This document shows, piece by piece, positions 1 to 64,000 of a DNA stretch of 64,000 bases. Position numbers and translations under genes: made by a program. Source of the stretch: a virus (lineage: Duplodnaviria > Caudoviricetes); IMG/VR virus record IMGVR_UViG_3300033073_001153, positions 160,001 to 224,000 of that record. One strand, written 5' to 3'. How positions within the stretch are numbered: the first letter of the stretch is position 1; each line of letters starts with the position of its first letter. The notes under the pieces are model-generated. The model was given only the letters and a program-made list of their open reading frames with translations, was not told the origin of the DNA and searched no databases.

Positions 1-156
1 ATAATTCATATGAGATCTGATTGCAATCTCTGCTTGACGAATATGTGATAAACAAATCATTGGATCTTTTTCTTCAATAGCTTGATCAATCGAAGCCTTA
101 GCTTTCAAAAGCCAATATTCGATATCTTCTGTCATTTGAATTTTATTTTCTTCCAT
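1..156 (-). CDS. hypothetical protein, 5' part (runs off window start)
   Basis: ATG at 156, 2 nt after the stop of the upstream ATPase; open frame MEENKIQMTEDIEYWLLKAK... to the window edge; absent from the ORF track. Confidence 0.6.
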   Translation of the reverse strand, partial: MEENKIQMTEDIEYWLLKAKASIDQAIEEKDPMICLSHIRQAEIAIRSHMNY

Positions 157-158
157 AA

Positions 159-1388
159 TTATGCTCCAAATCCTACGGATCGCTTCTTTTCAGTTTTCTT
201 ATTACTGTATTGTTTTTCGTAGTTAAAGATATCTGCCAATGTCATGGGATCTTCTACTACAACATCATGTCCTTGTCTAGACATTAATTTCTGGCTTTTT
301 TCTACTGACAATTTTTGAAAATGATACTCTGAACGTAAACGTCCTTTTCTAAGTAAAGCTGGATCGATCAAATTACGATCACAATTATAAGTGGCAATAA
401 TTGCAGTTTGTGCCAAGTCAGCATACAATCCATCTGTTAAATTCAATACAGAAGAAACCAGTTCTGAGTTGAAGAACCCGTCTTGCGATTCTCGCTTCAT
501 AAGAGCCTTTTCTGCGTCTTCAATGACTAAAATAGATCCCTTCAGACTATTTGTCACCAACTCAGTAAATTCAGGATTAGACAAACAGTTAATCATCTGT
601 GGTGGAATAAAAACTACCGGACGATCCACACAACTAATTAAATGTCTAATAGCAGAAGACTTTCCTGTTCCTGCTTCTCCATAAAACAAATATAATCCTG
701 TCTTTGTTTCGCTCTTCAACTTGTTCGTAAGATCTTCGAAAAATACTGGAAAATCATCATTGTAATTATCTTCTTCGAATTTCAATTCTGTATCGTGATT
801 AATCCAACTCACCATTGGACCCATTCTAGTTGTTTTAATAATTCCAATTTTAGGAGTTTCTTTTTTCTTTATTAAGAAATCAGTAAATGTATTTTCATCT
901 ACTTTAATGTGTATTGGATGTAAAACCGAAAAATTAAAAAAAGTTGGTTCGTCTCCATTATTTGGAAAATTTACAGTAAGCGTATAAAAACATTCTTTAT
1001 AAGAAAAAACATAATTAATTTCTGGATAATCATCCAAACTATAAACTTTTCTATATTCTAGTTTTCCGTTTTTTCTGAAAAAATCTAATAATTTCAAATC
1101 GTATTTTCCGCTTTCCATGTAAAAAATACTTGGAATTGATTTATGAAGTTTATTACAAAATAACCATGCAATTTGAGAAACCGATTCTAAGCTATCTGGA
1201 TAATCAATATCACCAAAATTAGAATGAATATAATTAAACTTATTATCTAATTCTAAAACATTTTTAAATCTTTTGATGTTTTCTTTTTTAAGATTTTCAT
1301 TTCCCATATTTTTGTCACTTTCTATAGAAATTTCATTACCAATTAATAGATCATGCACTGAAGAATACTTTCTTTTTTGGTTTCTCAT
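159..1388 (-). CDS. AAA+ ATPase (BCS1/FtsH-like clade)
   Basis: Walker A GEAGTGKS, Walker B LVIEDAE, second region of homology IDPALLRKGR. Confidence 0.85.
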   Translation of the reverse strand: MRNQKRKYSSVHDLLIGNEISIESDKNMGNENLKKENIKRFKNVLELDNKFNYIHSNFGDIDYPDSLESVSQIAWLFCNKLHKSIPSIFYMESGKYDLKLLDFFRKNGKLEYRKVYSLDDYPEINYVFSYKECFYTLTVNFPNNGDEPTFFNFSVLHPIHIKVDENTFTDFLIKKKETPKIGIIKTTRMGPMVSWINHDTELKFEEDNYNDDFPVFFEDLTNKLKSETKTGLYLFYGEAGTGKSSAIRHLISCVDRPVVFIPPQMINCLSNPEFTELVTNSLKGSILVIEDAEKALMKRESQDGFFNSELVSSVLNLTDGLYADLAQTAIIATYNCDRNLIDPALLRKGRLRSEYHFQKLSVEKSQKLMSRQGHDVVVEDPMTLADIFNYEKQYSNKKTEKKRSVGFGA

Positions 1389-1402
1389 GTTTTAAATTTC
1401 AG

Positions 1403-1432
1403 ATTATATAACCAGTTTATCTGAAAAATCAA
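1403..1432 (-). promoter_or_regulatory. sigma70-like early promoter
   Basis: TTGATT-N18-TATAAT, 14 nt upstream of the ATG at 1388. Confidence 0.6.
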
Positions 1433-1433
1433 A

Positions 1434-1793
1434 TTAACGAATTTCTCCCTGAATCAGATAACGACGAGCTGATGGATTAAATCCAGAATAAGAAGGAGGA
1501 GGATTATATGTAGCTACCCTTGGCTGATGATAATAGTGATTATGCGTCACAACAGCAGATGTTTTTTTATTATCATCTTTATCAATCACAGCAGAAGTTG
1601 CTCCCAAACCATTTTCATAGAATGGATAATCTCCTGTTGGGGGTTCTTCTTCACGACTAGCTTTATACTGTCTTGCTGGCTTTTCTTCTGAATTAGAATT
1701 GAAATTATGAATATATGTGTACGAATGATCGTCTCTCCGAACCGTCGTACAACTACTCAAAACCAGTGCTGTTAGGATTATCAATTTCTTCAT
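1434..1793 (-). CDS. putative lipoprotein (start revised to ATG 1793)
   Basis: MKKLIILTALVLSSC lipobox signal; the track's TTG start at 1829 is the -35 box of its promoter. Confidence 0.7.
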   Translation of the reverse strand: MKKLIILTALVLSSCTTVRRDDHSYTYIHNFNSNSEEKPARQYKASREEEPPTGDYPFYENGLGATSAVIDKDDNKKTSAVVTHNHYYHQPRVATYNPPPSYSGFNPSARRYLIQGEIR

Positions 1794-1800
1794 GATCGAA

Positions 1801-1829
1801 ACCATACGCTGATTTTGAAAAAGTGTCAA
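1801..1829 (-). promoter_or_regulatory. sigma70-like early promoter (near-leaderless)
   Basis: TTGACA-N17-TATGGT, ending 7 nt before ATG 1793. Confidence 0.7.
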
Positions 1830-1851
1830 CTGATTTTCCTTCGATTTTAGC

Positions 1852-1857
1852 TAAATA
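1852..1857 (+). promoter_or_regulatory. T4-type late promoter core TAAATA
   Basis: cTAAATA 5 nt before ATG 1863; same motif and spacing recur at many starts. Confidence 0.65.
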
Positions 1858-1862
1858 CTTAA

Positions 1863-2528
1863 ATGGACAAGAAGTCCCTTATTAAAAAGATACTGTTGGC
1901 ATTTGAACAATCTTCCACAAAAATAAAATACGATAAAATATATCTATTTGAAGACGGTCCTAATAACGCAAAACAAATTACCGTATCTTTCGGAGTAACT
2001 GAATATGGTAATTTGAAAAAAATGATAAGATCTTATTGTTTAAAAAATGGAAAATACACAGAAAAATTCACTCCTTATATTTCTTCTATCGGTGTTAAAC
2101 CATTAGTAAATGATTCTAAATTTGTAAATTTACTTAAAGAATCTGCATCTGATCCAGTCATGCAACAAACACAAGAAGAAGCATACGATGAAATGTACAT
2201 TAATCCTGCTTATGGATTTTGTTCTAAAAATAATTTCAACGAAGAACTTTCTAAATTAGTTATTTGTGATTCTTATCTTCAATCTGGTTCTGTTTTATCA
2301 TTACTACGAAATATGTTTTCCGAACGTCCTCCTATTAATGGTGGAGATGAAAAAGTTTGGATAACATCTTATTGTGAAGCCAGAAGAAAATGGTTAGCTA
2401 ATCATTCTAGAAAAATTCTCAACAACACAGTCTACCGTATGGATTTTATGTTAGATAGAATCAAAAAAGGCGACTGGAGTTTAAGCCAATCGCCTTTTGT
2501 TGCTAACGGTGTAAAAATCCTAGATTAG
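1863..2528 (+). CDS. lysozyme-fold glycoside hydrolase (GH46 chitosanase-like), probable endolysin
   Basis: N-terminal FE...Y...DG...TxxFGxTEYG pattern and later DSYLQSG motif; late promoter. Confidence 0.6.
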   Translation: MDKKSLIKKILLAFEQSSTKIKYDKIYLFEDGPNNAKQITVSFGVTEYGNLKKMIRSYCLKNGKYTEKFTPYISSIGVKPLVNDSKFVNLLKESASDPVMQQTQEEAYDEMYINPAYGFCSKNNFNEELSKLVICDSYLQSGSVLSLLRNMFSERPPINGGDEKVWITSYCEARRKWLANHSRKILNNTVYRMDFMLDRIKKGDWSLSQSPFVANGVKILD

Positions 2529-2758
2529 GCGTATCCAAGCAAGCTGTTTGGATTTTCCTTTCTAACGATACCATGTGCATTGTACAGAGTCACAGGGGGA
2601 ATTGACTTACTGTTATTTTCTTGCACAGTACCGTTAGTATTCGTTGGTAACGAATTACTAGGACGTTTATCATTGTTAGTTCGAATAGCCTCCAAAATGG
2701 GGGTTAATTGTAGGTATTCAGCGGTTTGTTTTACTGGTTCTATTGGTTTTGTTTGCAT
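2525..2758 (-). CDS. hypothetical protein (late)
   Basis: ATG with TAAATA 7 nt upstream (2766-2771). Confidence 0.6.
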   Translation of the reverse strand: MQTKPIEPVKQTAEYLQLTPILEAIRTNNDKRPSNSLPTNTNGTVQENNSKSIPPVTLYNAHGIVRKENPNSLLGYA

Positions 2759-2764
2759 GGAAAA

Positions 2765-3148
2765 TTATTTAGCACGCAATGCTATTAAATCTTCTGTGTG
2801 TTTATCTAATTTTTTATCTGGATGACTAATTTTTTGTAACATTCCGTTTTGAATGCGATTTTTAATATACTTTTCTTCTAAATTTTTTATTTTATTTTCT
2901 GATGTAGCTTTTAACATTATCAAATAATTATAATTATGTTCTACACCACGCAACCATGCTGTAATCATTTCTACTGTTCCTGAAAAAAGTTCAGCATCAC
3001 GTGAATAAATAGGAATCTTATCGTCTAACGGATACACACCAATAGAATATTCGCCAGCATAACTATATTTTGATTGACACATACAATAGCCTAATTTTTT
3101 TAGGCGATTTTTTAATGTATCTAATTGTTGAATATCATTCCAATTCAT
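2765..3148 (-). CDS. hypothetical protein
   Basis: 127-aa ORF directly after the vWA gene. Confidence 0.7.
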   Translation of the reverse strand: MNWNDIQQLDTLKNRLKKLGYCMCQSKYSYAGEYSIGVYPLDDKIPIYSRDAELFSGTVEMITAWLRGVEHNYNYLIMLKATSENKIKNLEEKYIKNRIQNGMLQKISHPDKKLDKHTEDLIALRAK

Positions 3149-3150
3149 AA

Positions 3151-4395
3151 TTATTCCATAGTAATCGTTGTTCCAAATGGAGCAATTCTATTGTTTGATT
3201 TATAACCAACAAAAATTACATGATCACAATATTCTGGATCTCCCCAACCTCCAGATGGGTACATATCAGTAAACATTACAAATACTTTCGGACTGATATC
3301 ATATTTTTTCATATGATCCCAATTTGCTTCAAACAATGTTCCACCTCCACCTGCTGGAACATATTCAGTAATATCAGTTCCTTCATCACTTCTAAAAATT
3401 TGTTCATTGTGAACTTCTGCATCAAATGACCAAATACGAATATTATAATCATCGTATTGTTCCATGATACCTTTGATTTCACTAAGAAATACATTCAAAG
3501 TTTTTTCATCAATACTTCCCGAAGTATCAATAGCCACACAAATATCTAATGCTTCGTCTCGACGCATACCGGGCAATACAACACCATTTTGCATTCCTTT
3601 TTTATTTGGAGTATAAAATGTATAATCGTATTTGATTTGTGACTGAATATCCATCTTCAACAACTCTTTCCAAGAAAGAGTAGGGGCAGTTAAATCTTTA
3701 ATCAAACGATCAACTCCCTTTGGGACATTACCAGCACTGTTAGCAGAAGATAATAGACTTTCTTTAATTTCATTTCTAATCTGCTGTTTCTCTGATTCAG
3801 AAAGCTTTTTACCTTTCTTTTCTAAATCATCAAGATGTTCATCCAACAACATATCAGCCAAACTATCTACATCAATCTTGTCGGCATTTTTCAAGAGATC
3901 ATCGTAAATTTCTTCAGCACACTTTCCTTTGTACTTTTCTTCAAAAAGAGTATCATTAATTCGTGATCCTATATTAGATTCAATAAGAATGGCATTCACT
4001 GCATAATCACAAGCAATGTTCCAAAGAGTGTGATGACGACACTTTTTACTAAATGTTCCGTCTTCATTAATTTCCGTAACACTATCTGGAAACTCTTTCC
4101 TGATATGATGTTCGAATACATTGTGTAGCACTTCGTGTCCAAAAAGAAATTCAGTTTCTTTGACACTGAGACTACTAATGAATTCTAAATTATAAAAGAA
4201 ATTTCTTCCATCAGTAGCAGCAGTATTCATATTATCATCTCGAACAATAGTGAGATGAGTAGCCATACTACCAAAAAAAGGTTGCTTCAATAGCAAGCCA
4301 ATTCTTGCTGCTCTAAGCTTATCTTCAATCACTGCTTGTGATGGAAGTGGTTTATTTTCGTCTTTATCTAAATCAGTTTTCTTTTTGCGTGCCAT
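3151..4395 (-). CDS. metallopeptidase-like + vWA domain protein (DUF2201 type), MoxR partner; start probably MARKKK at 4395
   Basis: TAATDG, HEVLH (HExxH), WNIACDYAVN; MIDAS DTSGS, GGGT, FTD. Confidence 0.85.
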   Translation of the reverse strand: MARKKKTDLDKDENKPLPSQAVIEDKLRAARIGLLLKQPFFGSMATHLTIVRDDNMNTAATDGRNFFYNLEFISSLSVKETEFLFGHEVLHNVFEHHIRKEFPDSVTEINEDGTFSKKCRHHTLWNIACDYAVNAILIESNIGSRINDTLFEEKYKGKCAEEIYDDLLKNADKIDVDSLADMLLDEHLDDLEKKGKKLSESEKQQIRNEIKESLLSSANSAGNVPKGVDRLIKDLTAPTLSWKELLKMDIQSQIKYDYTFYTPNKKGMQNGVVLPGMRRDEALDICVAIDTSGSIDEKTLNVFLSEIKGIMEQYDDYNIRIWSFDAEVHNEQIFRSDEGTDITEYVPAGGGGTLFEANWDHMKKYDISPKVFVMFTDMYPSGGWGDPEYCDHVIFVGYKSNNRIAPFGTTITME

Positions 4396-4600
4396 CTGAA
4401 GGTAATTCGTCATGATCACAAGAATCTACAGCATTTTCTTGTTGTTCGCAAGAAATTTCTCGTTTTTTATTTTTGAAAGTTCTATTGTTTTCGCAATAAC
4501 CACAGTTCCCATGATTACGACAACTGCGATCAAATCTCTTAGAGCCGAAATAATTTTTTCGGTATTCTTTTCCGGAATTGATCGCCTTGTCCAAACTCAT
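4373..4600 (-). CDS. small Cys/His protein, possibly Zn-binding
   Basis: SCRNHGNCGYC motif; tightly packed in the operon. Confidence 0.7.
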   Translation of the reverse strand: MSLDKAINSGKEYRKNYFGSKRFDRSCRNHGNCGYCENNRTFKNKKREISCEQQENAVDSCDHDELPSDGTQKEN

Positions 4601-4602
4601 AA

Positions 4603-5616
4603 TTAATCAACGTAGTCTTGATTGATAACCTTCACACTTAACATCTTTTGTAGTGTAGGACTATAAACAGTTTTATTGTTTTTGAAACCACGAATTACAA
4701 TTCCTTCTGCTGGTTCAGTTCCATACTTTTGTTCGTTGGCAAGAGATTGTAAAGAATCTAAAGATAAATTTTTAATATCTTCTCCCATAAAACGAGCAAC
4801 TTCTTTAACCACTGATAATCCAGAATCTTCTAATGTGAGAAGAATATCATCATAAATTAAGTATGAATCGTCAGACAAATCTTTAATATTAAATACATGA
4901 AATTCATTACCTTCAATCTTTAAAGGATTACCTTGAATTCCTTGCCCAATAATTTCTCCAGCAATAGACATTCCTTCACTCATCAAGTTTTGGAGATCGT
5001 ACTTTTTAGTCATTTGCCAATAAATATTGTCTCCTTCTTCTAGTTCTAGATTCCGAGAACATACACGGAATGTGCCATCTAGTTCTTTAATGACAGTTAA
5101 ACTAGTTCCATCTAACTTGGTGGTTACTACAATCGTATCACATTCTTTCAATTCTTCTAATACTAGAGGATTGGATAAAAGATTGTCTTCGTCAGTTTTT
5201 GATACGATATGTGTCGGGAAATCACCTTTAGCAATTCCTTGTAATTGTGCTGGAATATTTTTCACGTATTTTTTGATGCCACCAATAAGGTCTGCTACGT
5301 CTTCTCCGATTTCTGGAACGTAAAATGGATCGGGAAGAATGTTCGTATGAAAAACTAATCCAGCAGATACTACTCCACGTAGTTTTTTGGTTTTTACACG
5401 GATGGGAGCAGTTGGATCATCCTTATCATGGAAAGCACTGTTCCAAGGCGCAGGATCAAGGATAGTATCAATAGGAATAAAAACGACACGATCACCAACT
5501 TTAAAGTCACCTTTACGGACGACACTACGCCATCCATTAATTTGACAAGTTTCGATTCTATCCGCGCCATTAATAGGAAGTAATTCTTTAACGATCTCAA
5601 TTGTTGCTAGTTTCAT
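4603..5616 (-). CDS. RNA ligase, DRB0094/Rnl5 family
   Basis: N-terminal OB-like domain (INGADRIE...LRGVVSAG); motif I KLDGTS, CSRN, GEIIGQGIQGN, FHVFN, EGIV. Confidence 0.9.
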   Translation of the reverse strand: MKLATIEIVKELLPINGADRIETCQINGWRSVVRKGDFKVGDRVVFIPIDTILDPAPWNSAFHDKDDPTAPIRVKTKKLRGVVSAGLVFHTNILPDPFYVPEIGEDVADLIGGIKKYVKNIPAQLQGIAKGDFPTHIVSKTDEDNLLSNPLVLEELKECDTIVVTTKLDGTSLTVIKELDGTFRVCSRNLELEEGDNIYWQMTKKYDLQNLMSEGMSIAGEIIGQGIQGNPLKIEGNEFHVFNIKDLSDDSYLIYDDILLTLEDSGLSVVKEVARFMGEDIKNLSLDSLQSLANEQKYGTEPAEGIVIRGFKNNKTVYSPTLQKMLSVKVINQDYVD

Positions 5617-5627
5617 TTAGGGTTTAT

Positions 5628-5951
5628 TTATAGTGGAAGTTCAAATTGTTCAGCAATATGTTTTGATGTGTTTTCTTTATTTTCAAAAGTAACAAAAAAA
5701 TCTAAAAAAGCTGGAGTGTTTTCTCCTACGTATGCTCCTTGAACATTATAGGAAAAATAATCTATTGCTTCTTCATAGCTCATATCTCTACAAAGAATTT
5801 CTATACATTTTTGTTTATCAAAAATTGCAATTGTTTTAGTAAATTGTGTAGCAATTCCAACGAATGCTTCTTCAAATCCATCTGGAATTAAAATATCCTC
5901 ATCTGGATAATTTTCATCAACGTAACTATCTAATAGTTTTCTAGTAATCAT
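5628..5951 (-). CDS. conserved phage hypothetical protein
   Basis: DGFEEAFVG...MSYEEAIDYFSYNVQGAYVGENTP motif typical of a widespread small phage family. Confidence 0.75.
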   Translation of the reverse strand: MITRKLLDSYVDENYPDEDILIPDGFEEAFVGIATQFTKTIAIFDKQKCIEILCRDMSYEEAIDYFSYNVQGAYVGENTPAFLDFFVTFENKENTSKHIAEQFELPL

Positions 5952-5960
5952 AATTTAGAA

Positions 5961-6003
5961 GAAAAACCGTAGCCACATTCTATCACAAAAATGTGGCTAC
6001 GGC
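5961..6003 (-). terminator. intrinsic terminator after the MoxR gene
   Basis: 14-bp stem GCCGTAGCCACATT/AATGTGGCTACGGT followed by a U run on the minus strand. Confidence 0.8.
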
Positions 6004-6025
6004 AACCAATAACCACTACCAAATT

Positions 6026-7096
6026 TTAGGTATTAGCAAAGATATACTTTCCGTATTCTTTGTAATAATCATCAAACTTTTTCATCTTATCCGGTTCAAT
6101 AGGAACCCCACAATTTTTCATGAGTGTTTTAGAGAACATGACATTCAATTCAGCAGGAAGATTATTCATGGAAAATTCAAAAGCAGTATCCATGTATCCC
6201 CAGAAGTTTTTTACTTTCTTTTCATGTAGTTCTTTCAATTCATAAGAAAGAGAAACTACCAGAGAATATAATGCTCCGATTTCTTTTGTTTTAAGAGAAG
6301 TAACTTTACCTTCGAGGATATCAATTGCTTTTGGAAGCTTTGCAGAAGTTTTACGATAAGCATTAAACTTCAATGCCAGACCATCTCCAATCGTTCCTGA
6401 AATAAGATCCAATGCGGTGTCTTCTCCCATTTCATCTTCGTCTTGTAAGAATTGAGAAACGAACTGCCAAGTGCGTGGAGTTGCAAACGCATGACCTGAT
6501 GTCTTTGGATCAAAAGAAAAAAGATCTTGTTTCATATGAGAAACGTAACCCACTACATCTTTATGAATACTGTTATTCAGTGCCCAATCAATCCATTCAT
6601 CTACGTCAACCTTGAGATCTAGGTGAATGAAACGATTCGCAAGAGGCATTGGCATCTTATAAACTACACCACGATCAGAAGCACGATTACCTGCTGCTAC
6701 AATCGCACAATTCTTTGGAAGAACGTATTCACCAACTCGATAATTCAATACCAATTGATAAGCCGCAGCTTGTGTAGAAGGAGCAGCAGATACCAATTCA
6801 TCCAGAAAGATAATCGCATTTGAGAATTCATCTTTTGGAAATTCAGATGAAGGAGCCCACTTCATGCTTTCAGATTTCGGATCAAAATATGGAAACCCCT
6901 TAATATCAGAAGGATCATAAAGTGCCAACCTGATATCAATAACAGGACGACCCAATTCTTTTCCAATCTGATGAACAATGTCAGATTTTCCACAACCCGG
7001 TGCTGAATAGATCATCACAGGTCGCCGGACTTTGATGGCTTGCTTAACTGCCTTGATCAAGGCATTTGGCGTTACAGTTCTAGTAGATTCACTCAT
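6026..7096 (-). CDS. MoxR-like AAA+ ATPase
   Basis: APGCGKS, IIFLDE, AAGNR, LANRF, TPRTW motifs. Confidence 0.9.
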   Translation of the reverse strand: MSESTRTVTPNALIKAVKQAIKVRRPVMIYSAPGCGKSDIVHQIGKELGRPVIDIRLALYDPSDIKGFPYFDPKSESMKWAPSSEFPKDEFSNAIIFLDELVSAAPSTQAAAYQLVLNYRVGEYVLPKNCAIVAAGNRASDRGVVYKMPMPLANRFIHLDLKVDVDEWIDWALNNSIHKDVVGYVSHMKQDLFSFDPKTSGHAFATPRTWQFVSQFLQDEDEMGEDTALDLISGTIGDGLALKFNAYRKTSAKLPKAIDILEGKVTSLKTKEIGALYSLVVSLSYELKELHEKKVKNFWGYMDTAFEFSMNNLPAELNVMFSKTLMKNCGVPIEPDKMKKFDDYYKEYGKYIFANT

Positions 7097-7125
7097 GGTA
7101 GTTTTTAGTTTTGGTTTTTTGGTTA

Positions 7126-7177
7126 ATGTCAGAACTTTCTGACACGTGAAAGATAACAGAATCTATGGTATTGTCAA
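7126..7177 (-). promoter_or_regulatory. sigma70-like promoter with 5' hairpin of the MoxR mRNA
   Basis: TTGACA-N16-TATCTT with extended TG; hairpin GTGTCAGA/TCTGACAT at 7126-7145, then an A/C-rich leader. Confidence 0.6.
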
Positions 7178-7180
7178 ATT

Positions 7181-7648
7181 TTATTTTCTGAAAAACGAAG
7201 GAGTGATTTTTTTATCAAGAGATTTCACGAGAATGAATGCTTTCAATTCATCACTCCATTTTACTGTGAATGTTTCGTCGGTGTTTCTATACACTACTGC
7301 TCCTGCAAAAATTCCATCTTTTGTAAGAACAAATCCAAATCCAGCATTCTCTTTATTTGTAATGTCTCCGAAAATTTTAAATATTTCATTATTATTATTT
7401 TCGGTTTCTTTCACAAGACCATTCAATACAGTTCCATCTGTAAGATAAATTTTAACTGCATTAGAAGGAATCAATCCAAGAATCATCTTTGGATTTAAAA
7501 CTCCATTCGTATCAGTAAGATAAGTTTCTTGATCTATTTTAAGAGAAAATGGTTGTTTCTGAATTTCTCCTTGTTTCAGCCCGCCAAAACAAGATGAACT
7601 GATAAGTGACAGTGCTAGTGCTAGTGATGTTGTTTTCATATTTTCCAT
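7181..7648 (-). CDS. secreted/periplasmic hypothetical protein
   Basis: signal peptide MKTTSLALALSLISSSCFG. Confidence 0.65.
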   Translation of the reverse strand: MENMKTTSLALALSLISSSCFGGLKQGEIQKQPFSLKIDQETYLTDTNGVLNPKMILGLIPSNAVKIYLTDGTVLNGLVKETENNNNEIFKIFGDITNKENAGFGFVLTKDGIFAGAVVYRNTDETFTVKWSDELKAFILVKSLDKKITPSFFRK

Positions 7649-8034
7649 TGTTCGAAGTTACCCGAATCGTTCGTAAAATACAATCTTTTAAATCCTACTT
7701 GTATTAGCAAATCCTGACATCCTCTACAAGGTTTTGATATAGTAGTCTTTCCTTTTCTATCGATTCTTACATTCACAAATGTACAATCCGAACAGTCTTC
7801 TTTACCATATTTCAAAATAGCGGAAAGTTCCGAATGAACGCCGACCATGCTTCTGAGATCTATTCCGGTTTTTGACCTATAATCATATTTCAAATTTGCT
7901 GGATGCGTTTTGTTCGCATTAATTCCAATTTTTTGAATTTTATTTTTCTTCACAATAAACGTAGTATGAAACGTTCTTGTGGTAAAGCCCTCGTTCATGA
8001 GTGCCCTTGTAATTTCTATGTATTTTGAAAACAT
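7636..8034 (-). CDS. Zn-dependent deaminase (CDA fold), not the canonical dCMP deaminase
   Basis: HSE...SKPCRGC motifs. Confidence 0.8.
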   Translation of the reverse strand: MFSKYIEITRALMNEGFTTRTFHTTFIVKKNKIQKIGINANKTHPANLKYDYRSKTGIDLRSMVGVHSELSAILKYGKEDCSDCTFVNVRIDRKGKTTISKPCRGCQDLLIQVGFKRLYFTNDSGNFEQWKI

Positions 8035-8288
8035 TATTTTAACAAATCGTATTTTATAGCTGATACAAAGAATTTCTTACCATCCACAACTTTGAATGTG
8101 TAACAATTGTTGTAATCAATTTCATCAAACTCTGTCTCAGCATGTACTATCCCACACGATTCGTCAAATCTTTTCATCACTTTATGGAAATTAAACTGAT
8201 CCACATATGCTCCTGTAGCATTTATCCATTCGTCTAATAACATATCATATTTTTCCATAGATATGTGTAGTTTTTTTTCCTCCTCCAT
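8034..8288 (-). CDS. hypothetical protein
   Basis: 84-aa ORF; stop overlaps the deaminase start. Confidence 0.65.
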   Translation of the reverse strand: MEEEKKLHISMEKYDMLLDEWINATGAYVDQFNFHKVMKRFDESCGIVHAETEFDEIDYNNCYTFKVVDGKKFFVSAIKYDLLK

Positions 8289-8328
8289 AAGCTATATTAA
8301 CTTATTTTGGAGTTTATAAAAAACAACA

Positions 8329-8640
8329 TTACTCTAGAAAATATGTAATAATTTTTGGCTTAAATTTAGGAGAATTTATATAAGCATTCCAATGATCTGA
8401 TAGCTCAACTGGTGCATACACTTCTCCAGTTTCTAAAACTATTTTATTTTCTGTAGCATATCCATAAATTCCATTTCTTCTCATGGCATATGCTAATACA
8501 GACCCGTATCTACAATTCGATATTCCAGAAGAAATATCTGACCATGTAATATCCAATTCTATATTTTCTTCTACTTTATGTGATTTTTCTGATAATAAAT
8601 TTTTAACCATGTTAATTAGTTTTTTAAAAAATACTACCAT
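8329..8640 (-). CDS. hypothetical protein
   Basis: 103-aa ORF. Confidence 0.6.
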   Translation of the reverse strand: MVVFFKKLINMVKNLLSEKSHKVEENIELDITWSDISSGISNCRYGSVLAYAMRRNGIYGYATENKIVLETGEVYAPVELSDHWNAYINSPKFKPKIITYFLE

Positions 8641-8683
8641 AAAATGATTTATCTTTTTTGGTATTATTTGCTAAATAATTTTT

Positions 8684-9118
8684 ATGAAATCTTCTAAATC
8701 TGTTTTATCTTTCGCAGAATTTTATTATTTAGAAGAAGGATTTGTTGATGATGTTAAAAACAAAAAACAACAAATTTTAGATAAATGGGAAGAAATCAAA
8801 AATCTTCTAAAGGAAGACAGTTACGGAAGACCTATTAATACAAAAAAAGTTCATTCATTAAAAGATCAAATTTTTTTATTATTAAAAAGATTAAAAGAAG
8901 AAAGTATTGATTTAGTGAAAGACACGATTTTCACGATTTTAAAAGATTATAATATAACTTTAAGAAACGAAAAATTACAAACTTTTTTGAGAATATCTGT
9001 TTGGCTATTACACATTATAGCACTTTTAGGTATTTATCAATTAAAAGAAATGAAAGCAGCTCGTAGAATGTTAGATGGAACTGCTACTAATGTTGAAGTG
9101 CAAACTTTAAAAAATTAA
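8684..9118 (+). CDS. late protein with capsid-targeting-like N-terminus and one TM segment
   Basis: LSFAEFYYLEE resembles the T4 capsid-targeting sequence; hydrophobic ISVWLLHIIALLGIY; TAAATA at 8672-8677. Confidence 0.6.
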   Translation: MKSSKSVLSFAEFYYLEEGFVDDVKNKKQQILDKWEEIKNLLKEDSYGRPINTKKVHSLKDQIFLLLKRLKEESIDLVKDTIFTILKDYNITLRNEKLQTFLRISVWLLHIIALLGIYQLKEMKAARRMLDGTATNVEVQTLKN

Positions 9119-9156
9119 ATCCCTCTACCTCAGAAAATCTGAAATAGAGGGATTTT
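9117..9156. terminator. bidirectional terminator between convergent genes
   Basis: AAATCCCTCTA..TCAGA-AAA-TCTGA..TAGAGGGATTTT. Confidence 0.75.
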
Positions 9157-9189
9157 GTGCAGCCAGCACACTTACAACCCTACAACCTT

Positions 9190-9441
9190 TTAGATTACTC
9201 CTTTTTGGTTAAGATCCTTAGTGATTGCACGCACATTCGCTTCTACAGGAATGGCACCGTATTGATTTACACGCTTCAAAATAGTAGCGTTTTGAACTGT
9301 GTAACCATTCTGTGTACGTTCTAGTGTAAGAACCACAGTCTTTGGACGAGTAAGGTTAGATGATAACCATGTTTCTGTTGAACACTCACCGAGACAAGCC
9401 CGTTGAGTCCGTTGTGTTGTTGTTGTTTTTTGTTTTCTCAT
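9190..9441 (-). CDS. hypothetical protein
   Basis: 83-aa ORF. Confidence 0.65.
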   Translation of the reverse strand: MRKQKTTTTQRTQRACLGECSTETWLSSNLTRPKTVVLTLERTQNGYTVQNATILKRVNQYGAIPVEANVRAITKDLNQKGVI

Positions 9442-9451
9442 AGGAGATTGT

Positions 9452-9655
9452 TTAAGAATTGTATTCTGCCAGAATATCTTTGTAATAGCAAGTCATTTTA
9501 TCAATGAATTGGGAATATTTTTCCGAATCATTACCCAAACTTTTGTTTAGGCGATAAAGATGCTTTAGTGTAAAGATAAGTTCTTTTTCTTCATTAGTCA
9601 AGAAGAAATTATAGACGTACTTATGTTTTTTATAAGTATTATCAGTTTCTTTCAT
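9452..9655 (-). CDS. hypothetical protein
   Basis: 67-aa ORF in the operon. Confidence 0.55.
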   Translation of the reverse strand: MKETDNTYKKHKYVYNFFLTNEEKELIFTLKHLYRLNKSLGNDSEKYSQFIDKMTCYYKDILAEYNS

Positions 9656-9669
9656 ATAAGAAAAATGAA

Positions 9670-9975
9670 TTATTCTGCCAGCGCACGGGCGATTGCTTTT
9701 TTCAAACCAGTGCTTCTGCGATAATGTTCTTTATTAGAACAAACAGATTCACCATATAGATCTTCATTCTTATCTGTGGTAATCATAATGGTAGTCTTTC
9801 CACCTCTTGCTGAAAGATACCAATTTTCTGGTTCAGCGTCCACATGCGATTGAAGAAACAATGCTGTGAGACGTTTTCCTGTAAAAGGATCATACCGGAA
9901 ATATTCCCGATGATGACCTACCCGCACTTTCCATCCTTTTTTACGCAGTTCGTAGACTGTTGGTACTGATTTCAT
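9670..9975 (-). CDS. conserved phage hypothetical protein
   Basis: GGKT...GESVCS.KEHYRRSTGLKKAIARAL pattern seen in small phage proteins. Confidence 0.7.
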   Translation of the reverse strand: MKSVPTVYELRKKGWKVRVGHHREYFRYDPFTGKRLTALFLQSHVDAEPENWYLSARGGKTTIMITTDKNEDLYGESVCSNKEHYRRSTGLKKAIARALAE

Positions 9976-9990
9976 AGTTCTCAGACTATC

Positions 9991-10131
9991 TCACTTTTTC
10001 TTCGATTTATCAAGTACTTTTTTATCTTTTTTTCGAAAGATACTATCAAAGTTTTTGTTGTATGTGTCTATGTCTTTGATTGGACGTGGTTTATCACCTT
10101 TACCGTTATTCACAGTGTTTAGTTTTGCCAT
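9991..10131 (-). CDS. small basic phage protein (46 aa, not in ORF track)
   Basis: MAKLNTVNNGKGDKPRPIKDIDTYNKNFDSIFRKK...; GKGxKPRP...NxDxIF motif of a common small phage family. Confidence 0.7.
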   Translation of the reverse strand: MAKLNTVNNGKGDKPRPIKDIDTYNKNFDSIFRKKDKKVLDKSKKK

Positions 10132-10133
10132 AA

Positions 10134-10412
10134 TTACTTTGTAAGAGCTTGACTAAAAATAGTAACAGATTCGTAAGGACTAACATTCATGGAAGTAGAA
10201 ACTCCGCCAACTAATTGCCATCCATCATTTAAATGTTTGGTAACTTCTTCTTGAAGTTTAATATAATCATTTCTATATGCTAAAATTATATATTGATATT
10301 CAGGTTTTTTAATATCAGGATACTTATCAGCATTTTGTGAAGGAATATAAACTTCTTCAGAAGGCTTATTAAGCACTTCAGTTGGTTTGTTATTGTTTCT
10401 CTTTTTAGACAT
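10134..10412 (-). CDS. DUF1737-like domain protein
   Basis: Y.IL...LQEEVTKHLNDGWQLVGGVS...QAL. Confidence 0.7.
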   Translation of the reverse strand: MSKKRNNNKPTEVLNKPSEEVYIPSQNADKYPDIKKPEYQYIILAYRNDYIKLQEEVTKHLNDGWQLVGGVSTSMNVSPYESVTIFSQALTK

Positions 10413-10424
10413 AAATGTTTAGAT

Positions 10425-10784
10425 TTAAGATAAGGTTAATAGATATTTTAGTTTATTTACCTCACCTAACATAGAATCACGAATATTTAATAAATCTGTT
10501 TTGTCATCTATTTCAAATGACATTTCGTTTAAATATTCGTTGAATTCTTCTAAAACGTCGGAAACTACAGAATCATCTGTAAGTGGAAAAAGAGTAATAT
10601 TAAAATTATTTGTAGGTTTACTCTTTCCGAAAATTCCCATATAGGTTTCCACAAATTCATCAACCAATCCGTCTAAGTTTTCGTAAATTTTACCAAAAGC
10701 CTTGTGACGGGCATAAGAATCAGTTTGCCAATGAAAAATTCTCATTTGTTGCTGAAACTGAACTAATGGAGTTATAACATTCAT
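10425..10784 (-). CDS. ferritin/Dps-like four-helix protein (DUF5856-like)
   Basis: HWQTDSYARHKAFG...DEFVETYMG...KLKYLLTL. Confidence 0.8.
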   Translation of the reverse strand: MNVITPLVQFQQQMRIFHWQTDSYARHKAFGKIYENLDGLVDEFVETYMGIFGKSKPTNNFNITLFPLTDDSVVSDVLEEFNEYLNEMSFEIDDKTDLLNIRDSMLGEVNKLKYLLTLS

Positions 10785-10873
10785 GGATTTTATAATTTAC
10801 CTATATTATATAGTTTTGTCAATCATAAAAACGTGAGTTTATGATTTCGGTGAACTTTTTCAGTGAACTTCGT

Positions 10874-11281
10874 TCATTTTAGGTGAACTACATTAATTCT
10901 GCATTTTTTTAAAAATTCTATTCCCGAATCGTCTCTATAAGAGTTTTTATAGTAAACCTCTTTTATTCCCGCACCGTAAATAGATTTCGCACATTCCATG
11001 CATGGAGAATGTGTCACAAACATTACAGAACCTTCTCCTGATTCATTGCTTTTGGCTAATTTATTAATACAATTCATTTCAGAATGAATCACTTCAGGTA
11101 AAGTTTTGTTGTTTTCATCTTCGCAAACATTAGACCATCCTTCGGGAGTTCCATTATAACCAATTGAAATTATTCTTTGGTTTTTTACCAAAATTGCTCC
11201 TACTTTTAATCTTTTTGCTGTTGAAAGTTTAGAGAACACTTCAGCAACTTCCATATATGCATTTAAAAGTTTTTCTTTCAT
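10874..11281 (-). CDS. cd: dCMP deaminase
   Basis: KVGA, GYNG, HSE.N, THSPCMEC. Confidence 0.9.
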   Translation of the reverse strand: MKEKLLNAYMEVAEVFSKLSTAKRLKVGAILVKNQRIISIGYNGTPEGWSNVCEDENNKTLPEVIHSEMNCINKLAKSNESGEGSVMFVTHSPCMECAKSIYGAGIKEVYYKNSYRDDSGIEFLKKCRINVVHLK

Positions 11282-11302
11282 AGAATGAATAAATATTAAT
11301 AT

Positions 11303-11476
11303 ATGGCTTTTATTTTTAGAATCAAACGTAGGTTAGCAGGAAATCCCGGTCCTCCAGACTCTCTTCAAGTAGGAGAATTAGCTTATAACGAAGTGGATAA
11401 TATTTTATATTATGGAAGAAGTCAACCACTTTCTGGAAGTACTACAAATACTACTCTAAGTTCTTTGAGTTCTTAA
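11303..11476 (+). CDS. 57-aa stand-alone Mtd_N-like anchor protein (not in ORF track)
   Basis: MAFIFRIKRRLAGNPGPPDSLQVGELAYNEVDNILYYGRSQPLSGSTTNTTLSSLSS; paralogous to the N-termini at 12468, 14421, 14773 and 22059; TAAATA at 11290-11295. Confidence 0.85.
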   Translation: MAFIFRIKRRLAGNPGPPDSLQVGELAYNEVDNILYYGRSQPLSGSTTNTTLSSLSS

Positions 11477-11701
11477 TTATTCTAAGTCTTCATTAGAAAT
11501 ATTAATTATTTTAGAAGATAATACCAATTCTAGTTCATCTTCTTCAATATCCAATTCTCTACAAATTTCTTCAAAGCAATCTAATTCTGGTAGATATTCT
11601 ACTACTCTGTTTAAATATTTTATACATTCTTTTTTATTCATTAATAATTTATTTACTAATAATGTATAAATAATTTTAACAGGTTCTGAAAAACTTGTCA
11701 A
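11477..11701 (-). CDS. hypothetical protein (true start probably MNKKEC, about 11641)
   Basis: acidic C-terminal part looks coding; TTG start coincides with a TTGACA box. Confidence 0.45.
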   Translation of the reverse strand: MTSFSEPVKIIYTLLVNKLLMNKKECIKYLNRVVEYLPELDCFEEICRELDIEEDELELVLSSKIINISNEDLE

Positions 11702-11716
11702 TAATAAATACTAAAA

Positions 11717-12127
11717 ATGGCAAATTTAATTCCAGTATTATCATCATCTCCTCTGTGGCCAAGTGTAGGAGACGCTTTTTCTTGGATAACTATACAAAAT
11801 GATGTACCAAGAGAATTATATGCACAAGCTGTATATACAGTAAATCATGGAAATAATTACGATAATATAAATAACAGTTCTATATTAACAGCAACTGGTC
11901 AAGTATTATCTGCTAATTCTGTAAGAAAAGCTTTATATTGTAGAAATTTAAGTACTGCACATTTATATATTAAATTTGGTTTAAGTGCGAGTTCAACATC
12001 TTTTAATGTTTTATTAAAAGGAAGTGCAGATGGAATAGGAGAAGCATTTTTTGATGAACAAGTTTATCACGGAGAAGTTTCTGTTTATAGCACAAATCCT
12101 AATTATATGCTATGGGAGGGTTTCTAA
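11717..12127 (+). CDS. virion structural/decoration protein (beta-sandwich-like)
   Basis: RKALYCRNLSTAHLYIKFG pattern; TAAATA 6 nt upstream. Confidence 0.6.
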   Translation: MANLIPVLSSSPLWPSVGDAFSWITIQNDVPRELYAQAVYTVNHGNNYDNINNSSILTATGQVLSANSVRKALYCRNLSTAHLYIKFGLSASSTSFNVLLKGSADGIGEAFFDEQVYHGEVSVYSTNPNYMLWEGF

Positions 12128-12367
12128 ATGAGATTTACAAATATAATAGTAAGATCCGATGTAGAACAGTTTATACATGAAATAATAACAGAAAGATTAT
12201 CTGCTTATGGAAATATTTTAGATGGTGTTGCATTAGAAGAACTTACTAATTTTGATGTGCCTTTATTATCAGCACAAACTCCAGATGAAAGAGAAGACGG
12301 AATACTATTGGCATATAAAGATGGCAAATTAGTAGAAGAGAAAGACTTAAATGGTGGCGAATTTTAA
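12128..12367 (+). CDS. small structural protein ending NGGEF
   Basis: abuts the previous gene; C-terminal [DN]GGxF shared with neighbours. Confidence 0.65.
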   Translation: MRFTNIIVRSDVEQFIHEIITERLSAYGNILDGVALEELTNFDVPLLSAQTPDEREDGILLAYKDGKLVEEKDLNGGEF

Positions 12368-12407
12368 TTTTTTATAAGATATTTGAAAAATTGAATGGTT
12401 TTTTTGA

Positions 12408-12445
12408 TAAATAATATATGCAGAACATTTATTTCTATCTGCATA
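12408..12445 (+). promoter_or_regulatory. late promoter plus 5' hairpin
   Basis: TAAATA at 12408-12413, then TATGCAGA/TCTGCATA stem at 12417-12445 and an A/C-rich leader. Confidence 0.6.
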
Positions 12446-12467
12446 ACTCAAACAAAACCAAAAAATT

Positions 12468-14324
12468 ATGGCAAATATTATTCGTATCAAACGTCGTCTA
12501 GATGAAGTCGGAGCCCTTTCTGGAGCACCAGCTTCTCTACTTAATGCAGAACTCGCCTTCAACGAAGTCGATAACACACTTTACTATGGTCGTGGAGATG
12601 ATGGTAGTGGTGTAGCAACTGAAATCATACCTATTGGTGGTAATGGGTATGTTGAGGAAATTGCTGCTGGTCTTACTGGTGCTATTGACACTCTTCGTTC
12701 AGAAGTCGATTCTGTTTCTTCTTTTCTTGACAGCAAAATTGATTCACTTTCTTCATCTGTAGATTCTCAGCTTTCTGATCTACATGCAGAAATGGTCACC
12801 GCTTCTGGTGCTTTAGATTCTAAAATTGATTCTGAAGTAGCAGGTTTACATTCAGAAATGGTTGCTGCTTCTGGCGCACTTCATGCTGAAATGGTTGCAG
12901 CTTCCGCTGCTCTTGATTCTAAAATTGACTCTGAAGTTTCAACTCTTGAGGGGACAATTGAACAACTTCGCACTGAAACTGTAGCTGCTTCTGGCCAATT
13001 AGCCAGTGATTTAGCTGCTGAAGTATTACGTGCTACTACTGCTGAAACTGCACTATCTGGTGCAATCGATGCAGCTAATACCCGTATCGATAATGTTCTC
13101 AGCAACATTGATCCAGCCGCTCTTGATTCATTAACTGAAATCGTAAGTGCCTTTCAAGCCGCTGATGGCAGTCTTAATGATACTATAACCAACCTTGCAA
13201 ATACTGCATCTTCTAACCTAGCTTCTGTTAGCGGTGTATTACAAGGTGAAATTGACGATCTTCGGGCTGAAACTGTCGCTGCTAGTGGCACCCTTCAGGG
13301 CGAAATTGACACACTTAACGCAACTCTTGTAAGCGTTTCAGGTGAACTTAGCCAAGACATTGCTGATGCTGCTTCTGCTGCTCATACCGAACTCGTAACT
13401 GTTTCCGGTGAACTAGCTCAAGACATTCTTGATGCTGCTGATGCAGCCCACACTGAACTCGTTTCAGTTTCTGGTGAACTCTCACAAGATATCGCTGATG
13501 CCGCTTCTGCTGCTCACACTGAACTTGTTTCAGTTTCTGGTGAACTCTCACAAGACATTGCTGATGCTGCTTCTGCTGCTCACACTGAACTTGTCACTGT
13601 TTCCGGTGAACTTTCACAAGATATCGCTGATGCTGCTTCTGCTGCTCATACTGAACTAGTAACTGTTTCTGGCGAACTTTCACAAGATATCGCTGATGCA
13701 GTTTCAAATGCAAACGCTGCATTAGCTACTGTTTCTGGCGAACTCGCTCAAGACATTGTTGATGCTGCTGATGCTGCTCATTCTGAATTAGTCTCTGTTT
13801 CTGGACTTCTTAGTCAAGACATTGCGACAGCAGTTTCAGATGCTCACACTGAACTTGTAACTGTTTCTGGAGCTTTAGAGACCGAAATCGGTTCTTTAAG
13901 CTCTGACATGATTGCTCGTGATGCTCAGGTTCTTTCTGACGCACAAGCTTATGCCGACCAGAAAATTTCTGATCTTGTCGGGGGTGCTCCAGCACTTCTC
14001 GATACACTCCGCGAACTTGCAAGTGCTATTGGTGATGATGAAAGTTTCGTCGTAACAATGGCAAACAACTATGCAACTCTAAGCTCTGCTTTAGTTGCTA
14101 GTGAAAATGCTGCCGATGCACGTCTCGATGTTCTAGAATCTGCCGTTGATAGCTTAACTGGTGCTTCTGGTGTAACTGTTCTCGGTACTATTGCTGCACA
14201 AAATTACGATGCAGTAAGTATCACTGGCGGTTCAATGACTGATGTAACCATCAGTGCAACCGTTAGTGGAACAATTACTAATTACACATTAGTTAATTGT
14301 GCAATGGATGCAGGTACTTTCTAA
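12468..14324 (+). CDS. long coiled-coil fibre protein with Mtd_N-like N-terminus
   Basis: IKRR...ELAFNEVDNTLYYG; 11/22-aa repeats; fibre motif APALLDTLRELASAIGDD; ends DAGTF. Confidence 0.8.
   Translation: MANIIRIKRRLDEVGALSGAPASLLNAELAFNEVDNTLYYGRGDDGSGVATEIIPIGGNGYVEEIAAGLTGAIDTLRSEVDSVSSFLDSKIDSLSSSVDSQLSDLHAEMVTASGALDSKIDSEVAGLHSEMVAASGALHAEMVAASAALDSKIDSEVSTLEGTIEQLRTETVAASGQLASDLAAEVLRATTAETALSGAIDAANTRIDNVLSNIDPAALDSLTEIVSAFQAADGSLNDTITNLANTASSNLASVSGVLQGEIDDLRAETVAASGTLQGEIDTLNATLVSVSGELSQDIADAASAAHTELVTVSGELAQDILDAADAAHTELVSVSGELSQDIADAASAAHTELVSVSGELSQDIADAASAAHTELVTVSGELSQDIADAASAAHTELVTVSGELSQDIADAVSNANAALATVSGELAQDIVDAADAAHSELVSVSGLLSQDIATAVSDAHTELVTVSGALETEIGSLSSDMIARDAQVLSDAQAYADQKISDLVGGAPALLDTLRELASAIGDDESFVVTMANNYATLSSALVASENAADARLDVLESAVDSLTGASGVTVLGTIAAQNYDAVSITGGSMTDVTISATVSGTITNYTLVNCAMDAGTF
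13326..13875 (+). repeat. 66-bp (22-aa) tandem repeat, about 8.5 copies
   Basis: LVxVSGELSQDIADAASAAHTE units starting 13326, 13392 ... 13854. Confidence 0.95.
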
Positions 14325-14350
14325 GTTAATTTAGAAATATAAAAGCTTAT

Positions 14351-14399
14351 AGGGGGTGGTGGTTGGGTTTTACACCACCCCCTTTCTTCCAAAACCCAA
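14351..14399 (+). other. GC-rich hairpin/terminator whose loop can pair downstream (pseudoknot-like)
   Basis: S1 14351-14361/14373-14383 (11 bp); S2 14363-14371/14391-14399 (9 bp). Confidence 0.7.
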
Positions 14400-14420
14400 A
14401 AATTTTTATATATAATAAAT

Positions 14421-14750
14421 ATGGCAAATACATTTCAAATTAAACGCAGAACTAGCGGATCAGCAGGTGCTCCAGCTTCATTACTAGGTGGAGAACTTGC
14501 ATTCAACGAAGTAGACGAAACACTGTATTATGGTGCTGCTAGTGGAGTAGTACCAATTGGTGGTAAAGGTGCATTCGTTACTCTCGACACTCAACAAACT
14601 GTTGTCGAAGATAAAACATTCACTGGTGCAGTTGATCTTGGATCAGCCGCAGTAACTATAACACAATCAAGAACTGATAGTAGCGTAGCCGTCGCAAACA
14701 CACAATTCGTACAAGATGTAGCATCATTACTCGATGGCGGAAGCTTCTAA
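14421..14750 (+). CDS. short Mtd_N-like fibre/adaptor protein
   Basis: QIKRR...GELAFNEV; QTVVEDKTF; VANTQFVQ; ends DGGSF. Confidence 0.8.
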   Translation: MANTFQIKRRTSGSAGAPASLLGGELAFNEVDETLYYGAASGVVPIGGKGAFVTLDTQQTVVEDKTFTGAVDLGSAAVTITQSRTDSSVAVANTQFVQDVASLLDGGSF

Positions 14751-14772
14751 CTTGGAGGGTTAACCTAAAATT

Positions 14773-15435
14773 ATGGCTAATACCTTTCAAATTAAACGTA
14801 GAACAACCGGACAAGCAGGTGCTCCAACTTCATTAGCTAATGGTGAATTGGCATTCAATGAAGTAAATAGCAGTTTGTACTACGGTATGGCAGATGGATC
14901 AGTTCAACCAATAGTTAATATTGGTGGTTCTGGTAACTATCTTACTGTATCTACACAACAAACTATTTCTGGTGATAAAGCATTTACTGCGTCTGTCGTT
15001 CTTTCTTCTGCTGTAGTATCTACCGCAGTTCTAACTGCTAGTGGAGCAGAAGTTGCTAATACTGAATTCGTACAAAATGTATTTGCCGTTCTTGACGGTG
15101 GATATTTTGACGATTTTTATACTCCTCCTACTCCTTCAGGTACTGGTAAATATTTCTATTCTACCAGCAGCACTGATTGGAGCAGCTTGAGTAACTGGTT
15201 CACCAACGTTCAACATACAACCCAAGCAGGATCACTTCCAACATCAGCTACTGATGTAGTTATCCTTGGAAATGTTGCACCAATTGTTAACCTAGATGCA
15301 AATTACTGGGTACAACCAAATTCAATTGATGCTGGAACCGCTGGTATCGTATTCAATTCAAGTAACTTTGGTAACGTAACCTGCTCAATCTCAGGTAATG
15401 CTACCTTCAACGGAAACTCAACTTATAACGTATAA
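14773..15435 (+). CDS. Mtd_N-like fibre/adaptor protein, paralogue of 14421 with a C-terminal extension
   Basis: first ~115 aa align with 14421; WSSLSNW...P..ATDVVI domain; ends ISGNATFNGNS. Confidence 0.8.
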   Translation: MANTFQIKRRTTGQAGAPTSLANGELAFNEVNSSLYYGMADGSVQPIVNIGGSGNYLTVSTQQTISGDKAFTASVVLSSAVVSTAVLTASGAEVANTEFVQNVFAVLDGGYFDDFYTPPTPSGTGKYFYSTSSTDWSSLSNWFTNVQHTTQAGSLPTSATDVVILGNVAPIVNLDANYWVQPNSIDAGTAGIVFNSSNFGNVTCSISGNATFNGNSTYNV

Positions 15436-17396
15436 TGGGCGTAGAAAATATTCAAATTGATGGAGTAGGTAGTTTCTTTGATTCTACTGAAAATGCAGGA
15501 GTAGTTGCTTATGCAAGTTTTGGAGATACTGCTGTTAATAGTGGTACTATCTCTGTTTCTGCTGAGTTTTCACTTAGTGCTGCAAATCATGGAACTGTAA
15601 CAGAAGTTGCAGTTTTCCAAGGTAATGCAGTAAACACAGGAACAGTTGCCGTTGCTGAATTTAAAGACGGAGCAGTTAATGCCGGTACAGTTAGTACTTC
15701 TGCGGTATTCGCAGATAGCACTACAAACACTGGTACTGTTGCTGCTGCTGTATTCCAAGATACTGCAAAAAATGATGGTGGTACTGTAACAGGAAACGCT
15801 ACATTTGCTGATACTGCCGAAAATATCGGTACAGTTGTAGGAAATGCTGTATTTACAGATTCTGCTGAAAATAAAGGTGCTATTGCTGGTGATGCAATTT
15901 TTGCTGATACTACAGTAAATACTGGAACTGTTTCAGGTAATGCTCAAGTTGCAGATACTGCTGATAATAGCGGTGGTACTGTAGTTGGAAGTGTTTCTGC
16001 TTATGTACCACCTAATAATAATCCTGCTGCGGGCACAGTATTGTCTGCTGGATTAGTCGCTTATGCTACTATTGAAGGATCTCAAATTGATGTAGGAACA
16101 TATGATGTTGTTGCAGATGGTAATGGTGGTTCAACAAATAATTATAATTATACTGTTGCTGGCACATATCAAGCCGCAAATGGATCATGGTATACATTTG
16201 ATGGAGCTGGTAATGGTGGTTATGCTTCTGGTACACTGCAATTAGCATCAGATTCTAACAAATGGTATACATTTGATGGAGCTGGTAATGGTGGTTATGC
16301 TTCTGGTACACTGCAAGCAGTATCAGATTTTAACAAATGGTATACATTTGATAGTAATGGTGGTGGTTCATATGCTTTAGGAACATTCCAATTAGCATCA
16401 GATTCTAACAAATGGTATACATTTGATGGAGCTGGTAATGGGGGTTATGCTTCTGGCACATTCCAATTAGCATCAGATTCTAACAAATGGTACACATTTG
16501 ATGGACTTGGTGGAGGAGGATATGCTTCTGGCACATTCCAATTAGCATCAGATTCTAACAAATGGTACACATTTGATGGACTTGGTGGAGGAGGATATGC
16601 TTCTGGCACATTCCAATTAGCATCAGATTCTAACAAATGGTACACATTTGATGGAGCTGGTGGAGGAGGATATGCTTCTGGTACATTCCAATTAGCATCA
16701 GATTCTAACAAATGGGTTACATTTGATGGAGCTGGTGGTGGAGGTTATGCTTCTGGAACATTCCAATTAGCATCAGATTCTAACAAATGGTACACATTTG
16801 ATGGACTTGGTGGTGGTGTATATACTTCAGGCATTCTTAAATCAGCATCGGATCTTAAATGGTATACTTATAATGGTAATGGTGGTAGATCACTATTGTC
16901 AGTAGGCGCATACTTAATTGGGTCTAGTTATTACTCTATTGATAATGGAGTAGAAGGTAATACCCTTGCAAATGGTTTACGTGAGCTAGTAGATGACGGC
17001 ATTTGGAGATACTTTAATACTGGGTCATATGTTAGCTATGTAGTTTCTAATGAAATACAGCAAGCTGCTAATAATATATGGTACTCATTCGACAACGATG
17101 GTAAGGCATCTTCTTTCCCATCTGGGTTAGCTCAAGACTTAAATAATAATTGGTATATATTTGATGGAGCTGGTGGCGGTTCACGAGTCTATGAATTCAC
17201 TGACTATACAGCCGATATTAGTGTAAATTACTATGCTTCTAGCTCAACATTAGCATTAGGAGTTGTAATATACAACGGTGATGGAACTATTCATAACGGT
17301 CAAAGCGACATCACAATTGGTGATATAGTATATTCTATCGAAAATGATGGCAGCGGTGAGATCTATGGTATGGTAGATACTAATCCGTATAATTAA
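15435..17396 (+). CDS. beta-solenoid + WYTFDG-repeat fibre/receptor-binding protein
   Basis: NxGTVxGNAxFxD repeats, then 25-aa repeats. Confidence 0.75.
   Translation: MGVENIQIDGVGSFFDSTENAGVVAYASFGDTAVNSGTISVSAEFSLSAANHGTVTEVAVFQGNAVNTGTVAVAEFKDGAVNAGTVSTSAVFADSTTNTGTVAAAVFQDTAKNDGGTVTGNATFADTAENIGTVVGNAVFTDSAENKGAIAGDAIFADTTVNTGTVSGNAQVADTADNSGGTVVGSVSAYVPPNNNPAAGTVLSAGLVAYATIEGSQIDVGTYDVVADGNGGSTNNYNYTVAGTYQAANGSWYTFDGAGNGGYASGTLQLASDSNKWYTFDGAGNGGYASGTLQAVSDFNKWYTFDSNGGGSYALGTFQLASDSNKWYTFDGAGNGGYASGTFQLASDSNKWYTFDGLGGGGYASGTFQLASDSNKWYTFDGLGGGGYASGTFQLASDSNKWYTFDGAGGGGYASGTFQLASDSNKWVTFDGAGGGGYASGTFQLASDSNKWYTFDGLGGGVYTSGILKSASDLKWYTYNGNGGRSLLSVGAYLIGSSYYSIDNGVEGNTLANGLRELVDDGIWRYFNTGSYVSYVVSNEIQQAANNIWYSFDNDGKASSFPSGLAQDLNNNWYIFDGAGGGSRVYEFTDYTADISVNYYASSSTLALGVVIYNGDGTIHNGQSDITIGDIVYSIENDGSGEIYGMVDTNPYN
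16188..16862 (+). repeat. 75-bp (25-aa) near-identical tandem repeat, 9 copies
   Basis: WYTFDGxGxGGYASGTFQLASDSNK units at 16188+75n. Confidence 0.95.
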
Positions 17397-17398
17397 TT

Positions 17399-18832
17399 AT
17401 GAAAATATCAATTCCTGATAAAATAAAATCAGAAATTGATGTTATAGAAGCAGTTTATTTAGAAACTGATAATACAAATGCCGGGGAGAAATCCCCGGCA
17501 TTTGTCGGTTCTATAATATCAGATAAACATATAAGAAAAATTTCATTTATAGAATTGAGTAATTCTGTATATGAAAGGTGCTCTAATATACAATACAGAA
17601 TATTATACAAAAATGGAGTTACCGAAATTTTGAAGTTTTTTACAAAACAAGATAGTTTATATAAATTCGGAATAAACGAAAATAATTTTAAATCAACGAT
17701 AATAAAACCAGATAATGAAAGAAAATGTTTTTTAAAAGACAAAAGCAAGAAATTAATAAAAAATATCAATTCTTTTTTTAACACAATCTGTGAATATTTT
17801 AAAGAACCCTTAATTTATTTTTTCAAAACCATAAGTTTATACTTTAGGAAAATTTTTATTAAAAATAAAAAAAGTTATTTCGTTCATACTGGAAGTGCTA
17901 AAGATTTAGTTAAAACAAATAACAAATCAAATTATCCCAACACTAAATTAGGTAAAAAAAGAGTAATAAGTAAATTAAACCAAAAATATAAAAAAGCTTT
18001 AAAAGAAAAAACACATTCTGTCGGAGATAAGAATTTAATTTATTATTCAGTTGCTGGTTCTGAAGATTGGATAGATTTATTAAAAATTAATATATTTTCC
18101 TTATTAAAATTTAAAGATGTAGATGTAGATTTATTGTTTATAACAACAAATAAATTAAAAAAAGAAATACTAAAAATAGAAAACATAGACAAATTAAATA
18201 TAGATTTTTTAATTGTTAAAGAGCCGGAAGATGGAATAGAAGCTTCTATGAACAAGCTGTTAATTTACAAATACAAAAAAATTAAAAGCTACGGTAAAAT
18301 TTTGTTTTTAGATTGTGACACAAAAATAGTAAACCTTATATCAAATATATTTAATAATATTTTAAATCCTGAAAAATTTTATACAGCATGGAAATCTTAT
18401 TATATAAATAAAATTCTTTTTGATGCATTCAGCCAACCTTTTCATGGGATAGGTTTATTTACTGGGGAAGATGTGGAAAATTGTAGAAAAAACAATCAAC
18501 ATCCTTTTAATGCTGGTCAATTTCTTTTCTGTGTAAATGACATGATGTTAAAACATATAGAAAATGTACATTGGCTTTCTAAAGAATGGCCGGGAGATTA
18601 TTTCTTTGAACAGGCTTTTCTAGTACATTATATGTGTTTATATAATTTAACTGAATCTAGTTTATTAGATGAAAAAGTAAACTTATATTCAATAAATCCA
18701 AAAGAACCTTCTTGTGCTACTGTAAAAGATATAAATGATGAAAAAGTAGTCATTTTTCATTTTATAGGAAATTCCGCAAATATAGACTTCAAATTAAACT
18801 TTATTAAAAACTTTACAAATGCCAATATCTAA
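17399..18832 (+). CDS. glycosyltransferase (GT-A, GT8-like C-terminal domain)
   Basis: KILFLDCD (DxD), FNAGQF, FEQAF, IFHF. Confidence 0.75.
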   Translation: MKISIPDKIKSEIDVIEAVYLETDNTNAGEKSPAFVGSIISDKHIRKISFIELSNSVYERCSNIQYRILYKNGVTEILKFFTKQDSLYKFGINENNFKSTIIKPDNERKCFLKDKSKKLIKNINSFFNTICEYFKEPLIYFFKTISLYFRKIFIKNKKSYFVHTGSAKDLVKTNNKSNYPNTKLGKKRVISKLNQKYKKALKEKTHSVGDKNLIYYSVAGSEDWIDLLKINIFSLLKFKDVDVDLLFITTNKLKKEILKIENIDKLNIDFLIVKEPEDGIEASMNKLLIYKYKKIKSYGKILFLDCDTKIVNLISNIFNNILNPEKFYTAWKSYYINKILFDAFSQPFHGIGLFTGEDVENCRKNNQHPFNAGQFLFCVNDMMLKHIENVHWLSKEWPGDYFFEQAFLVHYMCLYNLTESSLLDEKVNLYSINPKEPSCATVKDINDEKVVIFHFIGNSANIDFKLNFIKNFTNANI

Positions 18833-19421
18833 CACTCATAAATTATGTTTTGTTCATATACCTAAATCTGCTGGTTCTTCAGTAGAAACAGCATTAGATA
18901 TGAAACATTTAGAATGTCTTTATACACATTACAAATATAAATTGTATAGTGTAACGGCGCAACATTTATATCTTTCTGAAATTTGTAAAGAAATACCGGA
19001 ATCTGAAAAATATGATATATTTACAGTAGTGCGTAATCCTTTCGACAGATTAGTATCAGAGTATAAACATTATCATAAAAATTGGTGGGCAAGAGAGTTT
19101 TTTAATAAAAATTTTGACGAATTCGTTAATACTGTTTTTTCTTTATCAAAAGAAGAAAGAATATTTAAATTTGACAATCATTTAGAACCACAAGTTAATT
19201 TTTTAAATAGACCCGATTTAAACGTGAATGTATTTAAATTTGAAGAATTGCCTGTTTTGGAACAATGGCTTTCCGAAAAAACTAAACAAAATATAAAACT
19301 TCCTCACGAAAGAAAAACAGAGAAAACAAATTATAAGGACTTTTATAAAGCCAAAAAAACTTATGAAATTGTTGAAAATTTTTATAAAGAAGATTTAGGA
19401 AAATTTTCTTATGATTTTTAA
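18819..19421 (+). CDS. sulfotransferase family 2 protein
   Basis: 5'-PSB FVHIPKSAGSS, 3'-PB VRNPFDRLVSEY, HLEPQ, EDLGKFSY. Confidence 0.85.
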   Translation: MPISNTHKLCFVHIPKSAGSSVETALDMKHLECLYTHYKYKLYSVTAQHLYLSEICKEIPESEKYDIFTVVRNPFDRLVSEYKHYHKNWWAREFFNKNFDEFVNTVFSLSKEERIFKFDNHLEPQVNFLNRPDLNVNVFKFEELPVLEQWLSEKTKQNIKLPHERKTEKTNYKDFYKAKKTYEIVENFYKEDLGKFSYDF

Positions 19422-19485
19422 CAACTATAATTAAAAATGTATAACTCATTTAGGATAAATAATATATGGACATCTGTCTATTCAT

Positions 19486-19773
19486 ATGCCTACTTTAAAC
19501 TTTGATCCAGAATTAACAGCTTATTTTACGGAATATAGCTCTAATGTCGGCGTGACGCAATATGGAGTATTTTCTGATAATTCAGAGAATACAGGTGTTG
19601 TTGTCTTAAATGCCATGTTTTCACAAAACTCTAAAAATAGTGGTGATGTATATGGTGATGCAGTTTTCAATAATTATTCCGTAAATGAAGGAATGGTTCA
19701 TGGAAATGCATATGTTACATCTACTGCGACCGTACCTGCCAGCAGCGTTGCTGGTACAATAACTCTTATTTAA
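19486..19773 (+). CDS. small beta-solenoid protein
   Basis: made almost entirely of FxxNSxNxGxVxGxA repeats. Confidence 0.7.
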   Translation: MPTLNFDPELTAYFTEYSSNVGVTQYGVFSDNSENTGVVVLNAMFSQNSKNSGDVYGDAVFNNYSVNEGMVHGNAYVTSTATVPASSVAGTITLI

Positions 19774-19779
19774 TAAATT

Positions 19780-21951
19780 ATGTCAAATCCAAACTCTCAA
19801 CTCGACGGACTAGGAAGTTTTAATCAATCCGCTCAAAATGCAGGAACTATCAAGTATGGAGCATTCTTAAATGCTTCAAAAAACCTTGGTATGATTGCAT
19901 TAAGTGCTACATTCGGTAATACTTCACAAAACTTAGGAACAATTGGTGATATACTTCCAATAACAACTGCATCTATCGTTCAATCAAATTCTGCTAATTG
20001 GGACACTGCATATACCGCAGTAGTATCAAATAGCGCAATTTGGGCACTTAGTGGTAGCGGTGTATCAGAACAATTGGTAGGTGATGTAGTAAGTGCTGTT
20101 ATTAACACAGATAGCTTCGTACAAACTACTGATCCCAGACTTTCTGATATAGCATTAGGTGTTGATGCATATAATCAATTAGGATCTTTATCTTCTTCAG
20201 TTTCCGAATTACAAAATGAACACGATTCTCTTTTAAATAGTGTTCAATCTAATAGTGCAGCATGGATGTCTAATGACACTTCAAATTCCGAATCTTGGGA
20301 TGCGGTTACTTCATATATTAGATCAAATTCAGCTTCTTTAGTTTTTACTAATGACAGCAGATTAGCTGATGTTCCTAATGGAAATGTTGCTTACACTTAT
20401 TTACAATCTGTTTCTGGTGACTTTATCTTAGAAGGAGATAGCAGACTAAGTGATGCACGTACTCCAGTTGCTCATAACCACGATGCTTCTGCTATAACTA
20501 GTGGTAAATTAGATCCAGCAAGATTACCAGTTATTCCCTCACAAGAACAAGTTCTTATAACTGGTGTGATGTACACAGCAGATTCTTCTTATAGTAGCGG
20601 AGATGATCATTTCACTCATTATCTCTCTTCTATTAATCAAGGAACTATCGTTACTACTACTGATGGTTATCGTTGGGTATACACTGGTTCTGGAGACAAA
20701 CGTTATGACAGTTCATATGTATTACTAGCAGATATAACTCCCGATTGGAGTGTTATTTCTAATAAACCAGCATCTTTCCCAGTTGATGCACATACTCATG
20801 TTATTTCTTCTATTACTAATTTAGAAAATAGATTAGAAACTCTCCAAGATAATATCGATGCCAAACAAAATAGCGGAGATTATGTATTAAACAGTGATTC
20901 TCGTTTCACTGTATTAGCTACTAATAGTGCTCAATGGGGAGAAAGCACAGTACAAGGTTATAATGCATATACCTATGTAAATTCTAACTCTGCTTCATTA
21001 GTTTTAACAAGTGATTCTAGACTCACAGATGCACGTACACCAGTTTCACATACTCATAATATTAGTGGAGTTGTTGGACTTCAATCTGCTTTAGATGATA
21101 AAGCTTCCTCATCTGATCTTAATGGAAAAGCAAGTTTATCTGCATTTAATGTTTTAAATACATTAGTAGAAGAAAATAGCGGAACTTGGGAAGGAGTTGG
21201 AATAGTTTACAATTATGTAAAAACTACTTCTGCTGCTGCTGTCTACAGTGATGATGTTCGTTTAGCAAGAGCTAATACTGCTTATACATATGTAAACACA
21301 AATTCTGGTAATGTAAGTAACGGAACTACTGCATATACTTATGTAAATACAAATTCGGCTAATCTTGTACTAACTAATGATAGTAGATTATCTAATACAT
21401 CTACTGCATACAGCTATGTTACTGCAAATTCAGCGAATATTGTAATGACATCAGATAGTAGATTAACTAATGGAACTACCGCATATACTTATGTAAATTC
21501 CAACTCAGCTAATCTCGTACTAACTACTGATACTAGATTATCTAGAGCAAATACAGCATTTACTACTATTACTGCAAATTCTGGTAGTTGGGCTTCAGGA
21601 GCAATCGGATCAATTAACTATACAATTGATGGTGGCGGAAGTGCCATTACAACTGGCAGTAAAGGATTCGTACAAGTTCCAACTAATTTTGTAATCCAAG
21701 AATGGAATATTTTTGCTGATTTAGAAACAACTTCATTTACTGTTGATGTTCGTAAAGCATCTTATGCAAATCTTCCAACTACTAGCACAATTACAAATTC
21801 TGATTTCTTAACATTAACTAATCAACAAAAGAATCGTAATTCATCTGTAAGTTGGACAAATATTAGTGCTGGAGAGTTTGTGGAATTTTATGTCACTGAT
21901 GCATCTAATGCTTCTATGATTAATATTTCTCTCAAAGGTATTCGTAGTTAA
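19780..21951 (+). CDS. tail fibre protein
   Basis: solenoid N-terminus; AYTYVNSNSA..DSRL repeats; HNH/HTH fibre motifs; C-terminal domain shared with the 31904 gene. Confidence 0.8.
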   Translation: MSNPNSQLDGLGSFNQSAQNAGTIKYGAFLNASKNLGMIALSATFGNTSQNLGTIGDILPITTASIVQSNSANWDTAYTAVVSNSAIWALSGSGVSEQLVGDVVSAVINTDSFVQTTDPRLSDIALGVDAYNQLGSLSSSVSELQNEHDSLLNSVQSNSAAWMSNDTSNSESWDAVTSYIRSNSASLVFTNDSRLADVPNGNVAYTYLQSVSGDFILEGDSRLSDARTPVAHNHDASAITSGKLDPARLPVIPSQEQVLITGVMYTADSSYSSGDDHFTHYLSSINQGTIVTTTDGYRWVYTGSGDKRYDSSYVLLADITPDWSVISNKPASFPVDAHTHVISSITNLENRLETLQDNIDAKQNSGDYVLNSDSRFTVLATNSAQWGESTVQGYNAYTYVNSNSASLVLTSDSRLTDARTPVSHTHNISGVVGLQSALDDKASSSDLNGKASLSAFNVLNTLVEENSGTWEGVGIVYNYVKTTSAAAVYSDDVRLARANTAYTYVNTNSGNVSNGTTAYTYVNTNSANLVLTNDSRLSNTSTAYSYVTANSANIVMTSDSRLTNGTTAYTYVNSNSANLVLTTDTRLSRANTAFTTITANSGSWASGAIGSINYTIDGGGSAITTGSKGFVQVPTNFVIQEWNIFADLETTSFTVDVRKASYANLPTTSTITNSDFLTLTNQQKNRNSSVSWTNISAGEFVEFYVTDASNASMINISLKGIRS

Positions 21952-21974
21952 TTAAATTAATAATTTAATCTAAT

Positions 21975-22010
21975 AAAAAGAAGGAGTGGGAAACTGCTCC
22001 TTCTTTTTTT
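21975..22010 (+). terminator. intrinsic terminator
   Basis: AAAAAGAAGGAGTGG-GAAA-CTGCTCCTTCTTTTTTT. Confidence 0.85.
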
Positions 22011-22058
22011 ATTTATAAGATGAAATTCTAGCATTTTGATGTAAATACTCAAAAAGCA

Positions 22059-22352
22059 ATGGAACCTAGTAGAACTATTTTAATAAAACGAAGAAAAGTC
22101 GGTCCAAGTGGTCCGCCGAATTCGTTACATAATGGAGAATTAGCTTTTAATGAAATTAATAGAGTTCTTTATTATGGTTTGGGAAACGATGGTAATGGAA
22201 TTGCCGAAGAGATAATACCTATAGCAGGTGGATTTAATTCATTAATAGAAAACGCAACAGTAACTACTCTTTCGAGTGTTAGCGCATCAGAGGATTATTT
22301 AATAATAAATATAAATGGCCAACAGAGGGCATTGAGATTATTTGATTTCTAA
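22059..22352 (+). CDS. short Mtd_N-like protein
   Basis: IKRR...GELAFNEINRVLYYGLGNDGNGIAEEIIPIAG. Confidence 0.8.
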   Translation: MEPSRTILIKRRKVGPSGPPNSLHNGELAFNEINRVLYYGLGNDGNGIAEEIIPIAGGFNSLIENATVTTLSSVSASEDYLIININGQQRALRLFDF

Positions 22353-22388
22353 AAAAGAAAATATGATCAAAAAAGGATAAATAATAAT

Positions 22389-22649
22389 ATGCCCTATATT
22401 CATAAGTTCACTAAAGAGTTGGAACAGTTTGGGTTATGTAGTTTCCGATTAAATTTATCTGATCCCGATCTTATTCTTCCAGAATTAAATATTCCAGTTG
22501 TTTTTCGTAGTGGAGAAGATACTGAAGAAGCTATGACACAATTAGCTACACGTATGATACAAGAACAAACTGAATTATTCTTGCAATCATTAGTAGCAGA
22601 ACAACCAGTTACTGAAGTACAACCAGTTTCTGATGAATTTCAAATTTAA
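22389..22649 (+). CDS. small acidic late protein (possible spike chaperone)
   Basis: TAAATA 5 nt upstream; precedes two large spike genes. Confidence 0.6.
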   Translation: MPYIHKFTKELEQFGLCSFRLNLSDPDLILPELNIPVVFRSGEDTEEAMTQLATRMIQEQTELFLQSLVAEQPVTEVQPVSDEFQI

Positions 22650-22664
22650 TATTTTTAACTAAAA

Positions 22665-25379
22665 ATGGCTACATATTTTTCAATCAATGATGGTAATTTT
22701 GATAGTGGTAGTGTATTTACAACTACAATAGGAGGCGTATCTACTGGTACTGCTGGATTTTGGGTTGGTACTACATATTCTTATGCGACAACTGTTGCTA
22801 CTTCGGATGGTTCTACATATGCTGGAGTTGCTCTAAATTTATCCGCAAGAAGTGCTAATCCTACGGGCACTATTGATATTACATTAAGTGCAAATAACGG
22901 AACTACTACAGGAACTATTTCTTATCCTGTGAGTGGAATAACTTCATATAATAGTAGTAATAATATAGTTCCCGGTTATCCTGTAGGATGGGTGTATTTT
23001 TCCTTTCCTACTTCATTTAATGTACCAAATACAAGAACCATGACTGTTGGAGTTAAAACATCCACTACCAACCAAGTTGCTTTAATAGGTACTACAAACT
23101 TAAACAATTTAAATAGATTTTATGTCACCACAACATATGGTACTCCCGGTAGCGTTGATGGTGTTCATGTTACTGGTAGTTTAACTACTAATGGATTAGT
23201 TTCAAAAACCGTAAATTATAATTCGGCTTCTACTTTATTAACAAATCTCTATATTCATAATGGAGGTGTGTTAAATTTTGATCCTACATTAAACACGATA
23301 CTTGAAATTCAAGGAGCACAAGGTATGCAAGTGACTCCTGAAGGAACTGTTAATATAGGAACTTCTAGCAATCCAGTAGCATCAGATAAAACTTGTCAAA
23401 TATTATTATCACAAACCAGTTATATAAATGTACATAACGGAGCAAATTTCAGAGCTTATGGTGCTTATAAAACTCCTTATGCATATATTAATTCTAATAT
23501 TAATGCTGGTGTAAGTATCATACCTACTTCTACTGATGTATCAGGATGGAGAACTTCCGATGAAGTAGTAGTAACACCAAATGATGTAACAAATAATACA
23601 TTTGAAATAGGTAATACATTCTCTTCAAAAGGAGTTGGTACTATAACATTAGGAAGTGCTACTACTTATTCTCATATTTCTAGTGATATTATACCCGGAG
23701 TTATAAATGTAGCACGTAATGTTTCTATTAAAGGAAATAATTCAGGGGTTACACAATATGGTTACATAAGATTTTTAGATGGATCTGTAAGTAATATAAA
23801 CAACGTAGAATTCAAGAGTTTAAAAAATACAACTTATAGAGGAATGCATTTATTGACTGATTCCACAGGTTATATTACTTTAAGTAACTGTGTATTTAAT
23901 GGTGATTATGTAACAACCGCACCAGCTATAACAGTTCCTGCTGTAGCTTTATTACCAACAAAAAACCCACTTTCTAATGTTTTTATAGATAATTGTACAT
24001 TCTTTAAATATGGAAGTGGTGCAGTATTATCAAATACTATAGAATTGACTGGATTATCTGCAAATGCTTTCACATTTACAAATAATATTGTATTAAGTTC
24101 TGGTCAAAACGGAATGTTAATAGATAGATTAAGTTCCTCAAATCTTAATATTAAAAATAACTTTTTAATTGGTAATAAAATTCACGGATTACGTGTTCTT
24201 AATCCATATGTATTAAGTGGAACAATAGGTAGTGTTGGATGCATGAATCTATCTTGCGGAGCAGTAGTTTCCGGTGTTAATAGTGTAGGAAATTATGATG
24301 GATTAGGTGGATTATATAATAAATTAGAAGGTATTAATGTTTCTGGTCTCATATCTAGATTATCAACCACTACATTTAGTAATTTAACAGCAAATAATAA
24401 CAATACTTCAGGATTTTCTTTATCTGGAAATAGTAACAATTTACTATCTCCTGTGAAATTAAACATTAATGGTTTAATAGCCAATAATAATAGAGCAGAA
24501 GGGTTTGAGGCGTATTCCGTATACGGAAATCTCAGTTCAATGTCATTTACTGACAATCTATCTGGAAATATTTACATTTCCATAGGAAACGGTTCCATAA
24601 CATTTGATGGACTTTCTTCTTCAAATACAGGTTCAGTTTCTGGTCAAAATAGTAATATTCATATTTTAAGCGGACAGAATTACGGAGCAACTTTATTCAA
24701 AAATTCTAATTTAAAAGGAAGTAATGTAAATGCTATAAAATTCTACAATACTAAGCTTGAACAATTTTCTATGGATTCTTCCACATTAAGTTCTAACTTA
24801 GAAGATATTGGAAGTTCTAGTTCATTAAATTACTTACAAGGTTCTTATCAATTTAATAATTGTACATTTGGTACAGGTATTCTTTCATCAACAATTCAGA
24901 ATTATCAACCAGAAGTTTTTCTAGAAAATGGGTTTGTAGTTATGAAAGAAAACGGAGTAGCTGATAAACACTATCGTTTACTTCAAGCTGGTAAAATTTC
25001 ATTAGATACTACAATAGCATACGGAACTAATACAGTTTCAGAAAAACTAGAACCAACTTCAACAGTTACTAAATTACGTTGCGGATCTAAAATGATTCCA
25101 GTCAACAAAGATTCATCATACACAGTTGGATGTTATGTTCGCAAATCTAGTGGATATTCTGGAGATGCTCCACGTTTAATACTTAGACGCAATAGTGCTT
25201 TAGGATATGAAGATACTGTTTTAGATACTTCTACAGGTTCAGACAGCACTTGGGAATTATTAAATGGCGTAGTACCCGCAGCTTTAGATAAAGGAATTTT
25301 TGAAGTATATGTAGATTGTTCTGGTTCTACTGGATGTGGTTCTATAAACATCGATAATTGGTCTTTAACTTCAGTTTAA
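22665..25379 (+). CDS. G8-like + right-handed beta-helix tailspike-like protein
   Basis: IHNGGVL...GTVNIGTSSNPV, ARNVSI; Asn ladders; C-terminal beta-sandwich ending INIDNW. Confidence 0.7.
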   Translation: MATYFSINDGNFDSGSVFTTTIGGVSTGTAGFWVGTTYSYATTVATSDGSTYAGVALNLSARSANPTGTIDITLSANNGTTTGTISYPVSGITSYNSSNNIVPGYPVGWVYFSFPTSFNVPNTRTMTVGVKTSTTNQVALIGTTNLNNLNRFYVTTTYGTPGSVDGVHVTGSLTTNGLVSKTVNYNSASTLLTNLYIHNGGVLNFDPTLNTILEIQGAQGMQVTPEGTVNIGTSSNPVASDKTCQILLSQTSYINVHNGANFRAYGAYKTPYAYINSNINAGVSIIPTSTDVSGWRTSDEVVVTPNDVTNNTFEIGNTFSSKGVGTITLGSATTYSHISSDIIPGVINVARNVSIKGNNSGVTQYGYIRFLDGSVSNINNVEFKSLKNTTYRGMHLLTDSTGYITLSNCVFNGDYVTTAPAITVPAVALLPTKNPLSNVFIDNCTFFKYGSGAVLSNTIELTGLSANAFTFTNNIVLSSGQNGMLIDRLSSSNLNIKNNFLIGNKIHGLRVLNPYVLSGTIGSVGCMNLSCGAVVSGVNSVGNYDGLGGLYNKLEGINVSGLISRLSTTTFSNLTANNNNTSGFSLSGNSNNLLSPVKLNINGLIANNNRAEGFEAYSVYGNLSSMSFTDNLSGNIYISIGNGSITFDGLSSSNTGSVSGQNSNIHILSGQNYGATLFKNSNLKGSNVNAIKFYNTKLEQFSMDSSTLSSNLEDIGSSSSLNYLQGSYQFNNCTFGTGILSSTIQNYQPEVFLENGFVVMKENGVADKHYRLLQAGKISLDTTIAYGTNTVSEKLEPTSTVTKLRCGSKMIPVNKDSSYTVGCYVRKSSGYSGDAPRLILRRNSALGYEDTVLDTSTGSDSTWELLNGVVPAALDKGIFEVYVDCSGSTGCGSINIDNWSLTSV

Positions 25380-25401
25380 ACTTTTAAATTTTTAATATAT
25401 T

Positions 25402-28400
25402 ATGGCAAATTATTTTTTACTTAGAGATGGTCTTTTGGGAGACACTGGGACATATGGTATAAGTATGTCTGGAGCAGAAAAATTAAACAATAGTACAGGT
25501 TATAAATTAACTACAAATGATAGTTGGAGTACTCAGTTATCTGGAGCAAGTTCTAATATTATAGATTCTATTGCTATACATTTAAGTGGTAGATCTGCTA
25601 ATCCAACAGGTACATTAACTCTTCAAATTAGCAGTAGAACATTTTCTCCTACTACTCTAGGAACCTATCCAATTAGTTCTTTTACTTCATATTATGGGGT
25701 AAATGATCAAATGTCAAACTACCCATTAAATTGGCAATTATTAAAATTATCCACACCATTTACTAATACAAATACTTTTTTCAGAGTAAATCTAAAAACA
25801 AGCAACTCTGATCAATTATCATTAATGGCATTAAGTACTGTTAATGGAATAAGTTACGATTTGATGTGTATAAGAGATACATATGTAGCTTCTCCTCCAA
25901 ATATTTTACATATAGGAAGTAAATTAGATGGGTATAGTACAGAAAACAGAACAATAACTGCTTCTACTGGAACTTATAATGATATTTATATTCATAAGAA
26001 CGGAAGCTTAGTTTTCCCTACTTCTTCTACTACATTATCAGTTATAGGAACAAGTGGAATACAAATCACTTCAGAAGGAACCTTACAAATAGGTTCTTCT
26101 TCTAGTCCAGTTGCAGACACTACAACTCATCAAATATTACTTTCTTCTACTATAGGAGTAAATAATTATTCTGTATTGAACACATACGGTGCATATAAAC
26201 TACCATATGCTACATTTTCTGAAGATTATGCAGCAGGAACTAATGTGTTTATTACATTAGAAAGTCTTTCTACAACTTGGAAAGCAAATGACAATGTGGT
26301 ATTATTACCAAATACTACAACAAATAATACTATAGATACAAGTACCGTAAATAGCTTTTTAACTGAAAAAAGAGTTGTTACCAATTCAAGTACATCATTT
26401 GCACATCCTGTAGTAAGTTATCTTCCGAACATTGCAAATTTAACAAGAAATGTAAAAATAGGAGGATTTTCTTCTATTGCTAAAGGAACTATAAAATCTT
26501 TAAATAATTCTAATGTAAATCTAAATAATACGGAATTCTTATGCATAAGAGGAAGTTTAGCTAGTGATAATAGTAGTTATGTTTCATTAAGTGGATGCAC
26601 ATTAAGTGGTTTCGGTGGTGAAACTTTACATAGTTCAACTAATACAAATTCAACAGAATTTAGCGGTAGTAGATTAGTTGGTCCAATCGGAGTTACTGAT
26701 TTTGATATAAATCCCGGTACAGATTTTACTATTGAAATGTACGTAAAAACATATACAGTAGCAGGTACTATACAAGATATATTTTATTATGGAACTGCCT
26801 CTCCTCTTGCTAATAGTGATTATGGAATTTTAACTAGAATACAAGGCAATAAATTTACTGCTGCTTTTTATGTCGGTGCTGCTGCAACTGCTGTATTAAC
26901 AGCAAATGCCATCAATGAAAATACTTGGCATCATGTTGCTATAGTAGCTAGTAATAGTGCTCTTAAATTATATATTGATGGAACATCATTAGATCAATCT
27001 ACTCAAGTAAATTATAATTATAATAATACTACATTCAGACCTATTATTGGCGGAAATCTTGGTGGTAATCTTTGGCTTCAAGGTAAAATTTCAAATTTAC
27101 GATTTGTAAGAGGAAAAGCAGTATATACATCAAACTTCACTCCTCCTACTAGTGCATTAGGTTTGATAACTGAAAGTGGTGTTACTAATCTAGTATTAGC
27201 ATGTCAATCTCCAGATTTTGTTGATACTGGTGATTTAAAATTACCATTATCTGGTTATAATATTAATAATATTAAGTTTGATGCCGATTCTGTTTTTGGA
27301 TCACAATATAAAAACTGTAATATTAATAATTGTGTAACATTTAAAACAAAATACGGAATAACTTTAAATAACGGAATTTCATCAAATAATACAATAAACA
27401 ATAACTTAATTTTAAGTTCTATGTATTCTGGAATTTATATTAATAATGGAGGCATGGGAAGTATTTCTAGCTCTAATAATAATATATCTGTTGGACCATC
27501 CACATACGGAACATATTTAGAAAATAACGCAAATAATAAAACATTAAATGGTATCATAAATTATGATAATACATATGGTACATATATTAAAACCGCACAT
27601 TCTGGAGTAATAAGTAATATTACTAATACTTATAATACCAGTGGTGGTGTTTATGTTGATGGAAATACACAAAATTTGAGTTCAACTATTTTCAGAAATA
27701 TAACTGCATCAAATAACAAAACGGTTGGTTTTATTGTATCTGGAAATTCTATTAATCATTTATCTCCAGTTATACTGAATATAGATGGTTTGGTTGCAAA
27801 TTCTAATTTAAATGGTGGTTTTGAAGGTTACTGCATTGCTGGTAATTTAAGTTCTATTCAATTAAGTGGAAATAGCGGAAATTATGCAATGAAAACTTCT
27901 ATTGGTAATTATTATACTACTATAGATGGTATTACTGCATTAACTAATGATGTTGTTGGAACTTCTGCTGCTATTGGAATACTTTCAGCAATTAATTATT
28001 ATCCAACCGTAATAAAGAATTCTAAAGTAGGAAAAGCAGTTGGATCTTCTGTATATGGTGCTGCTATTAGTTTAGATAGCACTAAATTCTCTCAATTTAA
28101 TGTGTATAATTCAACAGTAAGTGGAGGATCTAGTGATTTTCAATTAAGAAACACAAACGGTGTAATCGAAGGATCATACTTAATTGGAAATACAAATATT
28201 GGTAATCTTCCAGTAGGTGCTGGTGTAACTTCTTCTAACTATCAATCTGATGTGTTAAAAACTACTGGATTTGCATTCACAAACATGAACAATGCAAGTG
28301 GATATAATGTTACATATCTTGCTGCGGGAACTCGTCAAATCGATTCTACTACAACTTGTAACATTAACGAATCAACTTCACCTTCTGAACGTTTAACTCC

Positions 28401-28734
28401 TCAAAGCACTACATTAAAACTTCGTAGTGGAAGTAAATTCGTAGCATTAAATGCAGGAGAATCAACTGCAATTAATGTTTATGTAAGAAAATCTACTTTA
28501 GCTACAAATGGTGCTGCTTATAATGGAAATTCTCCTCGTTTAATGTTAAAACGTAACGGAGCTATGGGAATCAATTCTGATATTGTGATGGATCAACTTG
28601 ATACAACTTCAGAAAACTTCCTAAAACTTGGTGGAGTTTCACCAGCAGTAACAGATAGCGGAGTTCTTGAGTTTTATGTCGATTGTGATGGAACTCAAGG
28701 ATGGATTAATATCGACAATTGGACAGCAAACTAA
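25402..28734 (+). CDS. paralogous beta-helix spike with an inserted LamG/ConA domain
   Basis: colinear with the 22665 gene; insert DFTIEMYVK...WHHVAIV...LYIDG...GKISNLRF. Confidence 0.75.
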   Translation: MANYFLLRDGLLGDTGTYGISMSGAEKLNNSTGYKLTTNDSWSTQLSGASSNIIDSIAIHLSGRSANPTGTLTLQISSRTFSPTTLGTYPISSFTSYYGVNDQMSNYPLNWQLLKLSTPFTNTNTFFRVNLKTSNSDQLSLMALSTVNGISYDLMCIRDTYVASPPNILHIGSKLDGYSTENRTITASTGTYNDIYIHKNGSLVFPTSSTTLSVIGTSGIQITSEGTLQIGSSSSPVADTTTHQILLSSTIGVNNYSVLNTYGAYKLPYATFSEDYAAGTNVFITLESLSTTWKANDNVVLLPNTTTNNTIDTSTVNSFLTEKRVVTNSSTSFAHPVVSYLPNIANLTRNVKIGGFSSIAKGTIKSLNNSNVNLNNTEFLCIRGSLASDNSSYVSLSGCTLSGFGGETLHSSTNTNSTEFSGSRLVGPIGVTDFDINPGTDFTIEMYVKTYTVAGTIQDIFYYGTASPLANSDYGILTRIQGNKFTAAFYVGAAATAVLTANAINENTWHHVAIVASNSALKLYIDGTSLDQSTQVNYNYNNTTFRPIIGGNLGGNLWLQGKISNLRFVRGKAVYTSNFTPPTSALGLITESGVTNLVLACQSPDFVDTGDLKLPLSGYNINNIKFDADSVFGSQYKNCNINNCVTFKTKYGITLNNGISSNNTINNNLILSSMYSGIYINNGGMGSISSSNNNISVGPSTYGTYLENNANNKTLNGIINYDNTYGTYIKTAHSGVISNITNTYNTSGGVYVDGNTQNLSSTIFRNITASNNKTVGFIVSGNSINHLSPVILNIDGLVANSNLNGGFEGYCIAGNLSSIQLSGNSGNYAMKTSIGNYYTTIDGITALTNDVVGTSAAIGILSAINYYPTVIKNSKVGKAVGSSVYGAAISLDSTKFSQFNVYNSTVSGGSSDFQLRNTNGVIEGSYLIGNTNIGNLPVGAGVTSSNYQSDVLKTTGFAFTNMNNASGYNVTYLAAGTRQIDSTTTCNINESTSPSERLTPQSTTLKLRSGSKFVALNAGESTAINVYVRKSTLATNGAAYNGNSPRLMLKRNGAMGINSDIVMDQLDTTSENFLKLGGVSPAVTDSGVLEFYVDCDGTQGWINIDNWTAN

Positions 28735-28746
28735 AAATAAATAATT

Positions 28747-28938
28747 ATGGCTAATCAAAATCCTGACGGAAAAGTAAATTATTGGTATGAAGGTGTATCT
28801 TCCACCTTGATCAAAAGTACTTCAAATGCTCCTATTGGTGCTTTGAATTATTGGTACAATGGAAGTCCCCAAGGCTTTCTATTAGATTCCAAATTAGAAT
28901 CAAAAGCAAGAAATTTCGCAGTTCTTATTGGTTTCTAA
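28747..28938 (+). CDS. small protein with two NYWY repeats
   Basis: GKVNYWYEG / GALNYWYNG; followed by a terminator. Confidence 0.65.
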   Translation: MANQNPDGKVNYWYEGVSSTLIKSTSNAPIGALNYWYNGSPQGFLLDSKLESKARNFAVLIGF

Positions 28939-28960
28939 AAAAAAAACAAAACACAAACAC

Positions 28961-29000
28961 AAATATCTCCTACTGGTTCGCTGGTAGGAGATATTTTTTT
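28961..29000 (+). terminator. intrinsic terminator (UUCG loop)
   Basis: AAATATCTCCTACTGG-TTCG-CTGGTAGGAGATATTTTTTT. Confidence 0.9.
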
Positions 29001-29040
29001 GCCATAAGTGCTTTTTTAATTTAAAACCATAAATAATAAG

Positions 29041-30153
29041 ATGGATGATATTCTTGCAAAGCATTTAGCAAAAACATTGCTTTTTAAAGAAACTAAAAAA
29101 TCGCCTTTAAAAAAATCTGATAATAATTACAAATACAAATTAATAGATGGAAAATACTATATAAATGTAGGGTCTAAATTATTTATATCAGAAAAAATAG
29201 GTATTTGGAAAAACAAAGATGTTGTAAAAGTAAATGATAGCAACTTTATCGTAATGGAAAATAGTAATACTATGATTCCATTAAATCATTTATCTAGAGA
29301 AGAATTTGAAAATAATTTCACAAGTATTGAAAATATTCCTAGAAATAAAAATTCAAATTTTCAATCAAAACCGTCTTTTTTACAATCTAGTAAAAAAGAA
29401 GAACCTGAAAAGCTCAAAAGTAAAATAGATTCGACAAAAAAAGAAGAACCTTCTTTCAAAAAAGAAAGAATAACAAATCCAATAAAATCAAAAGAAATTG
29501 AATCTCCATCAAAAACTTCCGAATCTACATTAAAATATACAGATTCCGAAGAAATTACAGAACCTTCATTAAAAGAACCAACAGAATCAGAAGAAACGTC
29601 TACTGAAAAATATATAGATAATATTAAATCAGAAGAAATAGAAGAAGATGCCGAAGAAACTGCTGAAACAAATTCTTTTTTTGATTTATTAGATAAGAAA
29701 AAAGACGATCCAAGAGTTAAAAAATTCTTTAATTATCATGCAGATGCAATGAAAAAAGAATTTACGCAAATTATAGAAAAAGTAAAATCTTCTCAAATGT
29801 CAAGAGCAATGGAAAGTGGGGGAGGAACAAATGCTGTTCAATATGCAAATGGCGGCACAATGGATGGAGATTTAAATGTTACTCATAGAATTGTAGCAGA
29901 AACTATAAATGATTTTGACGGAAGACAATTACTTTTTAAGAGAACATTCAATATAACTGGAGATGGATCAAATAAAGAATTTACATTTAATCATAATTTA
30001 AATACAAAAGACATTTTAATTAATGTTTATGATTCTGTAACTAGTCAATTAGTGTTTGTTACAAGTGTTAATACAGATTTAAATAATACCACAATAGAAT
30101 TCCCAAACAATCTACAAGTAGGTGAAAATTACAGAGTAATTTTAATTGCATAA
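29041..30153 (+). CDS. late structural protein with C-terminal HNL-type domain
   Basis: ESGGGTNAVQYANGGTMDG...HNLNTKD; paralogue of 30190. Confidence 0.7.
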   Translation: MDDILAKHLAKTLLFKETKKSPLKKSDNNYKYKLIDGKYYINVGSKLFISEKIGIWKNKDVVKVNDSNFIVMENSNTMIPLNHLSREEFENNFTSIENIPRNKNSNFQSKPSFLQSSKKEEPEKLKSKIDSTKKEEPSFKKERITNPIKSKEIESPSKTSESTLKYTDSEEITEPSLKEPTESEETSTEKYIDNIKSEEIEEDAEETAETNSFFDLLDKKKDDPRVKKFFNYHADAMKKEFTQIIEKVKSSQMSRAMESGGGTNAVQYANGGTMDGDLNVTHRIVAETINDFDGRQLLFKRTFNITGDGSNKEFTFNHNLNTKDILINVYDSVTSQLVFVTSVNTDLNNTTIEFPNNLQVGENYRVILIA

Positions 30154-30848
30154 TTAGCTTTTTTGAATGTTTCGTCTAAATAATGTTAAATGAAAGTCTC
30201 TCTAGAAGGTCAAGAAATTAAAAATTACCAGTTCACTTATGAAGGAGTGAATATGTTGGGCTTTGATTCTATAGATGAAATATATTTTGATGTTTTTGAA
30301 ATTAAAACAAAGCAATATCAAATTATAAAAGAAAAAAAAGAAGAAAAAAACGGTTTACCAGTAGTAGAATTAGACGTAACTGTAGATAATGTAGTTTTCA
30401 AAAACGTAAAATTCCAATTAACGAAAGAAAATGTTGTAAAAATAAATCAAAATACATTAAACAGAAGAAATGCTTCTATTATAGAAAATAAAATACCATT
30501 AATTAATAAAAATAATAAACCTGCCTTAATTAAAGAACAAAATTTATCAAAAAAACCTATCGAAAAACCTGTAAAAGAAGAATTAAAAAAAATTATACAA
30601 AAAGAATCTAAAACAGGATTAATAAAGCAGCTTATCAAGGAAAATACCGAAGAATTATTTAGAGAATTATTATTAACTGATAACGGAGATAAACAAATAC
30701 AAAAATTTTTCGAAGGATATACAAATAGTTTCAAAAAAAGTTTCGTAGAAATGGCAGAAAAAATTGCCAGACGTGAATCTCTTCGTTTTAGTGAAAGCGG
30801 AGGAGGTTCAAATGCTGTTCAATATGCAAATGGCGGCACAATGGATGG
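29828..30848 (+). repeat. perfect 40-bp direct repeat (29828-29867 and 30809-30848)
   Basis: CAAATGCTGTTCAATATGCAAATGGCGGCACAATGGATGG identical in both paralogues. Confidence 0.95.
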
Positions 30849-31134
30849 TGATTTAACAGTAACACAAACCATAGTAGCAGAAAGTATTACAGACACAAAA
30901 GGAAGACAATTAGTTTCTAAATTAGTTTTTAATATAATGGGAAATAATACAACAAGAACATATACACTTAATCATAATTTAGATACTAAAAATATTATTA
31001 TAAATGTTTATGATATAAATACAGACGAATTGGTATTCGTTTCTTGTAAAAATATAGATAATAACAATACTACCATACAATTTCCAAATAATTTAATTTC
31101 TGGTGAAAATTATCGAGTAATTTTATTTGCTTAA
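30190..31134 (+). CDS. late structural protein, paralogue of 29041
   Basis: same C-terminal ~150 aa architecture. Confidence 0.7.
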   Translation: MKVSLEGQEIKNYQFTYEGVNMLGFDSIDEIYFDVFEIKTKQYQIIKEKKEEKNGLPVVELDVTVDNVVFKNVKFQLTKENVVKINQNTLNRRNASIIENKIPLINKNNKPALIKEQNLSKKPIEKPVKEELKKIIQKESKTGLIKQLIKENTEELFRELLLTDNGDKQIQKFFEGYTNSFKKSFVEMAEKIARRESLRFSESGGGSNAVQYANGGTMDGDLTVTQTIVAESITDTKGRQLVSKLVFNIMGNNTTRTYTLNHNLDTKNIIINVYDINTDELVFVSCKNIDNNNTTIQFPNNLISGENYRVILFA

Positions 31135-31152
31135 AACTAAATACTAAAACAT

Positions 31153-31824
31153 ATGTCAAATGTACGAATTCTCCAAGATGTAGTAATTTATAATTCATTA
31201 ACAGCTTCCAGTAATTTATATGTAACAGAAAACGCAGTTGCAAAAAATTTAGCTGTAGGTGATTTTGGTAATGTTTCCCCAGATCCTACAAAAACACTTT
31301 ATGTATCAGGAGATACCTTCATAGATGGTATGTTAACTGTTACTGGAAGTGCTAATTTTGTTAATACCACTTTTAGTACTACCAGCGCATTAAGTGTTGT
31401 AAACAATGGAACTGGTCCTAGTATTGTTGGTATCCAAAATGGAGAAGAAGCAATTGCTGCTTTTTACGATGACACTGATATTGCACTTTGGGTTGATGGT
31501 GTAGCTTCTCGTCCCGGTTATGTTGGTATTGGTACAAAAGAACCAAACGAAAAATTAACAGTTGTAGGAAATATTTCTGCAAGTGGAAGAATTTATGGAA
31601 ATGGAATGCTCAGTAAATTCGTTTCTGCATTTGGAAATACTACTGATACTGTTTATACTATCACTCATGATTTAGGAGTACAAGATGTAGTAAGTACTGT
31701 TATTGATAATTCTACTTTTGAAGTGGTTTATCCATCAGTAACATATACTGCTATGAATGAAATTACAGTAGAATTTTCAAATATTCCCGGAGATAACGCA
31801 TATAAAGTTATTATTGTTGGATAA
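31153..31824 (+). CDS. short fibre protein
   Basis: VGIGTKEPNEKLTVVGNISASG fibre motif; C-terminal THDLG domain. Confidence 0.7.
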   Translation: MSNVRILQDVVIYNSLTASSNLYVTENAVAKNLAVGDFGNVSPDPTKTLYVSGDTFIDGMLTVTGSANFVNTTFSTTSALSVVNNGTGPSIVGIQNGEEAIAAFYDDTDIALWVDGVASRPGYVGIGTKEPNEKLTVVGNISASGRIYGNGMLSKFVSAFGNTTDTVYTITHDLGVQDVVSTVIDNSTFEVVYPSVTYTAMNEITVEFSNIPGDNAYKVIIVG

Positions 31825-31846
31825 TTACTTAAAAATATATTTTTAT

Positions 31847-31883
31847 AATAACTCGTTCATTGATTTGAACGAGTTATTTTTTT
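31847..31883 (+). terminator. intrinsic terminator
   Basis: AATAACTCGTTCA-loop-TGAACGAGTTATTTTTTT. Confidence 0.85.
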
Positions 31884-31903
31884 ATTTTTTGATAAATAGT
31901 TGT

Positions 31904-34864
31904 ATGTCACGGTTTTTATCACCTAATGAAACTATTCAAGGAATAGCATCTGGAAAAGATTCTTATTGGGATAATGTTTATGCACACAATATTCTTTCTG
32001 GTAATGAAGGGTTTTTTACTCAAAATATATCAGCATACGAATTTATTGGAAAAGGGAGTGGGTTAACTGATGTATACGGAACAGATGGAACTAAATTGCC
32101 ATTAAGTGGTGGTGTATTAACAGGACAATTAGATGGTACTACAGGAATTTTTACTACTTCATTAAGTGCTCCTAATTTAAGTGGAAGTTTTTATGGTGAT
32201 GGAAGTGGTTTGACAAACGTAACCGGAATTGATGGCACTAAACTACCATTATCTGGAGGAAGAGTAGATGGAGATTTAGTAATTAACGGATCGCTTACTG
32301 CATTAAGTAGTGCTACTTTTGTTAATACGACATTTACAACTACTAGTGCATTGAGTGTTCTTAATTATGGTATTGGTCCTGCTTTGTATGTTTTTCAAAC
32401 AAGTGGTCTATATGATATTGCTTCTTTTTATGATCAAGATTATGGTGAAGTTTTTCACATTGGTAATGACGGAAAAATAGGAGTTAAAGAATCAAGTCCA
32501 AATAAAGAATTAACAGTTAATGGAGAAATCAGCGCAAAAGGTGATATATGGGCTGATAAATTTCGTGGAGATGGAAGTCTTTTAACAAATATAGTAGGAA
32601 CAGATGGTACTAAATTACCACTAAGTGGCGGTGTATTAACTGATTCTTTAACAGGAACTGTAGGGTTGTTTACAACTTCATTAAGTGCTCCTAATTTAAG
32701 TGGAAGTTTTTATGGAAATGGTAGTGGTTTGACAAATATAGTAGGAACAGATGGAACAAAACTACCACTAAGTGGGGGAACATTAACTGGTGGGATTACT
32801 GGAACTACGGCTATATTTAATTCATTAAGTGTTGGAAGTATTAGTGGAAATTTTTACGGAGATGTATCAAACGGTACAAATGCTCCTCATTACTATGTAA
32901 CATGTCGTACTGCTGTAAATCAAAGCGGAGAAATGAATATTAGTGTAAACCCGCATACATTTACATATTTTACTACTGGTGCTTTAACAGCAATAGATGG
33001 AGTAATTCCAGCAGTAGGTGATATTATTTTATTTGGAGGACAAACCACATCAACTCAAAGTGGTCCTTGGAAAGTTGTTAATGCTGGATCGGTAGGAGTT
33101 TCAGCAGTATTAGAACGTCCTGTATTTTTTAGAGGAACTGTTAAATTCGGAACATCTTTTACAATTTCTAAAGGAACAAGTTTTCAAGGAAGTACTTACA
33201 ATCTTTTTTCTGCTCCTGCTGGAATTAATGATATTACAGTAGGATCTACAAATGTATTTTTTGGGATATCTTTTACTAGAGGAGCAAACAATGCTACAAA
33301 TTCTACTAATACATTTACAGGAACACAAACTTTAGCAGTAGGAACTACTACACTAGCACCTTTAAGATTTCAAGCAGGTACATTATTAACCACACCAGTT
33401 CAAAATACTGTAGAATGGGATGGTAATTTCATGTATCTTACTACATCTGGAGCAAATAGCGCAAGAACAACAAACGTAGTTTTTGTTTCCGCACCTGCTA
33501 CTGGTTCTTCTTATGGATTAGCAGGACAAGTTGCTTATGATTCTAGTTTCTTCTATGTTTGTACTGCTACTAATACATGGTTAAAAGCACCATTAACAAC
33601 ATCTGGAGTATTAACAGATGGAACTAAATTACCATTAAGCGGTGGTATATTAACTGGATCATTAACAGGAACAACTGGTTTATTTACTACTTCATTAAGT
33701 GCTCCGAATTTAAGTGGAACTTTTTATGGTGATGGAAGTAAATTAACCGGAATAATTACATCTGTAATAGATGGAACTAAATTACCATTAAGTGGTGGCG
33801 TATTAACCGGACCATTAACTGGTACTGTTGGTTTATTTACTACATCGTTAAGTGCACCAAATCTTAGTGGAAGTTTTTATGGAAATGGTAGCGGTTTAAC
33901 AAACATAACAGGAACAGATGGAACCAAATTACCACTAAGTGGTGGTACTTTAACAGGTTCCTTGACAGGAACTGTAGGGTTGTTTACTACTTATTTGAGT
34001 TCTGTTAGTGTTAGTGGAACTTTTTATGGTGATGGTAGTAAATTAACAGGAATTTTAGGAACAGATGGAACTAAATTACCATTAAGTGGTGGTACATTAA
34101 CTGGTTCATTAACAGGAACAACTGGATTATTTACTACTTCATTAAGTGCTCCTAATTTAAGCGGAACATTTTATGGAAATGGTAGCGGTTTAACAAATGT
34201 AACAGGAACAGATGGTACTAAGTTACCGCTAAGTGGTGGTGTATTAACTGATTCCTTAACAGGAACAACTGGATTATTTACTATCTCATTAAGTGCTCCT
34301 AATTTAAGCGGAACATTTTATGGTGATGGAAGTAAATTAACAGGAATAGCTGGTGGTGGTGGCGGAACAGATGGTACTAAACTACCATTAAGTGGTGGTA
34401 CATTGACTGGAGGAATTACTGGAACAACTGCAACTTTTACAAATTCAGTAAGTTCGCCAAATATTAGTGGAACATTTTATGGTGATGGTGGAAATCTTTA
34501 TAATATACAATCACAAATAAACTTTATATTCGATGGAAGTGGTAGTACTGTTGCTCTAAATTCAATAGGAACAGTTCAAATACCATACAATATAAAAATT
34601 GTATCATGGACATTATTATCTAATTTATCATCAACTACAGAAGTTCAGGTATTAACTTCTAATTATGCTAATCATCCAACATATACTCTAATATCAGGAA
34701 CTACAAATTCTCCAAAATTAGTTAATTCAACTAAAGCAGAATCTTCTTCTATGACAGATTGGGTTACTGCAATACCTGCAAATTATTATTTGCAATTTAA
34801 AGTAAATTCCAATGATTCAGCAACTAATTTAACAATTGCTCTTAAATGTTTAAGAAGTAGTTAA
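31904..34864 (+). CDS. long tail fibre protein (start revised to ATG 31904)
   Basis: ten DGTKLPLSGG shaft repeats; terminator and TAAATA lie inside the track's 5' extension. Confidence 0.85.
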   Translation: MSRFLSPNETIQGIASGKDSYWDNVYAHNILSGNEGFFTQNISAYEFIGKGSGLTDVYGTDGTKLPLSGGVLTGQLDGTTGIFTTSLSAPNLSGSFYGDGSGLTNVTGIDGTKLPLSGGRVDGDLVINGSLTALSSATFVNTTFTTTSALSVLNYGIGPALYVFQTSGLYDIASFYDQDYGEVFHIGNDGKIGVKESSPNKELTVNGEISAKGDIWADKFRGDGSLLTNIVGTDGTKLPLSGGVLTDSLTGTVGLFTTSLSAPNLSGSFYGNGSGLTNIVGTDGTKLPLSGGTLTGGITGTTAIFNSLSVGSISGNFYGDVSNGTNAPHYYVTCRTAVNQSGEMNISVNPHTFTYFTTGALTAIDGVIPAVGDIILFGGQTTSTQSGPWKVVNAGSVGVSAVLERPVFFRGTVKFGTSFTISKGTSFQGSTYNLFSAPAGINDITVGSTNVFFGISFTRGANNATNSTNTFTGTQTLAVGTTTLAPLRFQAGTLLTTPVQNTVEWDGNFMYLTTSGANSARTTNVVFVSAPATGSSYGLAGQVAYDSSFFYVCTATNTWLKAPLTTSGVLTDGTKLPLSGGILTGSLTGTTGLFTTSLSAPNLSGTFYGDGSKLTGIITSVIDGTKLPLSGGVLTGPLTGTVGLFTTSLSAPNLSGSFYGNGSGLTNITGTDGTKLPLSGGTLTGSLTGTVGLFTTYLSSVSVSGTFYGDGSKLTGILGTDGTKLPLSGGTLTGSLTGTTGLFTTSLSAPNLSGTFYGNGSGLTNVTGTDGTKLPLSGGVLTDSLTGTTGLFTISLSAPNLSGTFYGDGSKLTGIAGGGGGTDGTKLPLSGGTLTGGITGTTATFTNSVSSPNISGTFYGDGGNLYNIQSQINFIFDGSGSTVALNSIGTVQIPYNIKIVSWTLLSNLSSTTEVQVLTSNYANHPTYTLISGTTNSPKLVNSTKAESSSMTDWVTAIPANYYLQFKVNSNDSATNLTIALKCLRSS
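32084..34500 (+). repeat. ~147-bp (49-aa) fibre shaft repeats, 10 copies in three blocks
   Basis: starts at 32084, 32231, 32603, 32750, 33617, 33770, 33917, 34064, 34211, 34370. Confidence 0.9.
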
Positions 34865-35142
34865 GAATCAAGAGATGGTGGTGATTTAATTCGTTCTACG
34901 TAATCATCACCATCTTTTTTCATTACAGAAAGCCATTTAAATACTTCTTTTGAAAATTCATGCTGTTTTGAATCTTCTACATTTGAAAGATAACGATCAA
35001 AAATTAGATACATTAATCCACCTACCCATGCCGGGTCAATTTCATGTGATTGGACATCTTCTATAGCTGGATTCCACTCTCCAAATTCATTTTTTAATCG
35101 ATGAATTTTGAAAATTAATTCTGTTTCAACAAAATCGCTCAT
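34861..35142 (-). CDS. hypothetical protein
   Basis: 93-aa ORF. Confidence 0.65.
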   Translation of the reverse strand: MSDFVETELIFKIHRLKNEFGEWNPAIEDVQSHEIDPAWVGGLMYLIFDRYLSNVEDSKQHEFSKEVFKWLSVMKKDGDDYVERIKSPPSLDS

Positions 35143-35414
35143 TATCTGTTTTTTCCTAAAGTTTTAATAGAACAAAAACAATTTTCGTAAATATCACATT
35201 TAATACAAGTTCTATCACTATCTAAAAATCTATTAGGAAATAAACATGTTCCTTTTGTAAGGAATTCTACTTCTGCTTTATCTTTCTTTAAATTAACTGG
35301 AAATGTTCTTTTACCAACAAAATTATAATCTTCCGCCGCTTCTAATAAATTATTCAATTGAATAGATTTTTTAGTATTATACTTACCCCTTTTTTTGTTT
35401 TCTTCTTCTTTCAT
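35142..35414 (-). CDS. small Cys-rich protein
   Basis: CxxP...CxxC....CxC. Confidence 0.65.
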   Translation of the reverse strand: MKEEENKKRGKYNTKKSIQLNNLLEAAEDYNFVGKRTFPVNLKKDKAEVEFLTKGTCLFPNRFLDSDRTCIKCDIYENCFCSIKTLGKNR

Positions 35415-35420
35415 TTATTT

Positions 35421-35912
35421 TTAGATTTCAGGAATTTCTTTATTTTTCTTTTTTCCTTTTTTATTGCCTATAGATTCGTTTCTATAATCATATTCTTCGT
35501 AATCTTCCCATACATCTTCTGGAGTTGGAGTAATTGTATTAAAATAATCATCTTCAGTAGGAAGTACAGTACTAAAATTATTAAATTGATCTAGTGATTC
35601 CACAATAGGATCTATTAAAGAAGAATTATTCCAACAATTTTGATAAAATTCTAATCCTTTTGATACTGCTTCAAAACATGCATATAAATAAGTATTTTTC
35701 TTATCATAAAATACTTGTCTATATAATGAAAATGCTAACTCATCTCCAATTTCTTTATACTTATCTGCAATAGAAGGAGACAATTTCTTCAAAATTGAAG
35801 ATCTCACTGTGGATGCATCCTGTTTCTTGCTATCGAATTTTAAATTTTCGATAAAAATCCAGAAGTTTTGTGTTGCTTCTTTCCCGAATTTATTAATTAT
35901 TTCTTGCTGCAT
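35421..35912 (-). CDS. hypothetical protein
   Basis: 163-aa ORF. Confidence 0.65.
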   Translation of the reverse strand: MQQEIINKFGKEATQNFWIFIENLKFDSKKQDASTVRSSILKKLSPSIADKYKEIGDELAFSLYRQVFYDKKNTYLYACFEAVSKGLEFYQNCWNNSSLIDPIVESLDQFNNFSTVLPTEDDYFNTITPTPEDVWEDYEEYDYRNESIGNKKGKKKNKEIPEI

Positions 35913-35966
35913 TTAGGTTTTAATAATAAAGGTTGACATGTTCAGTATTATATTACCATAATGCCT

Positions 35967-36674
35967 CTATTTTTCAACTCGTTCTTTTTTGTTTTTTAAA
36001 ATATCTCTTACAGTTGGCTTCATGTAAATACATGCATATTCTTGCCAAAATGTTTTTTCTGAAAATTCTCGTAGATAAAAAATTCTTAATCCTGCACATT
36101 TTTTACCTGACAACTTTTCATGCATATGTGCATAAATAGACATTTGAATAGTATAAGTTGTAAATTCACACTGGGGTAGATATTCGATTGGTTCGTAGAA
36201 ATACTCGTTATATTTGTTATCAAAATTAAAACGCTTGTTCGTTTTAAAATCCATTACATGAAAAATGTCTCCATTCTCTACAATAAGGTCTGCGGTTCCT
36301 GCTAGTTTATCTTCATGTGAATAAAGAAGAACTTCACTGAGTACATTTGAATCTGGTTTTAAAATACCATTTGTTTTTTTGATAAAAGAATTCACGAGTT
36401 CTTCGTAACCCTTTTCAATTTTATTAAATTTAATATAATTCTCCATGACTAAATGGACATTCGTACCACGAGTTTGTGCGGTTGTGGTAATTTCACTCCA
36501 TTTGTCAAGAATTTCTTGTTGAGATTTTCCTTCTCTTTGAGCTACGTGTTTACTCCATTTGTCACTGTCAAATTTCTTTTTAAAAGAATTGATTAACGTA
36601 GTTACAGAAGTGTACGTTTCTCCAGTTTCAGTGTTGGTGTAAGTATGTGTATCGTGATCTAGAATTACAGGCAT
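35967..36674 (-). CDS. PD-(D/E)XK exonuclease (RecB/Cas4-like)
   Basis: SVTT, RGTNVH, LAGTADL, DFKT, YTIQMSIY. Confidence 0.85.
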   Translation of the reverse strand: MPVILDHDTHTYTNTETGETYTSVTTLINSFKKKFDSDKWSKHVAQREGKSQQEILDKWSEITTTAQTRGTNVHLVMENYIKFNKIEKGYEELVNSFIKKTNGILKPDSNVLSEVLLYSHEDKLAGTADLIVENGDIFHVMDFKTNKRFNFDNKYNEYFYEPIEYLPQCEFTTYTIQMSIYAHMHEKLSGKKCAGLRIFYLREFSEKTFWQEYACIYMKPTVRDILKNKKERVEK

Positions 36675-36680
36675 TTTTAC

Positions 36681-36709
36681 ACTTTAATCAAAAGAATAAA
36701 AAATGTAAA
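36681..36709 (-). promoter_or_regulatory. sigma70-like promoter (leaderless)
   Basis: TTTACA-N17-TAAAGT, 6 nt before ATG 36674. Confidence 0.55.
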
Positions 36710-36721
36710 GAAAAAAAATCA

Positions 36722-39700
36722 CTAAGCACCTATAATCGAAACAGTATCTCCTAAATTTTTAGACTCGTATATATATCCTAAATTTCCTCCAAATACTCCA
36801 AATATTAGTATTTTTCCATCAGATGACATTGCTACAGAACTCCATCTTCTATTTGTTTCTTTAGCTGTCCATGTATTACCAGAATCTGTTGAAATATATA
36901 TTTGTCCATATTCTACAACTGCTGCTTGTATTGTCCCATCAGATGACATTGCTACAGAATTCCATCTTCTATTTGTTTCTTTAGCTGTCCATGTATTTCC
37001 AGAATCAGTAGAAATATATATTTGTCCTCCATCTACAACTGCTGTCTGTTTGGTTCCATCTGATGACATTGCTACAGAACTCCAATTTCTTTCTGTTTCT
37101 TTAGCTGTCCATGTATTTCCAGAATAAATCTCTATTCGGTTACCTGTAATTGCTGTTCGTATTTTTCCATCAGATGAAATTGCTAATTTTTCAACGGGTT
37201 TTTTAAGTGAAGTTATCAGATCACTTGTCCAAGTATTTCCAGAATCTGTAGAACTATATACTTCTCCATTCGATATACCTATCATTATTATTTTTCCATC
37301 AGATGACATTACTACTTGATACAAACTTGTAATTACATCTCCTAGTTTTTTAGGTGTCCAACTATTTCCCGAATCTTTAGAAATATATAAATTATCATCA
37401 TTTAAAGCAACTGCTGCTTGTATTTTTCCATCAGATGACATTGCTAAGTAACGCCATGTTCTTTTTGATTCTTTAGGTGTCCAAGTATATCCAGAATCAG
37501 AAGAAATATATATTTGTCCATCCGAAACAACTGCTGTTTGTTTGGTTGCATCAGATGACATTGCTACAGAAACCCATGATTTTGGTTTAATAAATAACTC
37601 AAATATAGATTCTTTAACTTTCCAAGTCTCTCCAAAATCAGAAGAAACATAGATTTGTCCACCATCTACAACTGCTGCTTGTATTTTTCCATCAGATGAC
37701 ATTGCTACGGATTTCCAATTTCTTTTTGTTTCTTTAGGTGTCCATGTGTTACCAGAATCTATAGAAATGTATATTTTGTCACTGTTAGCAACTGCGGTTT
37801 GTTTGGTTCCATCAGATGACATTGCTACAGAATACCATGCTCTTTTTGATTCTTTAGGTGTCCAAGTATTTCCAGAATCAGTAGAAATATATATTTGTTC
37901 ATTAACAGCAACTGCTGTCTGTTTGGTTCCATCAGATGACATTGCTACAGAACGCCAACTTCTATTTGATTCTTTAGGTGTCCAAGTATTTCCAGAATCA
38001 GTAGAAACATATATTTGTCCGAAATTGTTAGTAGTAACTGTTGGTCCTGCAACTGCTGTTTGTATTTTTCCATCAGATGATATTGCTATACTATTCCAGT
38101 ATCTGTCTGATTCTTTAGAAATCCAAGTATCTCCAGAATCAGTAGAAATATAAATTTGACCAAGGTTAGAAACTGCGGTTTGTTTGGTTCCATCAGGTGA
38201 TATTGCTACTGAATAAGATTGTGTACCTAATAATTTAGGTGTCCAATTATTTCCATAATCTGTAGAAATAAATATAAAATCATCAGGTCCAACTGCTGTT
38301 TGTATTTTTCCATCAGATGACATTGATACGGACCTCCAAGTTCTAATTGTTTCTTTAGCTATCCATGTATCTCCAGAATCAGTGGAAATATATATATATC
38401 CATTTCTTGCAACTGCTGTTTGTATGGTTCCGTCAGATGACATTGCTATATCACTCCATTGTCTATCTTTTATTACTATCTTCATAGTATTCGGATTAAT
38501 TTTTGGATTAATAATTGTTAAAACTTCTTTCAAATTGACTGTATCACTATCAACACTCCCATAAGAATTACTAACTACACAATTGTAATTATCAAAATCA
38601 GTATTTGTTACTGAATTTATTGTATAAGTGCTATTTGTTGCTCCAAGGATAGGAGATCCGTCTTTGTTCCACTGATAACTTAATGGTGTGCTACCACCAG
38701 CAACTACACTAAATGTAACATTAGATCCTGTACTTACTGTTTGCGAAACTGGTTGAGTCACTATTGTAGGTAATATACCCACTATTAAATCAACTGAATT
38801 ACTTGTTACGCTACCTATTAAATTACTTACAACACAATCTATACCATTTACATCTTTAGTTGGATTACTTATTGTGTATTTTCTGTTAGTTTCGCCCGCA
38901 ACATTCACACCATTTATTCTCCATTGATAATTTAATGGTGTACTTCCAGTTGCATCTACTTCAAAAGTAACTTGCACCAATGCGGTCGTTACTTGTGATT
39001 TGGGTTGAAGCGTAATTGTAGGTACTACTAAAGTAGTAACTTCCCAATCAGTAAATTCACTCAATTCACTTAATACAAAAGTGCTATCTTCTGCTAAGAT
39101 AGAATTACTATCACCTATACTTAATACAGCATTTTTACTAGTTATACTTTCTGAAAATGTATTTGCTACACAATAATAAGTAGCAATATCACTTAATTGT
39201 GAAACAAATATTAATGAAGTTTGATCATCTGTAACAGAAATAGGAGTTCCATCTTTTCTTCTCCATTTATATGATATAATACCAGTACCTCCGTAAGCAC
39301 TAGCAGTAAAAGTAACAGTTTCTCCTAAATTTACAGAAATATCGGAAGGTTCTATATACCATGTTAATTTAGTAGGAACTACTATAGGAGGAACTACCGT
39401 AGCACATGCAGATAAAACTCTAATTTTATCAGTAATGGTATTTATTTCATTTTGAAGTTTGGCACAACATCCCGCATCAGCAATTAATATCAATTCACAT
39501 GATAATGGAGTACATTTTGTAATATATGTTTTTGCAGTAGATTTATCATAAACAATATCACCATGTACAGCTTCTGGTGGAACAATTGGGGGTTCTCCTA
39601 AAAAATTTTTGACGTAATTTCTGTTTGAAACTAAAATTCCACCTTGTGTGTTTCCATTTCCAATATATAGCCGTTGTTTGTCAATAGAATATACAAGTTC

Positions 39701-39781
39701 GCCTTCTTCAAAGGTTACTAATTTCCTTTGAATATCTGTTCCTCTTCGAACTTTTATTTTTCCTATTCTACGATCAATCAT
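36722..39781 (-). CDS. Mtd_N-like + 3 Ig domains + 14 BNR/Asp-box repeats (two beta-propellers), adhesin-like virion protein
   Basis: KIKVRRGT...EEGEL; YQW...YxCVVSN Ig motifs; SVAMSSDG...SxDSGxTW repeats. Confidence 0.85.
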   Translation of the reverse strand: MIDRRIGKIKVRRGTDIQRKLVTFEEGELVYSIDKQRLYIGNGNTQGGILVSNRNYVKNFLGEPPIVPPEAVHGDIVYDKSTAKTYITKCTPLSCELILIADAGCCAKLQNEINTITDKIRVLSACATVVPPIVVPTKLTWYIEPSDISVNLGETVTFTASAYGGTGIISYKWRRKDGTPISVTDDQTSLIFVSQLSDIATYYCVANTFSESITSKNAVLSIGDSNSILAEDSTFVLSELSEFTDWEVTTLVVPTITLQPKSQVTTALVQVTFEVDATGSTPLNYQWRINGVNVAGETNRKYTISNPTKDVNGIDCVVSNLIGSVTSNSVDLIVGILPTIVTQPVSQTVSTGSNVTFSVVAGGSTPLSYQWNKDGSPILGATNSTYTINSVTNTDFDNYNCVVSNSYGSVDSDTVNLKEVLTIINPKINPNTMKIVIKDRQWSDIAMSSDGTIQTAVARNGYIYISTDSGDTWIAKETIRTWRSVSMSSDGKIQTAVGPDDFIFISTDYGNNWTPKLLGTQSYSVAISPDGTKQTAVSNLGQIYISTDSGDTWISKESDRYWNSIAISSDGKIQTAVAGPTVTTNNFGQIYVSTDSGNTWTPKESNRSWRSVAMSSDGTKQTAVAVNEQIYISTDSGNTWTPKESKRAWYSVAMSSDGTKQTAVANSDKIYISIDSGNTWTPKETKRNWKSVAMSSDGKIQAAVVDGGQIYVSSDFGETWKVKESIFELFIKPKSWVSVAMSSDATKQTAVVSDGQIYISSDSGYTWTPKESKRTWRYLAMSSDGKIQAAVALNDDNLYISKDSGNSWTPKKLGDVITSLYQVVMSSDGKIIMIGISNGEVYSSTDSGNTWTSDLITSLKKPVEKLAISSDGKIRTAITGNRIEIYSGNTWTAKETERNWSSVAMSSDGTKQTAVVDGGQIYISTDSGNTWTAKETNRRWNSVAMSSDGTIQAAVVEYGQIYISTDSGNTWTAKETNRRWSSVAMSSDGKILIFGVFGGNLGYIYESKNLGDTVSIIGA
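36740..38460 (-). repeat. ~117-bp BNR repeats, 14 copies
   Basis: recurring ccatcagatgacattgcta / ccagaatc blocks. Confidence 0.9.
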
Positions 39782-39782
39782 T

Positions 39783-40793
39783 TTAGTTTATTTTTAAATT
39801 TACGCTATCACTTATAACATCTCCTGCTGGATTACTGACTTTACATGTTATGCTATTTATATCTACTGTTGCGTTTGTTTTCGTATAACTAGAATTTGTT
39901 TCACCTGATATATTTAGACCAGCAATTCTCCATTGATATGTTATAGGAGGAGTTCCAATTGCTTGTATACTAAACGTAGCATCATTTCCAGAATTTATAC
40001 TAATTGAAACTGGTTGTTTTGTTATTATAGGAGCTGTTAAATTATATACCCATTCAATAAATTCATCTAATTCGGATAACACATATGTGCCATCTTCTTG
40101 TAATATAAAATTGCTTCCAATATCTAAAACTGCGTCTCTACTAGTAATCGAATCTATAGTATTACTAGCTACACAATAATAAGTAGCAATATCAGATATT
40201 GCTAAATTTGTTATTGTTATATCTTTTTGATATATATTTGGAGTATTAATTGTTGATCCGTCTTTTCTTCTCCACTCGTATGTTATACTACCAGAGCCGA
40301 TAGCACTTGAACTGAATGTAATTGTATCATTTAAATTTACGGAAACATCAGTTGGTTGAATTGCCCAAGTTAACTTAGAAGGTGGTGTTGGAGGTGTTGG
40401 AGGTTTATCATCCAAACAAGCAGTCATTGTTGATAATTTTGTATATAAATTTTTTATTTGATTTTTTAATAAAATACAACAATTACCATCTCCAATTAAT
40501 AAGAGTTCGTGTTCCGTACCATTCCAATTAGTAATATATGTTCTTAAATTTGATTTATCATAAACAATATCTCCTGCTAATACTTCATTTGGAACGATTG
40601 GAGGAATTCCTAATCCTTCTGCTATGTAATTTCTATTAGAAACAGGAACACCTCCTAACGTAACATCATCACCTACGAAAATTCTTTTTTTATCAACAGA
40701 ATAAATAACTTCACCTTCTTCAAAGACATTTGTTATTCTTTGAGAATCGGTTCCTCTGCGAACCTTTATTTTACCTATTCGTTGATCAATCAT
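39783..40793 (-). CDS. Mtd_N-like + 2 Ig domains; paralogue of the N-terminal third of 36722-39781
   Basis: colinear; shares an identical 27-bp block (39165-39191 = 40168-40194). Confidence 0.85.
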   Translation of the reverse strand: MIDQRIGKIKVRRGTDSQRITNVFEEGEVIYSVDKKRIFVGDDVTLGGVPVSNRNYIAEGLGIPPIVPNEVLAGDIVYDKSNLRTYITNWNGTEHELLLIGDGNCCILLKNQIKNLYTKLSTMTACLDDKPPTPPTPPSKLTWAIQPTDVSVNLNDTITFSSSAIGSGSITYEWRRKDGSTINTPNIYQKDITITNLAISDIATYYCVASNTIDSITSRDAVLDIGSNFILQEDGTYVLSELDEFIEWVYNLTAPIITKQPVSISINSGNDATFSIQAIGTPPITYQWRIAGLNISGETNSSYTKTNATVDINSITCKVSNPAGDVISDSVNLKIN

Positions 40794-40798
40794 AAATA

Positions 40799-41203
40799 TT
40801 ATAAATTAGCAATAGGCCAAAAATTTTTAATACCACTCAAAGTATTAGGCAATTCCATTTTTGTGATGTCTCTCAAAAATTGTTTTTTAAAAGCAATTTC
40901 TTTCTGTAGATTTATATCTTCTTTTTCTATTGCTATAATGAATTCTTTGTCAAGTTTTTCGAGGAGTGGTTTTCTAGCTGATCTTAATCTATTGTAATGA
41001 ATTTGTTTTGCTTTTTCTATGTTAATTTTAGCACCAATATTTTTATCAAATTCATATGCATCAAAAAATTTATCATCAAAATCAAAAGATTCTACAATTT
41101 TATATTCTACGTCTTTGGGAATGTCTTTTATTGAATCATTTACATTTCCACAAGGAGTAAGTACAGCCAATTTATTATTCAATTGAGGATATAATATAAT
41201 CAT
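40799..41203 (-). CDS. tail fibre assembly chaperone-like protein
   Basis: KAKQIH...R...L..LD...KQFLRDIT...WP pattern; follows a collar fibre. Confidence 0.7.
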   Translation of the reverse strand: MIILYPQLNNKLAVLTPCGNVNDSIKDIPKDVEYKIVESFDFDDKFFDAYEFDKNIGAKINIEKAKQIHYNRLRSARKPLLEKLDKEFIIAIEKEDINLQKEIAFKKQFLRDITKMELPNTLSGIKNFWPIANL

Positions 41204-41205
41204 AA

Positions 41206-42534
41206 TTAATTACCAAATACAATTACCGAAACATAATCTGTGTCTGTATTATTATCAACTTCACCTACCATAATATGAAGTTGTGTAGTTGAATGTGGTG
41301 GATGTGTTACAGTTGATCTTCTAGATACGCTTGGTGTATGTTCATTACTTACTCCTTTAGCACTTCCAGCAAAAGCATAATTTTCATCTGTCATAGCATT
41401 TTGAAAATTAATAGTATAACAAGCAGTTTCAGTCTTAGTCACAGATGATACATTATACGATGAATATATTGTTAAACTACCAGTACCAGTACGTATTCCA
41501 TTAAAACACACCCATGCTTTAGCACTAGTAATATTAGCGGGCACACCACTAGGTAAACCACTTGCAACCCAAGTATTAGTAGATCCATCGTATGTTAATA
41601 CTTTACCACCTGTTGGACTCGGTGGTTTTTCTATAAAATTTAAAGTATTTACAGTTCCAGTAATTGTTTTTAATGCTTTAATACATGGTAATAATGCTAC
41701 GTTACGAGGACGGGTTATGCCAGTAAATGCACCCGAATTTGAATAATCTCCTTTCAAATCGCTGTTGCCGCCACTTCCACTACCATTACGAATTCTAACT
41801 CCATTGTAGTCCAATATACTATAATCATCAGCACCCACTATTACTTGGGTTTGTTCTCCTAAAATATTATCAGGCGTGGTAATAGACCAAGTGTTATCTC
41901 TTTCTTGATCCCATACTGTTATCGTTCCTTTTTGATTACTTCCGAATATGCGATCACTATCCACTCCTCTTCCATGATCCCATCCACGAATAAATTCACC
42001 TCGTAAATCCGGTAATCTAAATTTACCTGCTACTTCTCCGCCTGTATTGTATTTTGTTCCTATAACATAATACAAATCAGTATAATCAGATATATCTACT
42101 ACTCCACCGCTACATTCCAAATAACTAGTAGGAACAGCAGAAGCAGCAAACCAAGTTATTGTTCCTATTGGAGTAGTATCTTCCCCATAACCGGGTTCCC
42201 ATGTTTTTGTAGATCCATTATAAGTTAATATTTCTCCTCCAGTTGCACCTCCATCATCTAATTTATCTAATCCTACTGAACTAACAGTTACTAAAATAGT
42301 ACCAGAACTAGTAATAGGACTACCAAATACTCCAATAGATCCATCATTAGAAGATACCGAAACACTAGTTACCGATCCAGTACCCCCTCCAGAATTTTTT
42401 ACATAATTTCTTATTTGATCTAATGTAGCTTTATATGTATTACGTCCACCCAAACCAATATCTTGTGAAATTGCTAATTCGTCAGTTCCTTGTGGAGTTA
42501 CAACTTGTGGTAAAGCTGTGATTTTTGTTCCCAT
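41206..42534 (-). CDS. tail collar domain fibre protein
   Basis: PIGTITWFA...FRLPDLRGEFIRGWD...TRPRNVALLPCIK; C-terminal AKAWVCFNG domain. Confidence 0.85.
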   Translation of the reverse strand: MGTKITALPQVVTPQGTDELAISQDIGLGGRNTYKATLDQIRNYVKNSGGGTGSVTSVSVSSNDGSIGVFGSPITSSGTILVTVSSVGLDKLDDGGATGGEILTYNGSTKTWEPGYGEDTTPIGTITWFAASAVPTSYLECSGGVVDISDYTDLYYVIGTKYNTGGEVAGKFRLPDLRGEFIRGWDHGRGVDSDRIFGSNQKGTITVWDQERDNTWSITTPDNILGEQTQVIVGADDYSILDYNGVRIRNGSGSGGNSDLKGDYSNSGAFTGITRPRNVALLPCIKALKTITGTVNTLNFIEKPPSPTGGKVLTYDGSTNTWVASGLPSGVPANITSAKAWVCFNGIRTGTGSLTIYSSYNVSSVTKTETACYTINFQNAMTDENYAFAGSAKGVSNEHTPSVSRRSTVTHPPHSTTQLHIMVGEVDNNTDTDYVSVIVFGN

Positions 42535-42547
42535 AGGATTATTTAGT

Positions 42548-43012
42548 TTATTTAACTCTGATTGTATCAGTGTTATCCATTAAAATATTATCACTAAATA
42601 CCGGAACATTATCTAGATCAGTAGCCAAGAAATTGTCTGGATTGCAACATTCTGATGATATTCTTTGTAGTAAAGTATTAATAATATCTATATGTTTTTT
42701 AATATCAGAACAACAGTCACTAAGTGATGATATTATTTTTATAGAATCACCATTAAGATCTACTATATATGTAGTTTTATCTATTTCATTAAAATATAAA
42801 TCTTCAGATTCTGCTCCAATTGGTTTAATATCATTTAATGTAAAATAATTTTTATTGGATATTTTGATTCCACCAACTGTAGTATCATCACCTACATATA
42901 CACGTTCGGTATCTTTCAGAAATACAAGTTCACCTTCTTCGAAAAGTGTTACTTTTCGCTGATTATCATTTCCTCTACGGATTTTTAACTTTCTTAGGCG
43001 TTTTTCTTGCAT
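42548..43012 (-). CDS. short Mtd_N-like protein
   Basis: KLKIRRG...FEEGELVF; CC plus coiled coil as in 36722 and 39783. Confidence 0.8.
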   Translation of the reverse strand: MQEKRLRKLKIRRGNDNQRKVTLFEEGELVFLKDTERVYVGDDTTVGGIKISNKNYFTLNDIKPIGAESEDLYFNEIDKTTYIVDLNGDSIKIISSLSDCCSDIKKHIDIINTLLQRISSECCNPDNFLATDLDNVPVFSDNILMDNTDTIRVK

Positions 43013-43015
43013 AAA

Positions 43016-44089
43016 TTACCACTTGATGCAATATAATGCTACTATATTTTTGGGTCGGGTTTCAGCTCCTCCTGTATATCCAGTAAATGCTACATCTCCT
43101 CCATCTTCAAGAACATCTCCACTAAAATTTCCAGATGGCTCATTTCCACCTTGTTCAAATACTCCACCATGTCTGTGATTTTCAAATTCATCTTCCTGAA
43201 CTGTTCCGTCTAATGGTCTTTCACCATCTGGATCTAAAAATGTATGAGTGGCTTCATCATTTCGTTTATAATCAACACCACGAACAAATAATCCGCGATA
43301 ATCAGGAACTTGGAACATATTACCAGTTTTTAAAACTGAATAATTATAACGAATTACAGAAAAAAGTTCTGGTAAAGAACGTTTGTCATGCAATTTCCCA
43401 TCACATGGAATCCATCCATTCGGAATTCCCATATAAGGAAACATACAAATCATACCAACCGGAAGAACATTACGATTTGGATCTCCATAGGTTTCTGGTT
43501 GTCCGGGTGGTGGTGTAGTTCCGGGTGGTGGATCTGTTTTTATATTAGTAACCCGAAGTGATTTGATATTAACTTCGCCTGTAGCACGATTTATCCATAA
43601 TGGTGAATTTAAATCAGTATCATTGTAACTGTTTTTAATGTAAAAATTACTAGTTGTATCGTTTTTAACAATTATAGAAAAAAGATTTTTTTCAGAAACT
43701 GTTGGATTGCCAAATATTAATTCATAATCAGAAGAAGTTTCTCTAATTCTCAATTTTCCAACTTCTGCTGTACTAAGTGCTCTAACAGAAACAGAAGATC
43801 CAGAAGAAAGAATATTAACATCATTTATATTTCCACCACTTAATAAAGTTATATCTCCTTGAATAGTCACATTATTTCCTGCTGATAAATTACCAGAACA
43901 TGATAATGGACCACTTACATCCATTCCTATAGTATCTCCACCTAAAATCAATGCAGAAGCAGTACCGTTACCATCATAAACTACTTGTTTTGCTAAAGAA
44001 GGTTCAATACTTTTAGGAAAATGCAACAATCCTCTGAATGTTGTCGATACTCGTTTTCCTGTTAAATTATTTGCTGTTTCTTCTGCCAT
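43016..44089 (-). CDS. tail collar domain protein (short-fibre-like)
   Basis: PVGMICMF...GWIPCDG...PDYRGLFVRG...ETRPKNIVALYCIK. Confidence 0.85.
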   Translation of the reverse strand: MAEETANNLTGKRVSTTFRGLLHFPKSIEPSLAKQVVYDGNGTASALILGGDTIGMDVSGPLSCSGNLSAGNNVTIQGDITLLSGGNINDVNILSSGSSVSVRALSTAEVGKLRIRETSSDYELIFGNPTVSEKNLFSIIVKNDTTSNFYIKNSYNDTDLNSPLWINRATGEVNIKSLRVTNIKTDPPPGTTPPPGQPETYGDPNRNVLPVGMICMFPYMGIPNGWIPCDGKLHDKRSLPELFSVIRYNYSVLKTGNMFQVPDYRGLFVRGVDYKRNDEATHTFLDPDGERPLDGTVQEDEFENHRHGGVFEQGGNEPSGNFSGDVLEDGGDVAFTGYTGGAETRPKNIVALYCIKW

Positions 44090-44107
44090 AAAATTATTTA
44101 GTTAAGG

Positions 44108-46033
44108 TTATTCAATTGGGTAGATGTTAGTTCCATTTTGTAAATCTACCCAAGTTTTTAAATTCTTTAATCTAACCTGTGTTAAATTTAATAAATTTAT
44201 TTGAAATTGATATAATTTATTAAATATCCTATTTATAACATTTGGCTGAACAAATTCGTTGTCATTTATAAATGAATTATATTCAATATCTATGTTTAAT
44301 GTGTTTATTTCTTCGTCTGTTAAGTATATATAATCTTTATATTTCAAATCTCCGTACTTATCAAACTCAGCATAAAATCTACCTTTTAAATTATTTTTAA
44401 ATTGTAATATATTTTGATAAAGTTTATATAATTCTTTGTTTAATACCAAAGCTTGATTATATTCAATATTTTCAAATTTAATAGATTTATAGTTATAATA
44501 AGGAAGATTATCATTTTTTAATAAAGACAAATAATCAGTTCGTTCATTAAGATGAGAAATATAAGTATTTCCCATAAAATATAAATCGTCTTTATTTTTA
44601 TCACTTGCTGCGATATAAATATCGTTTGTCGTTAAATTGATTGTAAAATATTCAGAATAATTCCATTTTTCATAATCTCTTAATTTATCCCATTCTAGAT
44701 CTATTAAATTCCATATAAATATATCATCTGGATAAAATTTATCTCTGTTAAAAACTGCAAAAGTTTGATCGGGTTTTGTGAAAAATTTCTTGAATACCGA
44801 ATTATTTGTAATTACATAAAATACATTTGAATCTTGTTCAGATATAGCCATTCTATTAAATTGTGCATCTGTATCTTTAAATATAACATCTGTAAATACG
44901 TATGTTTTAATTAAATGATAATCTTCGAATTCAAATAGTCCATATTGTGGATCGTTTTCATCATATGAATCTTTAAATAAAGCATAAACATGATTATTCA
45001 TTTTTCTATAACGAATGTCTAATATAGAATATTTTCTAGTTTTTGGTACTTTTACAATTCTTTTAGAAACAAAATTATTATCATATATTTTTATTACATT
45101 ATTTCCAGAATCATAAACCCAAACTTCCCCATTATTTGCACCTAATACTGTACAATTTTTAAATTTATTAACTCTATCAACAGAACCAGTTCCTCCAATC
45201 GGTTCTATTAAATATTTTTTGTTTTCAAAAACTTGATCATTTGTTATATATCCAGTTATATCATATTTAAAAACTTGACCTCCGCCATTTATTTTAGAAT
45301 CACTTACAAATATAAATTTACCATCATATTTGATGTCTTCTAAATTTTTACAAGTTTCATTCGAATAATTATCAATAACATTTGTATAAAAAGTAAATGC
45401 TGCTCCTGATAACTGCCCATCTTCTGAAATAGTACTAGTCAATCCTATAAAATAAGTATCACTAATTCCGAATATTCCTATTCCTTCTTTATTTTCAAAA
45501 GGAATAACAACAAATCTTTTCATTACATCAAATTCTTTATAAGCAGATAATAAGGGATTATCTCCTAATGGCCCAAATCCAAATATTCTATTATTAGCTA
45601 CTTGTTTTGCTTTTGTTTCCCAATTAAAACTAGAAGTTCCAATTAAATTGCATAATGTATTCACATTATTATCAACTGGAACATCTGTACTTCCCATATA
45701 AAGTTGACTATACAAATATATTAAGTTATCGTGAAAATATTCTATTTTTTTGTTTAAAGTAGAAAAACTAACAATTTCACTAGGTTGTATTGAAATGTCA
45801 TCAAAAGAATACGGAAGTTTTAATACATCAAAAATGTTCCTATCTTTAAAATTATTAGATCTATAATAATCTGCGGAATATTCGGAAACTGAATTTAATA
45901 TTTGTGAACTTTCTGAAAAATAACGATCAGTATATACTTCTCCCTTATCATTTACATTAAAATAACCAACATATTGGGTTCCATCAACTTTTGTGAATTC
46001 TCCACCAGATGTATAATTAAATTTAGTTTGCAT
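44108..46033 (-). CDS. baseplate-associated beta-propeller protein
   Basis: NHL-like VSDS / VYDSGNNVIKIYD repeats; located in the baseplate operon. Confidence 0.6.
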   Translation of the reverse strand: MQTKFNYTSGGEFTKVDGTQYVGYFNVNDKGEVYTDRYFSESSQILNSVSEYSADYYRSNNFKDRNIFDVLKLPYSFDDISIQPSEIVSFSTLNKKIEYFHDNLIYLYSQLYMGSTDVPVDNNVNTLCNLIGTSSFNWETKAKQVANNRIFGFGPLGDNPLLSAYKEFDVMKRFVVIPFENKEGIGIFGISDTYFIGLTSTISEDGQLSGAAFTFYTNVIDNYSNETCKNLEDIKYDGKFIFVSDSKINGGGQVFKYDITGYITNDQVFENKKYLIEPIGGTGSVDRVNKFKNCTVLGANNGEVWVYDSGNNVIKIYDNNFVSKRIVKVPKTRKYSILDIRYRKMNNHVYALFKDSYDENDPQYGLFEFEDYHLIKTYVFTDVIFKDTDAQFNRMAISEQDSNVFYVITNNSVFKKFFTKPDQTFAVFNRDKFYPDDIFIWNLIDLEWDKLRDYEKWNYSEYFTINLTTNDIYIAASDKNKDDLYFMGNTYISHLNERTDYLSLLKNDNLPYYNYKSIKFENIEYNQALVLNKELYKLYQNILQFKNNLKGRFYAEFDKYGDLKYKDYIYLTDEEINTLNIDIEYNSFINDNEFVQPNVINRIFNKLYQFQINLLNLTQVRLKNLKTWVDLQNGTNIYPIE

Positions 46034-47455
46034 TTAGCGAAATTCTATGTTGTTTATTGTTGTTGTAATTGGTAAAACTTTCTTCAATTTTTCAAAAATT
46101 ATATCTTTTAATCTATTTTGAAGAACAGAATTTGTTATTTGTGAATTTTTAATAATTAAATTAATTTTGTTACTCTTATTTCCAGTAGTATCTAACTTAA
46201 ATTGTCTTTCAATTCCATCTAATTCATTTCTTTGATCACATGGTAAAGATACTACTAAATCTTGAATATCGATTCCATTTAACATTTCAAATTCAATTTG
46301 ATTATTAGTTAATGCTTTATTGAATATTTTAAATCTTTTTAAAGTAGCATTATTTATATAATAGTAATTTGATTGATTTAAATAATTAGATAATGAAATA
46401 TTATTATTAAAATAAGTTCTACCAACATTCATACTATCTGTAAAAATATCTTGGAAAATATATCTTCCTTTTTGTATATTTACGGTTTGTATTTCTTTTC
46501 CATCAAGGAAAACCGAAACTTTTCCGTTTATTCCATCCATTCTAAATGCAAAATGATGTTTTTCAGAAGTAAACAAATACGTACTTATAGGTATTTCTAT
46601 TCTAGTAATATCTTTGTTATTGAAAACATTTTGTAAAACAATTTTAAATGTCAATTGATTTTTGGATTTGTAAGTATTTTTTAAATATTCGTAATTTGTT
46701 AAATTATAATTAATTCTTCTACTATCACCATAACTATAATATTCGCCTGTTAGTGGAAGAAATGCGGCTTCGTAAATACTTTTACTTGATTCGTCTATTT
46801 TTCCTAAAAACATTTGTGATGCCGCCAAAAGATTTTTCCCCGTTTCGTTTTTTATTTTGCCTAAAACTATCGGATAACTAGAAAGACCCGAATTTGTATA
46901 TTCACGAACATAATCAATTTTAAGCAATTCTATTTCATCATTTGGCATAACTGATAAAGAATTGAATATACTACTAACTGCTGGTATTACTGAAATTGTA
47001 TAACTCTTAATACGATCTTTGGAAAATTTAGATATTTTATTTTTATTATGAATTACATAATAATTATAATCTTCATCTATCATAAAATCACGTATTTCTG
47101 ATGAAGATGACAAATGTACTACATATGCAACTTTATTATATGATTCTTGTACTAATTTATTATTGTCTTTTATATAAAGAACGGTGTCGTCAATAAATGG
47201 CTTTGCATCATATCCAGCAAATCCATATAATACGTTATCGTACTTTAATATCGAATAAATATCATAAGGATAATACATTTTTAAATTGTAAGTATTTTCT
47301 GTTATTGTGTTATATACAACAATACTACCTTTTACATCTTTCAATATACATATATTTTTTTTATCATATGTAATTGATACATATGTTTCATTTGAATTTC
47401 CTAATGAATCGTATAGTGTAGAACTTGATTTAAATTTAGTAATTAATGGCTTCAT
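46034..47455 (-). CDS. baseplate-associated protein with LamG C-terminal half
   Basis: HHFAF...VFLDG...FKIFNKALT. Confidence 0.6.
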   Translation of the reverse strand: MKPLITKFKSSSTLYDSLGNSNETYVSITYDKKNICILKDVKGSIVVYNTITENTYNLKMYYPYDIYSILKYDNVLYGFAGYDAKPFIDDTVLYIKDNNKLVQESYNKVAYVVHLSSSSEIRDFMIDEDYNYYVIHNKNKISKFSKDRIKSYTISVIPAVSSIFNSLSVMPNDEIELLKIDYVREYTNSGLSSYPIVLGKIKNETGKNLLAASQMFLGKIDESSKSIYEAAFLPLTGEYYSYGDSRRINYNLTNYEYLKNTYKSKNQLTFKIVLQNVFNNKDITRIEIPISTYLFTSEKHHFAFRMDGINGKVSVFLDGKEIQTVNIQKGRYIFQDIFTDSMNVGRTYFNNNISLSNYLNQSNYYYINNATLKRFKIFNKALTNNQIEFEMLNGIDIQDLVVSLPCDQRNELDGIERQFKLDTTGNKSNKINLIIKNSQITNSVLQNRLKDIIFEKLKKVLPITTTINNIEFR

Positions 47456-47491
47456 TTCGCAAAATATTTTTATATAATTATATTAAATTAA

Positions 47492-49591
47492 TTAACCATT
47501 TTCAGAATTAAATAATGGATCAACTATAGGATCTACTAAAGGATCAATAAAATCTTCGGTAAATACATCTTCTATATAATCTCCAGTATAACCAACCAAC
47601 GGAATATCTTCTATAATATCAGTATTTTCAGAATTTATTGTATAATATGAATCCAAATGATCGGTTCTGTATAAATCTTTTATAATAGAATTTCCAACAT
47701 TTTGTTCATTTTCTAAAGAAGCATAATCTAACATTTCAAAATTTGTATTATATACAGAAACTGTTTTATTATTTTGGATCATTATGAATGGTGTAACTTT
47801 TTCATCATCAAAAAGACCTATTCCTTTATCATTTAAATTTCCAAAAATTTGATGACCAAATTTTTTAGACCAATCATCGGATTTCATTTCAAATGTTATT
47901 GTGAATTCATGTGAATTGTTTATTCCTGTATAATTAGAAAACATATCATATGCATTTCCATCTAAAATGTATTCTATTTCATCTACATTTTTAGTAGTAG
48001 TTGCTATTTCTGCTTCGTTATGATTTTTTAAAATTAATCCATTTTGTATTAAACTTTTTTCTATACTAGAAACAATAGAATCTACATATTTGTTTCCAAT
48101 ACGATGATAAATATATTCAGTATTTGGTAAAATGGTCAAATCGCTTCGTTTATCAAAAAATGCAGTTCCATATAATGCCGCATGTCCTGTTTGTGGTGTA
48201 TTGTTATATTCTTCTTCCAAAGAATTATACACAAAAGGAACATCATAATATTCAGATGCTGATAATTTTTCGTGAAGTAATGTATATATAGGATCTACGT
48301 AATTAAAATTAAAAGAAGTAGACAATGCCGCAGCATATGATGTCTTTTCTGGATAATAATATCTATCTAACCAAGTAGATTCTCCATTTTTGTCTTTATG
48401 TAACCAAGAACACAAATAATGTCCACTTAAACTTCCTTTGTCTGTATCTTTTTGAAAGATTTTATCAGACATATATGGGTTTTCACCAGCAATAGATCCG
48501 GATTTATTCCATTTTAAATCATTTATATTAATTTTTTCATATGGATATAAACTTTCTGGTGATACAAATATAGTATATTTGTCAGTTTCAAATTTATAAT
48601 CTGCATTATAAAATTCATAACTTAAAGTGATTCCATAATCACCAGTTTCTTGATCGTTTCCTGTAAACAATCTTACATATTTTCTATTATCTACATTCGG
48701 AACACCGTCATTTGTTTTTTCTAAAAAATTAGAACGATAACTATAATCTTTATGTGTTTTTTGATTCTTTAAATTTAAAATATTTGCCTGTAAAGTATCT
48801 CCAGATACATAGCTATATTGAGTAGAAATTAAAAAATTATTTTCTAAATTATTAATACTCTTTTCTGGATTTATTTCATATGCATTTTTATGTGTAAAAT
48901 TATATGATACCCAAGATGTATTTAATTTTGGTGAAATTTTTTGAATGTAATAATTTACATTAAAATATTTTGTTTTAAAATTTTCTATATTATTATCAAA
49001 ACCTAAAGTATTTCCTAAATTGACAATTAATTTAGAATTCTTGAAAAGAGCAATTTTTTCATTTTCTTTATCAAGAATATAATTAAATACAGAATTTTCT
49101 GATGATAGTAATGAAAATTTTAATATTTGATTTTCATAATTTAAATAATATTTTATAAGTTCTTTAGATCTATGTGCTAAAATAGCACTCAATCCAGTAG
49201 AAAGTAATGTAATTTCAAAAATTCTATCTCTAGAATCTATAAATTTTTGATCTTTCGTAGTGAAATAATAAGATGTATCTCCTGCACTATTTGCTGAAAA
49301 TGTTAAAAATAAATTATTAGCATCAGAAATAGATGTATTAAATGATAAATTACCACTAACTTCAGTTAATTGTTCTATTTCTAAAATATCAGAGGCTTTT
49401 TGTTTATTTGTTAAATATAAAGCGGAATAATTATTAATTTTTCTATCAGAAATTTCTTTTAAATAATCTTCTTTAAAGAAAGTATATCCTTCTTCTGTTT
49501 TATCTTTTGTGCCAAAAAATTTAACATCAAGATCTCCTACATAAGAAGTTGATAGTGCTATAGAATTAGATGTTAAATCAGTAATCTCCAC
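47492..49591 (-). CDS. baseplate-associated structural protein (GTG start)
   Basis: 699-aa ORF; LamG-like FTITFEMKSDDW near the C-terminus. Confidence 0.6.
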   Translation of the reverse strand: MEITDLTSNSIALSTSYVGDLDVKFFGTKDKTEEGYTFFKEDYLKEISDRKINNYSALYLTNKQKASDILEIEQLTEVSGNLSFNTSISDANNLFLTFSANSAGDTSYYFTTKDQKFIDSRDRIFEITLLSTGLSAILAHRSKELIKYYLNYENQILKFSLLSSENSVFNYILDKENEKIALFKNSKLIVNLGNTLGFDNNIENFKTKYFNVNYYIQKISPKLNTSWVSYNFTHKNAYEINPEKSINNLENNFLISTQYSYVSGDTLQANILNLKNQKTHKDYSYRSNFLEKTNDGVPNVDNRKYVRLFTGNDQETGDYGITLSYEFYNADYKFETDKYTIFVSPESLYPYEKININDLKWNKSGSIAGENPYMSDKIFQKDTDKGSLSGHYLCSWLHKDKNGESTWLDRYYYPEKTSYAAALSTSFNFNYVDPIYTLLHEKLSASEYYDVPFVYNSLEEEYNNTPQTGHAALYGTAFFDKRSDLTILPNTEYIYHRIGNKYVDSIVSSIEKSLIQNGLILKNHNEAEIATTTKNVDEIEYILDGNAYDMFSNYTGINNSHEFTITFEMKSDDWSKKFGHQIFGNLNDKGIGLFDDEKVTPFIMIQNNKTVSVYNTNFEMLDYASLENEQNVGNSIIKDLYRTDHLDSYYTINSENTDIIEDIPLVGYTGDYIEDVFTEDFIDPLVDPIVDPLFNSENG

Positions 49592-49595
49592 TCAA

Positions 49596-50069
49596 TTATT
49601 TAATAATCAAGTTAAAATTATCACCTTTAGCTGTATCTATTATAGAAAAAATAGAATTTTGTGAATTATCTAAAAATTGAGCAGCACCTATTTCTAAAAC
49701 TTCATATTCAGAATAAAAAGATTCTTTTGCTATCTTAACTATTGCCTGATATTTAAACTGATTAAAATTAGAATAAGTTATGTATATTGTAGGATAATAT
49801 ACAATATAATAATTATTTAAATCTGGATAATATTTCCTTTTAAATACTTCGGATACTACTTTTCTATCGTCTCCAAAGGTAAATTCTTTAATTAAAAGTG
49901 GACTATCATCATTAAAATCAATTATAATTTTAGCTACAGAATATTCTCCTTCGGCTAATTGAGTTAAATCAAAAGAAATTTCCGTTTCTCCTTTAAAAAG
50001 TCTAATGTTTTCGACTTTTCCTCCTAAAGTTCCGTTATATTGTGCTCCTAATGTATAAATGGTATTCAT
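49596..50069 (-). CDS. structural protein
   Basis: 157-aa ORF, PKD-like IDFND. Confidence 0.6.
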   Translation of the reverse strand: MNTIYTLGAQYNGTLGGKVENIRLFKGETEISFDLTQLAEGEYSVAKIIIDFNDDSPLLIKEFTFGDDRKVVSEVFKRKYYPDLNNYYIVYYPTIYITYSNFNQFKYQAIVKIAKESFYSEYEVLEIGAAQFLDNSQNSIFSIIDTAKGDNFNLIIK

Positions 50070-50071
50070 TA

Positions 50072-52795
50072 TTATGAAAATGATAATATTCCGTTGTTAT
50101 AATTTAAAATTGCATTAGAATTTATGTCATTTAAACTGATTCCATTGTCATAAATACTAGGCTTATCGTAAAAATTTATTGTTTTGAATACTTCTGTTCC
50201 AGAAAAATTAAAGAATTTTATATCATGATCTAATATTTCAGAACCATTGTAAGTAAACTTAAACTGATATATATACCCAAATTCGTTTTCATCTTCAACA
50301 GTTGCCAACACACAATACATATTATTTCTAGAATTGTATGTTAATACTGGTTGGTTTATTCTAAAAATTTTAATATCATTTAAATTAGAATTATTTTGAT
50401 AAGAACTTAACTCTAAAATTGAAGTTATTTCAGTTTTATTACAATTAGTATAATCTATACTATATATTTTAGGAATTATGCAAAAATTATTAGATTCTCC
50501 GCTCAATACGCTGAGAGAAGCCACCATAGCATAATCTCTATTTTCAAAAATAAATGGATCTGATATATTATAAATAAACTTACTTATATATCCTGTAGAA
50601 AATGAATTGCTAGAAGTTCCAGAGTACACAAATTTATTATCTACGTAGTTTATTTTTTCAAAAATAATATTATTTTTTGTTCTAATCCAAATAAAATCAT
50701 TGAAAATGTTAAAATCTAATATTTCAGTAAAATCATCATCATATTTATTTTGAAATTGAACAGATAAACTCTCTAATAATGTGGAAACTTTTCCAGAAAC
50801 AACATCTCTGACATAAATCATTCCATATGAATGTTTTATATCATAAAAATTTTTACCATCATCAGAAACATTATCAGAAGATATCGTAAAACTATTAGAT
50901 AATAATTCTTTTATTTTAAAATGTGTTTGTGTTTCAAAATCAAATTCTTCATCACAAGTATCTGTTATCAATCCCCCATCAAATTCTTTATATTTTAAAG
51001 ATGATAATATATAATTATTATTAAATTCTGGTTTAAATCCTGTAGAAGTTCCACTCAAACCTCTTTCCATTATTCCTTTGTAATATCCGCCTACGCTTCC
51101 TTCTATTCCTATATTATAGTAATAATCAGACGCAAATACATTAGGATCTACCCATTTTTCATTTCCTATTGAAACTTTTTCCGGTAACGGACCATTTTGA
51201 AAAAATCTAATAGGTCCGCCATCATAATATTCACATACATCCACACTTAACGAATCATAAATTGTTGTATCAATTAAATTACGCTTAGATTTATCTTTAA
51301 ATAATCCATATTGATTTCCATATATATCAGTTCCCCATTTAACTAATATTCCTTTATCATATAATTCAGAAAAATTAGTTTTTAATCCTTCCTCGTTTGT
51401 ATTTAAATTATTATGTAACTGATTTTTAGAAAAATAACTATAAAAATCTTGTGTGAAAGGATTTGAATTTATATCTCCTTCTGCATAGAAAGTACTTTCA
51501 TTTTTAACAGATCTTGTATAATCACAAATATGTATTAAAGGATACTCAGAATCAAAAACTCTACTCAATCCAGAGGTATTACCGTATCTATCCGGATCTG
51601 GAAAAATATAAAGTTTATTTGGTTCTAATTTAGATTCATCTATTTTAAATTTTTTATCTGGAACTGAATAATAAAGAATGCTATTCTTTTCTGGTGTAAA
51701 AAATAAACCAATTCTTCGACACGATTGAAGATCAGATTCTTCTTCTATTGTTGCAGTTGTAGGAAAATGTCTATTAAGTAGATTACCAGAAGGATTTTCT
51801 GCCTCAAATAATATAGAAGAAGTAACATCAGTAATTGTACTTCCTGTTGTTATATAATAAAAATCACATCCAATATATTTTTTTATTAAAGCTCTTCTTA
51901 AAGTTACTAATCTTTCTGCTTTAGATTTATTACTTGTTACTAAGTCATAAAGCTTTTCGTCTGGTTTACAATCTAGATTTACTTTATTTAAATCATAATT
52001 AATAGTAAATATACGTCCTAATTCAGATAAGAAAACAATTACATTTTCAAACAATTGATTAGTAACTGCTTGATCAAAATTAATGAAAATATTAGCATCA
52101 ATTTCATTTAAGTTAGAAGAATAAAGTTTTTTTCTTAGTTCAGTTTTAACATCATATGTTTCGTATGATTCATTTGGATCATTATCTAAATAACTAGTAT
52201 ATAAATCATACAATTCTTCTACTTCAATGTTGAGATCTTTTAATAATTCTTCTTCGTTTACTAATTTTTGATAAGATCCTACTTCTAAAATATCAGAAAA
52301 CACCACATCAGTTACGGTTTCGTAAACTGCTTTTTCTAAACTTAATGGTATTCCCTTTATTTTATTCTTTTCTATTTTAAATTTTAATTTTTCTCTTTTT
52401 TGAGAATAAAAATCACAAACTTCTCTTATTTTTTTAGAATAAAAAGGAATTATAATATCTAGATCATATGGATCATTAAAATCTATATTAGAAAGAAACC
52501 GTTTTTCATCTAATGTGGAGTATTTTAGAGTTATATCTTTAAGTAAACTTAAATATCTTTCTTGTATAATATTATCAGTTTCTTCTTTTGTGTTATTTTT
52601 CTGTATATTCCATTGTTTTATGTAATCTACATACAAATCATTTAATTGTAATGGAGATAAATTTGCATTTATATTTTTTATAAAATCGAAAAAAGAAAAC
52701 GGAGCCATAGTGTCCAAATAATCTTGTCTAGGAGTATCTGGATTTATTATGGAATTTGTTGGCGTTATTTTCGAAAATATAAATGATTCCGACAC
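50072..52795 (-). CDS. large baseplate-region structural protein (GTG start)
   Basis: 907-aa ORF in the baseplate operon. Confidence 0.65.
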   Translation of the reverse strand: MSESFIFSKITPTNSIINPDTPRQDYLDTMAPFSFFDFIKNINANLSPLQLNDLYVDYIKQWNIQKNNTKEETDNIIQERYLSLLKDITLKYSTLDEKRFLSNIDFNDPYDLDIIIPFYSKKIREVCDFYSQKREKLKFKIEKNKIKGIPLSLEKAVYETVTDVVFSDILEVGSYQKLVNEEELLKDLNIEVEELYDLYTSYLDNDPNESYETYDVKTELRKKLYSSNLNEIDANIFINFDQAVTNQLFENVIVFLSELGRIFTINYDLNKVNLDCKPDEKLYDLVTSNKSKAERLVTLRRALIKKYIGCDFYYITTGSTITDVTSSILFEAENPSGNLLNRHFPTTATIEEESDLQSCRRIGLFFTPEKNSILYYSVPDKKFKIDESKLEPNKLYIFPDPDRYGNTSGLSRVFDSEYPLIHICDYTRSVKNESTFYAEGDINSNPFTQDFYSYFSKNQLHNNLNTNEEGLKTNFSELYDKGILVKWGTDIYGNQYGLFKDKSKRNLIDTTIYDSLSVDVCEYYDGGPIRFFQNGPLPEKVSIGNEKWVDPNVFASDYYYNIGIEGSVGGYYKGIMERGLSGTSTGFKPEFNNNYILSSLKYKEFDGGLITDTCDEEFDFETQTHFKIKELLSNSFTISSDNVSDDGKNFYDIKHSYGMIYVRDVVSGKVSTLLESLSVQFQNKYDDDFTEILDFNIFNDFIWIRTKNNIIFEKINYVDNKFVYSGTSSNSFSTGYISKFIYNISDPFIFENRDYAMVASLSVLSGESNNFCIIPKIYSIDYTNCNKTEITSILELSSYQNNSNLNDIKIFRINQPVLTYNSRNNMYCVLATVEDENEFGYIYQFKFTYNGSEILDHDIKFFNFSGTEVFKTINFYDKPSIYDNGISLNDINSNAILNYNNGILSFS

Positions 52796-52800
52796 ATCAA

Positions 52801-55800
52801 TTATTTAATGTTTTCAACTCCTTTTACTAAAGCAAAGGATATCATATCTTCTCTTATATTATTCCATTCTTCCACAGAAGAAATATATTCATTTATAGTA
52901 GTATCTCTATCAGCCCAATTTATAACTCCTTCTGTTTGAATAAAATTAGGAGTAGGAATGTACTGATAAAATATATAATATTTAGATATATCTTCTGGCT
53001 GATATGTATCAGGAAGCTGTAAACCCCATCCCCAATATGGATGATATGTACTTAATGCATATGTTTTATTAACAGGATCTATAAAATTTATATATTCAGT
53101 ACTTAATAACTTAGTGTTTAATAAAGTATAATTTTCGCTAAATTTTTCGTAAGCTATTATATCATACCCTCCAGCAGTTAAAGAAGCGGTCAAAACCGTA
53201 GTTAATAAATCTAATTCCAACCCCTTATTATATCCATATATTACTTCTCCACCATTTTTAATAATTTCTTGATTGTAATATCCTCTATCATTAAAATTTT
53301 GTGTGAAATAATCACGACTTCCTTTTAATTTTGTAAAAGGTATAGAAAAAATATCAACCAACCGTCCAACTTTTGCAGGAAAATTAAATTGTTCTCCGCT
53401 ATATGATAAAAATTCTTCATCAAGCATTTCATGCATAGATTTTAATGCTCTGATGTTACAAGAATCAATACTATTAATATTACTGCAAAAATTTGCTATT
53501 TTTTCATAAACACTTTTTCCTAAATCTGTCGGTTCTGACGATAAAGTTCCCAAAGATTCACCAATAAATTCAAATACTTTATTAGATTCCAACAAATAAT
53601 CCTGAAAACGATAAGAAATTAATTGATTTTTAGGATCAAAATTTTCATTTACTTTTCTTATATCATATTTTCCGTCATCTTTGTCATAAATAGTAAATTT
53701 ATTACTTTTCCCCGTTACTTTATTAGTTTGAGCAAGTATATGACAATATTTGTTTATGTGTCTAAATCCATTCCAATCTCCATATCCATTTATTTTATCT
53801 TGAATACGATTTGGATCGTATGATCCAATTTTTAAAAAATCTACATAATTAGATACAAATCCATATGTATCAATATCAGCATTAAAATAATGCAATTTTC
53901 TATTAACATTATCAATAACTAAAATATTATTATCAGTAGTAGCCGCAATACCTTCTAAATCACTTATATAATTAGAAGATAAATCAGAAGAATTAGACTG
54001 TAAATAAAAATTTTGAAATGTATCAAATGTGGTATTTATTCTTACTACTTCGTTTCTGTTTCTTGTAGCCCAAATGTTTTCCATCGGATCTACTGTGATA
54101 TTCCACAAACTTCCACTTATAGAATAATATGTAATATCAGAACCATCACTGCTTATTTTAACAATTTTGTCATTTTTAGTACTTAATACTTCTGAATGTG
54201 TTGTATTATCTTTGATAATGCACCAAGCATTTCCTTTTAAATCTGTAACTAATTCAGTATTTTGATAAGATGGAGAAAATACTTTACAAAATAAGAAATT
54301 TCCATTTATATCATATTTTTCAACGAATGCAGATAATTGATTAGAATAAGAAACCCAAACATTATTTTGTTTATCTGTATCTACAGAAGCAGGTGTGACT
54401 GTATTTTCATAATCTACTACTCTATTTGCTAAAGAAGGTGTTATAACCTTGTCAACTAAATTAGATATATTATTAATTCTAATAGTACTTATAGAATCAT
54501 AAAGAGTTACCCAAACATTTCCAAATTTATCGCTACAAATATTAGAAGGCGAAGAATTTTCTGGTATATCAAATTTATCATAAACCACCTTCATTGTACT
54601 TGGTATTAATTTTACAATCTTTTGCCTGTCTCCATCAACAACCCATGCAAATGCCTCTTCTGAAGCGTCTGGGCGGCGTCTTGTGGTGACACAAGATGTA
54701 TAAATACCAGACAAACCGGGAATGTCATATACTTTATCTTCTAAAGTTTTTTTAGTTTTATCTGTAGGATCTATTTGAACTGTTAAATTATGAACCTTTT
54801 CAAATTGAGGTTGTCCTATAATACCGTAAGAAGTGTTTACAATGTATAATTCATCTCTATCAAACGCAACTTCCCCATATATATGAACATTTTCTTGAAT
54901 ATTAGGAGAAATTAAATATCCTTTGAAATAACCTCCGAATTCTTCAGATGATAAAATTCCATAATTTGAATAAAACTCTACATTTGATATTTTTTGATTT
55001 CTTTCATCTCTCAATTCTAAATATATTTGTCCTGCTAAAATATCAGGAGAATTAGTCAATTTAAATGTAGGAGCATATTTCGAATTTGTTACTACATTAT
55101 CTTCGTTGACATCTTTTACACGAACAACAAAAGGAATTTTAGTATCTGTTCTTTTTTGTGTGTTAATATCAAATGTGTGTATTCTATTTCCTTCTCCATC
55201 TGAATCTATGCCATTAGAAGTAATGGTCAAATGACTTGGATTTAATTGTTGAATTAAGACAGAAAATGAATTAGAATCGGATATATCATTTAAAATTGAA
55301 TATTGTGATTCTTTATAATCGTCACTTATTTTAAATTTTGATGTATCAAATGATGTATAAATTGTAGCAGCAACACTTTCATACATATTATCGACTAACT
55401 TTGGAACATCATCTATATAATAAAATAATTTTCTACCAGAAGTTCCTACAAAACAAGATCCTGAATCATTTTTATTACAAAAAATTAACTTATTATTAAA
55501 AAGTTTAACATATAGTTCCGTATTGTCTTCTGTTTTTAATGAATTTACTGGAGTTCTTTCTTCTTTTTCTGTAATGGTGTTCAAAACCATTGTTTCAAAC
55601 CTAGAAGATGGTTTCAAATGTCCCCATTTATCTTTATCATATTTATTTTTATCTAAAAGGGGTGCATTATTTCCACTAACATTTAAATTTATAGTATATC
55701 CATAACTAGATAATATTGGATAACTTTGCCAACTGTTAAAACGATAAACAACGAATGGATTCTGTAACGTACCTGCTTCTGTTTTGTTATTAAAACCAGA

Positions 55801-56124
55801 TAAAACCAAGGTATCCGATACAAAATCTTTAACTAAAATAGATTGTGAAAAAGAAGACTCATATCCATTACCATTTTTTCCTAAAACATAACATTTAACA
55901 TTATACCAATTAGGATATTTAAAATTGTGTACTGCTGTTACTGATTCTGATGTAGTCCCATCACCAAAATCCCATAAAATTCTATATTTAGAATAATCAA
56001 TACTAGTTCCATCATCAAATACAGGAATAAATGTAAATGGAGTTATAGGTAACGTATATCCACTAGTAGTATAAGTTCCAGTATGATCTAATGTATAAAA
56101 ATATATGTACCTAGAATCTTCCAT
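52801..56124 (-). CDS. PKD domain + Vgb-like beta-propeller baseplate protein (possibly gp7-like)
   Basis: WDFGDGT; DKFGNVWVT, DKQNNVWVS, DLKGNAW repeats; follows the gp6-like gene. Confidence 0.7.
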   Translation of the reverse strand: MEDSRYIYFYTLDHTGTYTTSGYTLPITPFTFIPVFDDGTSIDYSKYRILWDFGDGTTSESVTAVHNFKYPNWYNVKCYVLGKNGNGYESSFSQSILVKDFVSDTLVLSGFNNKTEAGTLQNPFVVYRFNSWQSYPILSSYGYTINLNVSGNNAPLLDKNKYDKDKWGHLKPSSRFETMVLNTITEKEERTPVNSLKTEDNTELYVKLFNNKLIFCNKNDSGSCFVGTSGRKLFYYIDDVPKLVDNMYESVAATIYTSFDTSKFKISDDYKESQYSILNDISDSNSFSVLIQQLNPSHLTITSNGIDSDGEGNRIHTFDINTQKRTDTKIPFVVRVKDVNEDNVVTNSKYAPTFKLTNSPDILAGQIYLELRDERNQKISNVEFYSNYGILSSEEFGGYFKGYLISPNIQENVHIYGEVAFDRDELYIVNTSYGIIGQPQFEKVHNLTVQIDPTDKTKKTLEDKVYDIPGLSGIYTSCVTTRRRPDASEEAFAWVVDGDRQKIVKLIPSTMKVVYDKFDIPENSSPSNICSDKFGNVWVTLYDSISTIRINNISNLVDKVITPSLANRVVDYENTVTPASVDTDKQNNVWVSYSNQLSAFVEKYDINGNFLFCKVFSPSYQNTELVTDLKGNAWCIIKDNTTHSEVLSTKNDKIVKISSDGSDITYYSISGSLWNITVDPMENIWATRNRNEVVRINTTFDTFQNFYLQSNSSDLSSNYISDLEGIAATTDNNILVIDNVNRKLHYFNADIDTYGFVSNYVDFLKIGSYDPNRIQDKINGYGDWNGFRHINKYCHILAQTNKVTGKSNKFTIYDKDDGKYDIRKVNENFDPKNQLISYRFQDYLLESNKVFEFIGESLGTLSSEPTDLGKSVYEKIANFCSNINSIDSCNIRALKSMHEMLDEEFLSYSGEQFNFPAKVGRLVDIFSIPFTKLKGSRDYFTQNFNDRGYYNQEIIKNGGEVIYGYNKGLELDLLTTVLTASLTAGGYDIIAYEKFSENYTLLNTKLLSTEYINFIDPVNKTYALSTYHPYWGWGLQLPDTYQPEDISKYYIFYQYIPTPNFIQTEGVINWADRDTTINEYISSVEEWNNIREDMISFALVKGVENIK

Positions 56125-56125
56125 T

Positions 56126-57952
56126 TTAAATCACCTCTATTTTGTTAATCAAATTTGAAATTTCATAAAAGAAAGGAAATTCGAAAAATTTTAATGTTAT
56201 ATTTTGTCCCAATGAAGTTACAGGAGAACTAGTATATAAGGGATTCCAATAGATAAAATTTAATTTAGATACTTTATATTCTAATGAATTTACAGTTCGT
56301 ACAGTTTCTAATGATTTGACTCCTGTTAAATTTAATATATCAAAACTTAACTGGGATAAATCCAAAAATTGACCTAATTCGTTATTACTTTGTGAAAAAA
56401 AGTTTATTATATAAGAAGCCACAGAACCTTTTATTTGTTCTTTCGAAATAATTTCATTTGGATCTCTAGTTATTCTTATCTTTGTTTCTTTTCTTATGTC
56501 TGGTGTTACTTCAGTTTCACTCAAAGCAGGCAATCCAATATCAAATGCTATATAAATAGGATCAGAAATAACTACATTTTGATTCACCATTTTAACAGTG
56601 TTTAATTTATTAATAATAGATTGCTTTTGTGCAAAAAATAAATCTACTGGAGTTGTTTCATTTACAATAGCACCCAATCTAGGAACACAAAATAGATAAA
56701 CATTATTAAAATCACATGCATCATTAAAAGAAACTTGATTAAACAATAATTTATCGTCTAAATTAGGACGTTCTAAACCTAAATCATAAAAATAAGCCAA
56801 ATATTGAGAAGTATAATCTTTATTAGAGACTGCTTTTACACTTTGAATTATATTTGAGAAGTTCTTATCAACAAATGATTCATAATCATATGTAGTAACT
56901 GCACGATTTTGAGAAGAAAATGTTAAAGGTGCATTTTTTCTAATATTTTCTACACTTTCTATAAAAGTAGCAGGAACTGATTCGTATTGATTATCAAATT
57001 TTAATTTTAAAATATCATTAGCAGTTATATAATTTGAATTTTCGTTTTTTATATTTTCAAAAATTTCAGAAAACAAAGGAGTATTAAACAATATCATTTT
57101 TCCTGCTTTTGAAGCATTTGTTCCGACAACTCCACGTCTTCCGTCACTTTCTAGATAATATATAGAAACGTAATCACCTTTGTTTAATTTTTTCCCATTA
57201 ATATCATTTCCAAATTTAATTTCATAATGACCATACTCATTTAAACGCTTTTCAAATACTTTTGAAATGCTATTTGCAATATATAATGTATTAACTTCTT
57301 TCCATTCAGACCATTTTTCTGTATTAACATCTCTTACAAATACAAATATATTGTTATAATCCACCATCTTGTAAGAAACATCACCAGAATAATCTATATT
57401 GACTGTGAATTGTTCGAAATTTTCACCAATTCCAACATAAATCGGATATTCCCTAAATATTCCCTGATATAAAAGATTATTAGTTCCTATAGAATCTATT
57501 AATTCTTCGGTTGTGGTTGTTTTTTGGAAGTTAATGTCAGTATTAAAAGAATACGGAACATTTCCTAATATAATATTAGAAAATCTAGGTATTGTGTAAG
57601 AATATCCATAAGCTAATGAAGCTTCTGCACTTACAGAAACATTTAAACTAGCCGTACAATTTCCCGTTGGCTTGTATCCTATCAAAGATACGATTTTATT
57701 CATGTTTTCAAATAATTCAGCTTGTGAAAACATCGAATCTGATGCAGTTTGATTCAAATAAAATAATAAAACATGATAAGAATAAGCAATAACATCAACT
57801 AAACCATTCATGTTGCTTCCTTCATAATCTATGTCAGGAAACAAACCACTACTTTTAATACGATTTGTTATTAATTGTTTTAAACTAACCGCATCAAATG
57901 CTGCATAAGCATTTCTTGGTAAATTAAATTCTGTGAAAGTTGAAGTACTCAT
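56126..57952 (-). CDS. gp6: baseplate wedge subunit, T4 gp6-like
   Basis: DYEGSN...IGYKP...YEIKFGND...ESVENIRKNAP...QNRAVTTYDY. Confidence 0.9.
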   Translation of the reverse strand: MSTSTFTEFNLPRNAYAAFDAVSLKQLITNRIKSSGLFPDIDYEGSNMNGLVDVIAYSYHVLLFYLNQTASDSMFSQAELFENMNKIVSLIGYKPTGNCTASLNVSVSAEASLAYGYSYTIPRFSNIILGNVPYSFNTDINFQKTTTTEELIDSIGTNNLLYQGIFREYPIYVGIGENFEQFTVNIDYSGDVSYKMVDYNNIFVFVRDVNTEKWSEWKEVNTLYIANSISKVFEKRLNEYGHYEIKFGNDINGKKLNKGDYVSIYYLESDGRRGVVGTNASKAGKMILFNTPLFSEIFENIKNENSNYITANDILKLKFDNQYESVPATFIESVENIRKNAPLTFSSQNRAVTTYDYESFVDKNFSNIIQSVKAVSNKDYTSQYLAYFYDLGLERPNLDDKLLFNQVSFNDACDFNNVYLFCVPRLGAIVNETTPVDLFFAQKQSIINKLNTVKMVNQNVVISDPIYIAFDIGLPALSETEVTPDIRKETKIRITRDPNEIISKEQIKGSVASYIINFFSQSNNELGQFLDLSQLSFDILNLTGVKSLETVRTVNSLEYKVSKLNFIYWNPLYTSSPVTSLGQNITLKFFEFPFFYEISNLINKIEVI

Positions 57953-57955
57953 GTT

Positions 57956-58435
57956 TTAGTTCCTAAATATATATCCATTACGGCTCAATGTACCAAACAT
58001 AGATATGTTATGTATATTTAGAGTTGGTACGTTATAGTAAATGTTAATATCAAATTCATTTACATCTTCTAAAATAGTTATATTAACATTTACTATTTTA
58101 ACTCTTGGTTCAAATCTAGCAACTTGTGAATATATTTCATCTCTTATGTATTTTGCTATATCAACCGTAGCTGGAATGAACAAATATTGTTTAAAATCCA
58201 ATCCATATTCAGGATTTAATATCTTTTCGCCCGGAGTAGTTGTAAAAAGATTATATAAAGAATTTTTTATCGCATCTATATCATAATCTACTTTGAAATC
58301 GTTAATTTCTCTGTTTTCAAATAAGTTAGAAGATATATTATACTTTTCTTGTAAATCTAAATGAAGATCGGCATATAAATATGTCTTACCAGCATTACTT
58401 TTTTGTGGTAATCTATTTAATATTATCTTTCCCAT
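57956..58435 (-). CDS. gp25: baseplate wedge subunit, T4 gp25-like
   Basis: AIKNSLYNLFTTTPGEKILNPEYG...FEPRV. Confidence 0.9.
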   Translation of the reverse strand: MGKIILNRLPQKSNAGKTYLYADLHLDLQEKYNISSNLFENREINDFKVDYDIDAIKNSLYNLFTTTPGEKILNPEYGLDFKQYLFIPATVDIAKYIRDEIYSQVARFEPRVKIVNVNITILEDVNEFDINIYYNVPTLNIHNISMFGTLSRNGYIFRN

Positions 58436-58467
58436 TAAAATATTTAATGATAGGACTAAATATTCTT

Positions 58468-59025
58468 ATGGAAAAAAAGTTTATTAAACTTATTGAGACA
58501 ACAATTACCCGTGTTACACGTGGTGGGTTTCTTTTAGGTGATTATGTAGAATTTGTTAAGAATTATACATCAAAAAAAGAATACAAAGATCTCAATGATT
58601 CCGTAAAAGAAGCTATCGACGATCTTGCTAAATCAAAATTAAACGTAAGAGTTGTTGGAATTAATGATAAACAACCTCTAAGATATCCCGGAAATGCCGA
58701 TTTAATGACCGGAGATGTTGTATTAGCTCTTGCTGAAGATCAAGGAGGCGGAAGAACTCATGGAAATGTATTTGTTCCCTCTTGTTTGTGTAAAGTAGTC
58801 GATCATTATCCAAATCAAGCTCCACTTCCAGATGAATGGAATTATGATAACAAAGAAATTCATAAACCAGTAGAAGTTAAAGCCGTAGATGGTGGTTCTT
58901 CTGGTATTACTTACGAATTACCAAAAACTGATACAAAAATTAAACCGTCTTCTTCAAAGAAAAAGACGGTTAATGAAGAATCTTATACTTCTGATTACTT
59001 ATCAGGTATGGAATATCTTCGATAA
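58468..59025 (+). CDS. late hypothetical protein (start revised to ATG 58468)
   Basis: TAAATA 5 nt upstream; the track's extension overlaps gp25. Confidence 0.7.
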   Translation: MEKKFIKLIETTITRVTRGGFLLGDYVEFVKNYTSKKEYKDLNDSVKEAIDDLAKSKLNVRVVGINDKQPLRYPGNADLMTGDVVLALAEDQGGGRTHGNVFVPSCLCKVVDHYPNQAPLPDEWNYDNKEIHKPVEVKAVDGGSSGITYELPKTDTKIKPSSSKKKTVNEESYTSDYLSGMEYLR

Positions 59026-59742
59026 AGTAACCATACACACAAAACTATTGATTTCTACATCCATAACGAACGAATGACGATCCATGTGATGTCCAATAGT
59101 CATAATTGCTTCTTTTTTCTTTAAAGAATCAATGTTTTTAGTGTAAATTAAGTTTAAAAGATTCTTCAAAAGATTGTGATAATCAGCTTGGAATACGTTT
59201 TCATGCTTAATTACAAATTCACGAAAATCTAAATCATCACTTTTTTGAATTTTTTCTAGCAATTCTTCGATAAATTCGTTAGGAAGTGACGTATCTCTAA
59301 TATTAAGTGTTCCAGATATGCTATATTTTTGTAATTCATTCAGAATTTTTCTAAAATCTGGAAAATTATTCCTAATTAATGTCTGAAATAAATAAACTTG
59401 CTCTTTTGGAATCTTAATTTTTTCTTTTGTTAAGATTTTAGCACAATGTTTAGCTACATCATTAATGTTATGCTCTAAATTAACAGTTTGGCATCTGCTT
59501 TGAATAGCATCAATGATTCTATGTTTATAATTTGCTGTTAAAATAAACCTAGTATTATGAGCATATTCTTCAAGGGTATTTCTGAGTGCTCTCATTCCAT
59601 CAGATGAAAATCCGTCACAATTCGAAGTAAGAACTTGTTTATTCCCCACAAAAAAATTGTGGGTTTCATCAACACTAAGGTCGTATACGTGGGACTTTGC
59701 TTCTAGTTTAGTAATTTTTTTAATTTTTAAAGTATTTATCAT
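59002..59742 (-). CDS. gp44: clamp loader gp44/RFC C-terminal half preceded by a 41-aa split intein C-fragment
   Basis: MINTLKIKKI...VYDLSVDETHNFF...LTSN/CDG; then ALRNTLEE, RFILTANY, IQSRC, PDFRK. Confidence 0.9.
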   Translation of the reverse strand: MINTLKIKKITKLEAKSHVYDLSVDETHNFFVGNKQVLTSNCDGFSSDGMRALRNTLEEYAHNTRFILTANYKHRIIDAIQSRCQTVNLEHNINDVAKHCAKILTKEKIKIPKEQVYLFQTLIRNNFPDFRKILNELQKYSISGTLNIRDTSLPNEFIEELLEKIQKSDDLDFREFVIKHENVFQADYHNLLKNLLNLIYTKNIDSLKKKEAIMTIGHHMDRHSFVMDVEINSFVCMVTLSKIFHT

Positions 59743-61087
59743 GATAAATTTTTTTAATAGTAGCATCCTTGATCATTTTATTAAACTGTTCAATATTATC
59801 CTCATCTTTTAAAATTTTGTCAACATCAATATAATCTAAAATATTAGTCTCATTTATCCAAATGAATTTTATTCCCGTTTCTTTACAATAGTTTTGTAAA
59901 CACATCATCTTGTCAATTTCAATATTATATCGATTTCTGGGCTTTAATTCATACATCGTATTAGTACTTTCATCAAAAAAATCACTCACATATGTTTTGT
60001 TTTCTCCTTTAACTCGGATTGTTTCGTATACCATATGTCTATTTGAATAATAAAAACAAGCTTCCCAAGAACTTCTGAATCTTATAATAGTTCCATCTTC
60101 AAACTTTATTTTAGAGTCCCAATGAGTCCATGTATTTGTAATAGGCGGTGTAAATCTTCCTTCTTCTATAGTTTTTTTCATACTAATAGAAGACTTTTTA
60201 CTACATTCCATTTTATGCTTCTTTCCTTCTTCGGTTTTATAAAAATCTAACATCTTTTTAGATTTTTCTTGCCTTCTTTGAATACCTTTTTCACTTTGAT
60301 TAAATTTTTTCCCAACTTCGGATAATTTTTTTCTATGTTCTGGAGTTCTAAATGCCGAACGATCTGTAAGGTGTATCCATACACGTTGTTTTATCTCTTC
60401 TAATGTATATTTTTTAAAGCCAACCCATCCTTTATATGAAGATGTATATGAAAATTCTTCTTCCGTTAACAATTTTCCAGAATATGCACTATAATGCGGT
60501 TCTTGTAGCAAGAACATAAATCTATTCAAAGAAATTCTAGACATTTTTGCTTTAAAAGCTCCTACCCATATTCCATTAGATTTATATACTTTATTAGTTA
60601 AAGGACACCAAAATTTCTCATTTTGGCTTTTATATTGATTCAAAAGATTTTGTATTTCTTCTTCAGAAAAATCTCTAGGAACAATACGTATAGTAGGCTT
60701 ATTTATTTTTTTAAATAAGCGTAATTGTTTATTTCTTTGTGAAATAATTTCTTTATTTTTTTCTCTATACTCTTTATTTTTCTTAGAAAGAATTTCTTTA
60801 TTTTTACGATAATATTCTCGATTTTTTTCAAGAATTTCTTCTTTATGGGTTTCGCGATATTCTCTTGATCTTATTTTATTTTTTTCTAAATTTTTTCTAC
60901 GATAAATTCTAGCTCTCTCTCTATGAGATTCTATATTCTTCTGTCTTAATTCTTTAGATTGTTGCTTTATCTTTTCTTTATTTTTCTGATAATACTCACG
61001 TCTATATTGAGCACAGTGTTCTTTATTTTCTAATCTAAATTTTTTAGATCTTTCGTTTTTGGATAATTTTTTGGGTTCTTCTTCCAT
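59720..61087 (-). CDS. putative homing endonuclease: basic helical repeats + NUMOD3-like + TnsA-like PD-(D/E)XK domain
   Basis: YREKNKE-type repeats, HRKKLSE, FRSSWE...YE...YVSDF...YELKP. Confidence 0.75.
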   Translation of the reverse strand: MEEEPKKLSKNERSKKFRLENKEHCAQYRREYYQKNKEKIKQQSKELRQKNIESHRERARIYRRKNLEKNKIRSREYRETHKEEILEKNREYYRKNKEILSKKNKEYREKNKEIISQRNKQLRLFKKINKPTIRIVPRDFSEEEIQNLLNQYKSQNEKFWCPLTNKVYKSNGIWVGAFKAKMSRISLNRFMFLLQEPHYSAYSGKLLTEEEFSYTSSYKGWVGFKKYTLEEIKQRVWIHLTDRSAFRTPEHRKKLSEVGKKFNQSEKGIQRRQEKSKKMLDFYKTEEGKKHKMECSKKSSISMKKTIEEGRFTPPITNTWTHWDSKIKFEDGTIIRFRSSWEACFYYSNRHMVYETIRVKGENKTYVSDFFDESTNTMYELKPRNRYNIEIDKMMCLQNYCKETGIKFIWINETNILDYIDVDKILKDEDNIEQFNKMIKDATIKKIYHDKYFKN

Positions 61088-61121
61088 ACCCTATTATTTA
61101 GTGTAATGTATGAAGTCATAC
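61081..61121 (-). promoter_or_regulatory. late promoter inside a start-sequestering hairpin
   Basis: TAAATA at 61095-61100; CTTCATAC (61115-61108) can pair with GTATGGAAG over the AUG. Confidence 0.55.
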
Positions 61122-61133
61122 CATCAACCTTGA

Positions 61134-61766
61134 TCAATTTATGGTAATTATTTCATAAATTCCTTCATTCATGATGTCTATTAACTTTTTTCTAATTGGT
61201 AAATTAGATATTTTATCCTTTACATACCATTTGTGATCAGAAGTACAACACACAATTTCTCCATTTTCAAATTCAATCTCATACACTTCTTGAGACCCTT
61301 TATCTATCTTATAGAAAGGTCTCCATTCGATTCTATTTTTAGAAAAATTAAATGATTTCACCAAATCATTACGATCATCAACATTTTTGATCTCTACTTG
61401 CTGTTCTGATCCATTTCTGAGAATTGTTATAAGAGTATCTTCATGCAAGCATTCGTCTAATATGACGGACTTAATACCGCCATCCATAGATTTGGTTTGG
61501 GAGAATCCAACAATCTTATGCCGAACGGTATCAATTCCATTTTCATCAGAAGCATTGATATATAAGTAATCACAACCTAGAATATCATTAACGATAATCT
61601 TTGCTATGCTACTTTTTCCGATTCCCGGAGTTCCCGTAAATAATATATGAGGAATATCCTTTTTTTGTTTAAAAGATTCCAACAAATCTCTTATTTCATC
61701 CGAAATACAAAGATCTTCAATCTTTTTTGGACGATATTTTTCACACCACAAACTAGAAAAGTCCAT
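61134..61766 (-). CDS. gp44: clamp loader gp44/RFC N-terminal half fused to a 105-aa split intein N-fragment
   Basis: WCEKYRP, GTPGIGKS, NASDE, VILDE/CLHEDT. Confidence 0.92.
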   Translation of the reverse strand: MDFSSLWCEKYRPKKIEDLCISDEIRDLLESFKQKKDIPHILFTGTPGIGKSSIAKIIVNDILGCDYLYINASDENGIDTVRHKIVGFSQTKSMDGGIKSVILDECLHEDTLITILRNGSEQQVEIKNVDDRNDLVKSFNFSKNRIEWRPFYKIDKGSQEVYEIEFENGEIVCCTSDHKWYVKDKISNLPIRKKLIDIMNEGIYEIITIN

Positions 61767-61771
61767 ATATT

Positions 61772-62218
61772 TTATCGTCCAGATGAACCGAATCCTTTAT
61801 CTCCACGTGAAGTGATGTCTTTGCTTTCTACCCAACAAGTTTCTGGTTCAAGAAGTTTATAAACTACAAGTTGTGAAATTCTATCACCTTTTTTAACATG
61901 ATAATCTGTTTGGGTGTTGTTTATTAAAGAAATCCCCAATTTTCCACGATAAGAATTATCAATAACTCCAAAAAAACTCGTAATACCATGTTTGAAGAAC
62001 ATTCCTGATCTAGATTCTACACGAATCCAATAACCCGGAGTAATAAATCCAATATCTAAGCCAATAGGCACATTTGCTGTACCATTTGCGGGGATTAAAG
62101 CATCTTCTACCGCATAAACATCATATCCAGTATCTCCAGTTAATAATTCTTTGTTATTTCTTTCTGGAAGACGAGCATCTTCGTGAGTTTTTACAAAACA
62201 AATTTTAATATTTTCCAT
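61772..62218 (-). CDS. dut: trimeric dUTPase
   Basis: TGYDV, SRSG, GVIDNSYRG, RISQL, RGDKGFGSSG. Confidence 0.95.
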   Translation of the reverse strand: MENIKICFVKTHEDARLPERNNKELLTGDTGYDVYAVEDALIPANGTANVPIGLDIGFITPGYWIRVESRSGMFFKHGITSFFGVIDNSYRGKLGISLINNTQTDYHVKKGDRISQLVVYKLLEPETCWVESKDITSRGDKGFGSSGR

Positions 62219-62224
62219 TTTTCT

Positions 62225-62270
62225 AGTATAATGATTTTTTAGTTGAACACAAGATAAAAATATCTAAATA
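62225..62270. promoter_or_regulatory. divergent promoters: sigma70-like (minus, dut-gp44 operon) and late TAAATA (plus)
   Basis: TTGTGT-N16-TATACT 6 nt before ATG 62218; TAAATA at 62265-62270, 5 nt before ATG 62276. Confidence 0.55.
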
Positions 62271-62275
62271 TAGAT

Positions 62276-62737
62276 ATGTCCGACGATTCAGAACTAGATG
62301 ATACGGTAAATTCTCTTTTAAATCAACTAAAAACTGTGCCAACTGTTGCTAAAAAAGCAAAAGAAGCTTCTAACGACAACATTTCACGAGAAAGTTTGGA
62401 AAAATTTGTCGTACAATATGCTTCTAGGTTAGTAGAAAACGCTACGGAATCTGTAGAATACATTAAAGATAATGTTCAAGCTGCTCCTACCGCTGAAGAT
62501 GTGGTTTCTCTTTCTGAACTCATAAAATCCACAGCAGGAGCTATCGAAATCTTAAATAAGATCGTAATAAACAAAGAAAAACTCGAAAATTCTGTCAAGA
62601 TTAAAGAAATGGATATAAGCAGTAAGCGTGAAGAATTAGAAGTAAAAACTAATGTATTTCTTGCTTCAAGAGAAGATGTATTAAAACAACTTATCAATAA
62701 AACAAAAGTAATAGAAGCTACTACTGAAGAACTTTAA
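62276..62737 (+). CDS. late helical protein (terminase-small-subunit-like, uncertain)
   Basis: helical core, then NVFLASREDVLKQL, reminiscent of the T4 gp16 C-terminal segment. Confidence 0.45.
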   Translation: MSDDSELDDTVNSLLNQLKTVPTVAKKAKEASNDNISRESLEKFVVQYASRLVENATESVEYIKDNVQAAPTAEDVVSLSELIKSTAGAIEILNKIVINKEKLENSVKIKEMDISSKREELEVKTNVFLASREDVLKQLINKTKVIEATTEEL

Positions 62738-64000
62738 ACTGGTTTATTTGGATTTGGATTCTTCCAAGCTTTAGTACTTCCATTACATCCCGGATGAGTT
62801 ACAAATGAATCATAAACAGTTTCATTAGCGTCCCATTTTACATATTTAATGTATTCGGTATCCATTATTTTTTTGTAATTACTATTTGAAAAATATCTAA
62901 CACGTTCCCAATCATTTTTAGATAAAAACATCGGAGCATATTGTGATGCTTCCTGAACATTCCACTTATCTGGGGGTTCTTTTGTATCTGCTATTTGAAT
63001 CGTCAATTTTAATTGATCGCTTCTTCCTGCTAATTTGCTCTTAAATGCATTAGTAGGTAAAAATTCATCTATTAAAAACTTATATTTAGACCCTAATAAT
63101 CCACTACCAGATTGATCCGCTACTTTTCTACGTTCAATCCAAGTATTTCCTCCTTTATCTGTGCAAGTAATAATAAGCACATCACCTTTTTTTACCATTC
63201 CACTATTTAAAGTTTCAGGAGCAACCGCAATACTTTTCAATGGAATTAACATATTTCCTGTATTTCCATAACCTTTTTCTGAACCTGTATCTGGACATTC
63301 ATCCATTATATAGCCATACTTGGTTAGTTTAACTTCTCCAAAGTTAAATTCATATTTTTTACCATTAGTTGGAGGTGTTTCTGTTCCAGATCCAGATGCT
63401 TCTACTAAATTTCCAGTAGCAGCAGTCCCGCCAGTAATAACTTGTTCAGCACCTTTAGATGGACCATCGTATGTATCGTATTTTGGTGCTTTTGGTGAAT
63501 CATCATATGTTCTGTAATCTGGAGTTTTAGGAATATCTAATGTATTTCTATATGTTGTTTCTGCTGCATACTGTGCAGGTGCTAAACTTCCTAAAATATC
63601 TACTAATGATTTAACATTTCCATTTTTAACTCCTACATATTTTCTTTTAGCATATGCGGCATTCATTATTGGATCATATGCATTAAAACGCATTCCATTT
63701 GTATACATTCTATAACAATCCCCTAATTGTCTTTGAATTTTAGACTGAATTACAGAATGCACGGTCGAAGTTGTAAAATAACTTTGCGTATCACCTGTTA
63801 AAGGCATTCTGAAATATTCGCTATCAGGAGTTTTACCTGAACTCACTCCGCTTTTTACTCTTTCTCTGTCTTCTTTAGAAAAAAATGGCTTTACTCCGTC
63901 TCTGTATAAATTTTGTGTTAATATTTTAAGCTTAAAAAATTCTGTTCTTACTTGAGGTTTTATCTTGTTTAAGATATTAGTTGCAATGTTAGTAGGAGCA
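62734..64000 (-). CDS. structural protein with 3D/RlpA-like domain (5' end beyond the window)
   Basis: frame stays open from 63846 to 63999 (APTNIATNIL...); TKYG...SIAVAP...GDVL...VADQSG...IDEF. Confidence 0.55.
   Translation of the reverse strand, partial: APTNIATNILNKIKPQVRTEFFKLKILTQNLYRDGVKPFFSKEDRERVKSGVSSGKTPDSEYFRMPLTGDTQSYFTTSTVHSVIQSKIQRQLGDCYRMYTNGMRFNAYDPIMNAAYAKRKYVGVKNGNVKSLVDILGSLAPAQYAAETTYRNTLDIPKTPDYRTYDDSPKAPKYDTYDGPSKGAEQVITGGTAATGNLVEASGSGTETPPTNGKKYEFNFGEVKLTKYGYIMDECPDTGSEKGYGNTGNMLIPLKSIAVAPETLNSGMVKKGDVLIITCTDKGGNTWIERRKVADQSGSGLLGSKYKFLIDEFLPTNAFKSKLAGRSDQLKLTIQIADTKEPPDKWNVQEASQYAPMFLSKNDWERVRYFSNSNYKKIMDTEYIKYVKWDANETVYDSFVTHPGCNGSTKAWKNPNPNKPV

Follow-up and report, generated by a model that had tools for sequence, protein, structure and literature searches.

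How might a phage make a clamp loader when its gp44 gene is present in two pieces, broken at the ATPase Walker B motif? This question is raised by a window of 64,000 nucleotides, the whole stretch of DNA analysed here, from a phage genome of 242 kb that is estimated to be complete. A second gp44 copy was searched for in the genome and not found, hence a spliced gp44 product would be needed. The explanation we consider very likely is that gp44 is a fractured gene, in which a mobile class-1 mini-intein cassette, inserted in VILDE/CDGF, has been split by a TnsA-like putative homing-endonuclease gene.

Layout of the gp44 locus

As the earlier note had described and the sequence confirmed, the N gene (61766..61134, minus strand) encodes 105 aa of RFC, ending in VILDE, followed by a 105-aa IntN (CLHEDT...TSDHKW), giving 210 aa before a TGA stop. 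The C gene (59742..59002, minus strand) likewise has the described composition. It starts with an ATG at 59742, encodes a 41-aa IntC and then 205 aa of RFC C-terminus beginning CDGF, and stops at 59002. The TGA stop of the N precursor (61134..61136, minus strand) was read from the sequence and compared with 31 aligned N-half homologues; in 31/31 the stop falls 25-40 aa past block B.

The N-gene stop and the C-gene start are separated by 1.39 kb. Between them lies a putative free-standing homing-endonuclease gene of 455 aa (59720..61087, minus strand). By direct reading, this ORF overlaps the start of the C gene by 23 nt (59720..59742, minus strand), and comparable overlaps occur in L001, L087 and L090. 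The N gene, endonuclease ORF and C gene lie on one strand in three different frames, each with its own start. Just past the C-gene stop is a terminator-like hairpin of 13 pairs with a T run (58943..58971, minus strand), the sole terminator-like site within 58800-62400. An exact match to the T4-type late promoter TATAAATA was absent near 61088-61133, upstream of the endonuclease gene. Folding was no better than in shuffled sequences for either the intergenic region before the endonuclease gene (z = -0.97) or the endonuclease/C-gene overlap region (z = +0.55). A second copy of the endonuclease was searched for in the genome and not found.

Both exteins matched clamp loaders. The N-extein (gp44/RFC residues 1-105; 61452..61766, minus strand) contains the P-loop GTPGIGKS and the Walker B motif VILDE, with which it ends (...SVILDE). 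It matched the clamp-loader profile PHROG_168 over profile positions 9-109 (E = 1.7e-30), and its family profile matched archaeal RFC-S (8e-29) and T4 gp44 (1.4e-20). Its AF2 model fitted T4 gp44 (3u61_E) at 1.9 A over 99 residues. The C-extein (205 aa from Cys+1, CDGF...; 59005..59619, minus strand) carries sensor 1 (ILTAN), the SRC arginine finger (QSRCQ), the Gp44 lid domain and the collar. It matched PHROG_168 over profile positions 98-308 (E = 4.6e-34), the Pfam families Gp44_lid (E = 5e-10) and DNA_pol3_delta2, and RFC subunits in the PDB. Joined, the exteins come to 310 aa, in agreement with the spliced product of about 310 aa proposed earlier and compared with 310-320 aa in uninterrupted relatives. 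The joined protein has the P-loop, Walker B, sensor 1, SRC arginine finger and lid domain, and on these motifs and matches it is a predicted gp44/RFC small-subunit-type clamp loader ATPase. Intein-less alleles reading DE-CDG occur naturally in L018, L019, L036 and L037, which makes the spliced gp44 product plausible.

The intein halves and the gene between them

IntN (105 aa; 61137..61451, minus strand) starts CLHEDT. Its Cys1 codon (61451-61449) directly adjoins VILDE and its block B reads T70-x-x-H73 within CCTSDHKW. Cys1 and CTxxHKW were invariant across 31 IntN homologues. IntN matched Pfam Intein_splicing over positions 2-74 at 20.4 bits, below the gathering score when taken alone, and its PDB sequence matches were the Npu/Ssp DnaE and NrdJ-1 inteins (E about 1e-3). 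The IntN model was matched by Foldseek to Npu DnaE IntN (4qfq_A) with probability 1.0 and a high rmsd. IntC (41 aa; 59620..59742, minus strand) starts MINTLKIKKI... and has a basic head MINTLKIKKITK, a block F reading VYDLSV..THNFF and a block G ending in Ser40-Asn41. It matched Intein_splicing over positions 122-150 at 23.5 bits, again below the gathering score alone. The position of its start codon was conserved in all alleles, and every C half read had the terminal Asn and Cys+1. The earlier description of an acidic IntN and a basic IntC start held, the net charge being -4 over IntN and +4 over the 20 residues with which IntC begins.

A contiguous gp44 mini-intein relative of 145 aa scored 46.1 bits against Intein_splicing (cut-off 35.8), and its best PDB match was the Spl DnaX mini-intein (E = 1.3e-8). 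IntN was 53% identical to residues 1-89 of this relative and IntC 51% identical to residues 109-145. Because they map onto these two stretches, the halves appear to form one intein. The split is at the canonical endonuclease-insertion point and leaves complementary halves. As read from the sequence, all of the class-1 splicing residues are present in IntN, IntC and Cys+1. Our results thus support the assignment of IntN and IntC as a naturally split intein inside a gp44/RFC-type clamp loader, at Walker B (DE/C).

The Ser-Asn ending reported for IntC was found again here (VLTSN). The penultimate residue of block G is Ser in the window locus, L087 and L090, which are three diverged lineages, and His is retained in the L001, L008 and L096 alleles. 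Npu IntC also ends Ser-Asn. The missing penultimate His and the sub-threshold Pfam scores of the single halves count against the best explanation.

We also analysed the product of the gene between the halves, which matched phrog_15427 'endonuclease' (E = 7e-14). Its N-terminus is a K/R-rich repeat region (residues about 15-125) with YxxKNKE repeats, and it also has NUMOD3-like basic segments. The C-terminus is a PD-(D/E)xK nuclease in which E342, D369, E380 and K382 are invariant, as is the motif FRSSWEAC..DFxD..YExKP across 24 endonuclease homologues. EDxHD and GIY-YIG motifs were absent from the same 24-homologue alignment. The AF2 model (pLDDT 90.6) had TnsA as its top structural match, with a Foldseek probability of 0.98 and a middling VIA Z score of 7.8 over 134 aa; Vsr (Z 5.3) and I-Bth0305I (Z 4.9) ranked lower. 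Searched against Pfam, the 455-aa protein matched no family at E<=0.1, including Tn7_TnsA-like_N (PF08722). The L001 homologue matched PF08722 only at E = 0.03, below the cut-off, and Atlas neighbours of the endonuclease carry Tn7_TnsA-like_N and NUMOD3. A PDB sequence search returned coiled-coil noise only. The modelled fold is thus TnsA-like PD-(D/E)xK, neither GIY-YIG nor Vsr-like. This putative endonuclease gene, which the earlier note had left aside, would drive the split arrangement. A candidate GIY-YIG ORF between the halves in L041 was unconfirmed, having no Pfam match.

What the analysis shows directly is how the locus is built, its homology and conservation, its recurrence in other genomes and the marks of horizontal spread; co-transcription, splicing, and the activity and target of the endonuclease are inferred. 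The three same-strand genes are probably one transcription unit, with the terminator past the C gene. Translation would yield precursors of 210 aa from the N gene and 246 aa from the C gene, and the acidic IntN and basic IntC head would associate into a HINT fold. An N-S acyl shift at Cys1 would then be followed by transfer of the thioester to Cys+1 and cyclisation of IntC Asn41, next to a penultimate Ser in place of His. An S-N shift would complete a 310-aa gp44 reading ...VILDE-CDGF..., containing the junction peptide SVILDECDGFSSDGMR. The endonuclease would cut intein-less gp44 alleles of co-infecting phages, and repair would copy the whole block, from IntN through the endonuclease gene to IntC, together.

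Recurrence, selection and mobility

The same order of parts was found in L001-L005, L008, L087-L093 and the huge-phage GenBank entry LR756500.1. Stops and starts at the same places were seen in more than 10 assemblies of independent origin (JGI, ENA, Logan, GenBank). The earlier note had allowed for a misassembled contiguous intein; this replication in independent assemblies indicates that the locus is not an assembly artefact.

Split, contiguous and intein-less gp44 alleles were all found. The gp44 intein family comprises 59 clusters at 90% identity. With the allele classes of representatives assigned by HMM coordinates, split N halves made up about 50 clusters at 50% identity, and 28 clusters consisted of alleles with a contiguous mini-intein at that site. 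In-frame IntN-endonuclease fusions were present in P0134, P0146 and P0171, and L097 has a split intein with no endonuclease gene. Some phages have the clamp loader in three pieces with two different split inteins, the second of these being atypically split. In the nearest relatives, L006 and L007 (87%/83% identical), the gp44 gene is uninterrupted. The cassette is common in uncultured phages, and its family, large and unannotated, includes contiguous alleles as well. When the two best motifs of the family were run against 185,579 species genomes, no relative was found, and the scan therefore gave neither a cellular or prophage copy nor a clue to the host. Matches to Rhizobium and Acidovorax phages over 'IntN' came from ordinary gp44 proteins of 315 aa, where the alignment had been extended spuriously.

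Between the window locus and L087, dN/dS was 0.08 for IntN, 0.06 for IntC and 0.19 for the endonuclease, values that are rough because dS for this pair is near saturation. They indicate purifying selection on both halves of the intein. The intein was more conserved than its host protein, at 60.5% identity compared with 37.7% for the exteins between the window and L001, and 81% compared with 61% between the window and L087. Between L001 and L003, dS was 0.09-0.22 in the cassette and 0.54-0.74 in the exteins. Nucleotide identity between the window and L006 was 73-98% throughout but dropped to 42% in the 45 nt just past the junction. The greater conservation of the intein points to horizontal homing, although it could partly reflect tight constraint in place of transfer. 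Together, the distribution and substitution patterns point to a selfish homing cassette.

Alternative readings and known systems

The earlier note had suggested that the split intein gates phage replication. In such a scheme, conditional splicing would act as a regulatory gate, through redox of Cys1 and Cys+1 or through the timing of endonuclease translation. Both nucleophiles are cysteines and sit in the Walker B pocket. The C gene starts before the endonuclease ORF has ended, and translation of the C half may for this reason depend on that of the endonuclease. By contrast, no observation requires regulation, an uninterrupted gene suffices in the closest relatives and the patterns described above fit a selfish element. 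We therefore found no support for gating and regard it as improbable. A broader proposal adds conditional trans-splicing, set by redox state or expression timing instead of being a neutral repair and thereby gating clamp-loader supply and replication, to an undescribed and widespread mobile lineage that keeps the full path from contiguous to split. Contiguous mini-inteins, IntN-endonuclease fusions, split forms with and without a free endonuclease and three-piece clamp loaders have all been seen, but taken as a whole this proposal too seems unlikely to be correct.

We consider it highly improbable that the halves assemble non-covalently into a two-chain clamp loader, with the intein pieces serving as dimerisation domains. 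A fragmented phage enzyme, Aeh1 NrdA, is reported to work unspliced after mobE insertion (PMC3045599), and the change of the penultimate His to Ser would suit such a role. However, dN/dS is low, and dozens of diverged alleles show no variation at Cys1, TxxH, the terminal Asn or Cys+1, residues that would be superfluous for pure docking. An unspliced intein at DE/C would also occupy the ATP site.

It is extremely improbable that the intein is really contiguous, with the endonuclease domain nested inside it, and only seems split because of sequencing errors or because frameshifting carries translation through. In-frame fusions and contiguous alleles do exist elsewhere, but here there are three ORFs in three frames with separate starts, and their stops and starts recur across the independent assemblies. 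Scarcely credible is a decaying gene encoding a dead clamp loader, or an endonuclease-bearing intron removed from the mRNA: although homing-endonuclease genes of T4-like phages often lie inside group I introns, the rejoining at RNA level that the earlier note had considered found no match to an Rfam intron family in 58800-62000 and intein blocks flank the break exactly, whilst decay is at odds with purifying selection on both exteins and inteins and with this being the sole gp44 of a genome estimated to be complete.

The preferred reading, a gp44 fractured by a mobile split-intein cassette, makes the locus a new example of a known 'fractured gene' kind of selfish element. Dassa et al. (2009, PMC2677866) described fractured genes in eight host enzyme types, at loci including gp41-1, NrdJ-1, IMPDH-1 and NrdA-2. 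As in those loci, the gp44 locus encodes, at one place and on one strand, the host N-terminus with IntN, a free-standing endonuclease and IntC with the host C-terminus. It also shares the break at the canonical endonuclease-insertion point, an IntN of about 100 aa and an IntC of about 40 aa with opposite charges, a phage or metagenomic origin and, in L097, an endonuclease-less variant like gp41-7. It differs in its host protein: as the earlier note had stated, the clamp loader is outside the classic cases, being absent from the eight types. The endonuclease is also different, with a canonical E..D..ExK closest to TnsA in place of the GIY-YIG or Vsr-like/EDxHD enzymes. Unlike 15/16 of the Dassa loci, where a hairpin with a late-promoter element precedes the endonuclease gene (PMC2677866), the gp44 locus has none upstream of it. 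Among the papers searched, none reports a clamp loader with a split intein. The split-intein pair that the earlier note had taken as new is one member of a large family and not a one-off.

The earlier note had put contiguous inteins of archaeal RFC at this site. According to Novikova et al. (2016), however, the intein located 'immediately after Walker B' is that of cyanobacterial DnaX (PolIII gamma), and none of the archaeal RFC-S sites overlaps it. By sequence comparison, this contiguous DnaX intein is the closest characterised relative, at a probably equivalent Walker B site, going by its placement in the literature. The Spl DnaX mini-intein (PDB 7cfv) is likewise a Cys1 class-1 intein in an orthologous clamp-loader AAA+ ATPase. 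Unlike the gp44 intein, it is contiguous and cellular, not phage-borne, and the window's own halves match it weakly (IntC, E = 1.2). Npu/Ssp DnaE, matched by IntN in Foldseek and, marginally, in sequence, shares the acidic IntN and basic IntC, Cys1 and Cys+1, and fragments of about 100 aa and 36-41 aa. By contrast, the genes for the DnaE halves lie far apart on the chromosome, and no endonuclease gene intervenes. The putative endonuclease resembles Tn7 TnsA and viral TnsA-like/NUMOD3 nucleases in its restriction-endonuclease-like fold and catalytic E..D..ExK. Unlike Tn7 TnsA it has no transposition context; its gene is flanked by the intein halves and presumably encodes a homing enzyme.

If the halves splice, the clamp loader would join the short list of proteins rebuilt by natural trans-splicing. 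Neither half would be active alone, since the break is inside the ATP-hydrolysis motif. The dozens of diverged, co-evolved IntN/IntC pairs, with His-Asn and Ser-Asn C-termini, are candidates for orthogonal protein ligation, as is the second, atypically split clamp-loader intein. The contiguous, fused, split and endonuclease-free forms at one site offer an unusually complete series with which to test Dassa's model. Present annotations call genes of the family 'hypothetical', 'Cdc6-like ATPase' or 'DNA polymerase III gamma/tau', and phage genomes with the split genes therefore appear to lack an intact clamp loader.

A clamp-loader gene divided by intein halves

The IMG/VR source record is 242,607 bp long and complete by CheckV rating; the window spans its bases 160001-224000. 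The window (G+C about 30%) mostly codes for tail, baseplate and fibre genes and belongs to a T4-like myovirus. Within it, a dUTPase gene is directly followed by three successive minus-strand ORFs, each in its own frame. The first, the N gene (61766..61134), encodes 210 aa, of which residues 1-105 represent the N-terminal portion of a clamp-loader ATPase of gp44/RFC type, with the P-loop GTPGIGKS and the Walker B motif VILDE, and residues 106-210 form the intein half IntN, which starts CLHEDT and includes CCTSDHKW. The middle ORF (61087..59720) encodes a 455-aa endonuclease. The C gene starts with an ATG at 59742 and encodes the 41-aa IntC (MINTLKIKKI...VYDLSV..THNFF..VLTSN), followed by CDGF and a 205-aa clamp-loader part that includes sensor 1 (ILTAN), the SRC finger (QSRCQ), and both lid domain and collar. 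Downstream (58971-58943) is a terminator-like hairpin. The net charge of IntN is -4 and that of the IntC head +4. The clamp-loader profile PHROG_168 is matched at positions 9-109 in the N gene and 98-308 in the C gene, whilst Pfam Intein_splicing is matched at positions 2-74 in IntN and 122-150 in IntC. Since both profiles match in both genes, the earlier note describes the locus accurately, down to the charge pattern and the joined length of 310 aa. Whole-genome searches returned neither a second gp44 nor a second copy of the endonuclease.

The two halves correspond to parts of a 145-aa contiguous mini-intein (P0111 / L105), which occupies the equal DE/C position in the gp44 of another phage (the slash marks the junction) and scores above the Pfam gathering threshold (46.1 bits vs 35.8). 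IntN aligns to its residues 1-89 with 53% identity and IntC to residues 109-145 with 51%. Between them, the end of IntN and the start of IntC take the place of a 19-residue loop of this relative, which is the usual location of nested endonucleases. Across 31 aligned N halves there is no variation at Cys1, Leu2, Glu4, Thr6 or the block B motif CTxxHKW, and all 31 stop 25-40 residues past block B. Block F, the terminal Asn and Cys+1 are kept in every C half read. The penultimate IntC residue is Ser in three diverged alleles (the window, its closest split allele L087, and L090) and His in others, so Ser is a conserved variant rather than a lesion. Matches of IntN to solved inteins are distant by sequence (DnaE and NrdJ-1, E ~1e-3; gp41-1, 0.4). 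When the N precursor was modelled with AF2 (pLDDT 82.9), 99 residues of the model could be superposed on T4 gp44 at 1.9 A. For the second half of the model, the match is the Npu DnaE IntN fragment, at probability 1.0 though with a high rmsd, which is to be expected where a half-domain has been modelled in isolation.

We consider it very likely that a class-1 split intein rejoins gp44 as VILDE-CDGF by trans-splicing, for which the predicted tryptic peptide across the junction would be SVILDECDGFSSDGMR, and that the endonuclease keeps and disseminates the cassette of IntN, endonuclease gene and IntC. The earlier interpretation is therefore largely right. It had also proposed that the intein gates phage replication. 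Such conditional splicing, acting as a regulatory gate, would not exclude trans-splicing but is itself unlikely; the only points in its favour are the cysteine nucleophiles and a 23-nt overlap that may couple translation of the C half to the endonuclease ORF. Non-covalent assembly of the gp44 halves, without splicing, is still less probable given that all four splicing residues are strictly conserved. The trans-splicing mechanism is an ordinary one, but both the host protein and the endonuclease partner are new.

Recurrence and forms of the interrupted gp44

The order of N-extein plus IntN, endonuclease gene, and IntC plus C-extein is repeated in six further IMG/VR contigs (L001-L005, L008) and in L087-L093, which are JGI, ENA, Logan and NCBI metagenome contigs reached via endonuclease homologues. 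It is also found in an unannotated 462-kb GenBank phage, LR756500.1, whose cassette (206815-214363) comprises VVILDE/CLQEDE..., a 443-aa endonuclease with FRSSWELCF, and an IntC reading ...CTHN/CDGA. Misassembly and rejoining of gp44 at the RNA level, both foreseen in the earlier note, are thus highly improbable: the first is contradicted by this recurrence across databases, the second by the lack of any match to group I or II intron models across the gp44 locus.

A word-indexed search found window-type IntN in 59 clusters (90% identity), and almost all of these are AAA+IntN proteins of 205-230 aa. Alleles were classified in 151 clusters, namely the best 150 of a profile search over 1.8 billion representatives and P0060, added by hand. 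The contiguous, split and intein-less alleles that the earlier note had suggested seeking were all present (28 contiguous mini-inteins, about 50 split N halves and 48 without intein); 6 clusters have an extra N-terminal intein piece and 3 are in-frame fusions of IntN and endonuclease. Split inteins of phages have already been described for about ten host genes; those of gp44 are a large family missed by current annotation.

Contiguous mini-inteins at gp44 DE/C are common, as in P0111, P0114 and P0115 (about 450-460 aa). P0141 (806 aa) is interrupted twice by contiguous inteins, of which the one in the P-loop is large and of LAGLIDADG type and the one at Walker B is a mini-intein. In P0134, P0146 and P0171 IntN is fused in frame to a PD-(D/E)xK endonuclease. 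Taken together, the contiguous, double-intein and fusion forms seem to bridge contiguous and split inteins.

We also observed gp44 as three genes with two different split inteins, on an ENA scaffold (L097:4678-6689) and in P0060, P0075, P0090, P0103, P0120 and P0125. On the scaffold, piece 1 (86 aa) runs up to the end of the P-loop (...GSAGVGK) and continues into a 34-aa IntN (CLGPDE...); piece 2 (288 aa) consists of an IntC of ~130 aa ending HHN/T, a 55-aa middle extein, LLDE/C and the Walker-B IntN; and piece 3 (245 aa) reads IntC...LTHN/CDYL. The first intein is an atypical split, with a short N part, a long C part and Thr at +1. The scaffold carries no endonuclease genes, and the P0060 contig has one per gap (382 and 459 aa). 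A second, unrelated gp44 fracture lies five residues downstream in L041:2270-4522 (VILDEADYLN/CLDENEF...EDHPL; ...VVVHN/CNSTQP), where Pfam Intein_splicing matches both halves and the 288-aa ORF between them has no Pfam match. In P0107 (178 aa, from a 988-nt ENA contig) a DegT/aminotransferase-like N-terminus is joined directly to the rear half of the gp44 IntN family (NENRIEWKPF...HKWYV...); either a chimera made in assembly or a remnant of recombination may account for this.

The endonuclease and known fractured genes

The 455-aa protein matches phrog_15427 ('endonuclease') and no Pfam family, and all 46 of its database relatives are unnamed. Its C-terminal 185 aa are conserved, with invariant FTP.ITN..THW, FRSSWEAC, DFxD and YExKP motifs and catalytic-type residues E342, D369, E380 and K382. 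The AF2 model (pLDDT 90.6) has its nearest structural match in Tn7 TnsA (Foldseek probability 0.98, E 0.03), and VIA Z values, all middling, rank TnsA (7.8 over 134 residues) above Vsr (5.3) and I-Bth0305I (4.9). Atlas neighbours bear Tn7_TnsA-like_N and NUMOD3, which is a lead only.

The locus has the 'fractured gene' arrangement of Dassa et al. 2009 (PMC2677866). A clamp loader is not among the eight host types listed there, in agreement with the first reading, and later papers added PolB and TerL split inteins. In contrast to the endonucleases of those fractured genes, that of gp44 is neither GIY-YIG nor Vsr-like; both families were ruled out because its invariant motifs differ and TnsA is its closest fold. 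Among the papers searched on inteins, split or not, in clamp loaders, in gp44 or in replication factor C, none describes this case.

The endonuclease N-terminus varies by lineage, with K/R-rich YxxKNKE repeats in the window, P0003 and P0012 versus Cys-rich segments in L001 and LR756500.1. In the window, the basic region (residues about 15-125; 60713-61045, minus strand) contains the repeat YxxKN(K/L)E four times (residues 32, 62, 92 and 107) and matched no family; K and R make up 47 of 135 aa in the N-terminal region. Such variation would suit a modular DNA-binding region, and the basic region of the window protein is presumably the DNA-binding module. Of five homologues examined for context, four lie in fractured gp44 genes. 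The most distant, P0046, lies in a fractured terminase, where the break again falls at Walker B (LLILDE/C). This terminase large-subunit gene (L094:1-2141; LLILDE/CLDGET...) has an IntN of 33 aa and an IntC of ~110 aa (...VSHN/CAFI), an atypical split like that of AceL-TerL.

Insertion site, selection and mobility

ATPase motifs of replisome proteins are favoured insertion sites for inteins. For clamp loaders, contiguous inteins were described by Novikova et al. 2016, who place the cyanobacterial DnaX site immediately after Walker B and four other sites in archaeal RFC-S, none overlapping that of DnaX. By this published description, the phage gp44 intein would be positionally equivalent to the DnaX intein and not to an archaeal RFC intein, at variance with the earlier note, which placed contiguous inteins of archaeal RFC at this Walker B site. 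The best solved match of the contiguous gp44 relative is the Spl DnaX mini-intein (E 1.3e-8).

Between the window and L087, dN/dS came to 0.08 (IntN) and 0.06 (IntC) in the intein, 0.19 in the endonuclease, and 0.13 and 0.29 in the two exteins, values that are rough with dS near saturation. Intein identity consistently exceeds host-protein identity across lineages (81% vs 61% to the window for L087, 60.5% vs 37.7% for L001 and 55.5% vs 35.1% for L008). Synonymous divergence between L001 and L003 is only 0.09-0.22 within the cassette against 0.54-0.74 in the flanking exteins, which points to a recent exchange of the cassette.

In the window's nearest relatives, L006, L007 and L048 (87-89% and 78-83% extein identity), gp44 is uninterrupted. 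Nucleotide identity between L006 (6001-6933) and the joined exteins (61452-61766 plus 59005-59619) is 73-98% per 45-nt segment, except for 42% right after the junction, where L006 reads ILEE-NDSASVEF and most intein-less alleles ILDE-ADSLS. Divergence confined to the junction is what a homing-endonuclease target should show; it may reflect a tract co-converted with the cassette, or escape mutations in a cleavage-resistant empty allele. Four intein-less alleles (L018, L019, L036 and L037) have DE-CDG(I/L), so a clamp loader can work with a Cys following Walker B. Such alleles may represent naturally receptive sites, or else scars where an intein was lost precisely.

Three more Intein_splicing matches lie outside the window (G000:C1:52356-52730, in a 1046-aa frame; C1:71371-72576, 704-aa frame; C1:321-698, 425-aa frame), so this phage carries several inteins. 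Inside the window, a 422-aa ORF (3151-4419, minus strand) matches phrog_1314 ('HNH endonuclease', E 6.5e-93) and is likely another free-standing homing endonuclease.
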